Source: a virus (lineage: Duplodnaviria; Caudoviricetes). Taken from it: a DNA stretch of 64,000 bases. The stretch covers positions 96,001 through 160,000 of the IMG/VR virus record IMGVR_UViG_3300037067_019009; one strand, written 5' to 3'. A program made the translations under genes and the position numbers. Shown here piece after piece: positions 1 to 64,000 of the stretch; the stretch's first letter is position 1; every line of letters starts with the position of its first letter. The notes under the pieces were generated by a model. That model saw only the letters and a program-made list of their open reading frames with translations. It had not been told where the DNA came from and did not search any database.

Positions 1-300
1 GCTGACTTCAACTGCTACAGATATCGGCATGTAATCATCGAGTCCATACCAAAGAGATACTCGCGGGCAATCTGACCTTCGCTTGGGCTCAAACACTACC
101 ATTGTTGCGCCAATACCGCTAACGTTTACCGGTCTAGCTATTACTGTGTCTAAATGTCCATCACGAACGTTAGCCATTACGCCGCCGCCAGGGCAGTGCC
201 TGAATAAAACACCAACATAATAAGTGGCAGTCGAGAGCAATATTACTTGAACTAGTATTACTGCCAGGGGCAACACCACCTTATCAACATAACGCCGCAT
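1..300 (-). CDS. hypothetical membrane-anchored protein, runs off window start
   Basis: ATG at 300 after a GGAGGAG RBS; frame open to position 1; hydrophobic N-terminal segment (VVLPLAVILVQVILLSTATYYVGVLF). Confidence 0.6.
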   Translation of the reverse strand, partial: MRRYVDKVVLPLAVILVQVILLSTATYYVGVLFRHCPGGGVMANVRDGHLDTVIARPVNVSGIGATMVVFEPKRRSDCPRVSLWYGLDDYMPISVAVEVS

Positions 301-312
301 ACCGTACTCCTC

Positions 313-969
313 CTACTGAGATTTGCTCAGCTCTATGTACAAGTTAACGTACTTCCTATATTCCTCTATCTTCTCGGCAGATAAGCGGTAATCACGCGCT
401 ATCTCTTCTCCCTTTTCTAACCAGTCTTCTACAGAAAGAACACGACATCCTATCTTTATCCACCCAGGAGCAGGTATACAAAACGAGTATGAACTCCCCT
501 GTATATAGAGAGGAGATCCACCCCAGCTTCCTTCATACACTACAGCATCACTGTGCACTTTAGCATTCCCTCGTAATATAGCAGTGCCATAAACCATAGC
601 ATTGCCATATACGTAGGCAGTGTCACATACTTCAGCGTGGCCAAACACTTTAGCGTATTGGCATACCTTAGCGCTGCCATGTATTTCAGCATGACCATAG
701 ATCTGAGCACTATCAGAAACTAAGGCGCCGCCGAACACTTTAGCATCATTACGCACTATGGAATTATCATGCACTTGCGCATAATCATATACCATAGCAT
801 CTGGTCCAATATACGCTGTATCACTGACTAATGCCGTGTTTTGTACCCAGCCATCACCATTTGGGTGGTGATGCCACGTCTCTTCCGTGGCATCGGGAAA
901 TCGTTCTTGTAATTCTTTTAAGGTCATGCCAGTCTCCCGTGGCATATATCGCATTTTATTCATATGCAT
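313..969 (-). CDS. left-handed beta-helix (hexapeptide repeat) phage protein; likely true start at 927
   Basis: Tandem AxVxGx hexapeptides (AKVFGG, AQIYGH, AEIHGS, AMVYGT); C-terminal WIKIGC motif seen in phage LbH proteins; GGGAG RBS before ATG 927. Confidence 0.8.
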   Translation of the reverse strand: MHMNKMRYMPRETGMTLKELQERFPDATEETWHHHPNGDGWVQNTALVSDTAYIGPDAMVYDYAQVHDNSIVRNDAKVFGGALVSDSAQIYGHAEIHGSAKVCQYAKVFGHAEVCDTAYVYGNAMVYGTAILRGNAKVHSDAVVYEGSWGGSPLYIQGSSYSFCIPAPGWIKIGCRVLSVEDWLEKGEEIARDYRLSAEKIEEYRKYVNLYIELSKSQ

Positions 970-971
970 AT

Positions 972-1228
972 CTTAGGTTATAGGTGTGCTACTACGCTAA
1001 AGACTCCAACGGCTTCGCCTGGCTTCTTACCTTCAGACCTCGCAACGGCTAGAGGATCTTTCACCGTACCAGGTATTGTATACTACCATGGGTATACACG
1101 CAGGATACATCCGTTTTCGAGCCTGCGCTGACTTTTAACCAGGATACCTTATTCGCTTTGTACCTGGACTCCACTTGTCACTCTTTAAAGGATGGCTGCC
1201 TCTAAGCCCACCTCCCTAATAACCTAAG
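972..1228 (-). ncRNA. structured ncRNA containing a split mimic of the 23S rRNA L11-binding/GTPase-associated centre (H43-H44)
   Basis: Terminal stem CTTAGGTTATTAGG/CCTATAACCTAAG encloses GGAGGTGGGCTTAGAGGCAGCCATCCTTTAAAGA and, ~180 nt later, AGCGTAGTAGCACA; these match 23S GGAUGUUGGCUUAGAAGCAGCCAUCAUUUAAAGA...AGCGUAAUAGCUCA. Confidence 0.75.
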
Positions 1229-1529
1229 TCTTATTAGTGTAATCATCAATCATACGGTCTAGTGCTTTCTCAGCCTTCCTCATCTGCTTTTTAGTGGGCT
1301 TCTTCGGAAGACTATCCAGCGCCCTGATGAACTTCTCCGCTTTCCTCAGCTGTTCGACGGATAGTGGCCTTTTCTTACCAGAAGTCCACACGAATCCGCA
1401 TGCACAGCATGTGTACTTGGGTCTCCCATCCAGGGCGGAGGATGCTTTGATGCCTCTATGCAAGCACCTCGGGCAGCTCAACCCACATCTCCACTTATGG
1501 ATCGTCATGCTCGCTCTCCGAGTAGTCAT
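1224..1529 (-). CDS. small Zn-ribbon protein
   Basis: CPRC...CCAC motif, basic C-terminus. Confidence 0.55.
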   Translation of the reverse strand: MTTRRASMTIHKWRCGLSCPRCLHRGIKASSALDGRPKYTCCACGFVWTSGKKRPLSVEQLRKAEKFIRALDSLPKKPTKKQMRKAEKALDRMIDDYTNKT

Positions 1530-2634
1530 TTATCACAAGGATAAAACTGGTGATAGCACTAGCCACTATAGTGAGAAGAAAAGTAACTATGATCATCCAT
1601 GTAGGAGGCTCCACTGAGAGATAACTAAACTGCCGAAAATCCTTACGTATGGGTCCTCTAGTCTTAGATACCTCCAAAGTCAACCACTTAGCTAAAGCGA
1701 CCGGGTCAAACCTATTCATGCATGATACAAGTTGCTTCGTCCGGGCCTTCAGCACCTCCTGTTCCGTCCAGGATACTACTTTGCACCAACTCACATGATC
1801 GCCTTTCCCCAGGCCAACGATCACGATAAATTCGTTCTTATTTCCACCCTTCCAGTAAGCTTCCTGGTCGAGTGCAGCCGCATAGGGTTTGTCATGAAAA
1901 ATAAGCAGCCAAACTCTGACCTTCTTACTGGCACCATATCTGGAATTAAGTATCTGAAGCTGCCTTTCGGCCTCGACCCGGCCGCTATTCAGGCGTCCGA
2001 GTATGACGGGGCATGTATACCCATTAGGTTCTGGGTAATCGAAGAGATGAAAAGTCTTAGGATTCACTGACCGGAAGTTAAGAATGCTGGAAGATGCCTG
2101 TACCATATTCACATAACTACGCAAATCTACTGTAGGTTCAAGGGACTTATCGTCACCACCCCAGTAAGTGACAAAACAGTCTCCATCATTACTATGGTAA
2201 TCCCTACTTAGTTCTACGAACTGCTTGTTCCCGAACTTTCTAACGAGCCGGAGAAAAGCCAACTCATTCACATTTCTGGTAGCCCCATTAGAATCTGTAA
2301 TTACCCAGTAAGGCTCGTGATCATCTACATCATAAGCATGCTGGTAACCTACCAGAATCAGGTTACCTTTCGAGTCAGTAACATATATTGGGTGTTGGCA
2401 TGAAACTCTCTCATCCCATGCTTCGAAGTATTCCGCTTTCTGAACATACCCTCCCCAGTACTCGATATCGCGCGTCTGTACCGACTCCGACACTGTCACA
2501 CAGATGACTATCAGGATAAAAGCAACCACGAACGGTACGGCGTATTCCCACCAGACCATCCTCCGCTTGAACCATTTGTACAGCACAAACATAGTGATGA
2601 ATGGTATAACGAGCGAAAACCACACAAGCGTCAT
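1495..2634 (-). CDS. membrane protein with large extracytoplasmic (TPM-like) domain
   Basis: Two N-terminal TM helices, one C-terminal TM helix, GGNKNEFIVIVG motif; paired with the LemA-like gene upstream. Confidence 0.7.
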   Translation of the reverse strand: MTLVWFSLVIPFITMFVLYKWFKRRMVWWEYAVPFVVAFILIVICVTVSESVQTRDIEYWGGYVQKAEYFEAWDERVSCQHPIYVTDSKGNLILVGYQHAYDVDDHEPYWVITDSNGATRNVNELAFLRLVRKFGNKQFVELSRDYHSNDGDCFVTYWGGDDKSLEPTVDLRSYVNMVQASSSILNFRSVNPKTFHLFDYPEPNGYTCPVILGRLNSGRVEAERQLQILNSRYGASKKVRVWLLIFHDKPYAAALDQEAYWKGGNKNEFIVIVGLGKGDHVSWCKVVSWTEQEVLKARTKQLVSCMNRFDPVALAKWLTLEVSKTRGPIRKDFRQFSYLSVEPPTWMIIVTFLLTIVASAITSFILVINDYSESEHDDP

Positions 2635-2639
2635 TGAGA

Positions 2640-3179
2640 TTACCTCCTCAGCGAAACATCATTTTCTACGCCGGTCTCGAAGGTATCCTCGGTCTTAGCG
2701 GACGTGACAATCTTCACTTTGATTTCAGGTCGCGTGGCTAGGAACGTACTGCCAGGCCACTTAGTCCTCAGTTTATCATGCTCCGCCTTCATATCGAGGA
2801 GCTCCTTCTGCTCTCGATTAAAAGCTTCCCGCATACCTTCTACCGTAGACATGAGATCCTTATAAACTGAGGCGTCCAACGTCGGGTTGTGCTCCTTTAT
2901 CCAGTTAAAAACCACACCAGACGTGTTCTTATACCTTTCATTCATGCCTCCTATGAACACTTCATAGAAGTCATCTTTGTAGTTCGCCGTTATATCAGCT
3001 TTCTGCGCTATTACCTTCCAGGCTTTATCAAAAGTAGCCTGATTGGACTTCTGTTTCGCCAGTATGGACATACGCAAGTCTATCTCACGGTTAGAGTAGC
3101 TGACATAACCCATGAATATTATAACCGCGAGCACAAGTATGCCTATGGCAGCGATAGGACCGATGGATTTACTAAACAA
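2640..3179 (-). CDS. LemA-like membrane-anchored helical protein
   Basis: N-terminal TM helix followed by coiled-coil helices (YVSYSNREIDLR...AFNREQKELLD...WPGSTF). Confidence 0.55.
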   Translation of the reverse strand: MFSKSIGPIAAIGILVLAVIIFMGYVSYSNREIDLRMSILAKQKSNQATFDKAWKVIAQKADITANYKDDFYEVFIGGMNERYKNTSGVVFNWIKEHNPTLDASVYKDLMSTVEGMREAFNREQKELLDMKAEHDKLRTKWPGSTFLATRPEIKVKIVTSAKTEDTFETGVENDVSLRR

Positions 3180-3248
3180 TCTTATTACCTCCGTACAACA
3201 TAATTGCTGAAGGAGGGGATAGGATATAAAGTCTATCCCCTCATGCTA

Positions 3249-4013
3249 TCAGAACATGAGTGGCTGACTTGGTGCTTGGCCGGCGATTACCTTACTCTGG
3301 CTGGAGATAGATTTGGAGATGAACTCCGCTAGTTTAGCGAACGTAGTCCTCTCCGCGTCCTCAACGGCAATGAACTTGGAGAACCCGGCCTGAGCATGAA
3401 ACTCATCCAGCTTAAGCTTTACTTCTGAGTTGGCTACGTTGACACCGACGAGAACCGATATCATACCACTCATTGCTTCCTTCTTAGAAATAGCTTCAAA
3501 CGCGGCCTTCACCGAGCTCATCCCTAAAGTTCCGGCGCAGTTCAGGCCATCAGTAATCACTACCGTGAAACCATTCACGTCAAAATCGCTTGCGACTAGC
3601 GTAGCACCATAGCTGGCCGCGGCTTCTATCGCCCCAGTCGTGGCGTCGTAAAGTGCAGTCTGCCCTCCGGTCTTCTTCAGGCATCCGATGTAGTCCCCTA
3701 GATTTATAGAGGACAGCAGCTTGAACCCATGGATCTCGCGTACTTTACTGTCGAATGCCACTACCCGAACCAGTAAATTGTCAGCCCTCGGATCTCGCTG
3801 GCACGCGGCGACAGCTTCCTGGACGGCTTTTTCCATGTAGTCCCTAAACGGCTCCGTAGAACCAGATTCATCTACCACTATGGTGGCGAGGGTGTATTCA
3901 CACGCACCTAGAGCGCTCAGTCGGGTACCAGTGTACCCGAAGTTGTTTTGAGCAGTAACCAACTGCTCCATATCATCTTGTTGAACTATATCCGGCATAA
4001 TTCCTCCCATCAA
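3249..4013 (-). CDS. TerY-like von Willebrand factor A (vWA) domain protein
   Basis: MIDAS-like VVDESGST, GQTALYDA, VVITDG; C-terminal FAKLAEFISKSISSQS; adjacent kinase and PP2C genes. Confidence 0.8.
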   Translation of the reverse strand: MMGGIMPDIVQQDDMEQLVTAQNNFGYTGTRLSALGACEYTLATIVVDESGSTEPFRDYMEKAVQEAVAACQRDPRADNLLVRVVAFDSKVREIHGFKLLSSINLGDYIGCLKKTGGQTALYDATTGAIEAAASYGATLVASDFDVNGFTVVITDGLNCAGTLGMSSVKAAFEAISKKEAMSGMISVLVGVNVANSEVKLKLDEFHAQAGFSKFIAVEDAERTTFAKLAEFISKSISSQSKVIAGQAPSQPLMF

Positions 4014-4027
4014 AAACTAAAACTTTA

Positions 4028-4840
4028 CTACTTCAGAAACTCCTCGGTAGTAGAAAGCTGCATTCCTCGTGCAGTCATGCTGGAAACGAACTGGTCGCCC
4101 AGGTCCTCGAATCCACTTACCGAAGAACTGGCATCCGTGAGAAGAACTAGCTTTTTAATGTTCTCCTCACCGAAGTTGTCAGCGATGTCCTTCACTGTGT
4201 TGGCAAGGCAGTGCGAAAGGGCTTCTCCAGCTACCGCCACTATATCCGCGTTGCTAAGCACGTCGATGAGTTGGGTATTCAGCTGCGTGCTGGCATCCTT
4301 CGGATCCGGCACCTCGGCTTGTACAGCTGAGTAATGTTCCGTGAATACGTTACTGCCTTTAGTAACGAAGTCGACGCTCTTGAAACGTGCCTTTTCCCAC
4401 AGAGTTATAGCGTTGTGGAATTCCGGAACGAGGGCATGCCCCCATGATCCTATTAGACAGTGCGGTGGCCATATGCAGAGTACGTATCTGCCATTCGTCT
4501 CCAACGCCTTCACATAAGCTAGCGCCCTATTGTAGAGCGATGGCATAGTAGTAGTCCACCTACCACTCTCCACATCTCCGGCGGTGATGAGCGTGAATGG
4601 GGCAGGGTTGTTTCCAGCCGAATCCTTCCAGTAAGCTGGATGTGCAATGTCGATAATCCGGTGGCTATCCATTGTCACGTGAATATCGTCGATTCTACTC
4701 TGAAGACGGCCTACCATAGCGGCTAACCGCTTCATATCGTCTTCGGCGGACGGGACTACAAGAGCGCCTACCTCTCCTCCTGGCCCCTTTGCCACACAGA
4801 AATCGTTCTGGGGATCGATTACTAATAACTCAAGTCTCAC
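4028..4840 (-). CDS. nicotinamidase/isochorismatase-family cysteine hydrolase
   Basis: IDPQNDFC, DSH, WPPHC, KG...EHYS, GEALSHC catalytic motifs. Confidence 0.85.
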   Translation of the reverse strand: MRLELLVIDPQNDFCVAKGPGGEVGALVVPSAEDDMKRLAAMVGRLQSRIDDIHVTMDSHRIIDIAHPAYWKDSAGNNPAPFTLITAGDVESGRWTTTMPSLYNRALAYVKALETNGRYVLCIWPPHCLIGSWGHALVPEFHNAITLWEKARFKSVDFVTKGSNVFTEHYSAVQAEVPDPKDASTQLNTQLIDVLSNADIVAVAGEALSHCLANTVKDIADNFGEENIKKLVLLTDASSSVSGFEDLGDQFVSSMTARGMQLSTTEEFLK

Positions 4841-4854
4841 TTCGGTTGTCCTTT

Positions 4855-6519
4855 CTACTGTTTCATTGATAATTTATACAGTCTATTAGCCTGAATGGCC
4901 ATCAACGTATTACCATCGGCTACCAGTTGCATATCGGCGGAAAACGCCGGGTCTGAAAATCTTCTAGTTCCTGTGCTTCCCTTCCTCGAAGAGAATAGCA
5001 CAATGTCGGTTCCTTCTACCATCACTACAGCCACTCCGCTATCGAGTACAGCCATACTTATTCCAGTATAAGTTATATCCTCATGCTTTATAATGTCATA
5101 AGAGGAGTAGTCATTGGAAAACCGGAATATGAACATATCATATACGGATTGTTTTTCTCCAACCACAGCCAGAACTCCACGCTCGAACTTGGCATCAACT
5201 ACCTTATAGCCCTTCAGTTCAGGTATCTTGACATTATAGGTACATCCGGCCTTGGGTAAAATCGTAGCGAACCACATGCCCAAAGCATCTTGCATAGCCA
5301 CTCCATCAAACATAGTAGTAGACTTAGATGTCACGTTAGCAACCATCGTAGCCGCTGGGAATACACTTGGGTACAACTCCTTAAGTTCAATATGGAGTAG
5401 CTTATTACCCTGCTTAACATACACATCACCTCCGTAGCTGAACATATCATCCACATCAAGAATCATGGGTATTTCTCTCGGAGAATCGATGCCTGCCATT
5501 TTCAGCATGTCCTGCTTCCATACAGCCACACGCTTACCGGAGGTTGTCCTGGCTATATGGAAATCCCCGCCCCCAAACACCCTCTTTGCTCCACTATAAG
5601 TACCAGTCGAGGTGATGGCCAAACCACACCTATAGCTTATTATATTAGAGCTATACTCATGCACCAGCTCCATATTAATAAGCCCTGCGGTTACTATAGG
5701 CTTGCTTACAATCGTGGTAAATACGATAGCCTCTATGCCCTCCGGAGGAGGAATACGTTCTCCCCCTTCCAACACCCGCAGGTACCACTGAAAATACCCG
5801 GAAGGTATTACGTCAAATGGTTGACATACTGGCGGAACAGACACATCTTTGTTAAGGACCGATAGATTGGCCAGCATCCTTTCGTCTAAGCCACTTACTC
5901 TCGGATGGCTGCCTTTATAAGGATGTATCCCAGTGAACATCTGAAAGGATACTATCGCAAAAGAAAACCAATCGGTTCCTTCGTTGAATACACCTGGCTT
6001 AGAGTGCCTATCTCGCACACTCTCCATGAGCACAGGAGCCGCGTAATGTGGACACCCGTAAGAATCTACATCTATGAAATAAATGGTATCGAATTTTGAG
6101 CTGACAAGAAAGTTCATCTCATTTAAATCTACAAGGAGTATACTGCAGTCATGAATGCCTTGCACTCCGGTACGCTTGCGATGTACTAGTTTGTTAATTA
6201 TCTCCGGGGTGATACCATGCTTAGTCCTGAAAACTGCAGGAAACAATTTGCAGAGCGGGTAAGAATCCTTGATGTACCGCATAGTGTAGCCGATTGGCTC
6301 ACCACTGCCGCTGAGCAGAATATCTTCCGGCTTGATAACATCCGGGTTAGTAATCCTGGAAAGCTCCCTGATCTTGCCAACAGGAATCATCTTGCTTGGA
6401 TCATGATAGATTTTGTAAGCTTCAAACCCACGGACATATATCGAGCCTTCCCCACCAGTTGCAATAAAGTCATTCTGCGTTAGTGTGACTTTACTTTTAC
6501 CCTGCACGTATACATCCAT
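4855..6519 (-). CDS. Ser/Thr protein kinase of TerY-P triad type
   Basis: GGEGSIY glycine loop, KIY lysine, DLNEMNFLV catalytic loop, IDVDS, DWFSFA, GIHPY. Confidence 0.85.
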   Translation of the reverse strand: MDVYVQGKSKVTLTQNDFIATGGEGSIYVRGFEAYKIYHDPSKMIPVGKIRELSRITNPDVIKPEDILLSGSGEPIGYTMRYIKDSYPLCKLFPAVFRTKHGITPEIINKLVHRKRTGVQGIHDCSILLVDLNEMNFLVSSKFDTIYFIDVDSYGCPHYAAPVLMESVRDRHSKPGVFNEGTDWFSFAIVSFQMFTGIHPYKGSHPRVSGLDERMLANLSVLNKDVSVPPVCQPFDVIPSGYFQWYLRVLEGGERIPPPEGIEAIVFTTIVSKPIVTAGLINMELVHEYSSNIISYRCGLAITSTGTYSGAKRVFGGGDFHIARTTSGKRVAVWKQDMLKMAGIDSPREIPMILDVDDMFSYGGDVYVKQGNKLLHIELKELYPSVFPAATMVANVTSKSTTMFDGVAMQDALGMWFATILPKAGCTYNVKIPELKGYKVVDAKFERGVLAVVGEKQSVYDMFIFRFSNDYSSYDIIKHEDITYTGISMAVLDSGVAVVMVEGTDIVLFSSRKGSTGTRRFSDPAFSADMQLVADGNTLMAIQANRLYKLSMKQ

Positions 6520-6531
6520 ATCAGTAGCCCC

Positions 6532-7359
6532 TTACAATATCACAGCGGCGATGGAAAGATCATCATAATGATTCCATCCAAGTTCCCTATACTCTCTCTC
6601 GAACCCCTGGAATCTACGCTGTAGAAACTCCCCCGTCATAGACTTAAACTTGAACAGTTTAGCTACGACTTCATGCACCGGTACCCTGCCTCCTGATCGT
6701 AAGAAGCTGGCTAAGCCATCGCTGGCGACCGCTGCCCAGTCGTAGTTCCCTTCGCTGAGATCTACATAGTAACTCCCCGGCTCCATGAAACTTATCGTCT
6801 CGCCTGAAACCTGGCCGGACTCCGATATGAGATAGTCATAAACGCATAATTCCCAGCCATCAGGAACATATGCTAGTCTAGACTTATCGAACTCATATAC
6901 CACATAATAGGGGTAGCTGTTCTCATAGATAAGTTCTACTACCCTGATCTCGCCGGACTTCATTCCGAGGGTTATAACACCATCTCCATAGGCACAGGCC
7001 TCTAACTGGCCGATTCCAGACCCTCGTAGGGATGCCTTTAGTGTAAGTAACGTAGCATCCATACACTCCGAGGGAAGTCTGGGGAAATTCGAGGTCAGAG
7101 TTAATAACGTATTCTTTGCCACTCGCGACAATTCTTCCGGCCTTATATTATTATCCACACCATAACTTCCAATGTATAAAGCCAGAGCTCTGGCTCCTAT
7201 ATCGGTCATAGGAGAGCCGGAACACCCATCGGATATAATGGCAAGCCCCACCTCATCATCGGGAGTACGAGGATGGCCACAATAAGTATACGCATAATCT
7301 TGACATATTTTATGGCTATTCCCTATTCGGAAGAAACAATCACTATGCACAATTAACAC
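6532..7359 (-). CDS. PP2C-like protein phosphatase (TerY-P triad)
   Basis: CQDYA, ISDGCSG, ATLL, YGDG, ASDG, DDLS motifs. Confidence 0.85.
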   Translation of the reverse strand: MLIVHSDCFFRIGNSHKICQDYAYTYCGHPRTPDDEVGLAIISDGCSGSPMTDIGARALALYIGSYGVDNNIRPEELSRVAKNTLLTLTSNFPRLPSECMDATLLTLKASLRGSGIGQLEACAYGDGVITLGMKSGEIRVVELIYENSYPYYVVYEFDKSRLAYVPDGWELCVYDYLISESGQVSGETISFMEPGSYYVDLSEGNYDWAAVASDGLASFLRSGGRVPVHEVVAKLFKFKSMTGEFLQRRFQGFEREYRELGWNHYDDLSIAAVIL

Positions 7360-7396
7360 CTTTCGGAGATGATACTTACGAATTACAAACCTAGAG

Positions 7397-7630
7397 AAGG
7401 TGGGAAGGTCTAAATGCTAGTACATAGCACTTCCTAATGGACCTCCCACCCCACTACAGCAGTGTAGTCTGCTGTCGACTGCAGTGTTTATGGTGCACAC
7501 TACCAAAACCGCCTCCATGTTTCGTCAGGAGGCCCATCGGTGATACGGCCATACAACCGTGACGCCATTTAGCTCGCGCCCTAGCCAGTTGCCTATATTA
7601 GGGTAAGGCAACATCTCAACTAGCCACTAC
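7397..7630. ncRNA. candidate structured non-coding element, several hairpins
   Basis: ORF-free; hairpins GGTGGGAAGGTC/GACCTCCCACC, ACAGCAG/CTGCTGT, GCCTCC/GGAGGC, TTGCCT/AGGCAA; directly 3' of tRNA-Thr on the minus strand. Confidence 0.35.
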
Positions 7631-7635
7631 TTATG

Positions 7636-7710
7636 TTATTCCCGCTTAGACTCGAACTAAGATCTTCCTCGTTACAAACGAGGGTGTTACCTACTTACAC
7701 CACGGGAATA
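7636..7710 (-). tRNA. tRNA-Thr(TGT), slightly irregular D/anticodon junction, no encoded CCA
   Basis: Acceptor TATTCCCG/CGGGAATA, D arm GTGT..ACAC, anticodon arm CCTCG-TTTGTAA-CGAGG, T arm CTTAG-TTCGAGT-CTAAG. Confidence 0.75.
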
Positions 7711-7746
7711 GCCTGCAGCTGACGTCTAAGCTGCATACCCCCAGTG

Positions 7747-8274
7747 CTATACAAGCAAAAGGGATTTGGTGAAGTTCCACTTATCAGTCGGAACCTCTTT
7801 AACATTTACAGAATCGTAGTCTAAAAGGATCTCTCCACCAGTGTAGAGATCCTTTACTCTATCTACCTTTGCTTTAGCCCTTTTAGAAAGCTCAATGGAG
7901 GAGAAGTAACCCGCTACATTATGCTCCCTAACTAAAACTTTGTCAAGCCTTTGGCCCCTCCACCTGTCGTGGAGAACGAAGTTTATCAAAGGTATGCCTT
8001 GAAAGCAGGCCCGACTCACCTGCTTTCTAGAGGAACAATCGAGAAGAACCACATTAAGTCCTCTGGCTATGCAGTACAGAAAATTATAATCCAGATCTTC
8101 TATAATCTGGCTCCATCTAGATTGCTCGCACAAGGTGGACTGAATACGTACACAACCCCTAGCTAACCCGGCTTTAGGATGAGACATGCCATGAAATAGA
8201 TTTACAAAATATATAGGCTTCGGTCGTATGGAAGTGAGGAATTCCTGAAACCTTTTATCTGAGGCTGTGGTCAC
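7747..8274 (-). CDS. hypothetical protein downstream of Ro60
   Basis: 175-aa ORF co-oriented with neighbours. Confidence 0.6.
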   Translation of the reverse strand: MTTASDKRFQEFLTSIRPKPIYFVNLFHGMSHPKAGLARGCVRIQSTLCEQSRWSQIIEDLDYNFLYCIARGLNVVLLDCSSRKQVSRACFQGIPLINFVLHDRWRGQRLDKVLVREHNVAGYFSSIELSKRAKAKVDRVKDLYTGGEILLDYDSVNVKEVPTDKWNFTKSLLLV

Positions 8275-8471
8275 TTTTTACCAAACTTTCCGCTAATCCT
8301 GCTTAGTATTTTATGAAGTCGCAACTTTGGTACAATCGTCCTGCACCACCACTTCACCGCATTGGATAGTCTAGAATTGTTATCTCTTTTTCCAATATTT
8401 AATTCACTCCTCCGGTACTATTTGAAGTTGGATTGAATATCCAATATATGGGGTTCAATCGAATGATCTAC

Positions 8472-10142
8472 TTATATGTTTCCCAAAGCGAATTGGGAAA
8501 TAAGATTTGGAGTAGCGGTATCAAACCCCACCAAATCTAGCATCCCAGAGTCATCCGGGTCTGCGATAGAGAACCCATTGCTTACCATCCCTACCACTAC
8601 GGATCTGGCGTTAGGGTTGATCTTCTTCCGGTACTCAGCGAGAGCCTGGGTGGGATGAATCTTTCCAGCCCAAGTCTCGCTATCCGTGTACACAACGAAT
8701 AAATCTATATTTAGATTGTTCTTTAATGCGTATAAAATAGGCAAAGAGCAATCTGTGCCACCGGCATCCAGTCCCTCTATATATTGGCATACGTCGCTTA
8801 TCCGTTGCTTACTACTGATATCAAGAGCAGAGACACTAGGAATACGACGATTAGTAGAGTCGGCTGTAAAACCTGTCACGACGACGTTCTTCTCAACAGC
8901 CTGGGTAACTAAAGCCATCGCAGCAGAACCAACTCTTGGAGTCAGTCCTGGGCAACCAGCAATGTTCACCCAAGTCATCGACGCAGATAAATCAAGAGCC
9001 AGCATTATATTTTTTCCGGTTGGCTCAACGTTTCCAAATGCAGTGTAGAATGCTCTATTGAGCGCGTCCACTACCTGTGTTACTGGCGTCCAGCTCCCAC
9101 TGCCCCTTACTCCCATCCCTGATCCGTATGTCAGAAGCGCCTTGAGTACATCTATAGGATGGACTCTACTCTTCCTGATCATCTCAACATCTGATAGCTT
9201 ATCTACCACGAAGTTGATAATGTCGAACTTCCCTGGAGCTAATAACCCACTCTTACTAAAGTTGCCCAGGTTCCTGAGTATTGCATGAAAAGGCATCTCC
9301 TGCAACAACTCCAGCTGCACATCCGGATCGCTCTTGAACTGAGAAGGTATGCACTCATGTGGAAGATTATAATCCTTAATTAAAGATATTATACCTTTCT
9401 TCCCGTCTTCAGTTTTAGCTTGCTCGAACGCGTAAATTATCTTAGCTGGAGTACCAGCAAACGTTTTTGCATCCAAGCCCTCGCGCACAACCCCGCGCTT
9501 CTTGTCTTCCCATCCATTAGTGCCATGTGTACACCACTGAAGGATGTTAGAGAAGAGATCGGAGTCCGCTTTAACATGAGATAGCCTGAGCAAATCTCTA
9601 TGGCTCCACCCATCACGCTGCTGGTACTTAGTAACTTGCAGTGACAAGGCACCGGCCGACTTACCTAAGTACCAATCCGCAACAGCGTTCTTCAGTAGGC
9701 GCCCCCATCCGCGAAGGTTAGTAACGTATTCAGCGAAGTGGAATAAGTGAGTTCCGATCCTGCAGACTTGGGGCAAAGCCGCAGCAGCTGCTTTCTTTGT
9801 TTCCACATCTCCAAAACTCATACACGCGGCGAGGGCGAAGATACAAGGGTCATTCTTTGGCGCTCGTCCAGCCTGAGAGATATCGACTATCTCTTTAACC
9901 AACTCGACGCCACTTGCCCTAATTACATTCTCCATAGCAGCAAAACTCTTCAGAGTCATATCTTTCTCTGTAGCATAATAGCTGCCACCCTCAGTGCCGA
10001 GGATCAAGAACCTCTTCACCTTCATCCACTCACTCACTTCGAATGAGTATCCCCCTGCCTGATTCTCCACCATCGACTTACCTGGAATAGGCTGGGTTTG
10101 CGGAGTTTTCTTTACAGACACATGCTTACTGTAGTTAGTCAT
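8472..10142 (-). CDS. rsr: Ro60/Rsr TROVE-domain RNA-binding protein with C-terminal vWA domain
   Basis: NQAGGYSF, RFLILGTEGGSYY, VCRIGTHLFHF, GWGR, KYQQRDGWSHRDLLRLSH, MIDAS DLSASM, GGTDCSLP, YTDSETW, GFD motifs. Confidence 0.95.
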   Translation of the reverse strand: MTNYSKHVSVKKTPQTQPIPGKSMVENQAGGYSFEVSEWMKVKRFLILGTEGGSYYATEKDMTLKSFAAMENVIRASGVELVKEIVDISQAGRAPKNDPCIFALAACMSFGDVETKKAAAAALPQVCRIGTHLFHFAEYVTNLRGWGRLLKNAVADWYLGKSAGALSLQVTKYQQRDGWSHRDLLRLSHVKADSDLFSNILQWCTHGTNGWEDKKRGVVREGLDAKTFAGTPAKIIYAFEQAKTEDGKKGIISLIKDYNLPHECIPSQFKSDPDVQLELLQEMPFHAILRNLGNFSKSGLLAPGKFDIINFVVDKLSDVEMIRKSRVHPIDVLKALLTYGSGMGVRGSGSWTPVTQVVDALNRAFYTAFGNVEPTGKNIMLALDLSASMTWVNIAGCPGLTPRVGSAAMALVTQAVEKNVVVTGFTADSTNRRIPSVSALDISSKQRISDVCQYIEGLDAGGTDCSLPILYALKNNLNIDLFVVYTDSETWAGKIHPTQALAEYRKKINPNARSVVVGMVSNGFSIADPDDSGMLDLVGFDTATPNLISQFALGNI

Positions 10143-10188
10143 TTGCTTTTGGTTCCTCTGGTCCTAGTCAGGACAAATCATTTGTAGT

Positions 10189-10325
10189 TGGGTGGTGGTG
10201 GGACTCGAACCCACACGTCCTTTCGGACAGCTGTTGCTGATAACCCTAACTGTCGGCTCTTAATAGAGAGCTAGTATTCGCTAGGATGTATATACGGCCG
10301 CGTCTGCCATTACGCCACACCACCC
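10189..10325 (-). ncRNA. tRNA-Leu-like body carrying a circularly permuted Y-RNA (Ro-binding) module in place of the anticodon loop
   Basis: Acceptor GGTGGTG/CACCACC, D arm GCG-TAATGGCAGA-CGC, long variable arm GTCC-GAAA-GGAC, T arm GTGGG-TTCGAGT-CCCAC; 59-nt insert (10235-10293) with CCTAGC..GCTCT-CTATTA-AGAGCCGA..GTTAGG-GTTATC. Confidence 0.8.
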
Positions 10326-10350
10326 GTATTTGAAACACGGATACATATAG

Positions 10351-10426
10351 AATATGCTGAGCAAGTAAGATAGCTATGGGGGTGATCATTGGCAGTGATA
10401 ACCATAGCCAATCGGCTCAGCATATT
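10351..10426 (-). ncRNA. Y RNA-like (copy 3 in transcription order)
   Basis: Lower stem GCTGAGC-(bulged C)-GA / TTGCTCAGC, upper stem TGGCTATGG/CCATAGCTA, GGTTATC motif. Confidence 0.85.
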
Positions 10427-10437
10427 ACTAATAGTTC

Positions 10438-10500
10438 TGCCGGACAAGTAGATTGGTGACGATGTTGTCCTTATGATAACCGTCACCATTCGGCCCGGCA
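10438..10500 (-). ncRNA. Y RNA-like (copy 2)
   Basis: Lower stem TGCCGGGC-(C)-GA / TTGTCCGGCA, upper stem TGGTGACGGT/ATCGTCACCA, GGTTATC motif. Confidence 0.85.
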
Positions 10501-10506
10501 CATATC

Positions 10507-10579
10507 TTCCACCGAACAAACAAATTGGTCATGGAGCGATCAGTACAAGTGATAACCATGACCTAACGGCTCGGCGGAA
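10507..10579 (-). ncRNA. Y RNA-like (copy 1)
   Basis: Lower stem TTCCGCCGAGC-(C)-G / TGTTCGGTGGAA, upper stem GGTCATGG/CCATGACC, GGTTATC motif. Confidence 0.8.
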
Positions 10580-10590
10580 CAACCTAAACA

Positions 10591-10619
10591 ATTATATGTT
10601 ATTTATGTTTACTTGTCAA
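10591..10619 (-). promoter_or_regulatory. consensus sigma70 promoter for the Y-RNA array and Ro60
   Basis: TTGACA-17 bp-TATAAT on the minus strand, just upstream of the first Y-like hairpin. Confidence 0.9.
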
Positions 10620-10635
10620 GAGCGATTTATTTATG

Positions 10636-10912
10636 ATTTGGTAGTGGGCTGGATTCCCCACTCAGCTCCTACACAGCTTTTTCGACATCTCACTAGAGTT
10701 ATACTCACTAGATTATAATCCCAGCACAATGCCTCTCACGAACTTCGATACTGTATTAGTGATATACAGTTACGTTCTCCGCTGCACTTTTTGCGGCAGG
10801 TAATAGGGATACTTTTGGGCTCTTCACTCAAGAGGCAGGCCCAGTGTATCTAATACCCCATCTCCGACACCATTCTGCCTTACCTAGCGCTGCCACGCTA
10901 CCACTACCAAAT
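10636..10912 (-). ncRNA. candidate ~277-nt structured ncRNA
   Basis: 12-bp terminal inverted repeat ATTTGGTAGTGG/CCACTACCAAAT enclosing several hairpins (TAGCG..CGCTA, ACTGTAT..ATACAGT, GGGC..GCCC); no convincing ORF. Confidence 0.5.
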
Positions 10913-10990
10913 ACTTATAAACTGGCTCATAGCGCCTTTCTTTACCTGCACCATCTAGGTATAGATCGGTTACACATGTAACCGCTTATC

Positions 10991-11311
10991 TTATTCAGGT
11001 GGAAAATCCATGTCATTCATCTGCTCGACGGTCCATCCAGGCTCCAAAAGTATTTTTTTGGAGTCCCGATCATTTTGTGGGGGAATTATAAGCAGCCTTC
11101 TGCCACCAGACTGAACAATATTTATTGTTTTCCTCGAAATAGTGTGCAACTGATACAGTATCTTACCCTGTTCATCACGCACTATGGTATACTCATCCGG
11201 GTAAACACTAAAGTGCATTTTATTAAAAAGCATCGTTCGAGAGACTACTAACACACCTATCGAAAAGGCAACTAACCCAATCACACTCATCACTTTAATT
11301 ATAGTCTGCAC
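10991..11311 (-). CDS. hypothetical membrane-anchored protein
   Basis: N-terminal TM helix, GAGG RBS. Confidence 0.6.
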   Translation of the reverse strand: MQTIIKVMSVIGLVAFSIGVLVVSRTMLFNKMHFSVYPDEYTIVRDEQGKILYQLHTISRKTINIVQSGGRRLLIIPPQNDRDSKKILLEPGWTVEQMNDMDFPPE

Positions 11312-11368
11312 AACCTCATCCTCCTAACTTCGTATATTAGATAATACCTGCACCCCGCAAAGGTAAAA

Positions 11369-11581
11369 TTACTGCCGTATGCAGCCCTGCCAGTAAGCCT
11401 GCCCAGAAAACGCCACCACTGCGCTTACAGCGAGCAGCGTGCATAAAACTACCACAATTATATCTATTATCATGCACGCAAAAAGCCTCTTCTTTATATC
11501 CCTATACACTTCTCTGGAACTGTGGATAAAGCCTAAAACAGGAAGCATTACCATTGCCACATGTATCCAAACAATAGCCAA
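11369..11581 (-). CDS. small 2-TM hypothetical protein
   Basis: Two hydrophobic segments; AGGAGG RBS. Confidence 0.5.
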   Translation of the reverse strand: MAIVWIHVAMVMLPVLGFIHSSREVYRDIKKRLFACMIIDIIVVVLCTLLAVSAVVAFSGQAYWQGCIRQ

Positions 11582-11583
11582 TC

Positions 11584-12027
11584 TTACTTCCTCCTTCCTT
11601 CAAGAAAACTATTCGAGAGATATGGATTCTTATTTAACCAAGCTTTTAACCTTATTATAGAGTGTGTACTGAGCTTCACACCAAATTCACTATGGCCATA
11701 GACATCTATGAAGCTCGTGTACCAGTCACTACCTAACCTGCTAAACCGCAAACGATTGTTGTTGGCATCCTTGATTTCCACATATGACACCTCACTATCT
11801 ACCTGCGTTTCAGTACCCTCCATTGCGTTATGCTCTCTCGAAATCTCCCCAGCCAGGTTTCTATTACTAGCTCTTGGCCGGGAAATTACTATGAGATAAA
11901 TCCACCAGTTAGCAATCAGAGCCAGCAAAAGCACCACTCTGAGAGTATTACTATCCGCATCACTGAGAGTCCCGAGAAGAACCGTAGAGGATAAGAACAT
12001 GAATGCCGTTACTATATATTTAAACAT
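11584..12027 (-). CDS. hypothetical membrane protein
   Basis: Two N-terminal TM helices. Confidence 0.6.
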   Translation of the reverse strand: MFKYIVTAFMFLSSTVLLGTLSDADSNTLRVVLLLALIANWWIYLIVISRPRASNRNLAGEISREHNAMEGTETQVDSEVSYVEIKDANNNRLRFSRLGSDWYTSFIDVYGHSEFGVKLSTHSIIRLKAWLNKNPYLSNSFLEGRRK

Positions 12028-12143
12028 ACTCTTTTTCTTCCTACCTTAGCGGTTCTACTTTAACGAAGTAACACCATTTTTCACCACGCATCAAATCTGA
12101 GCATTCACGACACGGCAATTGACTGCACAAAGCATATGCGTGC

Positions 12144-12785
12144 TTACAATCTGTGCATTTGTGCATACCCCTCGCCGTGCGCCTTATGCTTCTCATATCC
12201 CTCATTCATTACCTTGTTCTCCTTTGCAGCAGATTTGGCTGTGTCAACAGGTTCCTCCGCCATCGTAATGACGGGCATATCCCTCCCTATTAATATCGTC
12301 AAGTCTTTCAATTTTACAGGTGTATTGATAGGCTCATCTCCATCTCGGTCAAAGTGAACAGATGCATTCTCGGTCTGTATACAAACACCTACAACTGTTC
12401 CCTTCCCCCAAGTGGAATGTTTAACTCGATCACCTTTCCTGGCTGCAGCAGGAACATCCTCGATACTTAGTTGCTTTTTAGCTGGCTCCCAGCAGTGGTA
12501 TAGAGTTCCTGGGTCTATTGTTTGTTCCAACTCAATTCCATCAACACCGCCACACTTTTCGAAATTTACACAAGAGATACAACTCCTTGTTTCCATTTCT
12601 GCTAGCGTAGCTGCCTCGTTCCAGAATGCCTGTTTCTTGCCGATCATGCTACGGAGCGCATCCAAAGCTCTCTCTTCGGTACTACCAGCCGCACCCCTCA
12701 CAGAAACATCCATATCGTTTTCCAAACAGGCGACATACTTATCTTCCTTCGATCCCTGACTACATTTATAAACTATAACTCTCAC
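12144..12785 (-). CDS. hypothetical protein with SH3-like (UvrD C-terminal/CarD-like) beta-barrel
   Basis: GDRVKHSTWGKGTVVGV motif; CxxC cluster. Confidence 0.55.
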   Translation of the reverse strand: MRVIVYKCSQGSKEDKYVACLENDMDVSVRGAAGSTEERALDALRSMIGKKQAFWNEAATLAEMETRSCISCVNFEKCGGVDGIELEQTIDPGTLYHCWEPAKKQLSIEDVPAAARKGDRVKHSTWGKGTVVGVCIQTENASVHFDRDGDEPINTPVKLKDLTILIGRDMPVITMAEEPVDTAKSAAKENKVMNEGYEKHKAHGEGYAQMHRL

Positions 12786-12789
12786 AGCA

Positions 12790-13017
12790 CTATCCCTTCA
12801 ACGCCACCAGCTCCCTGGATGCATTCTTGGCACAACGTTTACAAAGACTACTTGCATCTACTTCACTAGCTTCATCGATAGATCCATCGAGAATCTTACC
12901 GCATTTGAGCCAGTAGCCATTAAGCGACCGCCTCGCAGGCACATGCCACCTAGCACAGTTATCATTCCGTACAAACCCATGGGGGTGTGTTATTCTTGAA
13001 GTCTGATTGCTTTCCAC
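12790..13017 (-). CDS. small Zn-finger-like protein
   Basis: H...CG...CKRC; AGGAG RBS. Confidence 0.5.
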   Translation of the reverse strand: MESNQTSRITHPHGFVRNDNCARWHVPARRSLNGYWLKCGKILDGSIDEASEVDASSLCKRCAKNASRELVALKG

Positions 13018-13212
13018 CTTCGCACTCCTTATTTTCTCTTAACATACATATCTAAGAAGTCATAGGCCCACCTTAGTGCAATTATAGTTATTACACAGGC
13101 CACTTTGGAACCACTTGATACCTCACCCCAGACTGCTATGAGGACGAGAGTAAGAACAGAAACTATATAGTTTATTCGATACATCACGTTCTTTCCTTCC
13201 ACGATAGTAGGA

Positions 13213-13488
13213 TTAGCATCTCCAAATTGGTAATTGTAGTATATTACCTAGAGTGTTTTTAATTGTCTCATCAGTCACGTCAACCCCAGATGCGTCAAGA
13301 ATTGTGAGTTCCAGCCCATCTTTTCCCCCTAGGATAGTATACTGATGCTCCGACTTAGGAACAAAAGTCTCTGGAACTGCAATCAAACCGACAATCGCAA
13401 AGAGCTTTCTACCATCATTGGTCGGGGCTTCCCCGTATTCCCTGAAAAATACTTGTCCGGTGACTCTATCTTTCAACAATTTCATCAT
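13213..13488 (-). CDS. hypothetical protein
   Basis: ORF in the co-oriented gene run, with RBS. Confidence 0.55.
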   Translation of the reverse strand: MMKLLKDRVTGQVFFREYGEAPTNDGRKLFAIVGLIAVPETFVPKSEHQYTILGGKDGLELTILDASGVDVTDETIKNTLGNILQLPIWRC

Positions 13489-13527
13489 CTTTCTCCTATG
13501 AAAGCCCGTATTACTGGTAGTCCAAGC

Positions 13528-13899
13528 TTAACTTCCAGAATCGTGAGCATTTCTCACCCTCCAAGTATCTTCTCCAAAGGAACCAGGAATCTTATTAAAC
13601 TCATAGCTCCTTCCTACCTGCAGACCTTCCCAGAGTCCCCAATCACTGTTGTAGAACCTCAGAGTCTGCGTACTATTTTTAGAACTTATAGAAACTAAGA
13701 ATACCTTCCTAGTGCCAAGGTCGCTTTCAAAGGACGTAGTTTTACTAACAACCGTGCCTGTTATCCAAGTGGAATACTTCTTGTCGGCGACCGCACAGAA
13801 CATAATAAATACAACTAAAGCAGCCATGATCATATATGTGGTAGGTACCTCAGCGATCTGCTTGTGCAGGAACTTCAGAACGGATCCCAAATACTTCAT
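13528..13899 (-). CDS. membrane-anchored OB-fold-like hypothetical protein
   Basis: TM helix followed by a beta-rich domain (ITGTVVSK...LQVGRSYEF). Confidence 0.55.
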   Translation of the reverse strand: MKYLGSVLKFLHKQIAEVPTTYMIMAALVVFIMFCAVADKKYSTWITGTVVSKTTSFESDLGTRKVFLVSISSKNSTQTLRFYNSDWGLWEGLQVGRSYEFNKIPGSFGEDTWRVRNAHDSGS

Positions 13900-14369
13900 C
13901 TTCTATCAAATAACCTTTCATACGGAAACAATAAAATAAACCCAACGATATAAGAACCAACCGACCACAGCGAAAGGCTCGGATACTTATCTGAAGGAAA
14001 GAATGATAGAATAACACCAGCTATGATAGACAAAACGGAAAGCAGGCACACTCCTTTTTCTATAAGGGGAAGGTCCGCATACTTTAGGCTATGCCAGAAC
14101 ACATCAACAAAACTGTAGTACTTAAAGTCGTACCAAAACACATCAACAAAACTGTAGTACTTACTACGGAACCAACCAACCTTCGGATAGCCTTCAGCAT
14201 GGAAGAACTTCTTAAGTTCGTAATATAAACGAACTCTTCCCTCTTCTGGAATAGCTGACGCCTCAGTAACACCGTGCAACTTCAGGTGACGCTGCAAAAT
14301 GCGAACAGCTCCACCAGCTATAGGCTGCCGTACTTTCAGTGCTCTCCCCTTCGCAAGAATACTTTGCAT
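13896..14369 (-). CDS. hypothetical membrane protein with internal 13-aa duplication
   Basis: KYYSFVDVFW occurs twice; two C-terminal TM helices. Confidence 0.6.
   Translation of the reverse strand: MQSILAKGRALKVRQPIAGGAVRILQRHLKLHGVTEASAIPEEGRVRLYYELKKFFHAEGYPKVGWFRSKYYSFVDVFWYDFKYYSFVDVFWHSLKYADLPLIEKGVCLLSVLSIIAGVILSFFPSDKYPSLSLWSVGSYIVGFILLFPYERLFDRR
14094..14163. repeat. in-frame 39-bp tandem duplication
   Basis: CCA(G/A)AACACATCAACAAAACTGTAGTACTTA at 14094 and 14133. Confidence 0.9.
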
Positions 14370-14373
14370 AAAC

Positions 14374-14646
14374 CTACTCCGTAGCTAACGACATATCTGT
14401 AGCAAGTTCCACTTTTTGCTCAGGACACAGCGTTACTGGCCTTAGCTGTCTTCCCTGTAGTTTCGACTCGAATTCCAAATGCCTATCAACGAGAAAGGCA
14501 AGCTTATCTGCCTTCTCCACTACCTTACCATAGTCCTCAGAAACGGGGATAGGAAAATCATCTGTCTTTATAGGAAGACCAGTCACCCATTCTACAGTAT
14601 TAGTTGCAGCAATAGTTCCCATAATTTCACCTCCCTGGCTCAACAT
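14374..14646 (-). CDS. hypothetical protein
   Basis: ORF; GGAGG RBS precedes an internal ATG, the likely true start. Confidence 0.5.
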   Translation of the reverse strand: MLSQGGEIMGTIAATNTVEWVTGLPIKTDDFPIPVSEDYGKVVEKADKLAFLVDRHLEFESKLQGRQLRPVTLCPEQKVELATDMSLATE

Positions 14647-14676
14647 ATCACACTCAAACCCCCCCCACCATAACTT

Positions 14677-15141
14677 TTATTGGTAGTTAGATGTTTGAAT
14701 AATCCCAAACTTATGGAAATATCTAAGCGGCCTCCACTTATGACCATTTACATAGAACCCCCACTTATGATAAGGCCTACCACAGAATATCACAGTCCAT
14801 GCTCCCTCCTTTGGAATGTCCAAGTAGTGAAGGTCGGTTGCCTTCATTCTACGCGGCTTCCAGGTGGTAGCCTCGAATGTACCATTAGGAGTCACATTTT
14901 TATAGTGCCCCCTGATAATTACAGATAGTAAATCGCAGGAATGGTCATGAAAGAATCTTCTGTCATCACTTTTTATCCAGTGATGTAGTCTTATTGAGAA
15001 ACCAAACAGAACCAGAGTCCACCTTATAAGATATGGACACTCCGAGTAACCGAGCCTCTCGGCCCAACGGATCTGGAAGATCTTGCCAAAAGATTTTGTA
15101 TTAGAACTCCCAGTAGACATGGTACTCCTACTCCTCTTCAT
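14677..15141 (-). CDS. cupin-like phage protein
   Basis: RLHHW..SDDRRFFHDH..S....G.Y, H.L, AWTV, WGF pattern. Confidence 0.6.
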   Translation of the reverse strand: MKRSRSTMSTGSSNTKSFGKIFQIRWAERLGYSECPYLIRWTLVLFGFSIRLHHWIKSDDRRFFHDHSCDLLSVIIRGHYKNVTPNGTFEATTWKPRRMKATDLHYLDIPKEGAWTVIFCGRPYHKWGFYVNGHKWRPLRYFHKFGIIQTSNYQ

Positions 15142-15218
15142 CTAGGAAACAAAGTGGGAACTGAAGAGAGTTGTAGCACGGATCATCGATTCCAAAGGAG
15201 ATCTACCCTCTGGAATAG

Positions 15219-15295
15219 TCGGCGGGTAAGGATTTGAACCCCAGTCCTCCTACTAGTACATTACTGTAGACACTCTACCACTGAGCTACCCGCCG
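15219..15295 (-). tRNA. tRNA-like RNA with 12-nt anticodon loop (no assignable anticodon)
   Basis: CGGCGGG/CCCGCCG acceptor, TAGCTCAGTGGTAGAGT D arm, TCTAC-AGTAATGTACTA-GTAGG, TGGGG-TTCAAAT-CCTTA T arm. Confidence 0.75.
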
Positions 15296-15336
15296 GTGTT
15301 TAAACTGCCCCTACTCATATGCTCCCCATAAAACCT

Positions 15337-15615
15337 TCAGCTCTTAACGGCGGCGTAATTTCCCACCTTTACCCAGAAGGGAACCATTTTCCTGAAGCCC
15401 CCAGTTTGAAGCTTGCACGGTATAAACACACAATACGCAGTGCTGCTACTGACTCCGACACTTATGATCTTCGTGCCGGGATATCCAAGCACCATCGTGT
15501 CACTTACTTCAATGATCTTTACAAGCTCGCAGTCTTGCTTAAGTAGCAACCTTCTTATCGCTACTTCTACTTTTGTGATCCACATTGCTAATTTCATTTT
15601 ATTTGTCCTTTTCAT
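15337..15615 (-). CDS. hypothetical protein
   Basis: ORF co-oriented with neighbours. Confidence 0.45.
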   Translation of the reverse strand: MKRTNKMKLAMWITKVEVAIRRLLLKQDCELVKIIEVSDTMVLGYPGTKIISVGVSSSTAYCVFIPCKLQTGGFRKMVPFWVKVGNYAAVKS

Positions 15616-15756
15616 TATAGGCCGTACTTGTCGTAATATGCCCGCAAAAGAAAAACTTATAGTAGACTCCTACCTTCAAATCGATAAACCTTCGTCTTGG
15701 CATAGCACTTCAACCCTTTTTGTAAATCATATCCCTATAGCCTTTACTTAGCTTTC

Positions 15757-15984
15757 CTACTTTAACTTTTCCATGTGTTTATCCGCAATGACTTGAGGAT
15801 AATTACTAGACACGCTTATGGTTCTATTACATACTCCAACTCGGAGTCTGCCTTCTACAAAAGCATCCATGAATGATTTCTCGAATTCGTTCTCGGGTAT
15901 AATATTTATAAAAGCCGCTGTGGGATCAACTAGATTTTGCGAAAAGGTAACTTTCACTATATATTCCTTCTTACTTCTTACCAC
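15757..15984 (-). CDS. hypothetical protein
   Basis: ORF overlapping the upstream ORF, GGAG RBS. Confidence 0.5.
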   Translation of the reverse strand: MVRSKKEYIVKVTFSQNLVDPTAAFINIIPENEFEKSFMDAFVEGRLRVGVCNRTISVSSNYPQVIADKHMEKLK

Positions 15985-16177
15985 TCCAACTTATTTCCCA
16001 CTGAACTTTAAACCAAGTCCAGGGCTTATACCAACAACATCTACCAACTCTCCTAGCAGACACAGCTATAAACCTCGGGGAGGGTACGCCATCCTTCGGG
16101 CAGACTACAGGAACATTACCTCGACTAAAAACCGTCTTACATTGTGGACATTGCTCACAAAACTCGAACTTCCCCAT
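15971..16177 (-). CDS. small Cys-rich hypothetical protein
   Basis: CPQC; C-terminal WYKPWTWF. Confidence 0.5.
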   Translation of the reverse strand: MGKFEFCEQCPQCKTVFSRGNVPVVCPKDGVPSPRFIAVSARRVGRCCWYKPWTWFKVQWEISWSGKK

Positions 16178-16813
16178 GGTTGTGCCCCTCAGCGAGTTAT
16201 ATAATTATACGTACACGCTCTAGTTATAGAATAAGTATTGTAGATTTTGTCCTGCTACACGACATATACAGTGATGTCATCCGAATGCTGCCCCGCTGCT
16301 GCTGGTCGTTGACTACAAAAGTAGTAGGATATCCTCCCACAACTCATCAGCATCTAGTTCCCCTGTGTTCGGTTGACAGGACAAATATAAAGACAAGACA
16401 ACAAGCTATCTTGAAGGATATATTCTCGGGAGTTACATGCAAAGTAAACCCAATCCTCAACATGCTTACCCACAGGGGTGTTTCCATATTGGGAATGTCA
16501 AGATAACTACTCTACCCACAACCTTGCTCTACTGCCTTGCCTATTGATCCACCAGGAGATCATCCCTTGCAGTATCAATCTCTACTACTAGGCTACTAGA
16601 CCATTATTCTGCCACCGCAGAAAAATTAGCAATAAATAGAACAAAGACGACCAGTAGAATCTCACTGGTACCATAGTTTCCATCACAGGCGGTGGTAATA
16701 CAAGCTATAGCGGAGCCAAGGGCTCCTACTAAATCTATAATAGCAACAACTGATTTCATAACATCATACCTTCCATTCATCTAATAGAATAGACTAGCTA
16801 TAAATATAAGCCA

Positions 16814-16906
16814 TCAGCGGGGAAGGACTCGAACCCCCGACCTTGCACATGTTACAGTGCTTTCTCCTTAAATAGGAGTCGCTCTACCAACTGAGCTACC
16901 CGCTGA
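16814..16906 (-). tRNA. tRNA-like RNA with two hairpins in place of the anticodon arm
   Basis: CAGCGGG/CCCGCTG acceptor, TAGCTCAGTTGGTAGAGC D arm, hairpins CTCCT-ATTTA-AGGAG and GCAC-TGTAACAT-GTGC, then AGGTC GGGGG-TTCGAGT-CCTTC T arm. Confidence 0.75.
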
Positions 16907-16936
16907 CGAAACATCAAGTAAGTTATAGGCTTTCCC

Positions 16937-17605
16937 TCAATCCGTGACCTTACACTTTTGGTAAATCCGACGCTGACGCTCTAGGTTTTGCGCAAGATTA
17001 TGCTCTGTAAGACTCGGAATACCAAGAAACTCCCTGACACACTTCCTCTTACAGTCCATACAGTCATGTAGACTCGAAAAGCAGCAGAATTTATCGAAGC
17101 CTCCGGCATATGCGGCAAGCATCGAAGTAAGCATCTCGGCAGCGTCCTCAGGATCAAGAAATTCATATCCTACCGGGAGGCTAATATGCATACGCTGATA
17201 TATAGTCCAGTAATCCTTATTATGTTCCGGATGTGGAATGACATAACTATACCGGAACCAAGGGTCATCGTTTCGCTTATTAACACACTCGGGAATTAAA
17301 GAGATGCATACTTCCGGCATCCAGGAGGATTGTGTAATCACAATGCGCTCAGAATGTGGAACGATATCTATAATATAAAAGAAGCGGTCCTTATCATTAC
17401 CAGCGAATTGAAGTACATACTTCTTACCAGTACTGGCCTGATTAAATTCGCAAACAGCTTCTTTAATAGGAGCAATAAGCTTATCATGCAGAGCTTTCTG
17501 CTGGCTTTGAGCCTCCTCTAATTCCACAACTTTCTGCTTCTCAACACCTTGTATAAAGGACCTGGCCCTGTTTACGATACCAATTACTTCATTCATCTTG
17601 CCCAT
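16937..17605 (-). CDS. hypothetical protein between tRNA-like genes
   Basis: 222-aa ORF, C-terminal Cys cluster. Confidence 0.6.
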   Translation of the reverse strand: MGKMNEVIGIVNRARSFIQGVEKQKVVELEEAQSQQKALHDKLIAPIKEAVCEFNQASTGKKYVLQFAGNDKDRFFYIIDIVPHSERIVITQSSWMPEVCISLIPECVNKRNDDPWFRYSYVIPHPEHNKDYWTIYQRMHISLPVGYEFLDPEDAAEMLTSMLAAYAGGFDKFCCFSSLHDCMDCKRKCVREFLGIPSLTEHNLAQNLERQRRIYQKCKVTD

Positions 17606-17644
17606 GCACTTACCCCACTTGTAGATACGCTCGCAAAAGAAGAT

Positions 17645-17872
17645 TCAGCCGGGTAGGGATTTGAACCCTCGACCTCCCGCACGTAAGTAAGATTACATAG
17701 CTATTAACTTTTTCTCAGGACATGTTGTGCGTTGGCGCCTATGGCACTCAGTACCATGCCGCTTACAAGCAGCATATATTGTCGATACTCGCAAGTTAGT
17801 TATGTTCTCTCTGCTCATGGATGTTAACCCCACATGAACAACAGGCGCTCTGTCCGCTGAGCTACCGGCTGA
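17645..17872 (-). tRNA. tRNA body with 160-nt structured insertion in the anticodon loop (possible intron-containing tRNA-Val(TAC))
   Basis: CAGCCGG/CCGGCTG acceptor, TAGCTCAGCGGACAGAGC D arm, stem CCTGT/GCGGG enclosing 17681-17840, whose 3' end reads CTTACGT; GAGGG-TTCAAAT-CCCT T arm. Confidence 0.75.
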
Positions 17873-17972
17873 TAATTACTACTTAGAAACTGGGGTACTA
17901 TACTCTTTAAAGAACTTATATCTTAGCGGTATAGAGTTTTCACTACACCACATGCAGCCTCTATTCTTACCA

Positions 17973-18227
17973 CTATCTTCTTGTACATCGCCCAATTATG
18001 AAATATAACAATAACATCACTACTATTGCTGGTACCGCTCCAATTATTTGGCCGGGACCATAATAAAAAGGGCCGCTACCACTATCCAATGATCTAGCAG
18101 CTTCCGCATGTTGACGTACCGTACACCCATCTTCAAGTACTACCATAGGATACAGCATAGCACTAAATAACAGACTAACCCCTATAATAATGATAACCAC
18201 AAATGCATGCTCTAGCATTCTATTCAT
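17973..18227 (-). CDS. small 2-TM protein
   Basis: Two hydrophobic helices; start overlaps the upstream stop. Confidence 0.55.
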   Translation of the reverse strand: MNRMLEHAFVVIIIIGVSLLFSAMLYPMVVLEDGCTVRQHAEAARSLDSGSGPFYYGPGQIIGAVPAIVVMLLLYFIIGRCTRR

Positions 18228-18726
18228 TGCATATCCTTACTATTTCCTCAGCAACTTTATCGAAAGCTATCTCTTTCTGTTCCTTCGTTATCATATCGCG
18301 CAGCGTAACGATACCTTTCGCAACTTCATCATCGCCGATGATGAGCACGAACTTGGCTCCGTATTTATCCGCGAGCTTCATCTGCGATTTCAAGCTTCTG
18401 CCGGTAAAATCGGTCTCCGCTGATATATTATTCGCCCACAAATCAAGAAGTAGCGTAACAACAGCCTCTTTAGCACCTTCTCCAACAATCGCAGCATAAA
18501 CACACAACTCCTCATTCGCTAACATCTTAGCACTCGCTGCAAGCTTAGTGCATTCAAGTCCTGCTACCCCGCAGATTATATTTTCCAGATCAGAAGGTTT
18601 CACTTCTCCCTCATAGACATACCTACCAATTATCTCAGCCAATTCTGCCTCTAAGGAATGTCTTACTTCTTTACCTAAGTCGTTATATAACCCAAACTCA
18701 TCAAACAAGGGCTTAAACTCTACCAT
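18220..18726 (-). CDS. protein ending in a HisRS-type (HGTP) anticodon-binding domain; ORF track extends to 18882 but the RBS supports ATG 18726
   Basis: ISAETDFTGRSLKSQMKLADKYGAKFVLIIGDDEVAKGIVTLRDMITKEQKEI is typical of the HisRS C-terminus; no class II catalytic domain; GGAGG before ATG 18726. Confidence 0.8.
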   Translation of the reverse strand: MVEFKPLFDEFGLYNDLGKEVRHSLEAELAEIIGRYVYEGEVKPSDLENIICGVAGLECTKLAASAKMLANEELCVYAAIVGEGAKEAVVTLLLDLWANNISAETDFTGRSLKSQMKLADKYGAKFVLIIGDDEVAKGIVTLRDMITKEQKEIAFDKVAEEIVRICNE

Positions 18727-18802
18727 GGGGCCTCCCACAAGATAGGCTGGTCTAGAGGGTCTATCTAAACCAGCCTCTAACATATAGAAAGCGGATCTTA
18801 GA

Positions 18803-19000
18803 TTAACACAAATACACAGTCCTGGCCGAGACGACCACTTGAACAGTAGTAGTATGCATTCTACTATCTGCTCTTGGGGCAATAGTCATCTGCCGCTGCA
18901 CTGTCGGCGGGGCATTACATGCGAAAGCCACGGCTATTATTATTAGCATAATGGCCAGCAAGACCATCATAGTCGGCTTAAAGAAACTTCTAAACCACAT
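18803..19000 (-). CDS. small membrane or lipoprotein-like peptide
   Basis: Hydrophobic helix ending AFAC; AGGAGG RBS; promoter upstream. Confidence 0.5.
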   Translation of the reverse strand: MWFRSFFKPTMMVLLAIMLIIIAVAFACNAPPTVQRQMTIAPRADSRMHTTTVQVVVSARTVYLC

Positions 19001-19023
19001 TTTAGCACCTCCTACATCTACAT

Positions 19024-19052
19024 ACTATATTATTCAGCCGGTAAAGCGGCAA
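19024..19052 (-). promoter_or_regulatory. sigma70-like promoter
   Basis: TTGCCG-17 bp-TATAGT. Confidence 0.6.
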
Positions 19053-19067
19053 GTATGTTATTATACC

Positions 19068-19310
19068 CTACGATCTGCACATAAACTCCACTATCAATCT
19101 GGTAGAGCCCGCAGTTTCAAATATATCAGATATCTCCACGGAAGAGGCTATAGCACGCAATTTCACACCACCAGTACTACCCCCATCAAATTCCATAGAC
19201 GTTGTTAGTAGCTGTAGAGTCTCACCACTCGATAGTGTTTCTCCGGGCTTCAATACTACATCTATAGCAAATCTCTGTACTACCGCGCCATCTGCTAAAG
19301 TCATCAACAT
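19068..19310 (-). CDS. hypothetical protein
   Basis: ORF in an overlapping gene run. Confidence 0.5.
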   Translation of the reverse strand: MLMTLADGAVVQRFAIDVVLKPGETLSSGETLQLLTTSMEFDGGSTGGVKLRAIASSVEISDIFETAGSTRLIVEFMCRS

Positions 19311-19576
19311 TTGATTTCCTTGCTTTCCTTCTCAACTGCTACTCTACTTTCCTCTTTGATCTTAAACCTTAATGGAAAGTAGCCTTTTTCATCTGGCTTT
19401 GTTCTGCCCACTACGTCTTTTTTATATATAATCTTTGTCCATTCGACATCAACAAATTCTGTAGTTAAAATTAAATAATTGCCCCTCGTCACTACCGCCT
19501 CACTACCTATATCAGCCAATAGCATACCATTTGCATTTATAAGAATAACCTTATCTCCTGCTCTAAACTCAGGCAT
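19304..19576 (-). CDS. small SH3-like phage protein
   Basis: FRAGDKV...G..AVV...VDVEW...YFPLRF pattern. Confidence 0.55.
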   Translation of the reverse strand: MPEFRAGDKVILINANGMLLADIGSEAVVTRGNYLILTTEFVDVEWTKIIYKKDVVGRTKPDEKGYFPLRFKIKEESRVAVEKESKEIKC

Positions 19577-19919
19577 CCTCCCCCGCGTCCTTCCTAATGA
19601 GTTTGGTTAGATGCTCGCTTGTTGCAAAACCGTCGCTGTCATGATTGAACCAATTTGAACGAAGCTCCCGTGCCATACCAACATCTTCATTTTTAACCGC
19701 TCCATTAGATAACACCCAATGAGCATCAATGACTCCATTGCTCTCTAATATCTGAAGTAATGTTATAGGTGTATCCTGTCCATAAACATGATCTTTACCT
19801 AATCTATTTTCAAGCTTTCGGTATCCAGGGAGACAAGCACCGTGTTCTCGCAGTATCCTAAACGTCGTGGTTATCATCGCCGTTCGCCTCCTCGGCCTTC
19901 TCCACGGCTTCCTGCACAT
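19569..19919 (-). CDS. conserved phage hypothetical protein (likely starts at internal MITTTF)
   Basis: LREHGACLPGY...DTPITLLQILESNGVIDAHWVL pattern common in phage proteins. Confidence 0.6.
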   Translation of the reverse strand: MCRKPWRRPRRRTAMITTTFRILREHGACLPGYRKLENRLGKDHVYGQDTPITLLQILESNGVIDAHWVLSNGAVKNEDVGMARELRSNWFNHDSDGFATSEHLTKLIRKDAGEDA

Positions 19920-20259
19920 GTTGGATGAGGCTCTGGTGCTGGTAACTGACCCACTTCTGATCAGCTACTGCTTTAACCAGCGCCTTACTTGCCTCTAGCA
20001 AATCCGACGCGGCTTTATTATTGGTAGTTATGCGCATCTGATTTGACTCATCTGTCTGCGCAGTAAATATCAGTGGTGATTGGACTATGCGGCCCGCCAT
20101 ATCTAGGGCGTTGACATCGTAGCCACCCATATCTTTATCGGCCAAATCGCTGTATATCGCATCGAAGACCTCTTTCCACATCTCCCTGTAGGCTTTTAGC
20201 AACTCTACTGCAATGGGCGATAATTTCTTTCTCATTCCCACTTCCAACATATTAACCAA
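19858..20259 (-). CDS. hypothetical protein
   Basis: ORF in the gene run. Confidence 0.55.
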   Translation of the reverse strand: MVNMLEVGMRKKLSPIAVELLKAYREMWKEVFDAIYSDLADKDMGGYDVNALDMAGRIVQSPLIFTAQTDESNQMRITTNNKAASDLLEASKALVKAVADQKWVSYQHQSLIQHVQEAVEKAEEANGDDNHDV

Positions 20260-20271
20260 TAATCCTTGTTC

Positions 20272-21150
20272 CTAGAAAATCAGGGATCCTTTATCTTCCC
20301 ACCTACTGTATAATCTACCATCCTCACGGATAATTAGGTACCTATAACTATCATCACGAGGGGACATGCAATCACCAATGGCCAGAACTGATATACCATT
20401 TATACTATACCTCATGTTTCCATTCATCTCCTCCTCTAATGGAGAACATCGGTGTTTGATGTCATCAAGTAGATTCCTCCACTGCTTCTCTGTAACTCCA
20501 TTCTTCAGTACCCACTCTCTTTGTGGGCAATCGTAGTCAAGAGCATGAAGGCGTTTGAAAGTGATCTGATCTGCTCCAAGACTAGCTGCTCTGGAAAGAT
20601 AGCCTAAGAAGTCCGAGTATTGATGCAGCGAGAAGTTATCTAGCTGTATCATATTATATGACAAACGAAGTATGAAACCCCACTTCTTAATAAGGTCACA
20701 AATATCCAGTAAAGGAGTAGGTACCCTTTCCGGACGTCCTATAATCTTATCATTTACCACGTCACTCCATGGATCACAGACGGATAGAGAAACAGTAGAT
20801 ACCCCCAGTGCCTTTAGAGCTTTCAGCACACCTCTATTAGAAAATAGAAGACTGCCTGTCGTCTGGATTTCTATCTTATGAAATCCTGCCACCCCTAGAA
20901 GGTCGTGGTACCCCGCCAACCTAAGTAAGAACTTTATATTTTGCAGAGGCTCGCCATTTGCGGTAAGCACCATCGTATCGCAACCATACTCCTTAGCATA
21001 AGCCATTCGGCGTATATACGAAGTACCTTCGTTTCTGGAAGTACTTTCCCAATCGGCTATAGAGTTTCTCCCATTCCCTACCACGCAAAATGGGCAGTGG
21101 TTAACACACTTAGCGGTAGGAACTACGATCTGTAGGGTTTGTCCATGCAT
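20272..21150 (-). CDS. radical SAM protein
   Basis: CVNHCPFC (CxxxCxxC), GEPL, QTTG, VSLS motifs. Confidence 0.85.
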   Translation of the reverse strand: MHGQTLQIVVPTAKCVNHCPFCVVGNGRNSIADWESTSRNEGTSYIRRMAYAKEYGCDTMVLTANGEPLQNIKFLLRLAGYHDLLGVAGFHKIEIQTTGSLLFSNRGVLKALKALGVSTVSLSVCDPWSDVVNDKIIGRPERVPTPLLDICDLIKKWGFILRLSYNMIQLDNFSLHQYSDFLGYLSRAASLGADQITFKRLHALDYDCPQREWVLKNGVTEKQWRNLLDDIKHRCSPLEEEMNGNMRYSINGISVLAIGDCMSPRDDSYRYLIIREDGRLYSRWEDKGSLIF

Positions 21151-21175
21151 ATTTCTTTCCCCTTAACATAAAGGT

Positions 21176-21739
21176 TTACTGCGAGCTTGCAAGGTACTTT
21201 ATACCTTCAATTACAGCAAGAGTAAGCTGGGCCTTATCTTTTGGCACAGCTATATCGGTATTCTCTTCAGGAAACAAGTCCTTTATAAGTAGTTCAGCTA
21301 CCTTTTCGGCCACAAAGTTCATAGTGGGAGGGCTATCTGTATTCCTACAGTCTATGTAATAAGCATATCCAGTCCACCTCTGGAAAATATCCGCACTACC
21401 ATAATCTATAGGGCCAGGCTTTGAAAAGTCTGTAGAAACAGCATATACCCTTTGTGGTTCACCTTTACATTCACTAACCATAAAAGCTACCTTAACTTCA
21501 CCACGCATCCTTATCTGTGCTTGGATATCACCCTTGTGACTCATAATACATAGGAGACCATCTATAAGCAGCTGCTTAAGCAGAAAGTCTCTGTACTTTC
21601 TCATTTTTTTCGTCATAGTAAGTTCCCTCGCGTAATTGCGCATTTCATACAGCTTGAAGCAAAGATGTATTTTCTTCCCGGAATATATCCCTAACCATAT
21701 CTCTCCAATCTGGGCCGAACTTCTCCTCGAGTACCTCAA
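21176..21739 (-). CDS. hypothetical protein (true start probably internal)
   Basis: ORF overlapping the upstream gene. Confidence 0.5.
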   Translation of the reverse strand: MRYSRRSSAQIGEIWLGIYSGKKIHLCFKLYEMRNYARELTMTKKMRKYRDFLLKQLLIDGLLCIMSHKGDIQAQIRMRGEVKVAFMVSECKGEPQRVYAVSTDFSKPGPIDYGSADIFQRWTGYAYYIDCRNTDSPPTMNFVAEKVAELLIKDLFPEENTDIAVPKDKAQLTLAVIEGIKYLASSQ

Positions 21740-22298
21740 TAAAACTGGTGGGCAATACTCGCATATCCTCTATTGAAACCGCCACCACATCCACCCCATG
21801 GAGATGTCTATTAACATTCAACATATCGATTAAAAGCTCTTCTACCTTTATTGGATCGCACCCTCTAGCCCTACGGTACTCTGGATAATCGAGCTGAGGT
21901 ATCCCATCCAGGCACACAGCTTTGAGTTTCTTACCCGGTAATATATCCATGGCAATAGCCTTGGCATGAGTAATACACATCGCGGTAACACAGATTCGCA
22001 CCGAAACTTTGGTAAGGATATCGGTAACTTTCATCTTATAGCGATCATACGGTGGGAAGTGAAATCTGCAGACTTTACCATTAGCCCAACCTGACCTATC
22101 ATGAGGTGACGCTCTAAAGCCTTTTTGTTCCCTAATGGTCTCTGTTTCCTGATAAGGATGTACTTTAGTATCACACACAGCACAAAGGCGACTTAGAGGG
22201 GGCTCGGCAGGGTACTTTAGATCAACCATCCAATGGAACCCACACACATGGCAACCATACATCAGATACTTGCCTGTACTTATATTAGCCATAGACAT
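21645..22298 (-). CDS. Zn-ribbon hypothetical protein
   Basis: CHVC...CAVC. Confidence 0.55.
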   Translation of the reverse strand: MSMANISTGKYLMYGCHVCGFHWMVDLKYPAEPPLSRLCAVCDTKVHPYQETETIREQKGFRASPHDRSGWANGKVCRFHFPPYDRYKMKVTDILTKVSVRICVTAMCITHAKAIAMDILPGKKLKAVCLDGIPQLDYPEYRRARGCDPIKVEELLIDMLNVNRHLHGVDVVAVSIEDMRVLPTSFIEVLEEKFGPDWRDMVRDIFREENTSLLQAV

Positions 22299-22314
22299 AG
22301 TAATATACCTTAGA

Positions 22315-22581
22315 TTACTCCTCCATATACTTAGAGCTTAGCCGCGATCCCTCTATCTCAGATTCAAGCTCCACAATCCGTATACGAGCGGCTGCAAGTT
22401 CTTTGCCCTGCTCGTAATACCACTTCTCTAAGTCATCCCAACTAACTTGGCCACAATGCAGCCTCCTTTGAAACTGCTCGAATGTCTCTTCTTCAGCCAT
22501 CTCTTTTCCCCGATCCCATTTATTAGGTGTATTATGTCTCCAGCCCGATATGGGAAGCGTAATACTCACCAGCCATCCCAC
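22315..22581 (-). CDS. small hypothetical protein (likely start MAEEE)
   Basis: Coiled-coil C-terminus. Confidence 0.45.
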   Translation of the reverse strand: MGWLVSITLPISGWRHNTPNKWDRGKEMAEEETFEQFQRRLHCGQVSWDDLEKWYYEQGKELAAARIRIVELESEIEGSRLSSKYMEE

Positions 22582-22610
22582 CTAGGGAGGCAACCGTGTT
22601 AAGAGCGGTT

Positions 22611-23027
22611 TCAACACTGATAAGAGACTGTAATTAAGTATTCACTTTCTGTAATAAGACCACGGTTGCAAAGATCCCTCATAAGAATGAAGGTCATATG
22701 TGTGACAAGTTCACCATTAAGGAACTTGACAAATTTAGCAAGTTCCTCCTCATCATAATCATCTACCTTACAACATTCAGCGTGGAATTTATAATATTCA
22801 TCATTGCGCAAGTCTTCATCAGCGACTATATTATAGTTACTTAGACCATAAACTTCCTTGATAAAATCATTCCAGTCGGCATAATCGATTACTCGGAACG
22901 TTCTATTTGTATATTTTAGCTTTGGCATTCGTTCTCCTCCACTGAACCAGATGATCACTATATGATTACCGGTAAAAAGCCAAGTGCCAAAAGCCTCCCG
23001 AAAATCAATAGTTGCTATACTACTCAA
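22611..23027 (-). CDS. hypothetical protein (likely start MPKLKY)
   Basis: GGAGGAG RBS before an internal ATG. Confidence 0.55.
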   Translation of the reverse strand: MSSIATIDFREAFGTWLFTGNHIVIIWFSGGERMPKLKYTNRTFRVIDYADWNDFIKEVYGLSNYNIVADEDLRNDEYYKFHAECCKVDDYDEEELAKFVKFLNGELVTHMTFILMRDLCNRGLITESEYLITVSYQC

Positions 23028-23045
23028 TCTCAGATGCTGGGAAAA

Positions 23046-23297
23046 TTATGGGTCTACTCGCTCGCAGTCTTGTCTTGTTCCACAATCCCTACAATGAAAT
23101 ACTACCACCCCACCACTGGGACTAACCTCTATCGTAGCATTTAACGAGCTACATATGCGGCATACCACATCTTGAGACACCACATCTGAAACATTATCCA
23201 GGTGTAACTGATAGTTCTCGGAATAATAGCTCGTACCCTTCATCAGAGCCCGGGCGTTCTCTTTTAGTCCTGTCACAATCGCCTCAGAAATATCCAT
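23046..23297 (-). CDS. small Zn-ribbon protein
   Basis: CRIC...CRDC. Confidence 0.55.
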   Translation of the reverse strand: MDISEAIVTGLKENARALMKGTSYYSENYQLHLDNVSDVVSQDVVCRICSSLNATIEVSPSGGVVVFHCRDCGTRQDCERVDP

Positions 23298-23402
23298 TAC
23301 ACTTCCTCATTAATAGGAGGTTGGCCAAGCCTTACATAGCCCAGCCAACCTCTGTGCGGGATAACCGCACTATCACACCTAGCGAGGGTGGTGATATCTT
23401 GC

Positions 23403-23678
23403 TTATGAATCTTTAATATCGAAGTCCCAGTGACCTTCGATATCTCTAACTCTCAGTTTTCCACATATAGAGCATCTTTCATATATTCTTGTCATTTCCA
23501 TCTCTATTCCCAGCAGGTTTTCCCCAACACCATGGTAGTACTTAAGTACCTTATACTTGTGCCCTATGTTCATGAAACACACTTCGGCACTTCCTTTCTT
23601 TGAGTAACGAGGAGCCAACATGTACAAAAAAGGGGCATGGTTCCAGCCCCTCACCAACATAGGCCGGAACCATACCAC
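23403..23678 (-). CDS. small Zn-finger protein (true start probably MNIGHK)
   Basis: GH...CSICG; the 5' part of the ORF-track call overlaps a hairpin and promoter. Confidence 0.45.
   Translation of the reverse strand: MVWFRPMLVRGWNHAPFLYMLAPRYSKKGSAEVCFMNIGHKYKVLKYYHGVGENLLGIEMEMTRIYERCSICGKLRVRDIEGHWDFDIKDS
23626..23678 (-). terminator. strong hairpin plus U-tract just downstream of a promoter (small RNA or attenuator)
   Basis: GGTATGGTTCCGGCC..GGCTGGAACCATGCC followed by CCTTTTTT. Confidence 0.6.
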
Positions 23679-23683
23679 AAGTA

Positions 23684-23712
23684 ACTATATATTATATACC
23701 GCTTAGGCGCAA
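23684..23712 (-). promoter_or_regulatory. sigma70-like promoter
   Basis: TTGCGC-17 bp-TATAGT. Confidence 0.6.
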
Positions 23713-23717
23713 GCTGC

Positions 23718-24047
23718 CTAGCTTAACCCTAATCGCCTTATCACCAAAGTTACCACTTCTTCTTGTTGGGCCTCAAGAACCTTGTTTCTTGTAGACTCAT
23801 CAAGATCTTTTACTGTATCATATATCAGCGCAGCCTTCTTATCAACCTCATGAGAATGAATCTCATTACCCACCACTGAGACCGCGCTTTTAACATGGCC
23901 CAACGCTGAGGAGACAAACTCCTTAGTCTTTCCCTTAGCATCCCTCACTGCTTCAGGTAAGTCTATCTCCCTGGAAGTCTTTATCGCTTCGACACCATAC
24001 TTTGCCGCAGCAGCAAGCAGGGCTGTTCCCAGTAGAAAACTGAGCAT
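23718..24047 (-). CDS. hypothetical protein following the RNAP genes
   Basis: ORF with AAGGA RBS, hydrophobic N-terminus. Confidence 0.55.
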   Translation of the reverse strand: MLSFLLGTALLAAAAKYGVEAIKTSREIDLPEAVRDAKGKTKEFVSSALGHVKSAVSVVGNEIHSHEVDKKAALIYDTVKDLDESTRNKVLEAQQEEVVTLVIRRLGLS

Positions 24048-24063
24048 CTGTATTTCCTTTCTA

Positions 24064-26076
24064 TTAGAAGATCATACCTCTTAGCTCTTCCAATTCCTTC
24101 ACTACTTTATCTGGCGTTTGCCGAGTCTCCTCGGCACAGGATACCATCCCCTCTGCGTTCATCACACAGGTATCGATATACCCGATCCTGCGACCAGATG
24201 CCTTCATCCTGTTCGGGTCGGATAGTCGCTTTCCTATCTGGCCAACGATACCGCCCACCACATCCGGATCCTGCCGATGCCTGCCTACCCGTAGGTAGCC
24301 TGCTGGGAATCTCCCGAGAGCTTTGGCCTTAGGGCCTTCGTACCTTGTCCCCAACTCCGTCTTCAGGGAAACGTCTCTGTGCCAGGCATTCGACTCCAAG
24401 ATCTCACAAGTCAGGGTATCGTCCGAGTACCCATACTCCTGAGCTACGTTGACGATATCGGACTCTTTCAGTGGGGCATTGTGGTTGACCACCATTCCAC
24501 CGAGATCCTTGGCTATTTTATTCAGAGCCAGTGTTAATCCTATTAGCTTTAGGCTGCCATGCTTCTTAGCTGATGTAATATCGAACACCACATCAGCCTG
24601 CTGTATAGAGCCATCGCTCCACTTAACCCACGGCATTGCGTTATCCGGGAGTATGTTTGCCACTCCCTTGAACGCGTCTGCCTCTGACTGAAGTTTCATT
24701 CCGGTCGCCGGAAGTATCTCCTCTTTCCCGGCAAACTCCCGGTAGAGAATCTCCTCACCGACTGGCCGTGGAATTACCAACCTCTCTATCTCAGCCGACT
24801 CGTACCTATGAGAAGGTATTTGAGCCGGTATCACGGGCCAGGACTTAGATCTCGCAAGCCATCCAGTAAACCTCCGGTACCCATTGCTGCTTGCTGGACC
24901 ATACTTTAGATCCCATTCTATCTCGCTGGCTCCAGTGGCCATTGCCGCCTTTTTGCGGGCATTCAGATTCGAGGCCGAGGCTGCTAGCCACTCTTTCCAC
25001 AACCTTATTCTCGCTGCGGTCTTTTCATCCACTCTCGCCTTCACAAAGATGGATTCCTTAGGAGATCTCACCTGTAAAGACACTTCGTCGCCATCTCTGA
25101 CCATCCTGCTATTTCTGCCGCATGAGTGGATCCCTCCGCGGCAGTTCACTAGTCCATCTATGCCATGAGTATGTATAACCTCATGCTCAACTGTCAGTCT
25201 CTTGGCAGCTGACTCTGAGACGATTACTGAGTCATTCAAGACTCCCACAGGATTCCCTTCCGAGTCTATCCAGCTCATGCCGACGCAGATCAGATTTACC
25301 ATATCCGGATAGATATGGTTTCCTTCTACCTTCACCAGAGGCTCCTCCGCCCCAACGATCTTTCTCAGATGGGTCAGCCCTCTAGCTGTTTTCCATCTGG
25401 TTGGATTCAGTAGCCAAGCCAGTGGCTGAACCGAGACGTATATCGGATATCCGTATTCATCTACACAATCAGCAGACGTACCCGGATTGCCCGGCTGTGT
25501 CGCGCATAGTTTCGAGACGCTATTGTTCTCGAGGAACTGGAGGAATATCTTCCTCTGTGCTAGTAACACATCGTTCCTCATCACCCCGGGGATGAATGGG
25601 ACTTCAGTCTTGCTGTCCAAGATGATGGTCCTTCTCTGTGCCTCGGTCTCGAAGCGCGTCTCGACCTCATCCCAGGCTCCCTCCTCGGTATACATCTCCG
25701 AGAGGGTTCTATTCGCCAAAGCAGACAGTGCTCTAGCTCCTATCTCAGCCGGAAGCCTAACTATTCTTCCCAGTTCGGCTGGAGAATCTCTCTTTATTCG
25801 GAACATGAGATAATCTTCCAACGTTCCGAAGGCTCTTACAAGCGGATTAAAAATCTCTCCGGACTCATCTGGGACGAAAGTAACTGATACTGCCGGCCTG
25901 AATACCGGTGTAGACCCGGTCGGAAGTAGTATTCGCTCACCTATCACTGGGAGCTTGGTGACAATATCTCCCAGCATAGCGAACATCGACTCTCCCTCTC
26001 TTACGACTAACAACTCTTCCGACTTCTTAAACGAAGTCTCACTTGCGCCTGTTACACGTGTAATTACCTCATTCAT
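24064..26076 (-). CDS. divergent RNA polymerase beta-like subunit (DPBB-B)
   Basis: VNLICVGMSW..LNDSVIVSES (cf. RpoB NMRVAFMPW..FEDSILVSE); GMKLQSEADAFKGVANILPDNAMPW..DG..ADVVFD (cf. [32 protein letters not shown]); GYLRVGRHRQ..SGRRIGYIDTCVMNAEG (cf. GYMYMLKLNH..GGQRFGEMEVWALEAYG). Confidence 0.85.
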   Translation of the reverse strand: MNEVITRVTGASETSFKKSEELLVVREGESMFAMLGDIVTKLPVIGERILLPTGSTPVFRPAVSVTFVPDESGEIFNPLVRAFGTLEDYLMFRIKRDSPAELGRIVRLPAEIGARALSALANRTLSEMYTEEGAWDEVETRFETEAQRRTIILDSKTEVPFIPGVMRNDVLLAQRKIFLQFLENNSVSKLCATQPGNPGTSADCVDEYGYPIYVSVQPLAWLLNPTRWKTARGLTHLRKIVGAEEPLVKVEGNHIYPDMVNLICVGMSWIDSEGNPVGVLNDSVIVSESAAKRLTVEHEVIHTHGIDGLVNCRGGIHSCGRNSRMVRDGDEVSLQVRSPKESIFVKARVDEKTAARIRLWKEWLAASASNLNARKKAAMATGASEIEWDLKYGPASSNGYRRFTGWLARSKSWPVIPAQIPSHRYESAEIERLVIPRPVGEEILYREFAGKEEILPATGMKLQSEADAFKGVANILPDNAMPWVKWSDGSIQQADVVFDITSAKKHGSLKLIGLTLALNKIAKDLGGMVVNHNAPLKESDIVNVAQEYGYSDDTLTCEILESNAWHRDVSLKTELGTRYEGPKAKALGRFPAGYLRVGRHRQDPDVVGGIVGQIGKRLSDPNRMKASGRRIGYIDTCVMNAEGMVSCAEETRQTPDKVVKELEELRGMIF

Positions 26077-26080
26077 CCTA

Positions 26081-27451
26081 TCAACCCTCGCTAGCTATAA
26101 GTGTATTTTGAAACCACTCGGCCATAGTGGTTTCTTCCGGCACAGACTGCATGAATTCCCAAACCGGCGGGTTCATGCTATTTCCATGTAGAATTGCGAA
26201 CGCTAGATTATGGTTCGCTTTCTCTCTTATATCACCTCCCTCGAGTATCTCATACATCGCTCTAAAAGTCGCTGTATCCAGCCCCTGTTTAGACAGGCTG
26301 GACTCCACCTTTTCCCAGGAATATCCCGGGAGACCTCTGAGGAGTCCATACAACCCTCTTGGGTCAGACTGGTTATTGTGCTTTTTATCAAAGCACAGCT
26401 CAATCGCGGCCGTCATCGCCGATGACCATGATTGATAGTCGATGGGACAGTTCTCTATCATATCTATGACTGCGAACCCAGCATAGTATATGAGTGAGAG
26501 ATTCGAGATCCATAATTTCTGCTCTATGGCGTCTACCACCGAGCTCAGCGGATCGACTTGAAGGTCCTCATGATCTTTCCACGTCATGGCCTGCGGCGTA
26601 ACCGCCATGGGTTGTAAGTTACCCATGGCAACTATCTTATGCCAAGCCAATTCCGACTTGGCTTCCCTGCTCCTTGGAATTATTATTGAGGGGGTATCTC
26701 CATCACAGTCCCCCTCCACGAGATCCATCTGGCTCATTACCCTGTCCCCCATCTTGAATATAGATGGTGAGACGAAGATCACAAAGTCCTGGCCCGGAAC
26801 TTCCCGCACGGTGCATGACTTCGCTCCAGTAGTGGGCCATCTGGAGAATATACCATAATCTCCATCTCCCACTATATTTCTTCTCTTTATAGTGGAAGTT
26901 CTTCCATGCTCATCCACGAAGGTTATGGACTTTTTATTATTCATACGATCCATTACCTTAGTGGAGAGCCCGATCTCTCCCGGCTTAAGAGCAGAGAAAT
27001 CTCCACTCTTGAACCTGCCGTATTTAAAAGAGGAGTGGTTTATGTGTGGGATGGCCACTAGAGCTCCCGACACCGTAACCCTCAACCGGCCAACCTTCTC
27101 CTGCAGCGACTTGGCCACGGCAGCCTTATAAGCAGCCAGGAACCTCTTCATCCCGCGCTCAACAACCGTACGGTTGTTACTATGTACCCCTCGTACCACT
27201 TCATTCAGGGAGATTAGGATGGGAGTCAGAATTATATTCCCGCTGGAGTCTCTGCTAGCCCCCATCTTGATAGAAGGAGGAAGAACGATATGGTCTATCT
27301 TGTGGCCACCAGGAAAAACGCCACCCAGATCATAATCAAACTCCAAAGGAATACAAGTAGTAGTCTGGAAGGACTCTATAATGGTGTCCTTCAATGGAAA
27401 ACTCCGGCTGACCAAACCGGTTCCATCAAACAGTTCCAAAGGTCTTAACAT
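26081..27451 (-). CDS. divergent RNA polymerase beta'-like catalytic subunit (DPBB-A, DxDGD)
   Basis: IVLPPSIK (cf. PVLPPDLR); RVTVSGALVAIP..LKPGEIGLS (cf. RVDYSGRSVITV..LRLHQCGLP); IFSRWPT (cf. LLNRAPT); EGDCDGDTPSIIIPRSREAKSE (cf. [22 protein letters not shown]); catalytic DCDGD at 26696-26710. Confidence 0.88.
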   Translation of the reverse strand: MLRPLELFDGTGLVSRSFPLKDTIIESFQTTTCIPLEFDYDLGGVFPGGHKIDHIVLPPSIKMGASRDSSGNIILTPILISLNEVVRGVHSNNRTVVERGMKRFLAAYKAAVAKSLQEKVGRLRVTVSGALVAIPHINHSSFKYGRFKSGDFSALKPGEIGLSTKVMDRMNNKKSITFVDEHGRTSTIKRRNIVGDGDYGIFSRWPTTGAKSCTVREVPGQDFVIFVSPSIFKMGDRVMSQMDLVEGDCDGDTPSIIIPRSREAKSELAWHKIVAMGNLQPMAVTPQAMTWKDHEDLQVDPLSSVVDAIEQKLWISNLSLIYYAGFAVIDMIENCPIDYQSWSSAMTAAIELCFDKKHNNQSDPRGLYGLLRGLPGYSWEKVESSLSKQGLDTATFRAMYEILEGGDIREKANHNLAFAILHGNSMNPPVWEFMQSVPEETTMAEWFQNTLIASEG

Positions 27452-27576
27452 GTCACACCTCGCTATAGTGATTTGGAATCGGAACCAATTTACATAGGCA
27501 CTACCTCCGCAACCCTACACCTATGAAGTCTTATTGTACCACATATCACTTGGTTACAGCTGCCACATTATTATCG

Positions 27577-27972
27577 CTAACCATCGATCTCACTTTCCTC
27601 TCTATAGGGCATGACCATAACCACCCTCAGACCAAGCCGACGCAGTATCTTACGAAGCTCTGCTATGCTATCCGCCTCAATAGGATGAGACCCATCATGA
27701 ACATGCAAATGAGTGTCAATGGTAAATGGCCGCCACTTACCATGACGATCTTCCTTAATATAGACGCTGACCTTACAACCAAAAGGACGTGTATCATATA
27801 CATCAACCATATGTATAACCTCGCTCCCTATCTTCTGCCATCGTTGGCTCAAAGAAACGCGTGTTGAGATTATCGGTAATAAGGTCATGATCTTCGAACG
27901 CGGCCTCCATGTCTTTCCACACGCCAAGCGTCTCAAGATACACATCGAGTTCGGCCACAGGTACGGAATCAT
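27577..27972 (-). CDS. small hypothetical protein (likely start MVDVYD)
   Basis: GAGG RBS before an internal ATG overlapping the upstream stop. Confidence 0.45.
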   Translation of the reverse strand: MIPYLWPNSMCILRRLACGKTWRPRSKIMTLLPIISTRVSLSQRWQKIGSEVIHMVDVYDTRPFGCKVSVYIKEDRHGKWRPFTIDTHLHVHDGSHPIEADSIAELRKILRRLGLRVVMVMPYREESEIDG

Positions 27973-28057
27973 CCCCAGTCAGCACCTCACCTATAGTGTG
28001 AGTGTTGAATCTACTGGATTCCACCTCCACCCCAGTCTCCTTATATTTGAGTTTCAT
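27803..28057 (-). CDS. small acidic hypothetical protein
   Basis: GAAAGGA RBS. Confidence 0.55.
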   Translation of the reverse strand: MKLKYKETGVEVESSRFNTHTIGEVLTGDDSVPVAELDVYLETLGVWKDMEAAFEDHDLITDNLNTRFFEPTMAEDRERGYTYG

Positions 28058-28089
28058 CTCATATCCTTTCAGGAAATCTAATCCTTCAG

Positions 28090-28755
28090 TTAAGAGTCCG
28101 TTCCAAAGCAGACCTCAAAGTCTGTTACCTTCGGCTCCTCTGGCCTGTTCGCCAGATAGGAAAGCAGATGCTCAAGCGCATGGTCACTGATATAGTGGTC
28201 ACTTACACGACCAACAGTAGTCGATAAGTAATGATCACTTACCAACCTCCCCCAATACACTTCTTTTGCGCTGGAGATCCAGGAAACAAAACGCCGCCCA
28301 CTAATAGACAGGAAATCCCCATCCTGATCTCGTCGTAGATCCTTAAGTATATCAGGCTTACATATAGCAAACACCGATCTTACTCTCCCAAGATGTACTG
28401 GTATCTCCACATGGGACTTATAATACCAATCCACTTCCTGATCTCTTTTCAGCCCATACTCTCGAGCATCCTGCACCCAAGGGTCTCCCTTAGGAAACAT
28501 TTTGAACTTACTATAAACCGAACTGCCCTCGAAACTCATTTTCAGTAACCGTTCCCAGAATGGAGGAACAAGTAAGGAACCCCGCCCCATACTATCTAGA
28601 ACGATATCTGCTAGTGATAGCAGGTATTTGTCACCACGACGTACATTGTCACATAGAGCAGGATCATCCCTGCTTTCCCACAGGTAACTTATTGCCTCAC
28701 AAAGAGGCATCATCTTAATTTCATTGGTAACAGAACTCTCCACTGATAGTTCCAT
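28090..28755 (-). CDS. hypothetical protein downstream of the repeat-rich region
   Basis: AGGAGG RBS, 221 aa. Confidence 0.65.
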   Translation of the reverse strand: MELSVESSVTNEIKMMPLCEAISYLWESRDDPALCDNVRRGDKYLLSLADIVLDSMGRGSLLVPPFWERLLKMSFEGSSVYSKFKMFPKGDPWVQDAREYGLKRDQEVDWYYKSHVEIPVHLGRVRSVFAICKPDILKDLRRDQDGDFLSISGRRFVSWISSAKEVYWGRLVSDHYLSTTVGRVSDHYISDHALEHLLSYLANRPEEPKVTDFEVCFGTDS

Positions 28756-28789
28756 ATTAGTTAACCTCCTGAGAAGCCCAACTCGGTCT

Positions 28790-29370
28790 AGTATTTACTA
28801 AGACTTACCAAAAGTCTACCAAATAGCTGCTAAATATCTATTGAATATTTACCGAAGGTCTACCAAAAGTCTACCACTCCTCCCATCCACACTCACATGC
28901 ATACGCATATGTGACCTGATACTATCCAATTCTCTCCTCATCTGTGTCTTATCCCCCCTGCACCCCCCTCCGGGGGGATATGTGAAAGTCTCTTAACATA
29001 GCTTTCTTCTGTACTGGGGTCAAAACCTGTGTTTCACGCTCAGCCCCACTCAGAAACCCTATTGTTTGACAGTCATATCCAGTTCATAGACTCATCAACT
29101 AGAATGCAGTTGGCCTGTTACACGCTCAAAATCATGTGTTACACGCTGTAACACCCCATAAAAGTCGCTACATTACCGGGGTCAAAACGAGCCTCGTCCC
29201 CGTTACACGCTGTTACACGCCAGAGCTCGTTCATCAATGTGTGAAACATATGTTAGGTTCTTAAGCCTGTGTTACCAGAATTACTAGGGTATTCCCCCTC
29301 GTAGATTCAAAGTCATTGGGTCGTGTAGTCAAAGACTCCACTTCGTAGAATCAAATTTTAATCTACGAAC
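28790..29370. repeat. non-coding region with iteron-like repeats (candidate origin or control region)
   Basis: TACCAAAAGTCTACCA-type units at 28806, 28850, 28861; GTTACACGC at 29117, 29138, 29202, 29212; GGGGTCAAAAC at 29016 and 29178; hairpin TTCGTAGA/TCTACGAA near 29342-29369. Confidence 0.6.
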
Positions 29371-29484
29371 AGCCCAATGTGCTTGTATCTTCGATACAAA
29401 GAGTCCGCTGTCTGCGCAGTCTTTGAACATACGTATATGAGCGGGGATAGAGGGAATACCCTTGATGCAATTGTCTCTCTGGTT

Positions 29485-30207
29485 TTAGGACTTTTTGCCT
29501 CCAGACTTGACCGTCTCCTTGGCGGTAGGCTTCTCGGTCGTCTCTCCCACCGCGGCGGGAGCAGTTGTCTTACTTTCTTCCGCCGTTCCAGCTTCAGTCG
29601 GAGCCTGATACGGCGTGTACGTTAGGCCGAGCCCTTCGTGGTCTATCGGCAGAGCGTAGGCGAAGTGTTCAGACGCCATCTTAGCCATAGAGCCCATTGA
29701 CAGACTCGCGATTGCTCGCGGGCCCGCTGCTCTCCTGACCACCGTGACTGTTTCCTGCGTGACCGGGTCTTTACGGTCCTCCGTCCACTCAGGCCACTCA
29801 GAGGTAGCTTTTACCCACCGCTCTCCTCCGGCATCGATGCGCTGCCCAGCCACTGAGGCGCCTCCCCCAGCTAGGAGAGTGATCCCATAGAAGGTGCCGA
29901 TCATCGGGAGTTGTATCGTTACTGATGCCGATCTTACTTCCCCATCATCGGCGGTGTTAACGTTGTAGAAGAGCTGTCCGAACACCTCCGCGTACATCTC
30001 CGTTCCGTCCACGTCCACCCGCATCAGGTGCTCTGGCCGAATGTTTTCCGGGGAATCCAGAAGAACTCTCTTGCCTTCCGAATCCCGCCTGCACATCTCC
30101 GCGTAGTGCGTAGACCTTTTTACAAGCCCTGCTTCAAACGCGGTGAGGCCGCTCCTTTTTAGCGACCCTTCCTCTGGCGCTACCGTCGTAGTTTTAATCT
30201 GTTGCAT
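29485..30207 (-). CDS. hypothetical protein with low-complexity A/E/K/T tail (possibly SpoVG/PC4-like nucleic-acid binding)
   Basis: GC-richer codons than neighbours; SASVTIQL..GTFYGITL; GAAAGGA RBS. Confidence 0.6.
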   Translation of the reverse strand: MQQIKTTTVAPEEGSLKRSGLTAFEAGLVKRSTHYAEMCRRDSEGKRVLLDSPENIRPEHLMRVDVDGTEMYAEVFGQLFYNVNTADDGEVRSASVTIQLPMIGTFYGITLLAGGGASVAGQRIDAGGERWVKATSEWPEWTEDRKDPVTQETVTVVRRAAGPRAIASLSMGSMAKMASEHFAYALPIDHEGLGLTYTPYQAPTEAGTAEESKTTAPAAVGETTEKPTAKETVKSGGKKS

Positions 30208-30303
30208 TTCAAACCATCCTTTCTTTCATGAACTCGATATTGAGTCCATGTATCTTTATTCGCCCGACCATGTCAGAACTCACGGCTGAGCAGTTACCCT
30301 CAT

Positions 30304-30389
30304 CCGCCGAAGGCGTAGCGCTATCTTTATTGGCGTTCCCCTCCGGCTGATGAACACACACCTCCAGGTTTATTATCCGCCGAAGGCGG
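30304..30389. repeat. two GC-rich GAA-triloop hairpins
   Basis: ATCCGCCGAAGGCG at 30302 and 30375. Confidence 0.7.
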
Positions 30390-30428
30390 GGCTAGTTTGT
30401 ATATATCTAGCCCCACCAAGTAACATTA

Positions 30429-31250
30429 CTATCTCAAGTTACCTCTTATCTCTGAAGGCAGGAGATTATAGATAAGTCTCCTATGACAATTTACACCCTC
30501 GCTTTCCCAACAAAGTAAGACCAGGTGATTAGTATTCAGTTCCTTAGCGGCCTTTGTTACTAAATCACCAAGCTTCTCGGATAGGTTCCTTCCTGGAATC
30601 CCGGATAACTTTCCTTCAAGCTCAGCTTTGTATCTAACGGCATAGGCTTCCCAAGAGATACTAGCAGTTTTATAATCTGCAAGCAAGCACCTACTAGGGG
30701 TAAGCAGATGTATTGTTTTTCCAACGAAATCCGCCGGGCTAGACCTTGCTATAGATACACCAACAGCACCATCGGGAACTTTCATTTTGAAGCTGGCTGT
30801 GCTTACCAGCAACGCTCCACTGCCTCCTTTCATTGCAGCATAAGCAGCCATATCCACCTGTTCGTTACCTTTAATCCCAGAGTGGCCAGGAACCCACCGC
30901 CACTCTATGTCTACACCACTCGACCGAACCTTAGCGGCGTAATCGGAAGTGTAAACATTCTTTGCTCTCCATTCTCCCCTAACCCACTTTGACAAGCCTT
31001 CATAGTCGTGGTATAGTGTTACATATGTAACACCTAGTGCCACTAACCTGTCGAGGGCTCTCATCACGGCTGTGCACTCACCAGCCACATTACGCTGTGA
31101 TTTGAAGCCCTCCTCAACATCATTCCCGTGAGCAGATACAACTCTCGTGTCGGGGAACACTATCTTGTACGCCCAACCGACATCAATAACATTGTCATGG
31201 GTATGCGCACTGCCATCCACGTAGACTTCAACTACGCTTTCCATAAACAT
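30429..31250 (-). CDS. RNase HI fused to a DUF488-like domain
   Basis: YVDGS, RNVAGE, HDYEG, WVPGHSG..GNEQVD; C-terminal VSIAR..P..LL..Y..RY..EL..LVLLCWE..CHRRLI. Confidence 0.85.
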   Translation of the reverse strand: MFMESVVEVYVDGSAHTHDNVIDVGWAYKIVFPDTRVVSAHGNDVEEGFKSQRNVAGECTAVMRALDRLVALGVTYVTLYHDYEGLSKWVRGEWRAKNVYTSDYAAKVRSSGVDIEWRWVPGHSGIKGNEQVDMAAYAAMKGGSGALLVSTASFKMKVPDGAVGVSIARSSPADFVGKTIHLLTPSRCLLADYKTASISWEAYAVRYKAELEGKLSGIPGRNLSEKLGDLVTKAAKELNTNHLVLLCWESEGVNCHRRLIYNLLPSEIRGNLR

Positions 31251-31261
31251 CTCCTTTCAAC

Positions 31262-31570
31262 TCAGTTTATTACGTTCCCATATCTACGAGAACACCTCAG
31301 GTAATTTAGTAAAGCCATGCACCTGGCCTGTAGAACTTCATCAAACGGTTCTATTACGAACTTATCTTTAGTCAGGGTATCAAACCCTAAATGAGCGGCC
31401 TCCTTACATATCATGTCGATCTCATGCTGAGCAGCAGCCTCGCTCTCGTACTTAACAAGGCCCTGCTCTGGGCATTCACAATCTTCCTCAGTATACCAGT
31501 AGAGTAATCCCATGAATGTCCCCTGGAAGATACCGTACTCAGTATGTCTTATCTGGTAAGCCATAAACAT
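31262..31570 (-). CDS. hypothetical protein
   Basis: ORF with GAAAGGAG RBS. Confidence 0.55.
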   Translation of the reverse strand: MFMAYQIRHTEYGIFQGTFMGLLYWYTEEDCECPEQGLVKYESEAAAQHEIDMICKEAAHLGFDTLTKDKFVIEPFDEVLQARCMALLNYLRCSRRYGNVIN

Positions 31571-31578
31571 CTCCTTTC

Positions 31579-32007
31579 TTACTGTGGTGGCAACAAAGCC
31601 ACGCGCTCACCAAACCTAGAAAACACCCCAGTCATCAAGGGCTTGATAGTCTTTTCCCAGTTCAAGCCTCCCAACCCACACCCAAGAGCGGGTATCGCCA
31701 GTCGCATCTCTGGATGAGTCTCCAGAGTTTTAGCCAGCCCGTAGCACGCAGCCGTTATTCTGGCCACCGTAGACTTATCTCTCCAGTCTCCCTTCGTAGG
31801 GACGCAAATTACTCTATATCCCTCATGAACCATTAGAGACTGACCAGACTTAAGACTAAGCCCATAGGACTTGGCTAAGTTCTGGAACCTGATCTTTGCT
31901 TGGAGCGCCAAGCCGGCACCCATAACAGCCTCACCATTACTCTTAACACATTCGTTGGTAGGAATAACGATGTGATAACCGGAACTATAGTAATCCCAGA
32001 TGTTCAT
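31579..32007 (-). CDS. macro domain (ADP-ribose binding/hydrolase) protein
   Basis: IPTN...AVMGAGLALQAK...PTK..W...AIPALGCGLGGLNW. Confidence 0.85.
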   Translation of the reverse strand: MNIWDYYSSGYHIVIPTNECVKSNGEAVMGAGLALQAKIRFQNLAKSYGLSLKSGQSLMVHEGYRVICVPTKGDWRDKSTVARITAACYGLAKTLETHPEMRLAIPALGCGLGGLNWEKTIKPLMTGVFSRFGERVALLPPQ

Positions 32008-32077
32008 TTATATATCCTTTCTACATCAAAGTGCGTAGGAGCCAGTAATATTTAGTTACCAGCTCCTACAATAGTAG

Positions 32078-32308
32078 TTATAGTAGATGGGTATAGCACA
32101 CTGTGCAACACACTAACCCCTCAACCAACACTTGCTGGTGCTCAGTAAGACTCTCCATACCAAGAGCATCAGCTTGTGCACAACACTCATCATAGTAGTC
32201 TACCAAGTCGGATTCCTTGATGTTTACCTCCTTCTCACACACTACACATTTCTTCTTTTCAGTTTTCATTTTATTCATCCTTTCTGTTAAAAGTGACCAG
32301 GATTTCAA
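32078..32308 (-). CDS. small Zn-finger protein
   Basis: CVVC...CTVC. Confidence 0.55.
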   Translation of the reverse strand: MKSWSLLTERMNKMKTEKKKCVVCEKEVNIKESDLVDYYDECCAQADALGMESLTEHQQVLVEGLVCCTVCYTHLL

Positions 32309-32353
32309 ACATGGCTCCTGGAAAGCCTATTAGATTTAGTCGCCAGCTCCTTG

Positions 32354-32602
32354 TTACCGACCCTCCGTATAAGGGTCATCAGTAAGCAGGAATACCTCAC
32401 AACACACCCAGCTACCTCTTTCATCTTCATGCCCAACACCAAAATCCTGGGCCTCAGTTACTGTGAAAAACAGGCCATCAAGCCCATCCCCCATAAACTG
32501 CCTAACAATGTCCTCAGGAACAGTCGCGGAAACTTTAACCTCCGCGTCTTCTGGAAACGCCCTCAGCTGCTCCATCAACTCTTTTACTTTCATATCAATC
32601 AC
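32354..32602 (-). CDS. hypothetical protein
   Basis: MKVKELMEQLRAFPEDAEV, a common phage N-terminal pattern. Confidence 0.6.
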   Translation of the reverse strand: MIDMKVKELMEQLRAFPEDAEVKVSATVPEDIVRQFMGDGLDGLFFTVTEAQDFGVGHEDERGSWVCCEVFLLTDDPYTEGR

Positions 32603-32723
32603 CTTTCTTTTATATTTATCACGACAGAGTTACTTCTCACCATAAGGTTTGATTCCAAGCACCTTACAAATAGCCCTCAGAATCATCCACACCACGAAGA
32701 GTATCAGCATTAACGACATTATA

Positions 32724-33365
32724 TTACACCCCCTCTAAAGATACTTGAGACAGCAACTCCTTACCTTTCCTGGAGCTACAAGCTGATGCTACAGCCTGTA
32801 GCATCATAACTCTGGTAAGTCTGGTATGCTTTGGAAGCATACTCTCAACATATTCTTTCATACCAGGAATACTCATCACTCTTGAGCGGCAAGTAACCCG
32901 AGTGCCGTCAGGCAGACACCACTGAAAGAGGCCCAACTTACTACCGGAACTTCCAATAGTGGTTATCTTGTCATAACCTATACTAGCTGCTATTGTTCTA
33001 ACAGCAGCCAATATTTTAGCGGGAGAAACTTTTTCTACATGCCTAGCTCTATCCCGAGCTACCTGAGCCTGCATGGCATGTCCAGCTTTGCCTCCGGCCG
33101 CTTTAGCAACAACCTCCGCCGTAGACGCACGGTCCTTGGCAGCCTGTACTTCCACTCCAAGAGACACCACTTGCGTTTCCAGTGCCTCAATCCTGTTGAT
33201 TCCCTTGATAAGTAGGTTACCAAGGGACACAACCATTCGACGTAAAGTCTCTACGTCGTTGACAACTTTAGTGGCTTCCATAAGCTCACTAGTCTCCTCG
33301 CTAAGTGATTTCATTTTATTTCCTTCCTTTCTAGTTATCGAAGATTCTAACCCCATCTTCGCCAT
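32724..33365 (-). CDS. coiled-coil hypothetical protein (likely start MKSLSE)
   Basis: Heptad-rich N-terminal half. Confidence 0.55.
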   Translation of the reverse strand: MAKMGLESSITRKEGNKMKSLSEETSELMEATKVVNDVETLRRMVVSLGNLLIKGINRIEALETQVVSLGVEVQAAKDRASTAEVVAKAAGGKAGHAMQAQVARDRARHVEKVSPAKILAAVRTIAASIGYDKITTIGSSGSKLGLFQWCLPDGTRVTCRSRVMSIPGMKEYVESMLPKHTRLTRVMMLQAVASACSSRKGKELLSQVSLEGV

Positions 33366-33720
33366 GCATCAACATGGCGCGACGATTATCCCATAGTTTA
33401 GGCTCTCCCTCTCTCGCTATAGTAATATAGAACATCGTATCCAGCTTACTAGCCTTCGGTCGCGAACTCTTAGCCGGATTGAGCTGTAGGGCCTTTACCC
33501 TGAAGTATACATCTTCAAGATAAGTCGAGTAAGTCAGCATGCTGATTCCACCAGGAACATTCCTGCCGACGACGCTAACGTGCACCACTACGTCTTCCAG
33601 CATACCCTCTCGATTGATGAGGCGTGCCCTACGACCAGGAATAGTAGCCTCATACGTCGATCCTTGCACTGCTGCTGCTAATTCCTTCAGCAGCTCATTC
33701 AACCATTTCGGAGCCATCAT
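33331..33720 (-). CDS. hypothetical protein
   Basis: ORF whose start overlaps the upstream stop. Confidence 0.55.
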   Translation of the reverse strand: MMAPKWLNELLKELAAAVQGSTYEATIPGRRARLINREGMLEDVVVHVSVVGRNVPGGISMLTYSTYLEDVYFRVKALQLNPAKSSRPKASKLDTMFYITIAREGEPKLWDNRRAMLMHGEDGVRIFDN

Positions 33721-34256
33721 AACTCACCTTCCTTTCTTGCCCAGCAGATGATATCATCTCTGCTGCTAACAACTCGATACCTAACATTGTATTTTTTGAG
33801 AAGCAGCTTCACTGCCTCTGTACAGTTATGCATGGATATCACAGCAAACTTGATATCCTCGGGGTACACCTTCCCTTTTATCTGCATCTCCATATATCGC
33901 AGATCATGAGAACTAGACCCACACAGCTCATTGAGGCTGTCTCCATTACAGACAGTGGCTCTGCACCTGATCCTTGTCTTCTTAAGAACCAAGATAGAGT
34001 CCCCGTAGTAACTAGGATCATAGAACCCATGAATTCTGCTAAACCCATAGCAGATATCTGTAGTCCCCCACAGATACAACTCAATTTCATCACGCTTCTC
34101 AAAATACACAGAACCTTGATTGTGATGATTTTGAAATCGCCCCCGATACCCGTGGGTTAAGATACTCTCCAGATCTTCGATTCTGAAAAGCAACATGGGC
34201 TCAAAATCCTTTCCGGGCTTTCTAACATCTATGAATTTGAGTCCATCTTCATTCAT
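33717..34256 (-). CDS. DUF3626-like (ADP-ribosyltransferase-fold) protein
   Basis: LESIL..GY..FQ...R..E..LWG..YG...YGD..LVLK...RATVCNGDS...YMEMQIKG....EDI pattern. Confidence 0.55.
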   Translation of the reverse strand: MNEDGLKFIDVRKPGKDFEPMLLFRIEDLESILTHGYRGRFQNHHNQGSVYFEKRDEIELYLWGTTDICYGFSRIHGFYDPSYYGDSILVLKKTRIRCRATVCNGDSLNELCGSSSHDLRYMEMQIKGKVYPEDIKFAVISMHNCTEAVKLLLKKYNVRYRVVSSRDDIICWARKEGEL

Positions 34257-34339
34257 ATGCTCATCCTTTCTGACAATAAAAAGGACTGGGAGTTTAGTCC
34301 TTATTTCTCCCAGCCCCCCTACAAGACATTCTATTATCT

Positions 34340-34978
34340 CTATGTTCGTTCCTCCTTTATCTCTCTCATTTTCTTAATGGCACAATCTTTGCAAATTGTA
34401 CCATTTTTCAGTTCGCCTGCTATAGTAGTATAACTACTATTAGCTGCAAGTGCAGAGGCTTCTATTCTTATGGTGGCGAATATAATGTTCGCCAACAAGC
34501 TCGCACGGTAAAATACATTACCACATTCCAAGCATTTACTGCTCTCTCTGCAGAATACTTCAGGTGCCCTACGAATAAGAGCCTCGACTAACTCTCCAGA
34601 GATCTTAACGGAGTAGGCAAAGTCATGCCTTTTACCACATTTGCAATCCCAAGACACAACTTCAAGGACTACAGTTTTACCTGTACTCTGCTCTATTCCC
34701 TCATAAGGGAACACTACAAAGTTATCCACTTTTGGATCAGACTTCGTAAACAGCTCTTTGTCACAGCCGGTTACCATATCAGGACAATACATACAGCCCT
34801 GAGGATGACACTTTCCTGTTTCCATGATAGTACTTCCTTTCTTTACCTTTGTGCCGCCGTCAGCACCTGGGACATCGCGGAACATAGTCCATAGCCCATA
34901 TAACCAAGGACCACGGCAGTTCCTAAAACTACAACAAGAATCCATTTCCAGTTCATTTTTGCTCTCCTTTCCTATCAA
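34340..34978 (-). CDS. Cys-rich hypothetical protein
   Basis: Multiple CxxC motifs. Confidence 0.55.
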   Translation of the reverse strand: MIGKESKNELEMDSCCSFRNCRGPWLYGLWTMFRDVPGADGGTKVKKGSTIMETGKCHPQGCMYCPDMVTGCDKELFTKSDPKVDNFVVFPYEGIEQSTGKTVVLEVVSWDCKCGKRHDFAYSVKISGELVEALIRRAPEVFCRESSKCLECGNVFYRASLLANIIFATIRIEASALAANSSYTTIAGELKNGTICKDCAIKKMREIKEERT

Positions 34979-35328
34979 GCAAGCTTGTGTCCGCCTATCC
35001 AGCCTGTTTGGCTAGAAAACCTGACGGTTGGTATATAAGGAGTAGATACGTCGTCTAGTTCAGGCGAACTAGCATCGACTTCCTCCTCCATAGTTGTTTG
35101 CTGGAACTCGAATACTTCGAGATCCAACAAGTGTTCGATGTCTTCTCTTTTGTTATTGATACGTGGCATTTTAATTTCCTTCTTCACTACAATAGTTCTT
35201 TCCTTAACCTCGTCATACTCTAGGTCAGCCCTTACCTTGTCTTCTAAGTCAGGGCAATCACCGAGGAATCCTCGGCATCCTTCTCCAAACGATGTCCAGT
35301 AAGGACACTTCTTACTAATGCATGGCAT
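34975..35328 (-). CDS. hypothetical protein
   Basis: GGAGG RBS; Cys-rich N-terminus. Confidence 0.55.
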   Translation of the reverse strand: MPCISKKCPYWTSFGEGCRGFLGDCPDLEDKVRADLEYDEVKERTIVVKKEIKMPRINNKREDIEHLLDLEVFEFQQTTMEEEVDASSPELDDVSTPYIPTVRFSSQTGWIGGHKLA

Positions 35329-35476
35329 TGAATCACCTCCGCACCTTTCGATTTGACATTACCGCGGTCACCCCAACGGCAGCCACGAGCACCGGTATGG
35401 CACATGCAGCAAATATGCCAAGCATCTTCACTGCCGCAAGCGCCACTAACCATGTGTTGTGTAATACAGTTTCCAT

Positions 35477-35656
35477 TTACTTACCTCCTTTCTTTGTCTC
35501 CCAGTTGTCGCAGTCCAGCCGCGAGCAGTAGAACATCTTCTTGCGTTTGCCGTTGCCCATGATGACATCGGCTATATACGCACAGTTGCACCCCGCACAG
35601 AGGTCAGGGTCAATGATGTTCTTCACCTCGAGCTGGCTTTCCGCTCTGTTTTCCAT
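35477..35656 (-). CDS. 59-aa Cys-rich protein, first gene of the leftward arm
   Basis: MENRAESQLEVKNIIDPDLCAGCNCAY...CSRLDCDNW; AAGGAG RBS; below the ORF-track length cutoff. Confidence 0.55.
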   Translation of the reverse strand: MENRAESQLEVKNIIDPDLCAGCNCAYIADVIMGNGKRKKMFYCSRLDCDNWETKKGGK

Positions 35657-35659
35657 TTA

Positions 35660-36087
35660 CTTCTCCTTGTGATACTTGCCTAATGGTCAAGACTTACTCA
35701 CTGAATGGGGTGGGGTCAAAAATTTCACCTACCCCCTACCCAATAAAAGTAGTCTACGACCTCGCAGTATGAAGTAATTACAGCTCGGTTAATATGGCTT
35801 AGTAGGACAAACATGACTTTGTATTGTGATAGGTATTACTATAGTGTACAGAGGATCTTATGCTACGACCTCGCAATACTAAGCAGTTATGGTTAAGCTA
35901 TAAGGCTGTGATATAAGTACAACCTATTATTGTGATTCATATTTACAAAGGAAAAAGGGGTGGGGGTTGCGTTATTTAGTGAAGTAAAAAATAAAAAAAT
36001 ACGCGTGCGCGTGCATGAAAGGCCGCCGCTTGCCTATTATATATACTGGCACTTGTATTTATTGTGGGTTAGGGGGAACTTTTTTGT
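35660..36087. promoter_or_regulatory. divergent strand-switch control region with degenerate ~109-bp tandem duplication
   Basis: All credible genes to the left are minus-strand and to the right plus-strand; CTACGACCTCGCA at 35754 and 35863; GGGGTCAAAA at 35712. Confidence 0.6.
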
Positions 36088-36861
36088 ATGAGTAAAGAGA
36101 TTAACAAGTGGGCTGATTTTTGGTTGGACCGGGAAATCGGAGTTCACGAGTGTGGATTCGTTAAACTCATAGATTATATGGGCGGGGATTCTAGGGTAGT
36201 GGAAGCGGCCAGATGCTCTTTAGGCGGGATGTCTAAACCAACGAGTTCCAAAGAAGACCTTATCCAGTTTTTAATGAAGCACCGGCACCTTTCTCCTTTC
36301 GAGCAGACAGTTCTTACCTTTCAAATAAAGATGCCGATTTTTGTAGCAAGACAGCTAGTAAGGTATAGGACGGGTAGGATAAATGAGCAGTCGGCCAGGT
36401 ATTCTACTCTACCGAAGGAGTTCTATATTCCCGAGCACCTCGTTTCTAAAGACGGTGTGTCGATTGATGCCGACGACGCTAGTATAGTGATATCTACTAT
36501 GGAGGACGATCAAGACGAGACGGCCAGAAGCTACGAGTTCTATTTGGATTTGGGACTGGCCAGGGAACAGGCCAGGATAAACCTACCGGTTTCTACCTAT
36601 ACCACTATGATGTGGCAGATGGATCTTCGTAATCTTTTCCACTTCTTAGAGCAGAGGTTAAGCAGGCATGCCCAAAAAGAGATAAGGGACTATGCCGATG
36701 TCATAGGCTACCTGACTTGCGCGGTGGCTCCGTTATCCTACGCGGCGTTCACCGAACATGTCCTTCACTCCGTGACCCTTTCTGAAAACGAAGTAAAGAA
36801 CTTATATACAGCCCTATCCGAGGCTGGACTTAATCCAAGCTCCTTCGGGCTGGGGGTATAG
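36088..36861 (+). CDS. thyX: flavin-dependent thymidylate synthase
   Basis: VKLIDYMG..AAR.S, HLSPFEQ, PIFVARQLVRYR..INEQSARY, EQARINLP, DLRNLFHFL..R...AQKEIR. Confidence 0.93.
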   Translation: MSKEINKWADFWLDREIGVHECGFVKLIDYMGGDSRVVEAARCSLGGMSKPTSSKEDLIQFLMKHRHLSPFEQTVLTFQIKMPIFVARQLVRYRTGRINEQSARYSTLPKEFYIPEHLVSKDGVSIDADDASIVISTMEDDQDETARSYEFYLDLGLAREQARINLPVSTYTTMMWQMDLRNLFHFLEQRLSRHAQKEIRDYADVIGYLTCAVAPLSYAAFTEHVLHSVTLSENEVKNLYTALSEAGLNPSSFGLGV

Positions 36862-37018
36862 GTGGTATGGTATTTAAAACTATCAAACTCGAGGATTCGG
36901 TTTGCATGCGGTGCGGCAAGTTTCAACAGGCCACATGTAAACTATACTTAAAAGCACGAAAGGACAAGTGTATAGTTATAGCTTGTCCTTTGTTTGTAGC
37001 AATGCCTAAAGGTGATTA

Positions 37019-37486
37019 ATGTTATATTACTATTTGATTAGTTTGATTTGGGTTTTAGTTAGTTTTTACGTGGGCACCGAAGCCGGTTTCCACGCGGCAT
37101 GGATTAAATACAGACGTTTACTTAAGACTCGTAAACGAAGGGAGGTGAGATTAGAAGTGTCATTTGATCTTTCCGATATCGTAAAGGTTCCAGTTGAAAT
37201 AGTTGGAGCCGTAGACGCCGAAGGAGCGCTTACCACAATTCCGCCGGACACTACGTTCGACTGGGAAATGATTCCCGTAAACGGAGATAACCCCGGAACA
37301 TTCGTGGTCGACGCGGACGACCAGACCAAAGGTGTCCTGGAAGTAGGTACCGCTGGAGACTCGGGTTATCTGAAGGTGACGGCTTACCTGCCGGATGGTA
37401 GTAGCATAGTCGGCCAGTCAGAGACATGGAACGCTGTTCCGAGCGCTCCAGTAGGGTTCAGGATTAATTTCGGGGATCCTATATAG
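37019..37486 (+). CDS. Ig-like beta-rich protein (likely true start GTG at about 37158)
   Basis: GGAGG RBS before GTG TCA TTT; acidic, Gly/Pro-rich beta domain. Confidence 0.55.
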   Translation: MLYYYLISLIWVLVSFYVGTEAGFHAAWIKYRRLLKTRKRREVRLEVSFDLSDIVKVPVEIVGAVDAEGALTTIPPDTTFDWEMIPVNGDNPGTFVVDADDQTKGVLEVGTAGDSGYLKVTAYLPDGSSIVGQSETWNAVPSAPVGFRINFGDPI

Positions 37487-37509
37487 CATAGTTAGCTAAG
37501 AGGTGGCGT

Positions 37510-38424
37510 ATGAAAGTGTTGTTGGCATTATGTTTGGCTCTAGTCATTCCAAATGGTGAGCATCAGAGTGACCTGACCCGGCTGCATATGCGGGGGAAGG
37601 TCAGTAGTTGTATTGTAACACGAAGTGGCTATACGAACGAAACCGGCGTGTACTTACCTACGCCTCCTTATCTCTATGAAAAAATGTCCTTCGCTTCTGA
37701 TGGAAGCTATGACCTGCGCTTGGGAGGTTTCAGCCGCGAGGTGTACAGCCAGAATGGTGATCAGCTGCGTCTTAAACACTATAGAACAGTCCAGCGAGAC
37801 GGAACGTTTTTTGATTACGCCGATGGGTACCGATTCGAGATGGTGTCTAAGGACCCCGGCGAAGAACCGACGCCGCTGATTAAGTCCCTCACCTACGAGT
37901 ATCGTAATTATAACGAGGACAACCTTCTATCTATGGAGATACTCTACGATTTAGAGCTAAACTCACAGATAGTGAAGATCACTTATGGTTATGACTCTTC
38001 AAGAAGGGTGGCCACAAAGACGGTACTGCCATACGCGCAGTGGACTCCTAGCACCAGCATATTTACTTACTACCCAGATCACGTCGTAGAGAAAGTTTAT
38101 GGCGCTAGTCTGCAAGATAACGGCGTCATTACTTACTATTTAAGCACGTCGGGGTTGATTACTACGTCGCGTAAAGACGACGCATCGGGCAGTATGATAG
38201 AAAAACATATGATGAGCTATAATAGCCGCGGGGATTTGGTGGGTGACACTACCATAGGACCTGACTCTAAGGCCATATCTAGGACGGTGTGGCTCTACAG
38301 TTACGATTCGATAGGTAACTGGATAACCTGTAAAGAAATACGATACGACTATAGTGATAGTAAAACTACAGTCACGCCGATACGTTATGACTGTCGCAGC
38401 TTTGTGTACTACGCGCAGCTATAG
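37510..38424 (+). CDS. secreted YD/RHS-like beta-repeat protein
   Basis: Signal peptide MKVLLALCLAL; DL..LHMRGKVSS; YD/YN repeats (YGYDSSRR, SYNSRG, YSYDSIGNWI). Confidence 0.7.
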   Translation: MKVLLALCLALVIPNGEHQSDLTRLHMRGKVSSCIVTRSGYTNETGVYLPTPPYLYEKMSFASDGSYDLRLGGFSREVYSQNGDQLRLKHYRTVQRDGTFFDYADGYRFEMVSKDPGEEPTPLIKSLTYEYRNYNEDNLLSMEILYDLELNSQIVKITYGYDSSRRVATKTVLPYAQWTPSTSIFTYYPDHVVEKVYGASLQDNGVITYYLSTSGLITTSRKDDASGSMIEKHMMSYNSRGDLVGDTTIGPDSKAISRTVWLYSYDSIGNWITCKEIRYDYSDSKTTVTPIRYDCRSFVYYAQL

Positions 38425-38432
38425 GGAGGATA

Positions 38433-39536
38433 ATGGTTCCGCTTAATACCAAGAAAATGAATAACGCTTCCTACATGAGAGTAGGAACCAGGTTTACAGA
38501 ATACCCCGCTCTCTCCAAAAAGGCCCTCGACGAAGGCTTTTATCTTAACGGACTTAGATACTGGTACTCTATGTACGAGATGGCTGAGAATCATCCAGGA
38601 CATGAGTATGAAATGCCTATAGTAATCCATTACCTACAAGACACCTTCGGCATCACTAGAAGACACGCATACAAGATACTGCAGAGGAATGACGGCCTGT
38701 TCTGGCAGGTGACCCACTCTCTAGTCAGGAATGAGTCCGGAAGTGTCAGAATCTTTACGCTAGGGGCCGTTCTATCGATTGTAGGCCTGCCTGCATACAC
38801 GGAGGGCTGGAAGTCTCATGTCAACTGCCTGAGGGGGGGAACGTGCCGACAGTGGTCTTGGCAGACTATGCGTCGCTTCTACACCTATAAAGCTGGAACT
38901 CCCATATCGAGGACCACCCTGGAGAAGCTTACCGGCATACCAAGACGATCACAGCAGTTATATGATCGTAGACTGAAAGAACGCAGGGCCACGCACATAG
39001 AAGTGCTGGAATTGCACGACTCCGTAGAAAGCGCTAGAAAGGCTTACGAGGAGGGTGTAGATACGGGTAACTATAAGCCCTATGCCGTGTTCGTTGGAGC
39101 AGTCAACGTAAGCGCTTCCGCCCATAATGATGAGCCTGACGAGTCGGCCAGACTGATAGGTGTGTTTAGAAAGATGGGGAACGCCTATCTTGATGATAAG
39201 AGGAAACTCACATCAGGTAAAAACTATGAAAGAGTAGCTTACTACAAAGGGGCTGGTGTCTATCTCAGGGGGGTGTGTCCTGAGTTGCACACTTCAATCT
39301 CTATTATTAATAGGGACTTTGTAGAAGAGTCAAATCCAACGAAGCGAACTAACTATAGTATGAGTAAAAAACTGCAGTATTTGTTACCTTGGTTAATGAG
39401 GTCGCAAAGCGACTCAGTTCGCGGAGTGGAAAAACTAAGTGGATTCTCTCCACAGAGTACAACCACCAAGGGCGTGGTACCTTTATGGCAGTCTTCCTAC
39501 TCTTTATCTAAGCCCGATCCATGGGTTAGCCTATAG
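38433..39536 (+). CDS. hypothetical DNA-binding protein with HTH-like segments (possible replication or transcription factor)
   Basis: LQDTFGITRRHAYKIL and PISRTTLEKLTGIPRRSQQLYD. Confidence 0.5.
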   Translation: MVPLNTKKMNNASYMRVGTRFTEYPALSKKALDEGFYLNGLRYWYSMYEMAENHPGHEYEMPIVIHYLQDTFGITRRHAYKILQRNDGLFWQVTHSLVRNESGSVRIFTLGAVLSIVGLPAYTEGWKSHVNCLRGGTCRQWSWQTMRRFYTYKAGTPISRTTLEKLTGIPRRSQQLYDRRLKERRATHIEVLELHDSVESARKAYEEGVDTGNYKPYAVFVGAVNVSASAHNDEPDESARLIGVFRKMGNAYLDDKRKLTSGKNYERVAYYKGAGVYLRGVCPELHTSISIINRDFVEESNPTKRTNYSMSKKLQYLLPWLMRSQSDSVRGVEKLSGFSPQSTTTKGVVPLWQSSYSLSKPDPWVSL

Positions 39537-39745
39537 CTAGGTCGCCCTTGGTCTATTACCAGATCACTTAGTATAGAGACGATTGTCTTAGTCGCCAGTA
39601 ATATAAGTAAGAGTATAGTACTATAACTGTACAGTTGTACACGTACACGGAGTTGAGTACATGTACTTAGTTAAGTCTTTAGGGGTTGGTATTAAAAATA
39701 GTTAGTGTGTTCCAGTTTTGTATGCTCACTTGCCTATAATATAGT

Positions 39746-40279
39746 GTGGTTGTGCTAGAAGATTTTCACGCTGTTACACATGTAACTGATGCAGGGGAAG
39801 TGGATATGGATATTAAGTTTACTGACACGGTAGATCCTAGTGGGTGGCCTGTAATATTGCTTTGGTATAAAGTTCTAGGTGTCTGGGTGTTGAACAGGCC
39901 CGAGTTTACTGAGTGTGAGCCTGAAACTCTAGAGCTTGCTGGTTCGGTCGTATGTGCCCCAGATAATAAACACCACCTGCTTTTTTGGTATCGTCCGAAT
40001 GGTGGAGGTTGGAGATATGCTATCGGGGAGTGGTCGTTTGTTGGTGGAGCGGATTGTCACTGGACCTCACTACCAGTTCCTATAGGAAAGAACGGCTACA
40101 TACGCACTACAGCCAATTTAGAAGAGTTGCGTGCTAAGACATGCATGTGTGGCAGATGCCAGGTAACTGTCGATGTTGGGGAGAATACTACCATACAGTT
40201 TTCCGGATTGATAAAGAGCGTAATGCCGCTAGAAATACTGATAATCGAAGACCCCACGTGGATAATGGAGGAGAGTTAA
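39746..40279 (+). CDS. hypothetical protein
   Basis: ORF downstream of a TATAAT-containing motif. Confidence 0.55.
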   Translation: MVVLEDFHAVTHVTDAGEVDMDIKFTDTVDPSGWPVILLWYKVLGVWVLNRPEFTECEPETLELAGSVVCAPDNKHHLLFWYRPNGGGWRYAIGEWSFVGGADCHWTSLPVPIGKNGYIRTTANLEELRAKTCMCGRCQVTVDVGENTTIQFSGLIKSVMPLEILIIEDPTWIMEES

Positions 40280-40280
40280 A

Positions 40281-40892
40281 TTGGATATTTCCATAGATGT
40301 TGAACTGCTGGCAGTTCCTCCGGCTGAACTTACTAGTAACACTGAACGAAAAGACTGGGAAGGGTTCATATCGAGCTGGACGCTGGTGGACGCTAAGGAG
40401 GGAGCATGCTCCTGGGTAAAGGGCGACCTGGTGTCGGAGTTGCTGGTAACATTCGGCAACGAAAAGGGCCCCGATGGAGACACACCCCTCGAGAAGTTCG
40501 CCGTGGATATAGGCGTCAGGTCAAGAACCCTGAAACAGTATGCATGGGTGTCGCAAACATTCCCATCCAGAGGAGATAGGATGTTTGAAAATCTGAGCTG
40601 GAGCCACTTCAGAGCATGTGTGGCTGCTGAAAACCCGATGAGCTGGATAGAAAAAGCCAGCCAAGATGGCTGGTCGGTGGCAAGACTGACTGAGGAAATA
40701 AAGAATGCTACAGATAACCAAGCAGTCACGGATGGAATTCCGTGTACCTATTGCCAGGGGATGTTGCCGGAGTCCGGGTCCCTTCACCTAAGAAGGGATA
40801 ACCATACTGTAGGTAGTTACTGCAGCTGGAAATGTTTGCTTGCCTTCGGTCTCATACAGTGTAAGGAGGAGGATGCCGCGGAGTCATGCTAA
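40281..40892 (+). CDS. LmbU-like HTH DNA-binding protein with C-terminal Zn finger
   Basis: W..GD, FAVDIGVRSRTLKQYAWVSQTF, LSWSHF, W...A....WSVARL; CTYC..CSWKC. Confidence 0.65.
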   Translation: MDISIDVELLAVPPAELTSNTERKDWEGFISSWTLVDAKEGACSWVKGDLVSELLVTFGNEKGPDGDTPLEKFAVDIGVRSRTLKQYAWVSQTFPSRGDRMFENLSWSHFRACVAAENPMSWIEKASQDGWSVARLTEEIKNATDNQAVTDGIPCTYCQGMLPESGSLHLRRDNHTVGSYCSWKCLLAFGLIQCKEEDAAESC

Positions 40893-41416
40893 GAAACTTT
40901 GATGACGGTGAGAATAATGAATTTTTAAACGATCTAGGCGGCTTGGGAAACGATGAGTTGCTGGAGATTCCTATGGCGGGTCTCCCTGCCGATAGTACCG
41001 GAGATGAGTCCGGTGGTGATACGGTGAGCTTGTATACTGATGGGCTGGAAGATATGCCGAGATTTTCCCTCGGTCAGGTGGATGACTTTAACGATGAGTT
41101 TACTGATGAGGACTCGGATACTATGGAGAGGTTGAGTTTGTGGCTTGAGTGCCCGGCCTGTAATGATCCAAACACCATATGTCAGAAGGAGTTCGAGCAT
41201 TATTATAAAGTAGGTATGGCGAGAATATTTTATTTGTGCCATACGATTGCGACTATGATATCAGGGTCCAGAGCCGCGCTGAATCACATGGGAGCAGACA
41301 CAAGAGGAGATCTGGACCTCAGTATACTCTCCTCAATAGGAGAACTCAACCACATAAAGACTCTCATGCCGAAGTTGCTGGCCGCACAGGAGGAGCTTGA
41401 TTCCGATGCGCAGTAG
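40886..41416 (+). CDS. acidic hypothetical protein
   Basis: D/E-rich N-terminus, CPAC. Confidence 0.55.
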   Translation: MLRNFDDGENNEFLNDLGGLGNDELLEIPMAGLPADSTGDESGGDTVSLYTDGLEDMPRFSLGQVDDFNDEFTDEDSDTMERLSLWLECPACNDPNTICQKEFEHYYKVGMARIFYLCHTIATMISGSRAALNHMGADTRGDLDLSILSSIGELNHIKTLMPKLLAAQEELDSDAQ

Positions 41417-41855
41417 ATATGTTTTGGGCTTTCTATTTAGCGATGATGGAGATGGCGTGCTTCTTCTTAGGAAGGCCAGGCCTGAGTGGCAGGAGGGCAA
41501 CTATAATGGCATAGGAGGCCATATAGAAGAAGTAGAAACCGATATCGAGGCGATGAGAAGAGAGTTCGCCGAAGAGACTGGGGTGTGGCCCGAAGGTATA
41601 GAGTGGGAGCCGACCATCATACTAGATGGTCCGGACTTCATAGTATATTGCTATCGCGCCTACAGCTCCGAGCTGATATCCATAGTGGATGGAAACACGA
41701 CTAACATGCATGATGAGCCTGTGGAGTTCTGGCCCATAGACCATCTACCTGAAAACAGGATACCCAATCTGGTGTGGTTGATTGAGATGTCTAATGATCA
41801 CGGTGGAATAGCTTTCCCGGTGATCGTCAGCTACAACGAGTATCAGGAAGGCTAG
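41397..41855 (+). CDS. NUDIX hydrolase
   Basis: GGHIEEVETDIEAMRREFAEETGV Nudix box. Confidence 0.9.
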   Translation: MIPMRSRYVLGFLFSDDGDGVLLLRKARPEWQEGNYNGIGGHIEEVETDIEAMRREFAEETGVWPEGIEWEPTIILDGPDFIVYCYRAYSSELISIVDGNTTNMHDEPVEFWPIDHLPENRIPNLVWLIEMSNDHGGIAFPVIVSYNEYQEG

Positions 41856-41858
41856 TAA

Positions 41859-42842
41859 ATGCCAAAGAGCGCGTTGATAACTGGGATTACTGGCCAGGAC
41901 GGTTCTTACCTGGCGGAGTTGCTACTGGATAGAGGCTATGATGTGCATGGCCTTGTTCGTAGATCTTCAAGTTTCAATACTGCAAGGATAGACCACATTT
42001 ATAACTCTATAGAGAAACACTATGGAGATTTGACTGATGCTTGTGGGCTTAATAACTTAGTGTCAGATATTATGCCGAATGAGCTGTATAACTTCGGTGC
42101 GCAAAGCCATGTTAAGGTTAGTTTTGATGTTCCTGTTTATACTACGGAAAGCATAGCGATAGGAACTCTAAATCTTCTGGAAATAGTAAGAAGATATCCA
42201 AGCATAAAGCTTTATCAAGCATCTTCCTCAGAAATGTTTGGTTCTTCGCCTCCCCCTCAAAATGAGGGTACTCAGTTTTTACCACAAAGTTCCTATGCGT
42301 CCGCAAAAGTAAATGCTTATCATAATGCTAGGTTGTACAGAGAAGCATATGGATTATTTATTTGTAATGGAATACTGTTCAACCATGAAAGCGAGCGGAG
42401 AGGTGGAACTTTTGTTACTCGTAAGGTTACACGCGCCGCCACAAGAATCAAGTTGGGTTTGCAGGATAAGCTACTCTTAGGAAACTTGGAAGCTAAACGA
42501 GACTGGGGCCACGCAAAGGATTATGTAAAGGCCATGTATCTCATGATGCAGCATGACACACCCGATGACTTTGTTATAGCTACCGGAGAATCGCATTCGG
42601 TACAAGAGTTGGTGGAGTATGCCTTTGATTTATGCGAGTTGGACTGGAAAGAATACGTCGAGATTCACCATGATTTTGTAAGACCTGCAGATGTGAACTA
42701 CTTGTGCGGGGACTACTCCAAAGCTAAGAGGGTCTTAGGCTGGGAACCTACTGTAGACTTTTATACTCTTATAAAAAGTATGGTAGCTTGTGATATGGCC
42801 CTTGCTAGAAATGAAAAGCTTATAAGGGAGGCTGTTTCCTAG
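41859..42842 (+). CDS. gmd: GDP-mannose 4,6-dehydratase
   Basis: [57 protein letters not shown]. Confidence 0.95.
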
Positions 42843-43789
42843 TGAAGCAAAGAGTGTTATTGACTGGGGCAGGTGGGCTGCTTGGGTCAGCTATACAGCG
42901 AGTAGCTAGCAAGTTCGCTGACTTGGAAATAGTTCTGGTGACAAGAAAAGATGTAGACCTGCTTGATCTGGCGGCCGTTAGGGAGTTTTATGCTACGTGT
43001 CTTCCCATTGACACCGTAATACACTGCGCTGCCGTGTGTTCTGGTCTAGAGGCTAATATAGCATCACCCACATCCCTGCTATACGATAACATAGTTATTG
43101 ATAGAAATACCATAGTTACAGCAGACTCTTTTAATATTAGTAATCTTTTGTACATGAATAGTTCTAGCATATATCCTTTTGGTATTTATGATAAAGCTAT
43201 GAAGGAAAAAGACTTATTAACTGGGCCTCCTAGCCCGGAGAATTACGGATATGCTTACGCTAAGATCATAGGCGGGGAGGTTTGCAGGCAGATAACTAAT
43301 AGCAGTAGAGGCACACGCTATTATAAGAGTATAGTTATTGCAAGCCTATATGGTCCGTGCCATAAGTATGAGGGCACTGACGCTCACTTTGTAGTGGCGC
43401 CGATCACTAAAATACGTCAGGCTATGGAAAGCGGAAGTGGTTCTGTAGGCATTTGGGGGGATGGTAGTAATAGAAGAGAACTGGTTTATGTGGATGATTT
43501 TGCTGAGTATCTTCTTTATCTCTGCAGCAGTCACTTGGTAGAGATTATTCCTCAGTATTTGAATGTAGGAATCAACAAGGATTATTCTGTAACTGATTAC
43601 TATGAGGCGGTAGCCAAGGTGTTTGGGTACACAGGCAATTTTATATATGACACTACTAAGCCGTCAGGATGTAAGCATAGACTGTTGGATTCTACATTAG
43701 CGCTGGAGCGCTACCAGTGGTTTCCTAAGACTTCACTAAATGAAGGTATCAATAAAATATATTCTTATGGTCTTGGAAAAGGAAGGTAA
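42842..43789 (+). CDS. GDP-4-keto-6-deoxysugar epimerase/reductase (Fcl-like), copy 1
   Basis: TGAGGLLGS, SSSIYP, YGYAYAK, IWGDGSNRRELVYVDD. Confidence 0.85.
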   Translation: MKQRVLLTGAGGLLGSAIQRVASKFADLEIVLVTRKDVDLLDLAAVREFYATCLPIDTVIHCAAVCSGLEANIASPTSLLYDNIVIDRNTIVTADSFNISNLLYMNSSSIYPFGIYDKAMKEKDLLTGPPSPENYGYAYAKIIGGEVCRQITNSSRGTRYYKSIVIASLYGPCHKYEGTDAHFVVAPITKIRQAMESGSGSVGIWGDGSNRRELVYVDDFAEYLLYLCSSHLVEIIPQYLNVGINKDYSVTDYYEAVAKVFGYTGNFIYDTTKPSGCKHRLLDSTLALERYQWFPKTSLNEGINKIYSYGLGKGR

Positions 43790-44378
43790 TCGTTTGTCTA
43801 GAGTTTATGATGATTTGTTCGGACACTCCCCAACGTATGGTCAGTTGTATTACTCTCTGGTAAAAAAATTGCAGCCTAAGTTTGGATTGGAGCTTGGGGT
43901 GGATCGTGGGATGTCTGCTTATGCATATTTGTGTGGGTGCGATGGTATATTAGTCGGAGTAGACCTACTTTCATTGGATGAGCTTTATCCAGATCTTACT
44001 TACAACCCAAAATGGCTCGCTGCTGAGTTTGCTGATCAGTTTATATTCATGAATGGTTCCACTGAAAATGTAGTTCCAACCTTGCATGAGAAGTATGAGT
44101 TTGATTATGTGTATATAGATGCCCATTCGAATGACATTTCCACGTTTGGGGCGTGCGTTGCTCGTGATTTGGGTCTGTGCTATTCTCTAGTTTCTGATAA
44201 AGGACTAATAGTTATAGATGATTATAGCTGGAGTAGGGGGGTGGGGGATGTAATAAATGAATTTAAACACACCCACCCAGAGTGGGTAGAGTTTCATTTC
44301 CAAGATCTAGGTATGGGAAGTCACCAGACTAACGCGGCTCTATTAGCTAGGTATGATTTGCGCGAAGTAATGAAGTAG
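43740..44378 (+). CDS. class I SAM methyltransferase (Methyltransf_24-like); true start probably about 43794
   Basis: LELGVDRGMS, FDYVYIDA, GLIVIDDY. Confidence 0.8.
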   Translation: MKVSIKYILMVLEKEGNRLSRVYDDLFGHSPTYGQLYYSLVKKLQPKFGLELGVDRGMSAYAYLCGCDGILVGVDLLSLDELYPDLTYNPKWLAAEFADQFIFMNGSTENVVPTLHEKYEFDYVYIDAHSNDISTFGACVARDLGLCYSLVSDKGLIVIDDYSWSRGVGDVINEFKHTHPEWVEFHFQDLGMGSHQTNAALLARYDLREVMK

Positions 44379-44387
44379 GGTTGTGTT

Positions 44388-45185
44388 ATGGAGATAGATG
44401 AACTAGTTGATGCAGCAGATAGGTTAAGGGGCACGATAGTCTGTATGGCTAGAGGTGCTGGCTCAGGACATGTGAGCAGCGCTCTATCTCAGTTGGATAT
44501 CTTAGTGACTCTTTATCTAGGAGGGATATTACGCATTGACTGGAAAGACCCTAAGCATGCCCATAGGGATAGATTTATATTAAGTAAGGGGCACGGTGCG
44601 ATAGGCTTGTATCCAATATTATGTGAAATGGGCCTGATATCATTTGAAGAGCTGCTCAGCTATGGTAAAGAGGGCAGTAAGCTGTGCCCTCATTGCTCGT
44701 CGGTTGTACCTGGCATAGAGGTTTCTACCGGGTCCCTTGGGCACGGATTACCTATAGCTACAGGAATGGCTGAAGCGGCGCATATAAACAATAGTAAGCA
44801 TTTAGTGTGTTGTTTGTTGGGGGACGGAGAGTTATTTGAGGGGTCTAATTGGGAAGCGGCTGCTTATGCTGGGAGCCGGGGACTGAGCAATCTTATGTGT
44901 ATAGTGGATAAGAATAATCAAGGATCTATGGGATTTACTGACACGTCAGATAGACTAGTTACTGACCTACCGAGTACACTTTCCCTAACAGAAAAATTCG
45001 TCTCCTTTGGTTTTGAGGCATATGAGGTTGATGGCCATTCTATAGAAGAGATGTTTGTGTTGTTTAAGTACCTGCGCGACGAGAGAACAGGTAATTGTCC
45101 CATAGTGGTGGCGGCTCACACCATAAAAGGAAAGGGATGCCAGATTATGGAAAACAAGAGGTTTTGGCATGGGAGAGTTCCTTAG
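44388..45185 (+). CDS. transketolase N-terminal (TPP-binding) subunit
   Basis: GSGHVSSALS, DRFILSKGH, STGSLGHG, GDGELFEGSNWEA, HTIKGKG. Confidence 0.92.
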   Translation: MEIDELVDAADRLRGTIVCMARGAGSGHVSSALSQLDILVTLYLGGILRIDWKDPKHAHRDRFILSKGHGAIGLYPILCEMGLISFEELLSYGKEGSKLCPHCSSVVPGIEVSTGSLGHGLPIATGMAEAAHINNSKHLVCCLLGDGELFEGSNWEAAAYAGSRGLSNLMCIVDKNNQGSMGFTDTSDRLVTDLPSTLSLTEKFVSFGFEAYEVDGHSIEEMFVLFKYLRDERTGNCPIVVAAHTIKGKGCQIMENKRFWHGRVP

Positions 45186-46040
45186 ATGCGTGAGGCCTAC
45201 TTTTCTTGTTTGTATGATATCTTCTCAGAAGATGAAAATGTGGTATTTATAACTGCTGATACTGGGTGTACCGCACTTGATAAGATAGCCAATGCGTTTC
45301 CTGGCAGGTTTTTTAATGTGGGAATAGCAGAGCAGCAGATGATTGGCATGGCGGCGGGGCTGGCTTTGGAAGGCTTTACCGTCTATTGCTATGCCATTTC
45401 ACCATTTATAACGTCTAGATGCTATGAGTTTACAAAGCTTGATGTCTGTGTAAACAATCTACCAGTACATCTGGTAGGTCTGGGTTCAGCGCTAACGTAT
45501 ACTGCCATGGGGCCTACCCACCATTCTACTGAGGATATTGGCATCATGCGGGTGTTGCCGAACATGTCGGTGTACTCTCCCATAAATATCGAGACAGTTG
45601 CACCCCTAGCTAGATACGTACACTATAGGAATTGTCCTAGCTACACAAGACTCGAAAAGTCTGGATTACACCTGTATGATCGTACGTCGGAAGGTATGTT
45701 GGAGGACGGGTTTTGTTTAGTTAGTGCTGGTAGAAGTGATGTTTGTGTTATAACAACCGGCCTTTTAGCTAAGTCTGTGGTAGGTAAAGATTATGGGCAC
45801 ATAGATATGTTTAGGTTGTGGCCGGTAAGAGCTGAAAAACTGGTGGCTATATTATCTAACTATAGAGCAGTTATAACTTTAGAAGAAACTCTTCTGCCCG
45901 GTGGGCTAGGAAGTATCATCAGTGAGCTTTTCTGTGACTATGGTGTCAGCACACAACTGATTCGCAAGGGCCTTACTGATTTTATACACGGCTGGTGCAG
46001 CAGAGATAATATATGGTCGGAGAGGTGTTTAGGTGTCTAA
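45186..46040 (+). CDS. transketolase C-terminal subunit
   Basis: FFNVGIAEQQMIGMAAGLA, GPTHHSTED, ITLEE..GGLGS. Confidence 0.92.
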   Translation: MREAYFSCLYDIFSEDENVVFITADTGCTALDKIANAFPGRFFNVGIAEQQMIGMAAGLALEGFTVYCYAISPFITSRCYEFTKLDVCVNNLPVHLVGLGSALTYTAMGPTHHSTEDIGIMRVLPNMSVYSPINIETVAPLARYVHYRNCPSYTRLEKSGLHLYDRTSEGMLEDGFCLVSAGRSDVCVITTGLLAKSVVGKDYGHIDMFRLWPVRAEKLVAILSNYRAVITLEETLLPGGLGSIISELFCDYGVSTQLIRKGLTDFIHGWCSRDNIWSERCLGV

Positions 46041-46959
46041 GGTATATGTTGCTGGTCATGCTGGAATGGTGGGATCGGCTGTTGTTAGAAACCTGGCGCG
46101 ATCCGATGAGTTAATAACAATATCCAGGGGACAGCTGGATCTATTAGACTACACCCGTACTTTTAGATTTCTCAAGTCCGAGAACCCCGATATAGTTATT
46201 GTAGCCGCCGCTAGGATTGGTGGTATACAAGAGAATATAGAGAAGCCGGTAGAGTTTCTGTATGACAACGTAGCTATAGGGACTAACCTTATCAAAGGTT
46301 GTTTGGAGAGCGGAGTAACAAAGCTTATTTATATTTGCAGCTCTTGTATGTACCCAAGAAATTATGGGACTACACTTAAGGAAGCAGACCTATTGGCTGC
46401 TCCCTTCGAGCCTACCAATGAAGCACATGCTCTAGCCAAAGTGGTTGGAGCTAGGCTCTGCGAGTACTGTAACAAAGAATATAATACAAGCTACAAAACG
46501 ATAATTTCCTGCAACCTGTATGGCCCAAATGACAACTACTCTCTAGAGCGAAGCCACCTCATGGCTGCAATAATACATAAACTTCATGAGGCTAAGGTCA
46601 ATAACTTACCCATAGTTACTATCTGGTCTGATGGTAGTGCACGCAGGGAGTTTCTTTACGTGGATGACTTAGCCAAGTTCATATGCAAAAATTTATGGTG
46701 TATGGAGAGCTGGCCCGACTATTTAAATATCGGAGCAGGTAAAGATATAAGTGTTGTAGATCTTTACAAGAAGGCAGCAGAGGTTATAGGCTATGCAGGC
46801 AGTTTCGACTTTGACTTAAAAAGGCCTATGGGAATGAGAAGTAAGATGCTGGATTGTAGTTTAGCCACGGAGCTTGGGTGGGAGGTAGCCACTGATTTAG
46901 ACACGGGAATAGCGTTAGCTTATCAAGAGTATCTTTTACAAAGGAGTAGGCAATGGTAA
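46033..46959 (+). CDS. fcl: GDP-L-fucose/colitose synthase-like epimerase-reductase, copy 2
   Basis: VAGHAGMVGSA, AAARIGGI, SSCMYP, EPTNEAHALAK, CNLYGPNDNY, SH, RREFLYVDD. Confidence 0.88.
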   Translation: MSKVYVAGHAGMVGSAVVRNLARSDELITISRGQLDLLDYTRTFRFLKSENPDIVIVAAARIGGIQENIEKPVEFLYDNVAIGTNLIKGCLESGVTKLIYICSSCMYPRNYGTTLKEADLLAAPFEPTNEAHALAKVVGARLCEYCNKEYNTSYKTIISCNLYGPNDNYSLERSHLMAAIIHKLHEAKVNNLPIVTIWSDGSARREFLYVDDLAKFICKNLWCMESWPDYLNIGAGKDISVVDLYKKAAEVIGYAGSFDFDLKRPMGMRSKMLDCSLATELGWEVATDLDTGIALAYQEYLLQRSRQW

Positions 46960-47921
46960 GGGTAGGTTGCTGGTTTAGTTGGGAGCCGCACATGTTTACT
47001 TCCCCTCGTCCCATGGAAGGGCAGGGCAGGTATCCGGAGGTGGATTTCGATTCTGATGGGTATAGATTCACTTGCTGGAAAAGTTTAGGTGCACCGAGGG
47101 GTGTGGAGTTCATCGATTTTTCTGATGTAAATGATTACTCTACTCTTGATGCTGCGATATATGTGGAGTCTCCGGACTTTAACTCTCCTATTTATAAGGA
47201 AGTCAACTCTCCAAAATTTGTGTATATATCAGAGCCTCCGTGCATAGCTCCAAATAACTGGAGTAAGGCAACACATGACAAGTTTGACTATGTTTTTACT
47301 TCCAACACGGATCTAATAGACGGTAAGAAGTACTTCAGGCATACAGTGGCGCATAGATTTCCCGCTACTGTTCCCCAGGGACTAGAGGGCCGCGACCGTT
47401 TCTGCGTGCTAGTAGCGCACGGAGCGAAATCTTTTGGTGGCCCATCTATCAGCATATACCATGAAAGACATAATACAGCAAATTGGTTTTCTATGAATCA
47501 TCCAGAGGAACTAGATCTATACGGCATTGGTTGGCCGGGGTCTAATAGATGCTACAAAGGCGTGATGAATGAGCCTAAGACGGTGGCGTTTCAAAGATAT
47601 AAGTTCAGCATCTGTTACGAAAACACTAAAGATTTTCCCGGTTACGTCACGGAGAAGCTGCACCACTCACTAATAGCTGGGTGCATCCCTGTTTATTGGG
47701 GGGCTGCAGATGTAGCTAACACAGTACCTACCGAGTGTTTTATAGATAGAAGAAACTTTTCTAATCATGAGGAACTCTACAGTTTTTTGCACAGCATTAC
47801 GGATGAGGATTACATGCGCTATCAAAAAGCCATAGCGGCCTATATACTAGATCCAGGAAATATATACAAAGCTGAAAATAATGCCAGCTACATGATAGAT
47901 GTGCTGTTAGATAGAGTATAG
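46953..47921 (+). CDS. GT10-family alpha-1,3/4-fucosyltransferase-like protein
   Basis: YKFSICYEN..PGYVTEKL..SL.AGCIPVYWG. Confidence 0.85.
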   Translation: MVRVGCWFSWEPHMFTSPRPMEGQGRYPEVDFDSDGYRFTCWKSLGAPRGVEFIDFSDVNDYSTLDAAIYVESPDFNSPIYKEVNSPKFVYISEPPCIAPNNWSKATHDKFDYVFTSNTDLIDGKKYFRHTVAHRFPATVPQGLEGRDRFCVLVAHGAKSFGGPSISIYHERHNTANWFSMNHPEELDLYGIGWPGSNRCYKGVMNEPKTVAFQRYKFSICYENTKDFPGYVTEKLHHSLIAGCIPVYWGAADVANTVPTECFIDRRNFSNHEELYSFLHSITDEDYMRYQKAIAAYILDPGNIYKAENNASYMIDVLLDRV

Positions 47922-47931
47922 GAAAATTAGA

Positions 47932-48495
47932 GTGAAGAATAGGAATACTTCTACAACACTACATTACTGTTTCAACTTGTACCCCAAGTACTATGAGGCT
48001 TTAGCCGCAGCTGTTAGGTATTTTAAGCCTTTACACGCATTAGAGATCGGGCTGTGGGTTGGGAGGTCAGCTTATGCGCTGCTAAACAACAGTCCCAATA
48101 GTACGTTGATTAGCATAGATCCTGTAAGTCACGAAGAAAGTACCGAGTTCTTGGAGAAAACTTTTCCGGGACGGTTCACTTATCGCCAGGGCTACTCTCC
48201 CGATGCTTTATACACCTTGAGAGGGAAAACTTTTGATTGGGTGTATATAGACGGAGAGCATACCGAGAAAGCTGTAACAGCCGATCTGCTAGGAGTAGTT
48301 CCACTGTTGGATAATGACGGGGTCATAGTGCTGGATGATTACAACATCACTGAAGTTAGGGAGGCGGTGGATATGTTTATGAAAGAGCATGCCGAGAAAA
48401 AATTATACTCTTTTAATGATTTAGGGTTTAGTGACTCGGGCTGTCCTTCACAAATTGTAGCTATCGTGGGTAAGGAGAGAGCTTTTGAATTATAA
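47932..48495 (+). CDS. class I SAM methyltransferase (Methyltransf_24-like)
   Basis: LEIGLWVGRS, FDWVYIDGEH, GVIVLDDY. Confidence 0.85.
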   Translation: MKNRNTSTTLHYCFNLYPKYYEALAAAVRYFKPLHALEIGLWVGRSAYALLNNSPNSTLISIDPVSHEESTEFLEKTFPGRFTYRQGYSPDALYTLRGKTFDWVYIDGEHTEKAVTADLLGVVPLLDNDGVIVLDDYNITEVREAVDMFMKEHAEKKLYSFNDLGFSDSGCPSQIVAIVGKERAFEL

Positions 48496-49252
48496 CGAGC
48501 ATTCATTACTGGTTTCAGATATGGCGGATTACCTTAATATTTCTAGAGAGTACGTGCAAAAGTTGGTGAACGAGACTGCGTCTGCCTATGATAATAAAGA
48601 TCTCTGTGGAATAGCCACACAATGGAGGTGGATGTTTGGAGACCGTACTGGGTCTACAGATGAGTATCGTTACTTCTATGCTACGAATTTCTTATATCTA
48701 TTTGACCTGATTGGATTTGCTGGATGTTTTGATCCCAATTTGGGGCAAATACATAAGTACGCGAAGGGGAGGTGCTTAGACTATGGGAGTGGTATTGGCA
48801 CGGTAGCCCTTTGGTTAAGGGAACAACCAGGCATCTCAGACGTACATGCTATAGATGTGGCTGTCACACTTAACGACTTTCTGCGCTGGAGAGCGCGTAA
48901 GCACGGATTGGATATTGTGGTTTTAGACCCTATGGATAATTCAGAAAATAAACGTTTGCCACATAAGTCCCTGCGGGGGCAGTATGACTTTATATACGCT
49001 AGGGATGTATTTGAGCACGCCTGTGACCGGTTGGAGATACTACAAAGCCTAATGGAACATACTTCTCCTGGTGGGATTATTTGTGAGTCCAGTCCCATAT
49101 GGGATTTCGAAGCCATATGCAAACAGGATATTGCCATAAAGGATTATGACATTTGGGATCTGTTCAAAGATAAGGGATTTACTTTGGTGACTGAAAGCCG
49201 TACCCCATACATTTTCGCACCAGTATTTACTAAGTGCTGGAGGAAACCTTAG
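48485..49252 (+). CDS. class I SAM methyltransferase
   Basis: LDYGSGIG, YDFIYARDVFEH, PGG. Confidence 0.8.
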   Translation: MNYNEHSLLVSDMADYLNISREYVQKLVNETASAYDNKDLCGIATQWRWMFGDRTGSTDEYRYFYATNFLYLFDLIGFAGCFDPNLGQIHKYAKGRCLDYGSGIGTVALWLREQPGISDVHAIDVAVTLNDFLRWRARKHGLDIVVLDPMDNSENKRLPHKSLRGQYDFIYARDVFEHACDRLEILQSLMEHTSPGGIICESSPIWDFEAICKQDIAIKDYDIWDLFKDKGFTLVTESRTPYIFAPVFTKCWRKP

Positions 49253-49998
49253 TGAGGATAGCTCTTTGTTTATCGGGTCAGCCTAGACTGCTGGAGGAGC
49301 AGTTCCCCTTTATAAAGTCCGCGATACTAGACTATGGCGGTGTAGATGTGTTTGCACACGCTTGGTACAATCCAGAAAACGCAGGTAACCACTACGAGCA
49401 TGCTCTGTGGCATAAGAGTTTTCCTGGTAGAACTGGAGGCATAGAGAAGTTTGGTGTAGATAAGGCCATACTGGATCTGTATAATCCGGTATCCTATGTC
49501 ATTGAGCCACAAGTAGATTTTACTAAGCAAGCAAAGACCTGCATGTCTCTGGTACACGCAAGAGGAGGCTGTTTATATAGTGATAGTTACAAGGTTTTTA
49601 CCTGCCCTTTAAGCATGTTTTACTCCATGTATAAGGTGTGCAATATCAAGAAAAGTTACGAGGAGGCAGGCGGGTTTGTTTATGACGTGGTGGTGCGTAG
49701 TAGATTTGATATGCACATACCTAAGCCCATCCCATTTAATAGTCTGGACTACTCAGTGATTTCTACGCCACTTACTATATGGACGCCCCGAGGAGGGGCT
49801 TGTGATCTATTGGGGGTTGGAACTTCACCTAACATGGATATTTATTGCGGAGTTTACCCCAATTTTGAAAGTTTGTGCGAAACTGCGGATATGTCTCTAC
49901 CGGAACCATGGGGCACTGAGTTCTTGCTGGCACAGCATCTAAACAAGCATAGTATTAGGATTTCCCCGTGTATTCCAGGAAGTAACGCTAACCCCTAA
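49234..49998 (+). CDS. putative glycosyltransferase (SGQPR/RFD type)
   Basis: RIALCLSGQPR, DVFAHAW, SMFYS, YDVVVRSRFD. Confidence 0.65.
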   Translation: MLEETLVRIALCLSGQPRLLEEQFPFIKSAILDYGGVDVFAHAWYNPENAGNHYEHALWHKSFPGRTGGIEKFGVDKAILDLYNPVSYVIEPQVDFTKQAKTCMSLVHARGGCLYSDSYKVFTCPLSMFYSMYKVCNIKKSYEEAGGFVYDVVVRSRFDMHIPKPIPFNSLDYSVISTPLTIWTPRGGACDLLGVGTSPNMDIYCGVYPNFESLCETADMSLPEPWGTEFLLAQHLNKHSIRISPCIPGSNANP

Positions 49999-50026
49999 TG
50001 GGGGGGGGGAGGGAAACCAGGAAGTA

Positions 50027-50386
50027 ATGGATTATCCAAAGACTATATTTCTTGATATTGATGGCTGTGTATTAAAGCATGCCTCCGGTGTGCGTTCTAA
50101 TATAGAGGCTCCACCAACCTTACTACCAGGAGTGCTTGAGAAGCTCACTGAATGGGATGCTAAAGGTTATAAGATAGTGCTTACTACAGGTCGTAGAGAA
50201 AGTGAGCGAAGCATTACAGAGAAACACCTTAGTCAGCTGGGGGTATTCTATGATTGTCTATTGATGTCTTTGCCTAGAGGGCAGCGGGTAGTAATTAATG
50301 ATGCAAAGCCTGATCATACAGGCGAACTTACAGCGTGGGGTGTTACGATTGAGAGGGATGCCGGCTTAGCGGGAGTATGCGTTTAA
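50027..50386 (+). CDS. HAD-superfamily phosphatase (capsule-cluster type)
   Basis: FLDIDG, LTTGR, INDAKP. Confidence 0.8.
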   Translation: MDYPKTIFLDIDGCVLKHASGVRSNIEAPPTLLPGVLEKLTEWDAKGYKIVLTTGRRESERSITEKHLSQLGVFYDCLLMSLPRGQRVVINDAKPDHTGELTAWGVTIERDAGLAGVCV

Positions 50387-50411
50387 GCATAAGTTACTAG
50401 GAGAGAAGCGC

Positions 50412-50762
50412 ATGATAGTAGTTGTAAAGATGTGGGGGTTAGAGGAGGTAGTAGAGACAAATCCCAAATACACTTTGAAACGCATAACTATGCATTCTGG
50501 TAAAAGGTGCAGTCTTCAGTACCATGAAGTTAAAACTGAGACTATTTATAATATCAGTGGGACACTGCTTGTTACTATTGAGGGAGTGGAGCATACTTTG
50601 TCTCCTGGGGATTATTGTACTATATTGCCAGGGGAGATCCATAGAATGTCGGCGGTAGAAGGGAATTGTGTATATATCGAAGCATCTACTAGTGAATTAG
50701 GCGATGTCGTTAGATTAGAGACTGATTATCCTGGAGCGGATGTAGACTATGCTAATTCATAA
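50412..50762 (+). CDS. cupin (ManC/PMI type II C-terminal-like)
   Basis: KMWG.E, SLQYH..K.E, IHR, EAST..DVVRLE. Confidence 0.8.
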   Translation: MIVVVKMWGLEEVVETNPKYTLKRITMHSGKRCSLQYHEVKTETIYNISGTLLVTIEGVEHTLSPGDYCTILPGEIHRMSAVEGNCVYIEASTSELGDVVRLETDYPGADVDYANS

Positions 50763-52332
50763 AACTCCCACTGTACTTATAACTACATCCGGTACTGGAT
50801 CCAGACTTGGAGAGCTTACAAGCTACACTAATAAGTCGTTGGTGCGTGTCGGCTGTAAACCAGCGCTCTCTTATATAATAGAGTCTTATCCTAATGCCCA
50901 CTTCGTAATAACTCTCGGTTATAAGGGAGACCTAGTAAAGCAGTATATAGAAGTTGCACACCCGGGCGTAGATGTTACATATGTAACGGTAAATAACTAC
51001 GAGGGTCCGGGGTCCAGCTTGGTACACTCTATGCTGGCTGCTAGGCGCTACCTACAAGAACCTTTTATCTTTCATGCTGGAGATACAATAGTGTCTCCTC
51101 CGTCCACCGATGTTGCGTATAACTGGGTAGCAGCTGGTCCTAAAGCCGACTCTAGCGTGTATAGAACTCTTGTCGTTAAACATCTACGTACCGGAACTAA
51201 ACTTGTGTCCGTGGCAGAGAAGGGAAGCCTGTTTCCCGCTCCTTCTCATATAGGAGTGGTGGGTATTTATGAGTATGATTCTTTCTGGAAAGAAGCAGAA
51301 GCCTTAGCGTGCGCAGCGGCAGACAGTTCACTATCTGACGCACATGTTATAAATGCCATGCTATCAGCAGGGGCTGAGTTTGCAGTGTTGGGTGGCTGTA
51401 ACGATTGGTTGGATATAGGTAATGCCCACTCACTAGAAGAAGCCAGAGCATGTATACCAGATCGTATGGATAACCTGGATAAGGTAGATCAGTCTGTCTA
51501 TATAGTAGGTGACCGGGTTGTAAAGTTTTTCTCGGAGGAGAAAAGTAACCGGAACCGAGTAGAGAGGGCAAACATGTTAGCCGGTGTTATACCGGATATC
51601 CTAGGCTCTACTAAGAATTTCTTTTCTTATAGAAAAGCAGAGGGAAGTTTACTAGATTCTTCCATGTATCCATATGAGATGGAGGATTTTTTAGCTTGGT
51701 GCAAAGAGTGTCTTTGGATTCCACTTAACCCGCAGCCGCCTGATATACAACCATTGTGTACTAAGTTTTACAAGGCTAAAACACTTTCCAGAATAGCAGA
51801 TTTTTATGATAAAGCACACGTTGCAGATACTTCTGAGAGTATAAATGGTATCCTAGCCGACTCGTTGGCTTGTTATCTTAATGATCTGGACTGGGATAGA
51901 GTTACAAGTGGGATAGCTACTGAAAGATTTCATGGCGATTTACACTTCTCTAACGTGTTTTCTACGAATGAGGGATATAAACTGATAGACTGGAGAGAAG
52001 ATTTTGCTGGTGAGCTTGGCTATGGAGATGTCTATTATGATTTAGCTAAGTTGAATCATGGAATGATTGTTTCGCATACGATAGTGAAGAATAACTTATT
52101 TTCTATAGAAAATACTCCTGGTGGGATTTACTATGATATGTGCAGACCACATCGATTGGTTGCATGCCAGAAAGAGTTCTATTCCTTCTTAGAGAAAGAG
52201 GGGTATGATGTGTGGAAAGTAGACGTAATAACAGCTCTTATCTTTTTAAATATATGCTCTCTTCATCACTCCCCGTATGATATGTTTCTTTATTACCTGG
52301 GAAAAGATATGCTCAGGCAGGAGGTATCGTAA
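50749..52332 (+). CDS. nucleotidyltransferase fused to a choline/aminoglycoside kinase-like domain
   Basis: SGTGSRL..NKSL, WLDIG; HGDLHFSN, LIDWR, GDVYYDLAKL. Confidence 0.85.
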   Translation: MLIHKTPTVLITTSGTGSRLGELTSYTNKSLVRVGCKPALSYIIESYPNAHFVITLGYKGDLVKQYIEVAHPGVDVTYVTVNNYEGPGSSLVHSMLAARRYLQEPFIFHAGDTIVSPPSTDVAYNWVAAGPKADSSVYRTLVVKHLRTGTKLVSVAEKGSLFPAPSHIGVVGIYEYDSFWKEAEALACAAADSSLSDAHVINAMLSAGAEFAVLGGCNDWLDIGNAHSLEEARACIPDRMDNLDKVDQSVYIVGDRVVKFFSEEKSNRNRVERANMLAGVIPDILGSTKNFFSYRKAEGSLLDSSMYPYEMEDFLAWCKECLWIPLNPQPPDIQPLCTKFYKAKTLSRIADFYDKAHVADTSESINGILADSLACYLNDLDWDRVTSGIATERFHGDLHFSNVFSTNEGYKLIDWREDFAGELGYGDVYYDLAKLNHGMIVSHTIVKNNLFSIENTPGGIYYDMCRPHRLVACQKEFYSFLEKEGYDVWKVDVITALIFLNICSLHHSPYDMFLYYLGKDMLRQEVS

Positions 52333-53117
52333 TGCCTAGTTTGGTTTCTATAATAGTGCCGTGTTTTAACTGCGCGGAGTTTTTACCAGATCTGGTAGAA
52401 AGCATACACAACCAAACCTATAAAAACTGGGAGCTAATCCTAGTAGACGACAACAGCACGGATAAATCTTCTATAGAGACGGAGACGGGCCTAATTGACA
52501 AATACTGCAGTGAAAATAGGGGCCTGGTTATACAAAGAGATACCAATGAGTTTATGACCAGAGCTAAAGAGACTGGTAGGCAGGAAGCGTGTGGGGACTA
52601 TATGCTCTACGTAGACCCAGACGATAAACTATTACCCACCTTTCTTAGCAAAACTGTTAGTCTGTTGGACGCAGAAGAGGATATAGTAGTAGCTTATACC
52701 AATTACCAGTGCTTTGGGGGCACTAACGCAATTATACACCAAAGTGATTTTTCGGTAGAACTTCTAAAAAGAGGATGTATAATTACAAGTTGTAGTTTAT
52801 TTAGAAGAGCTGCATTGGATCATGCTATCGATGCGGGGTATCGCTATGATTATTGTAGAAATATTGGTGGAGAGGATTGGGACTTCTGGTTAACCTTAGC
52901 GGAACTTGGATACACCGCTAAAAGAATACCGGAGGTATTATTTCTTTACAGAAGACATCCGGGGCAGTCTATTAATAGGGTAGACATGAACTGTCTTCCT
53001 TACTTAATATTAAGGCATCCACAGCTATATTCAGAGGCAGAGGGTGCTGGAGCTAGGCAGTATATGGCGTATAAGCATCCGGAAGAGCTAGCTAGTAGCA
53101 GGCCTTTAATACAGTGA
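52332..53117 (+). CDS. GT2 glycosyltransferase
   Basis: VSIIVPCFN, VDDNSTD, VDPDD, EDWDFW, LYRRH. Confidence 0.9.
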   Translation: MPSLVSIIVPCFNCAEFLPDLVESIHNQTYKNWELILVDDNSTDKSSIETETGLIDKYCSENRGLVIQRDTNEFMTRAKETGRQEACGDYMLYVDPDDKLLPTFLSKTVSLLDAEEDIVVAYTNYQCFGGTNAIIHQSDFSVELLKRGCIITSCSLFRRAALDHAIDAGYRYDYCRNIGGEDWDFWLTLAELGYTAKRIPEVLFLYRRHPGQSINRVDMNCLPYLILRHPQLYSEAEGAGARQYMAYKHPEELASSRPLIQ

Positions 53118-53776
53118 AAGCATTTGTAAATAACTTCAACCACTTTACATGGACTAAAAGTCTTGTAGAAAATTTATACAGGCTTGGCGCGGAGCCGGTA
53201 ATTGTGGATAATGCATCTACCTATCCTCCTCTAATAGAGTGGTATGATTCTACCCCCTGTGAGATTATAAGATTAGAGACCAACACAGGCCACCTGGCTC
53301 CATGGAGTAGCGGTTCAGTAAATAGAATAGCTACTGGGTACTACATAGTGACGGACTCAGATCTAGATATCTCAGAGGTTCCTAACGATACTGTATCGCA
53401 TCTTATTGATGGCTACAATAAACATAAGGTAGTGAAGTGTGGGTTAAGTATAAGAATAGACGATCTTCCTGAAACTAAGATGGGGCAGGTGGCAAGAACT
53501 TGGGAAGCACATTTTTGGGCAAGGCCTACAGGAGATGGGTTCTTTCATGCAGACATAGATACTACTTTTGCTGTATACCATAAGGATAAAGAACCCACAC
53601 GGGTGTATCCGGCTTTGCGTGCTAATTCTCCATATACAGCTAGACACATGCCCTGGTATATTACTCCACATAATATTACTGAGGAGTTTGAGTATTTTAT
53701 GGCTACTACAAGTAAGAGTGAGACTTCTTCATGGAATGAATTAGTAGCTACTATTTATGAAGGGAGTAACGAATGA
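53114..53776 (+). CDS. GT2-like glycosyltransferase (paralog of 54540-55214)
   Basis: IVDNASTYPPL, VTDSDLD, IDTTFA, ARHMPWY. Confidence 0.75.
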   Translation: MKAFVNNFNHFTWTKSLVENLYRLGAEPVIVDNASTYPPLIEWYDSTPCEIIRLETNTGHLAPWSSGSVNRIATGYYIVTDSDLDISEVPNDTVSHLIDGYNKHKVVKCGLSIRIDDLPETKMGQVARTWEAHFWARPTGDGFFHADIDTTFAVYHKDKEPTRVYPALRANSPYTARHMPWYITPHNITEEFEYFMATTSKSETSSWNELVATIYEGSNE

Positions 53777-54540
53777 AAACACTCGTAGCTACAACTCTAT
53801 GGGTGCCGGATAGGGCAGAGTTTAGGTTAAGGTTGGTTACTCGCCACCTAGAGCATTTAGGACTATATACTGGGGATTGGGATTTGCACATTGTTGATAA
53901 CTGCGGAATCCTTGCAGATGAAGTATCTGCTGTTACACGTGCAGCGGAAGATTGTGGAAGACTAGTAACACTGAACTGCAGGTACGACAATCCTGGGTGG
54001 TGTACAGCTAGGAATCTTGCGCTTACTAGATTCTGGGAGGGTAATTATGACCAGATTATTTTGATGGACTGCGACTCCTGGTGCACCGATCTATCATGGA
54101 TAGAACTAGCTCAAGGGGCATCTAAGCTGCTCCCGGCGTACACACTTATATTCCCCGGTTCATATATACAGGGGACCTGCTATATAGGAGAGTTCAGATT
54201 CGAGGTAGTCAGGGATTGGTACGGGAATGTAAACGTTTTAACCAGAGACGCCGTTGCTACGGTTGGTGGTTATGATGGTGTGACCTATCCTTGGGCGTGG
54301 GGTTTTCATGACCTTGATTATGGAGTACGCCTCAAGAAAGCTGGTATGTTGTCTAAAGCAGGTAATCGATATTTGTCGCTTTGCGCTGGGTGCTCTGACG
54401 AGCACGATGAAGAGTACACACAAAAGCTGGCCACCATCAAAGGAGAGATTAGCCGTAAATCTTTTGTATTTTTTGATAGAGTGAGGAAGATAGAGCGTGG
54501 AGAAGCTCCGGTGTTCGTTGACTACAGAGTGTTACCGTAA
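53773..54540 (+). CDS. GT2/GT7-like glycosyltransferase
   Basis: IVDN, ARN, LMDCD, VGGYD..WGFHDLDY. Confidence 0.7.
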   Translation: MKTLVATTLWVPDRAEFRLRLVTRHLEHLGLYTGDWDLHIVDNCGILADEVSAVTRAAEDCGRLVTLNCRYDNPGWCTARNLALTRFWEGNYDQIILMDCDSWCTDLSWIELAQGASKLLPAYTLIFPGSYIQGTCYIGEFRFEVVRDWYGNVNVLTRDAVATVGGYDGVTYPWAWGFHDLDYGVRLKKAGMLSKAGNRYLSLCAGCSDEHDEEYTQKLATIKGEISRKSFVFFDRVRKIERGEAPVFVDYRVLP

Positions 54541-55214
54541 TGATGCCGGTCATCATAAATAATCGAGACCGTTTAGTGTGGCCTAAGGCCATGATAGGCG
54601 AGATTCAACGGATGGGTGATGTTCATATTATTATTGTGGATAACGCATCCACCTACCCACCGCTACTGGAGTGGTACGTTTCTGCTCCGTGTGAGGTGGT
54701 CATGCTCAAAGATAATCTAGGTCCTCGAGCGCCTTGGACGTCAGGTGTTATTTCTGGACTGACGAAGGATGTTTATATAGTAACGGATCCTGATCTGGAC
54801 CTCTCTGGCCTGCCCGCCAATACTATAGCCTATTTAGATAATGGTCTTAGCAAGCCGGGAGTATGGAAAGTGGGATTGTCCCTGAGACTTGATGATCTAC
54901 CAAATACTTCTATAGCTAACGCGGCTAAGAACTGGGAGCAGAGATTTTGGGGGTGCTACACTGGCGATGGTTACTATGTGGCTCCGGTAGATACCACGTT
55001 TGCCTTGTATAATCGAAAGACAGTACCGGAGGATATAGGGGGCTTTATAAACGGAGCTCTCAGGGCCGCACCCCCGTATTCAGCAAGGCACTTGCCCTGG
55101 TACCTTACGCCAGATACCGTGACGGAGGAGGAAAAACACTATTTATCCGCGGCCACATGCGGAACCTCAGGTTCCTTTTGGAACCAGAGTATAAAAAACA
55201 TTCTTGGTGTTTAA
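54540..55214 (+). CDS. GT2-like glycosyltransferase (paralog of 53114-53776)
   Basis: IVDNASTYPPL, VTDPDLD, VDTTFA, ARHLPWY. Confidence 0.75.
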   Translation: MMPVIINNRDRLVWPKAMIGEIQRMGDVHIIIVDNASTYPPLLEWYVSAPCEVVMLKDNLGPRAPWTSGVISGLTKDVYIVTDPDLDLSGLPANTIAYLDNGLSKPGVWKVGLSLRLDDLPNTSIANAAKNWEQRFWGCYTGDGYYVAPVDTTFALYNRKTVPEDIGGFINGALRAAPPYSARHLPWYLTPDTVTEEEKHYLSAATCGTSGSFWNQSIKNILGV

Positions 55215-55870
55215 TAATTTTGGATATGGGTGATGAAAGCCCAAGGATTTTCTTGGCTATTTATACGTTTGATAAGAAGTCTTATTGTGATGAGGAGTTT
55301 TTCGGAAAAATAAAAGCTCTGACTTACACGAATAAAGAAATTCATGTGGTGGATAACTCCACTACTGGTGGGTATACCACACGATTAGCTGAACTACTCG
55401 ATGGTACAGATTCAGAGATTTCGCATTTGGATATTGTCGTGCCACCAGGTTGTAGTAAGACACATGAGCATATAACCCAGTCTGCTAATCTTCTACGTGA
55501 TAAGTTTTTGGGTGGCGGGTGTGACTATTTCTTTACTGTAGAATCTGATGTATTTCTTCCGAGTAATGCTATAGAGGCTCTTTTAGAAAAAGTGGGCTCT
55601 TATGATATATTTGGTGGGCTCTACTACGAGGGCCGGTACCCTAAGGAGTGGTATGAAGAGGAGCATTCGGAAATAGAGGAAATGTCCCATGTACTTTCTG
55701 GATGTACGCTATATAGTAGGAGATCGATTGAGCAGGTGGCTTTTAGGTACGACCCCACGTTTTTAGTTGGCTACCCTGATGCCTTCATTAGCCATGATAT
55801 ATTTGGTTTGGGGTATAAATGCGCTATGTACACTGGAGTTAAGTGTGAGCATAAGCGCGGGGGGTGGTAG
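55157..55870 (+). CDS. GT-A fold glycosyltransferase (true start probably 55227)
   Basis: VVDNS, VESDV, GCTL, PD..F, KCEH. Confidence 0.7.
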   Translation: MRNLRFLLEPEYKKHSWCLIILDMGDESPRIFLAIYTFDKKSYCDEEFFGKIKALTYTNKEIHVVDNSTTGGYTTRLAELLDGTDSEISHLDIVVPPGCSKTHEHITQSANLLRDKFLGGGCDYFFTVESDVFLPSNAIEALLEKVGSYDIFGGLYYEGRYPKEWYEEEHSEIEEMSHVLSGCTLYSRRSIEQVAFRYDPTFLVGYPDAFISHDIFGLGYKCAMYTGVKCEHKRGGW

Positions 55871-55982
55871 CTTACAACCAATTAACGAAAATATCCCTAA
55901 AATACCACAGTCTGTTAGCTCAATCCGTGGCAAAAAAAGACCACTTTATATATGACACTTTTAGGATAGTGTATTAAAAACC

Positions 55983-56780
55983 TTGGGTAAAACTAATAAA
56001 ACAAACCCCGAGCGCCTCCCAGCTCTATATATCGACTTCTCCAAACCGGTTGAAGATAACATAGTTTACCCCCTTTCCCCAGCCACCAAGTCCAACTCTA
56101 TTCAGTTAATGGCTAGAAGCGCAGGTAAGAAGGCTGACGGATGGGAGACTGCTTCCATAAAACTTGTAGATGCTCAGCATGGTCTATATAGTGACATCCC
56201 TATGCTGTGCATGGGAAAAGCAGTTTCCGGCGGATGTGAGTATTCGAAGTTTTGTCCTTATTCGGAAGAAGAAGTTAATGAACGGTTTATAGGCATTAAC
56301 TGCCCGGTTGAAGTAGTTGAAGCGTTTAAACTGTTCGCAGGTTACATAGTAGATCTTGATATAAAACCTTCTGACTTTACCGATATCCAGACTGTAGTAG
56401 ATATAGTCAGGCTGCATCTACAAATACGCAGGTGTGACCTCTATATGAAAAGTAGGCCCATCTGGCAGGAGAACGTGGCTGGAGTTGTGCAGAGTTCGGG
56501 TAAGGCTAAATATAACAAAGTAGTAGGGGTAGGGCACACTATGTCTAGGGAGCTTCGTGGCGACCTAGATAGAAAATATCAGCAGCTTGTAGCCACAAGA
56601 GAAAGTAAAGTCAAAGCCGAGGTTGCCACTGGCAACGCCCAGAAAGATATGGCGACGGTCATGGCAAATATATATGCGGCGGCGGCTAAGGTTAATAAAA
56701 ACAAAGAAGATAAAGTAAAGAAATTGAAAGACACATCTACTGTAGACGCTGAGTTCGAAGTCTCTAGTGATGAAGATTGA
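55983..56780 (+). CDS. hypothetical protein, candidate small terminase subunit
   Basis: HGLY..C..C..CP..CP pattern with helical C-terminus, upstream of terL; function inferred from position only. Confidence 0.45.
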   Translation: MGKTNKTNPERLPALYIDFSKPVEDNIVYPLSPATKSNSIQLMARSAGKKADGWETASIKLVDAQHGLYSDIPMLCMGKAVSGGCEYSKFCPYSEEEVNERFIGINCPVEVVEAFKLFAGYIVDLDIKPSDFTDIQTVVDIVRLHLQIRRCDLYMKSRPIWQENVAGVVQSSGKAKYNKVVGVGHTMSRELRGDLDRKYQQLVATRESKVKAEVATGNAQKDMATVMANIYAAAAKVNKNKEDKVKKLKDTSTVDAEFEVSSDED

Positions 56781-56799
56781 AGGTAGGAGCTGAATAGTA

Positions 56800-57204
56800 A
56801 TGGCTGGTAAGCTTGATTTTATGCGGGGCGTGTTTGGTGACCTATATAAGGCGGGACGAAAAACAGCTGCTGAGCAGGCAGTGGCTGCAGCAGATGCGAG
56901 TACTTTTGTTAAGTCTGGTATGAATGCGGTAGAAAGGGAGGCAGCACGCCGAGCCTTTTTAGCCTATAGGTATAAAAATTATGCGAAGGGTATAGGTTTG
57001 CACGCGGCGGTGGGTGCTGCTGTTGGTGGAGGCTACGCGTCTTATAGAGGGGATAATGTGTTTGGTGGAGCATGGCGCGGAGCTAAGTATGGAGCATTAG
57101 CTGGTTTAGGGGGAAGCGCTGTACGTAATATAAAAAATCTTAAACCTGTGGGTAGATTTGCACTTTCTGCATATAGAGAAATGCGTGGGCCAGGAATACA
57201 CTAG
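56800..57204 (+). CDS. Gly/Ala-rich basic protein (putative virion or ejection protein)
   Basis: Glycine-zipper segments AAVGAAVGGG, GALAGLGG. Confidence 0.6.
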   Translation: MAGKLDFMRGVFGDLYKAGRKTAAEQAVAAADASTFVKSGMNAVEREAARRAFLAYRYKNYAKGIGLHAAVGAAVGGGYASYRGDNVFGGAWRGAKYGALAGLGGSAVRNIKNLKPVGRFALSAYREMRGPGIH

Positions 57205-57255
57205 ATGCTGCCATTACACGCTATGTAATCCTCAATTAGTGGGCTACTTTTAGCA

Positions 57256-57744
57256 ATGGGATTATCCACAAGATTAGCAGAACAACTATCAAAAGCCGCG
57301 GAGGGCATGCTCGTAGCTGGAGTGAAGGCGGGAGAAGGCCTTCATGGCGTTTCAGGCAGGGCGATGCGAGGTATTGGTAAACAGGTATCTAAAGGCCTGT
57401 TTAATACTTATAGGGCAGAAATAGACCTATATAAGAAAGCGGGATCGTTCCTGATGTCTGGCGGTAGGGGGGCGGGTAGGATGTTAGCACGCGGGCCAAA
57501 CGGCACTACTCTACCTTGGATAGTTGGAGGAGAAGTAAACCCAGTTATACAAAAGAGGCTTATACCAGCTGGATTAGCGGCAGGTGTGGGCTTGGGGACT
57601 TATTCTTCCATGCAGGCTCAAGCATCAGCTCCAGATAGTCCAGGAAACATAGCCGTTAATGGCAACCTCGAGATAAGCACTCCCGGCATGCTTGACGCCA
57701 CGGGCTCCATGGTATTTTCTATGCATAAGAGAGGCAGAGGCTAA
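57256..57744 (+). CDS. Gly/Ala-rich protein (putative virion protein)
   Basis: GLAAGVGLG; C-terminal ATGSMVFSMH..R. Confidence 0.6.
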   Translation: MGLSTRLAEQLSKAAEGMLVAGVKAGEGLHGVSGRAMRGIGKQVSKGLFNTYRAEIDLYKKAGSFLMSGGRGAGRMLARGPNGTTLPWIVGGEVNPVIQKRLIPAGLAAGVGLGTYSSMQAQASAPDSPGNIAVNGNLEISTPGMLDATGSMVFSMHKRGRG

Positions 57745-58151
57745 TGGGAGCGATATCCTCAGTACTTAAAGCTGCGAGCTCTAAATACGGCATCGTTGCG
57801 GTGACTGCTTATTCCGGGGCAAGCGAGCTGAAAAATCGTGAGCCGGGTAAAAGCGCCGTAGGCATAGTAGCCAAAACAGCCGCTGAAATGGCCATGTGGT
57901 ACGCTATCCCCGTGGTGGGTCAGGTGGTGCTGGGCGCGGAGCTTTTGTACTCAGTGGCCTCCTTAGCCAACCAGATTCACGCTAAAAATTCATCTTATAT
58001 TCGTACTGCACGCCAATCCTTTTCTCATTCATTCACTCATACTGATGCTACCTACCAGGCCCAGCAGCGTGGTATTGCTATGATAGGCAAACACAATGGG
58101 CTGCTAGGCTCCGAGGCTGGTATGATGGCCAGCCTTTACTCTCGCCGCTGA
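57744..58151 (+). CDS. Ala-rich protein (putative virion protein)
   Basis: Hydrophobic central helix; C-terminal LGSEA motif. Confidence 0.6.
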   Translation: MGAISSVLKAASSKYGIVAVTAYSGASELKNREPGKSAVGIVAKTAAEMAMWYAIPVVGQVVLGAELLYSVASLANQIHAKNSSYIRTARQSFSHSFTHTDATYQAQQRGIAMIGKHNGLLGSEAGMMASLYSRR

Positions 58152-58247
58152 GTATAGACTCAGCTGTTTCCTCCCCTCCTCCCTAAAAGGGCGGCATTGT
58201 TCTCTCCTCGAGTTCGGTGCCGCCCCCACGTATAGAGATAGTACATA

Positions 58248-59918
58248 ATGAAGGATTTCGCAAACTTACCAGATTCCGAACTAGTAGCTCTCGCTGAGTT
58301 CATGGATAACCCCCAGCTCTGGATAGAGGCATGTCTTAGAAATCCACTGACGAACGAGCCTCTGAGATTCAACTATGTACAGAGAAAGTTTTTTTCTACA
58401 AAACGAAAAAACAAGGTACTCAGGATACATAGGAGAGCTGGTAAAAGTTGGCTGTTGGCCTCTTATGCTATATGGTATGCGTTTACTCATGCTAGCAGAC
58501 AGGTGATGATAATTTGCCCGGACTCTAGTAAAGTGGAAACTATCTTCAATGCCATAGATGATTTCATCAGGGTCTCCCCTGGAATAGCTCAGTCCGTACA
58601 TGAGCGGCAGAAGACTCCCGCAAGAAGGAAGTTTACTAATGGTTCGCTTATAGCAGGATTCACTACTGGGGCCAGATCTAACTCTAAGGGTGAGTCTGTA
58701 AGAAGTAAGTCGGCTGATGTGGTGATAATAGATGAAGCCGCTTATCTCAGGGAAGAGGATTGGGCGGCCATACTACCCATTATGACGGGTGATTCGGAGC
58801 GAGTAGGGAAAGTAATCTGTTTGATAAGTTCTACTCCGACGTCTGAGCGTGGGCACTACTATATGTATTGCACCAAAGACTTTTCTGATATTAAGGAGTC
58901 TCAGCGTTGGGATCAGATACACGTATCTGTTTTTGATAATCCTGATTTTGATGAAGATGCTCGGGCAACGATAAGGGCCATGCACACTGAAGAGGAGCTT
59001 CGTCAGGAGTGGGAAGCCGAATTCCCTGACGTTGGAGAAGGAGTATTCAAGCGCAGTTATATTGATCGGGCGGGTAGGGCGTTTTACTATTACGATGCCG
59101 ATAAACAGGAAACTATACCTAAGACTGCCATAAGGACTATGGGAGTAGATTGGGATAAGGTGCAGGCTGGACCTAATATAGTAGTACTGGAATTGGATCC
59201 CAAAGCCGAGTTTTATAGAGTTTGTTACCGAGAAGAAATCCCTAGGACCGAGTATTCTCTTACCATTGCGGTAGAGAGGATAATCGAGTTAAACACAATA
59301 TTCAATCCCTCGTATATCTACGTGGATAGAGGGTATGCTGAACAGGCTGTAGAAACATTGCACCTGCACGGGGCTAAGCACCCGGATACCGGACTCGCTA
59401 AAAAAGTGCGTGGGGTGTCGTTTTCTGAAAACGTGGAGGTTATGGATCCATTTACCGGTGAGGCCGTGAAGAAAAGGATAAAGCCCTACATGGTCAATAT
59501 TCTGGTAAAGTGGTTCGAAGACAATAGCATTGTTTATCCGGCCTCTGATAAGCAGTTCATCACACAACTAGAAGAGTTCAAAGTAGTGCGCACAACCGAT
59601 AATCATATTACTTACTCTTCAGTTAATGAACACATAATAGATGCTTGTATGTTAGCTGCTTATGCGATGCATGAAAACTACACTGACCCATTTAGATTTA
59701 CTCCCGCGGAAGACTCCTATCTAATGCCGATACCCGATGTGGTTCCACCTGCCGTGGGAGAGGCGCAGGGGAGAGCCATATTCGGGCCCATAATGGATCG
59801 GGCTTACCGGGCAGAAAGTTTTACTACGAGAAAGCTTCCTATCGGGTATGGTAGGGGGTTTACCAGAGATGCGGATGCTCAGCACGGCACGGACCTTCCA
59901 ACAAGAAGTAGTTTCTAG
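58248..59918 (+). CDS. terL: large terminase subunit
   Basis: Q-motif, Walker A RRAGKS, Walker B VVIIDEAAY, ISSTP motif III, RQEWEAEF, nuclease MGVDWD..YVDRG..EHIIDA. Confidence 0.93.
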   Translation: MKDFANLPDSELVALAEFMDNPQLWIEACLRNPLTNEPLRFNYVQRKFFSTKRKNKVLRIHRRAGKSWLLASYAIWYAFTHASRQVMIICPDSSKVETIFNAIDDFIRVSPGIAQSVHERQKTPARRKFTNGSLIAGFTTGARSNSKGESVRSKSADVVIIDEAAYLREEDWAAILPIMTGDSERVGKVICLISSTPTSERGHYYMYCTKDFSDIKESQRWDQIHVSVFDNPDFDEDARATIRAMHTEEELRQEWEAEFPDVGEGVFKRSYIDRAGRAFYYYDADKQETIPKTAIRTMGVDWDKVQAGPNIVVLELDPKAEFYRVCYREEIPRTEYSLTIAVERIIELNTIFNPSYIYVDRGYAEQAVETLHLHGAKHPDTGLAKKVRGVSFSENVEVMDPFTGEAVKKRIKPYMVNILVKWFEDNSIVYPASDKQFITQLEEFKVVRTTDNHITYSSVNEHIIDACMLAAYAMHENYTDPFRFTPAEDSYLMPIPDVVPPAVGEAQGRAIFGPIMDRAYRAESFTTRKLPIGYGRGFTRDADAQHGTDLPTRSSF

Positions 59919-59980
59919 GTGTAGCTGGCCGGGGGAAGTTCCCCCATCCTCCCCACTTCTTCCGGCCACTACTAATACTT

Positions 59981-61390
59981 ATGGACATTACAGAGTTTTT
60001 AAAAAAACCCTCACTTGCTTATAATCCACGGACCTCCACTCTTGAGTCGCCGACCATGACGCTCACCGAGCTGGCTATAAAGGAAGGCACGGTGACCACC
60101 GTTCCCGAGGCCAGAGTAGCTATACGCGATAGTATAATCAAAGATACCGCCCGCCTTACGAATACTCGAGACGCAATCTTTGCCACTATTGAGGACGAGA
60201 GTGTGGTCCTGCAAACAGAGGTGGCTTCGGTAGCAGGGAAGTCCTATGTGACTAGAGGCGATTATATTAGCGGGTTGCTGAGTCAGGATCCAGGTGCAGT
60301 AATGGCTCGTGAGGCGTATGAGACTTATCATTCCAGTTATTATAACCAGGGGCATCCTGGCAATCTAATCACTGGAATAATAGAGCGGTTTAAGTGCGAT
60401 CTCGCGGGAAGTCTTGATATCCTCGGAAGTGAACTTCTTTCTGATGATTATTTGACGGCGTTAGGCAGCGCTGGAATGTTTACCGGCAACCCGGAGGCGG
60501 TCAAGGTCCTAGCTATTATAGATAGCGATGCCAGAGAGGCTTATGAGCTCAGGCTTGAGATCCTTCGTTGTGGGCGTGCTACTCAGGAAGCCATGCGGGC
60601 TAATTGGATTCTGCTTTTAGGACTGAACGCGGAGTTTGTTTTCTCTACTCGTAGAGAATTGGAAGACCTTTTGGACATGCTTCGTAAGATGAGAAGCGTC
60701 CTTAAACTTTGTTACGCTATTCATGGTACGGAGTTTCAAAGCCTCCTGGAGTATACAAGAAACTACGCTACAAACCAGGCCATGGATTTAGCTCTTTATG
60801 AGGTATACGAGGCTGCGTCCAGAGCTAGGAACGAGCTTATATTTCCGGTTGTTAACTGGATAGTAGTTCATGGGAACAGTCCCGTGTACTTACCGGCTGA
60901 GCAGAGATCGTTACTAGATTTGATAGCAAACACGGTTTCAGATTTGGCCGGTAGGTCTATCGATAGTCTTGTTGATCTCAGGATTCGCAAGCAACAAAGG
61001 ACTTCTCTGCACGTAGCCAGTGTTGGTAAAGTGAAGTCTATGCTCTATATGCGTGGCTTGATAATGAAACTGGATGTTTTAATATCTATGCTTCCTCAAG
61101 TCATAAGCGGAGTATTAGATCCGGAATGGGCGCACACATGTTTATCAGGCGGCGGTGATGTACCAGCCACCGACGGGTGGGATGAGCGTGTTTCTCAAGA
61201 AGAGAAAGAAGAAGTCGGGTTTGACCCCCTAGTGGTAGGAGAGGTCACTAATGTTCCACAAGACCTTTATCCTGTGGTGTTTGCCGATCAGTTTTCGTCA
61301 GACTCCTCGGCAATGGGGTCAGGGTCCGATGGAAGTGGTTTTGTGCAAGCTTGGATAAAGGCTCAATCAGAGCTTTCAAATCGGGGGTAA
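59981..61390 (+). CDS. helical hypothetical protein between terL and portal
   Basis: 469-aa ORF. Confidence 0.65.
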   Translation: MDITEFLKKPSLAYNPRTSTLESPTMTLTELAIKEGTVTTVPEARVAIRDSIIKDTARLTNTRDAIFATIEDESVVLQTEVASVAGKSYVTRGDYISGLLSQDPGAVMAREAYETYHSSYYNQGHPGNLITGIIERFKCDLAGSLDILGSELLSDDYLTALGSAGMFTGNPEAVKVLAIIDSDAREAYELRLEILRCGRATQEAMRANWILLLGLNAEFVFSTRRELEDLLDMLRKMRSVLKLCYAIHGTEFQSLLEYTRNYATNQAMDLALYEVYEAASRARNELIFPVVNWIVVHGNSPVYLPAEQRSLLDLIANTVSDLAGRSIDSLVDLRIRKQQRTSLHVASVGKVKSMLYMRGLIMKLDVLISMLPQVISGVLDPEWAHTCLSGGGDVPATDGWDERVSQEEKEEVGFDPLVVGEVTNVPQDLYPVVFADQFSSDSSAMGSGSDGSGFVQAWIKAQSELSNRG

Positions 61391-61402
61391 GTCAGCGGGA
61401 GG

Positions 61403-61933
61403 ATGTGTTGGATGCTGAGAGATTTATTTACATGGAAATCCACTATACGTAAACTTAGGGATGAGTTACAAAAGGTGGTTCTAGTCAGTGAAGCGGCCAT
61501 TATAGATAGAGATAATTTAGCCCAGGAAGCAAAAGAACTAAAAGATTCCGCTGTGTATGCTACGTCCGAAATGGATCGGGTGAGCCATGTTAAGGCTTGT
61601 TTACAGGACAAGGAATGCTTGGTGGGCGGAAGGCCTTTCATAGAAGCTGGTTTGTATAACTGGCTGAATATAAATAACCCGATATACCTGGATTTTCTTT
61701 TCCCCGATGTTCCACTGGCTATTTTAGTTAAGCCTAATATGGATGTATGTCCAGGTGCGTATAAGCATACCGATGTTAGAGTAGGGAACAGGATTTCGCA
61801 GGAAGCCGCGTATGTAACTGTAGTGTGCCATAGAGCGGGAGTTCCTCTTATGGTGGTAGAGCCAGAAGACAAAACTGACGTGTACACTATTGCTCTTAAA
61901 GTAAGAAAAGCCTTAGAGTCGTGGAAGGAGTAG
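61403..61933 (+). CDS. hypothetical protein, degenerate PD-(D/E)xK/Vsr-like fold
   Basis: YLDFLFPDVPLAILV...C...GVPLMVV. Confidence 0.45.
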   Translation: MCWMLRDLFTWKSTIRKLRDELQKVVLVSEAAIIDRDNLAQEAKELKDSAVYATSEMDRVSHVKACLQDKECLVGGRPFIEAGLYNWLNINNPIYLDFLFPDVPLAILVKPNMDVCPGAYKHTDVRVGNRISQEAAYVTVVCHRAGVPLMVVEPEDKTDVYTIALKVRKALESWKE

Positions 61934-61940
61934 TAGACAA

Positions 61941-63587
61941 TTGGCTATAATTGAAACAAACTTACCACTCCGTCCAATAACTGGTTTCAGACGTATAGAC
62001 GCCACGGAAGCCAGTTACTCTATTCCAAGAATAGGCAACCCTTCTCCTGAGATGGATTATGGGTTTTCTAGGGCACACTCACTTCTTAACGGAAATTCTC
62101 GCACTCTGAAAGATATACAGAATGGCTACATGACTGATGGTTATATTCATCAGGCCGTAAGCAGATATGCGGAAAAGGTTATAAAAGAGGGCTACTACTT
62201 TTCAGGCGAGGAAGCTCCGGTAAAATACCTACAGACTCGTCTTGATATGATGACCGTGGCGACTGGAGAATTTTTCTTCACCCCAATACTTGAAGCCCTA
62301 CGAGACTATATCAAGTACGCTAATGGTTACCTACTAAAGGCCAGATATGACAGCTCGGTTGTGTTATCGGGTCCCAAGGTTAAAGGGATCAGACGTATAC
62401 AGGGAATTAATGGTAAAGGCCCAATTGGGGGGTACTACAGCGTTTCTCCTCTTCATGTGAGCCCTAAAACTGAATACGTTAATGGCGTGTCTACTCAGAC
62501 CGGGTGGTACATCGATAGCTGTGTTTCTGGCATGAAGACTGTGGATAAAGATGACCTTATCCACATAACGTACGATAAACAATCTGGTAGCATTAGTGGG
62601 ATTCCGTGGGTCATACCAGCGTTGGAAGACGTAAGAGCGCTTAGGGCGCTGGAAGAGATGGTCATACAGCTTGTATTTAAAAGCCTCAACCCACTAATAC
62701 ATCATGAGGTGCCTGATTCCACGGGAACCGGAAGAGGCAGACAAGAAGATGTAACTCGAACCGCGCAAAAACATGATGTAATGGCCGTTAACGGCTACAT
62801 TATTACTCCTCCTGGCCACAAGATTCAGATGATTGGAGCTGAGTCCAAGGCCCTACGAGCCGAAGGCTACCTAAAAATGCTCCGTTATAGAGTGTACGCT
62901 GCTCTTGGGGTCAATCCAGTAATGATGGGAGAGGCAAGTACCACTGGAGTCGGAGTTACTGAAGGCTTTACTGCCATCATGCACGACAGGGTGCGGTTCT
63001 TTCAGAAAGAATTTGCAGACGCGCTTACTTACGGTATGCTTTGGGAGTTGTTGGAGGAGGGGGGTTACTCCCCAGCGATGAACTCAGTGGATCGTGCGTA
63101 CTGGGTGTTTAACGAAGTAGACATAGATCGTAGGATAAAGGAAGAGTCCAACAACTTACTCAAATATCATGGAAACGCCATAACGGAACCAGAGCTTCGA
63201 GCGACGCTTAAGATGTCCCCAATTGCTGAATCTGATAGAAAAGACATGTACCTGAACTTAGTTCAAATTCCGCAGATTACCGCCCAAGCTTCAGCTAGAG
63301 GAAGCGCCTACCAAAATGCTACACAAGAGGCGGCAACTAATATAAGCATAGACGGACTTAAAGCATTCTTGACCCCCAGTGTTACTTCCGGTGTTATTGA
63401 TTCCGAGCATTTATGCCTTCAGGCAAAAGGCTACGCGGATGCACATGGATTTGATTTCATGGTTAAAGACTCTATAAATGACGCTATTGTTTTGTTTTGT
63501 GCTTCTACATCCGAATCGGATTCCATAGTTGAAAAAGTTAGTAAGCTGCATGCTTATCTGGATGTATATGCACAGACTTTCGGTTAG
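61941..63587 (+). CDS. portal protein
   Basis: D.YI..AV, DYIKYANGYL, DLIHITY...GIP...ALED, ALGV.P.MMG, AIT..E.R..L; located after terL. Confidence 0.85.
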   Translation: MAIIETNLPLRPITGFRRIDATEASYSIPRIGNPSPEMDYGFSRAHSLLNGNSRTLKDIQNGYMTDGYIHQAVSRYAEKVIKEGYYFSGEEAPVKYLQTRLDMMTVATGEFFFTPILEALRDYIKYANGYLLKARYDSSVVLSGPKVKGIRRIQGINGKGPIGGYYSVSPLHVSPKTEYVNGVSTQTGWYIDSCVSGMKTVDKDDLIHITYDKQSGSISGIPWVIPALEDVRALRALEEMVIQLVFKSLNPLIHHEVPDSTGTGRGRQEDVTRTAQKHDVMAVNGYIITPPGHKIQMIGAESKALRAEGYLKMLRYRVYAALGVNPVMMGEASTTGVGVTEGFTAIMHDRVRFFQKEFADALTYGMLWELLEEGGYSPAMNSVDRAYWVFNEVDIDRRIKEESNNLLKYHGNAITEPELRATLKMSPIAESDRKDMYLNLVQIPQITAQASARGSAYQNATQEAATNISIDGLKAFLTPSVTSGVIDSEHLCLQAKGYADAHGFDFMVKDSINDAIVLFCASTSESDSIVEKVSKLHAYLDVYAQTFG

Positions 63588-63638
63588 GTAACTAACCCGC
63601 ACATCTGGCCACAACAAACTTCACACTACGAGGGACAA

Positions 63639-63968
63639 ATGCCTGGATATATGTTTTTTATAGCTGGGGTGATCGGTGCTATAGTATCCGCTAACCTTAG
63701 AGACGGAGGCCTAGAGCTTCCTACGATCGTACAGTTAAGGAATGGGACAGGTAAAAAGCTGTGCTTAGGATGTTTGGTTGGACTGATATGCGGTGGGTTT
63801 GCTGGATATTACGCTGACAATACTTGGTTAAACGCCGGTATTTGGGGATTCGGTGGCCAGTACTTTATCGAGAGTGGCGGCAGAAAGCTGATAACTACTG
63901 TTACCGATGTAGTTAGCGGCAAGGATAGTGGGGCGAAAGGAGGAGACAATAGTATTGCCGCGCAGTAA
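63639..63968 (+). CDS. small multi-TM protein (holin-like/DUF4257-like)
   Basis: GVIGAIV...LELP...LG.L.GL..G..AG hydrophobic pattern. Confidence 0.55.
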   Translation: MPGYMFFIAGVIGAIVSANLRDGGLELPTIVQLRNGTGKKLCLGCLVGLICGGFAGYYADNTWLNAGIWGFGGQYFIESGGRKLITTVTDVVSGKDSGAKGGDNSIAAQ

Positions 63969-64000
63969 CACGAATATCAGTGAGGTGAATGATGGATGAG

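Follow-up and report, generated by a model that had tools for sequence, protein, structure and literature searches.

A coupled gene pair in a jumbo phage genome

The window, a 64,000-nucleotide stretch of the genome of an uncultured jumbo myovirus (84% complete by CheckV), carries two adjacent genes on the minus strand that encode proteins of 456 and 670 amino acids (aa), P0001 and P0002 (Table 1). As an earlier note on this DNA had claimed, the genes lie 4 bp apart, TAGG separating the TGA stop of the first from the ATG start of the second, and the gene for the β′-like protein P0001 precedes that for the β-like protein P0002; their combined length, put there at about 1,130 aa, counts to 1,126 aa. 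Both reading frames are intact, a GAGGG ribosome-binding site that would serve the β-like gene can be read within the 3′ end of the β′-like gene and, judging from the sequence, the two genes are translationally coupled. The two genes are likewise adjacent, and often overlap, in eight more contigs (L011, L012/L013, L016, L017, L018, L022 and L023). The pair sits in a strand block of replication and nucleotide-metabolism genes, outside the virion block, and the phage terminase is nearest to those of 0305phi8-36-like phages, making this phage a distant relative of that group.

Table 1. Features of the gene pair and its surroundings, in window positions
Feature	Position	Strand	Basis
β′-like subunit gene (P0001, 456 aa)	26081..27451	(-)	ORF
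β-like subunit gene (P0002, 670 aa)	24064..26076	(-)	ORF
β′/β junction, TGA-TAGG-ATG	26077..26080	(-)	4 bp, read from sequence
R204-W-P206 (S-R204-W-P206), universal R-x-P of β′-type barrel	26834..26842	(-)	R204, P206 invariant in 18/18 homologues
D248-C-D250-G-D252, metal-binding Asp triad (E-G-D248-C-D250-G-D252)	26696..26710	(-)	D248, D250 in 18/18; D252 in 17/18
Long helix aa 301-331 (31 residues) with invariant Q311-K312, candidate bridge helix	26459..26551	(-)	DSSP on model
L-N-D282-SVIVSESAAKR, 'ED' motif of β barrel	25198..25239	(-)	D282 in 22/25 homologues
About 150-aa insert (aa ~297-445), mostly long helical hairpin	24742..25188	(-)	Alignment A8 and model
K461...K470, two NTP-site lysines (GMKLQSEADAFKG)	24667..24696	(-)	Each in 24/24 aligned homologues
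240-aa ORF	29485..30207	(-)	Weakly conserved upstream of pair in one relative, L011
RNase H-DUF488 fusion gene	30429..31250	(-)	Pfam RNase_H E 1e-11, DUF488-N3a E 5e-10

A rare family that retains the catalytic residues

Neither P0001 nor P0002 matched any Pfam profile, even at E ≤ 10, or any PHROG or GenBank-phage entry. Relatives were limited to 29 representatives among 1.84 billion, all metagenomic, and every relative's genomic context that was examined looks phage-like. Two relatives gave sub-threshold hits to the Rpb2_6 profile (E = 0.014 and 0.034), and the six-frame translation of this genome had no match to it at E ≤ 10. P0001 and P0002 belong to a rare family that has not been described previously.

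In two-barrel RNA polymerases (RNAPs) eight residues are invariant, namely those of R-x-P and DxDxD in one double-psi β-barrel (DPBB) and one Asp and two Lys in the other (PMC2919709). All eight are present here: R204, P206, D248, D250 and D252 in P0001, and D282, K461 and K470 in P0002. The RpoC-like and RpoB-like motifs reported in the earlier note were found in place and are (nearly) invariant across 18 and 26 homologues; the underlying alignments, on which the structural models were also built, are shallow, with 18 rows (β′-like) and 26 rows (β-like). The 'ED' motif of P0002 keeps the universal Asp and has Asn in place of the preceding Glu, and a profile comparison aligned D282 with LEDAIVISESAAKKL of the AR9 nvRNAP chain 7s00_C. 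Further motifs of P0002 are G-M-K461-LQSEADAF-K470-G, MP..DG..ADVVFD, VGRHRQ and SGRRIG. The NADFDGD motif is absent, its place being taken by EGDCDGD in P0001 and by xGGDxDGD in the fused relatives described below. Since its Asn is lost (E-G-D here, G-G-D in the fused forms), sugar selectivity is not readable from the sequence; it is the family resemblance that suggests an RNA rather than a DNA product and a DNA template.

Extreme divergence, the lack of a family match and rarity might suggest that the pair is a relic, decayed or without catalytic activity, which keeps the fold in, for instance, a structural or regulatory role. We consider this scarcely credible, as lineages sharing only 18–49% identity retain every catalytic residue, both frames are intact and coupled, and at least nine independent contigs preserve the arrangement.

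Predicted folds and a predicted joint active site

The AF2 model of P0001 (pLDDT 80.9) comprises an N-terminal clamp-like region, a DPBB (about aa 125–272) and a C-terminal helical region. Foldseek and VIA searches matched it to RNAP largest subunits, including Rpb1, A190, archaeal A′ and β′ (Foldseek E = 4e-6; VIA Z = 12.9 over 401 aa at 5.9 Å). Residues 125–272 align to isolated DPBBs (Z = 8.5–9.6, r.m.s.d. 2.3–2.5 Å) as well as to Rpb1, and the full length, residues 1–456, superposes on a phage β′ cluster of roughly 1,000 aa that carries Rpb1_2 and Rpb1_5 (atlas match, TM 0.66 by query). The earlier note had seen no recognizable bridge helix. This now appears doubtful: the helix at 301–331 directly follows the barrel, has an invariant Q311-K312 and, through residues 301–326, makes many contacts with the β-like chain in the predicted complex, and is probably a bridge-helix-like element.

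P0002 is predicted (AF2 model, pLDDT 77.7) to consist of a reduced N-terminus, a β-type DPBB with inserts (about aa 238–602) and C-terminal helices that contact the β′-like chain. The model matched bacterial β (Foldseek E = 1e-13) and residues 89..1061 of Rpb2 (VIA Z = 23.2 over 377 aa at 3.6 Å), and a wide unbiased structure search returned only nine clusters at Z ≥ 8, all RNAP second-largest subunits, the next score being 6.1. Residues 257–600 align to designed DPBBs (Z = 5.0–5.1), and residues ~13–205 superpose on the N-terminal part of Rpb2/β. The large insert occupies the position of the flap in cellular β and is missing from the fused single-chain relatives; its model helices (339–380 and 397–409, with low pLDDT at 314–342) match only generic helical hairpins in the structure search (Z about 6).

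The match to RNAP is not a chance one, given the conserved motifs and the fact that the top matches of both models are only RNAP large subunits. Moreover, the predicted folds resemble multisubunit RNAPs (msRNAPs) more than the YonO/QDE-1 class, with which the earlier note had compared the β′-like C-terminus. That the pair belongs, in split form, to the YonO/QDE-1/crAss class of single-chain two-barrel enzymes, possibly RNA-dependent, is in our estimate very unlikely. Small size, the absence of a Zn ribbon and Asn for Glu before D282, as reported for YonO and RdRPs (PMC2919709), would fit that class, as would a weak Pfam RdRP match in one fused relative (E = 0.0097) and the terminase, nearest to phages that carry the YonO-like gp99. 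P0001 also matches QDE-1 through residues 78–448 (Z = 8.0), as well as RDR2 (Z = 8.1) and P23-45 gp96 (Z = 8.0), but scores of about 8 are at the level of isolated barrels. Comparisons by hhalign (probability <1%) and HMM with YonO and gp99 found nothing, and P0002 matches only multisubunit-type β chains at Z ≥ 8, with no QDE-1, gp66 or P23-45 chain among the structural matches listed. The order of the barrels differs as well: the Asp motif is C-terminal in YonO (DNDGD, 535/839) and mid-chain in gp99 (DTDGD, 573/1218), but comes first in the present family.

Dimer prediction for P0001 and P0002 gave an ipSAE of 0.85 in three runs that shared at least 90% of contacts (partner pLDDT 70–74), against 0.00 for the best of 3 controls. 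Of 80 solved complexes, 58 attained this ipSAE mark, as did 2 of 110 mismatched pairs, although the pass may owe part to likeness to solved RNAP complexes. The predicted interface comprises residues 203–206 and 248–251 of P0001 and 266–283, 457–461 and 470–472 of P0002, placing 457–461 and 470–472 beside the Asp triad of P0001. The Foldseek and multimer checks on AlphaFold models that the earlier note had proposed thus found DPBB folds in both proteins and a meeting of the catalytic residues in the predicted dimer, in which the two barrels pack into one joint active site.

We consider it likely that the two genes encode the β′-like and β-like halves of a miniature nucleotide polymerase, a two-barrel heterodimer that is probably the phage's own DNA-dependent RNAP. 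In such an enzyme the β′-like barrel would supply the Mg-binding D248/D250/D252 triad and R204/P206, the β-like barrel would supply D282 and the NTP-binding K461/K470, and the two would pack face to face to form a single active site. The C-terminal helices of the β′-like chain would probably provide a bridge helix and possibly a rudimentary trigger element, while those of the β-like chain would clamp onto the β′-like chain.

Fused relatives suggest a complete core

Ten relatives of 931–1045 aa are fusions of a β′-like N-terminal and a β-like C-terminal module, with nothing else large (N-terminal module against A3, E = 1e-10 to 2e-23). As these fused relatives hold exactly the two modules of the pair, the pair is probably a complete polymerase core, and the two-gene enzyme is probably one of the smallest of its type. 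Apparently, no α-like or omega-like subunit and no further β or β′ fragment would be needed, and no α-like or omega-like PHROG or Pfam match was found among the large ORFs; with the genome 84% complete, a further subunit could be encoded in the missing part.

RNAPs of the phiKZ/AR9 type are built from four catalytic fragments (β-N, β-C, β′-N and β′-C) together with a fifth subunit, and usually occur as two paralogous sets (virion and non-virion). The pair might represent only the β′-N and β-C pieces of such a split RNAP, with β-N, β′-C and a specificity subunit encoded elsewhere, as would suit a jumbo phage with an incomplete genome. The top PDB match of profile A2 is indeed the 665-aa AR9 nvRNAP chain 7s00_C, over the ED and K..K motifs (E = 0.06), which also aligns structurally to P0002 model residues 205–609 (Z = 19.2, 21% identity), and the β′-N chains of AR9 and phiKZ align to P0001 residues 1–288. 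However, the single-chain relatives have just these two modules, the model of P0002 superposes also on the N-terminal part of Rpb2/β that forms a separate subunit in phiKZ/AR9, and that of P0001 superposes on full-length β′ including its Rpb1_5 part. In the available genome we found no second RNAP set, nor any paralogue, T7-type or YonO-like gene (YonO tblastn and phmmer null); no RNAP PHROG family matches any large ORF, and the unassigned ORFs of 440–770 aa have unrelated domains or none. A split RNAP is therefore quite unlikely, and the findings support the earlier note's description of a compact, highly divergent two-subunit DPBB polymerase.

Genomic context and possible role

The accessory subunits that the earlier note had suggested among neighbouring ORFs (23718, 28090 and 29485) gained no support: no homologue was found for ORF 28090 and no homologue or family for ORF 23718, and ORF 29485 is weakly conserved in a single relative (L011:7732-8337, BLASTP E = 7.5e-7), has no Pfam or PHROG match and is by hhalign unrelated to the gene family (roughly 220 aa) that occupies the upstream position in L016–L018. 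A recurrent neighbour, as a matter of context only, is the RNase H gene: it is the next gene upstream of the fused polymerase in L014, and in L011, L012 and the window it is found near the pair. Among the phage's other genes is one for a sigma-like protein, which has a homologue in a related phage, and TATAAT-containing motifs precede the gene blocks, so the host RNAP may transcribe many phage genes.

On balance we lean towards the view that the phage uses the enzyme as a transcriptase of its own. The enzyme would be made post-infection from the replication or early-middle gene block and would most likely transcribe part of the phage programme, possibly the middle or late genes. Alternatively, the heterodimer might be mainly a replication enzyme, a primase-like RNAP producing primers (or transcripts at origins) for the DNA polymerase of the phage, which the linked RNase H would then remove. 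Such a priming role is conceivable given the linkage to RNase H and the lack of a recognizable primase: the Toprim_2, Toprim_4, DNAG_N, AEP and Prim-Pol profiles have no match in this genome as far as assembled, and AEP and Toprim_4 have none in the relative G001 (93% complete). The location in the replication block and the possible coverage of much transcription by the host RNAP point in the same direction. Nevertheless, RNase H keeps no fixed place beside the polymerase, lying on either side at a distance of one to six genes, and a primase may have escaped detection because the genome is incomplete or the protein diverges too far for Pfam, or may come from the host. Characterized phage two-barrel enzymes, namely YonO, phiKZ/AR9, crAss gp66 and P23-45 gp64/gp96, are transcriptases (PMC5467207, PMC7598289, PMC10770324). 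Although the present data do not separate short-primer from processive synthesis, we consider a mainly priming enzyme rather unlikely.

Comparison with known polymerases

The earlier note's proposal of a distinct lineage is supported: by sequence the pair falls outside phiKZ/AR9, YonO and 0305phi8-36 gp99, it does not match the Pfam counterpart of the criterion by which mReC is detected, and crAss gp66 as described has the opposite barrel order. More tentatively, and with considerable doubt, the family could be a family-level lineage of mini-polymerases derived from msRNAPs, their entire enzyme being a β′/β heterodimer of roughly 125 kDa, with fused descendants in one clade whose barrel order is the reverse of that in all known single-chain two-barrel polymerases; it may combine transcription and priming, and may be steered by the phage sigma-like protein through the hairpin that replaces the flap.

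Like the β/β′ subunits of msRNAPs (bacterial RpoB/RpoC, archaeal and eukaryotic Rpb2/Rpb1 and the full-length phage mReC, PMC7481178), the pair has two catalytic subunits with one DPBB each, the same eight invariant residues and a (predicted) joint active site, and msRNAPs are its best structural matches (Rpb2, Rpb1 and the phage β′ cluster, at the scores above). By contrast, at 1,126 versus about 2,750 aa it has only ~40% of their size, and it matches no Pfam or COG-type profile. Its motif reads EGDCDGD where theirs is NADFDGD, its gene order is β′ then β and a helical hairpin takes the place of the SBHM flap, with no α/omega partners identified and no Zn-binding elements seen in the sequence.

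With the non-virion RNAPs of phiKZ and AR9 (PDB 7OGP, 7S00) the pair shares a jumbo-phage origin, a non-virion nature, high divergence and the absence of a sigma-type Pfam signature from the enzyme, and 7s00_C is the closest solved chain to P0002 by sequence (21% identity over 217 aligned residues). It differs in having a single set of two genes and relatives in which both modules are fused into one chain, and in lacking a PHROG match to their families.

The class of YonO (SPbeta), 0305phi8-36 gp99, QDE-1, crAss gp66 and P23-45 gp64-gp96 resembles the pair in being minimal (about 100 kDa, two barrels and few helices), phage-borne and without most msRNAP domains. In that class the β-like barrel comes before the β′-like one, as seen in YonO and gp99 and as described for QDE-1, crAss gp66 and P23-45, an order reversed in the present family. 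The present family shows no HMM or hhalign similarity to YonO or gp99, its β-like subunit resembles msRNAP β rather than the DPBB-B context, and most of its members consist of two polypeptides instead of a single chain.

Helicobacter RpoBC is a natural β–β′ fusion. Yeast killer-plasmid Orf6 is an Rpb2::Rpb1 fusion of 982 aa (PMC2919709). The fused relatives of the present family are likewise single chains, of roughly 1,000 aa, derived from msRNAP-like subunits. Apart from the lack of a detectable sequence relationship, the difference lies in the order of the modules: Orf6 and RpoBC run β then β′, whereas the fused members of the present family run β′ then β.

A beta'-like and beta-like gene pair in a jumbo phage

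The genes for P0001, a beta'-like protein, and P0002, a beta-like protein, are adjacent on the minus strand (see the table), with TAGG between the P0001 stop codon and the P0002 ATG. A GAGGG ribosome-binding site lies within the end of the P0001 gene, which together with this spacing indicates translational coupling. P0001 carries the motifs S-R204-W-P206 and E-G-D248-C-D250-G-D252, and P0002 carries L-N-D282-SVIVSESAAKR, G-M-K461-LQSEADAF-K470-G, MP..DG..ADVVFD, VGRHRQ and SGRRIG; every motif listed for the two proteins in the earlier note was found in the sequence. The GC content is 0.515 in window 24001-26000, in the beta-like gene, and 0.43-0.48 around it.

The window belongs to a single 212,668-bp IMG/VR virus record (G000; CheckV completeness 84%), in which we recognized genes for terminase, portal, major head protein, tail sheath, baseplate, family-A DNA polymerase, helicases, GroEL, a UvsX-like recombinase and NrdD. 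By this gene content the virus is a jumbo myovirus. The closest terminase large subunits are those of Moorella phage MTATph1 (35%) and Bacillus phage 0305phi8-36 (28%). The window also encodes a Ro60-like RNA-binding protein (phrog_850, E = 6e-71), an ORF with a weak protein-kinase match (E = 3e-4) and an RNase H domain fused to a DUF488-N3a domain.

Neither P0001 nor P0002 matched a family in Pfam or PHROG, and 50,697 GenBank phage records contained no tblastn match to either protein or to two fused relatives. Among 5.8 billion proteins, a word-indexed search yielded three homologues for each protein, and a profile query of the same proteins found nothing beyond these. When the beta-like profile was run exhaustively as an HMM against 1.84 billion cluster representatives, it recovered 29 proteins, all of them metagenomic and in phage-like context wherever examined; a locus search for relatives with the beta-like profile A2 returned only an already known relative. 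Among PDB sequences, the family profile A1 had no match and A2 a sole match, AR9 7s00_C (E = 0.06). In the split pairs of the table the beta'-like gene immediately precedes the beta-like gene, and the two often overlap. The family, seen in metagenomic sequences only, adds a variant of new architecture to the known superfamily of two-barrel RNA polymerases (RNAPs).

Three of the split pairs (L016-L018) are directly preceded by genes of a conserved family of approximately 220-240 aa and unknown function, which is a family of its own found in one sub-clade. In hhalign comparisons it showed no relation to window ORF 29485 or to L011. ORF 29485 and those at 23718 and 28090 had been put forward as possible accessory subunits, a proposal that we abandon: no homologue was found for ORF 28090, and ORF 23718 yielded neither a homologue nor a family.

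Coordinates of the gene pair, its relatives and other features (G000, whole source record; L0xx, contigs or stretches with relatives or parts of G000)
Feature	Sequence	Position	Strand	Description
P0001 gene	window	26081..27451	-	ORF, 456 aa
P0002 gene	window	24064..26076	-	ORF, 670 aa
RNase H-DUF488-N3a	window	30429-31250	-	273 aa
Terminase large subunit	window	58248-59918	+	
Ro60-like protein	window	8472-10142	-	
ORF with weak kinase match	window	4855-6519	-	554 aa
Sigma-like ORF (outside window)	G000:C1	87624-88577 (= L005:15624-16577)	-	317 aa
ORF with nuclease domain	L008	843-7148 (G000 175843-182148)	+	2101 aa
(A)CTTGCCTATAATA	window	39731	+	motif recurrence
(A)CTTGCCTATAATA	G000	16799, 17502, 172011, 182171, 199755	+	motif recurrence
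(A)CTTGCCTATAATA	G000	86653, 66838	-	motif recurrence
Upstream family	L016	1920-2642		
Upstream family	L017	3831-4493		
Upstream family	L018	205-879		
Split pair	L011			458+698 aa
Split pair	L012/L013			442+693 aa
Split pair	L016			535+710 aa
Split pair	L017			466+632 aa
Split pair	L018			446+641 aa
Split pair, very divergent	L023			507+713 aa
Split pair, very divergent	L022			partial+648 aa

Predicted folds match the two large RNAP subunits

AlphaFold models were built from family alignments of 18 rows (P0001) and 26 rows (P0002), with mean pLDDT values of 80.9 and 77.7, respectively. The best Foldseek match to the P0002 model was bacterial beta (E = 1e-13; TM by query 0.40-0.46), and VIA-align superposed model residues 19-610 on Rpb2 residues 89-1061 (Z 23.2, rmsd 3.6 Å, 377 residues). 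Comparison with 48,161 representative chains gave Z values of at least 8 in nine clusters (plastid, bacterial, Pol I, Pol III, Pol IV, ASFV, vaccinia, AR9 7s00_C and phiKZ 7ogp_C), all nine being RNAP second-largest subunits; the next score, 6.1, reflected a helical hairpin only. On these matches P0002 is a beta of reduced size that nevertheless runs from end to end. In the split RNAPs of phiKZ and AR9 the C-terminal beta half is a separate subunit, whereas the P0002 model comprises more than that half; its match to AR9 7s00_C (Z 19.2, 21% identity) covers model residues 205-609. The ESM Atlas's own P0002 model was poor (pLDDT 0.35), and an Atlas feature search gave nothing usable.

The P0001 model matched RNAP largest subunits in Foldseek (E = 4e-6), aligning with Rpb1 over 401 aa (Z 12.9, 5.9 Å) and with archaeal A' across model residues 1-330 (Z 12.1). 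A double-psi barrel is predicted for residues 125-272, which align to isolated barrels at Z 8.5-9.6 and an rmsd of about 2.3 Å. The best ESM Atlas cluster was a viral beta' family of approximately 1006 aa bearing Rpb1_2 and Rpb1_5, with 408 aligned residues spanning 1-456 (TM 0.66 by query); the C-terminal helices of P0001 therefore correspond to parts of the second half of beta'. Directly after the barrel comes helix 301-331, which bears the invariant pair Q311-K312, contacts the beta-like chain in the predicted complex and is the obvious candidate for a bridge helix in the model. Helix 339-358 ends with the conserved E351..D355-K-K357-H358, and to call it a trigger-like element is speculation.

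A predicted heterodimer and naturally fused relatives

Complex prediction with P0001 1-456 and P0002 130-670, run on our own alignments, gave an ipSAE of 0.85 in three runs, against 0.00 for the best of three controls; this ipSAE mark was reached by 58 of 80 solved complexes and by 2 of 110 mismatched pairs. The runs shared at least 90% of contacts, with a partner pLDDT of 70-74. The predicted interface comprises P0001 203-206 and 248-251 and P0002 266-283, 457-461 and 470-472, and thus includes motif residues of both chains, so that the catalytic residues of the two barrels would face each other; the C-terminal helices of P0002 (627-670) are predicted to pack against P0001. The models, which match RNAP subunits and oppose their catalytic residues, therefore agree with the earlier proposal of a pair of double-psi-beta-barrel folds forming a joint active site. 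Because solved RNAPs resemble the P0001/P0002 pair, the dimer score indicates likeness, short of proof of binding.

Natural fusions provide independent support for the assembly. Ten single-chain relatives of 931-1045 aa match the beta'-like profile A3 in their N-terminal part (approximately residues 150-490, E = 1e-10 to 2e-23) and the beta-like profile in their C-terminal part (approximately 480-1000). They show that the beta'-like and beta-like modules cooperate and require little else. In a maximum-likelihood tree of the beta-like part, unrooted and with several long branches, fused and split forms were parted by one branch (96/95), and the most divergent split forms fell outside both groups. 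The simplest reading of this unrooted, long-branched tree would be one fusion of an ancestral beta'/beta-like gene pair. An insert of approximately 150 aa (P0002 residues ~297-445) follows the ED-type motif in the split forms and is missing from the fused forms.

Transcription or priming

From the conserved catalytic set and the predicted fold we argue for an active template-dependent nucleotide polymerase, and by analogy with its relatives we infer RNA synthesis on a DNA template. On the minus strand the pair shares a block with genes for replication and nucleotide metabolism, at a distance from the virion module; given this location, the enzyme is probably a post-infection product, and the programme has to be initiated by host RNAP. 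We lean towards a dedicated phage transcriptase, and leave some weight for the rival readings other than priming. A mainly priming role, which we regard as unlikely, would fit the recurrence of RNase H as a neighbour of the polymerase family (L011, L012 and L014, immediately upstream in the last) and the lack of any detected primase family in G000 (Toprim_2, Toprim_4, DNAG_N, AEP and Prim-Pol profiles) or in the related jumbo phage G001 (AEP and Toprim_4 profiles). Both phages encode their own DNA polymerase and helicases.

Outside the window, a further G000 ORF has correctly ordered sub-threshold matches to Sigma70_r2 (E = 0.022) and Sigma70_r3 (E = 0.0013), and the 217-kb G001 encodes a homologue of it (E = 2e-5); the ORF is probably a divergent phage sigma factor. 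A TGCCTATAAT motif heads gene blocks in G000, where ACTTGCCTATAATA stands ahead of eight or nine of them, and (A)CTTGCCTATAATA is found repeatedly in gaps between genes, 6-64 bp before gene blocks, with no -35 element. We consider this recurrent motif a candidate phage-specific promoter. The TGCCTATAAT-type motif is absent from G001 and cannot be tied to the polymerase. Together, the sigma-like ORF, the candidate promoter motif and the RNase H linkage with no primase detected allow more than one role for the enzyme.

Placement among two-barrel polymerases

Cellular RNA polymerases have a common core of approximately 400 kDa, and it has long been asked how much of this core they really need. 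One minimal solution, a single chain in which the beta-like barrel comes first, is seen in YonO, QDE-1 and the crAss enzymes. If our reading is true, the present family is a second, independent minimal solution that still resembles beta plus beta', with 1,126 aa in two polypeptides and fusions in the opposite order. It would make testable the dispensability of multisubunit RNAP elements (bridge helix, flap, clamp, alpha platform), the origin of subunit fusion, and whether such enzymes are reduced multisubunit RNAPs or early offshoots. It would also add a transcription (or priming) strategy to a metagenome-only jumbo phage group and, being small, host-independent and probably insensitive to rifampicin, might serve as a polymerase tool.

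HMMs of both families found no second RNAP set or paralogue in G000, and a DxDxD scan, PHROG searches of 38 large ORFs and Pfam searches of unassigned ORFs gave no candidate for other RNAP parts; the unassigned large ORFs contained NHL repeats, ankyrin, a weak kinase match or no domain. With no second set in the 84%-complete genome, no PHROG RNAP in the large ORFs and fused relatives consisting of two modules only, we rejected a phiKZ/AR9-type set of fragments. Also set aside were RRDQDGD in ORF 28090-28755 as an RNAP motif, which lacked supporting context, and DFDAD (aa 549) in a 2101-aa tail-region ORF as a sign of a virion RNAP, which had nothing else in its favour. A Cas4/PD-(D/E)xK-like nuclease domain occupies aa 1269-1396 of the 2101-aa ORF (E = 6e-19).

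The beta'-type barrel comes first in the P0001/P0002 family, whereas it does not in YonO (DNDGD at 535 of 839) or in gp99 of phage 0305phi8-36 (DTDGD at 573 of 1218); in QDE-1, gp66 and P23-45 the connector runs from DPBB-B to DPBB-A (PMC10770324). Comparisons with YonO and gp99 by hhalign, HMM and BLAST were all negative. On these grounds we reject a YonO/QDE-1-type enzyme and consider the YonO-like affinity suggested earlier unsupported. Phage 0305phi8-36 has the YonO-like gp99 (1218 aa) and the window phage, whose terminase is among its nearest, has no YonO-like gene, so it seems that phages related to each other rely on different two-barrel polymerases.

The mReC phage RNAPs, discovered with COG0085/0086 profiles, retain NADFDG (PMC7481178), whereas P0001 has EGDCDGD and the Pfam Rpb2/Rpb1 profiles, used here as the counterpart of the mReC criterion, gave no match; the pair is probably not mReC. 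Two clades have been proposed for two-barrel polymerases, of which 23 families are listed (PMC10770324); one of these families may already include the P0001/P0002 family. By its structure matches, the P0001/P0002 family would sit with the clade of multisubunit type and the fused derivatives of that clade. The earlier view of a compact, divergent two-subunit polymerase largely stands as to the nature of the enzyme, but lacks support as to accessory ORFs and kinship with YonO: the pair is probably a miniature heterodimer of beta' and beta, with relatives fused in beta'-to-beta order.
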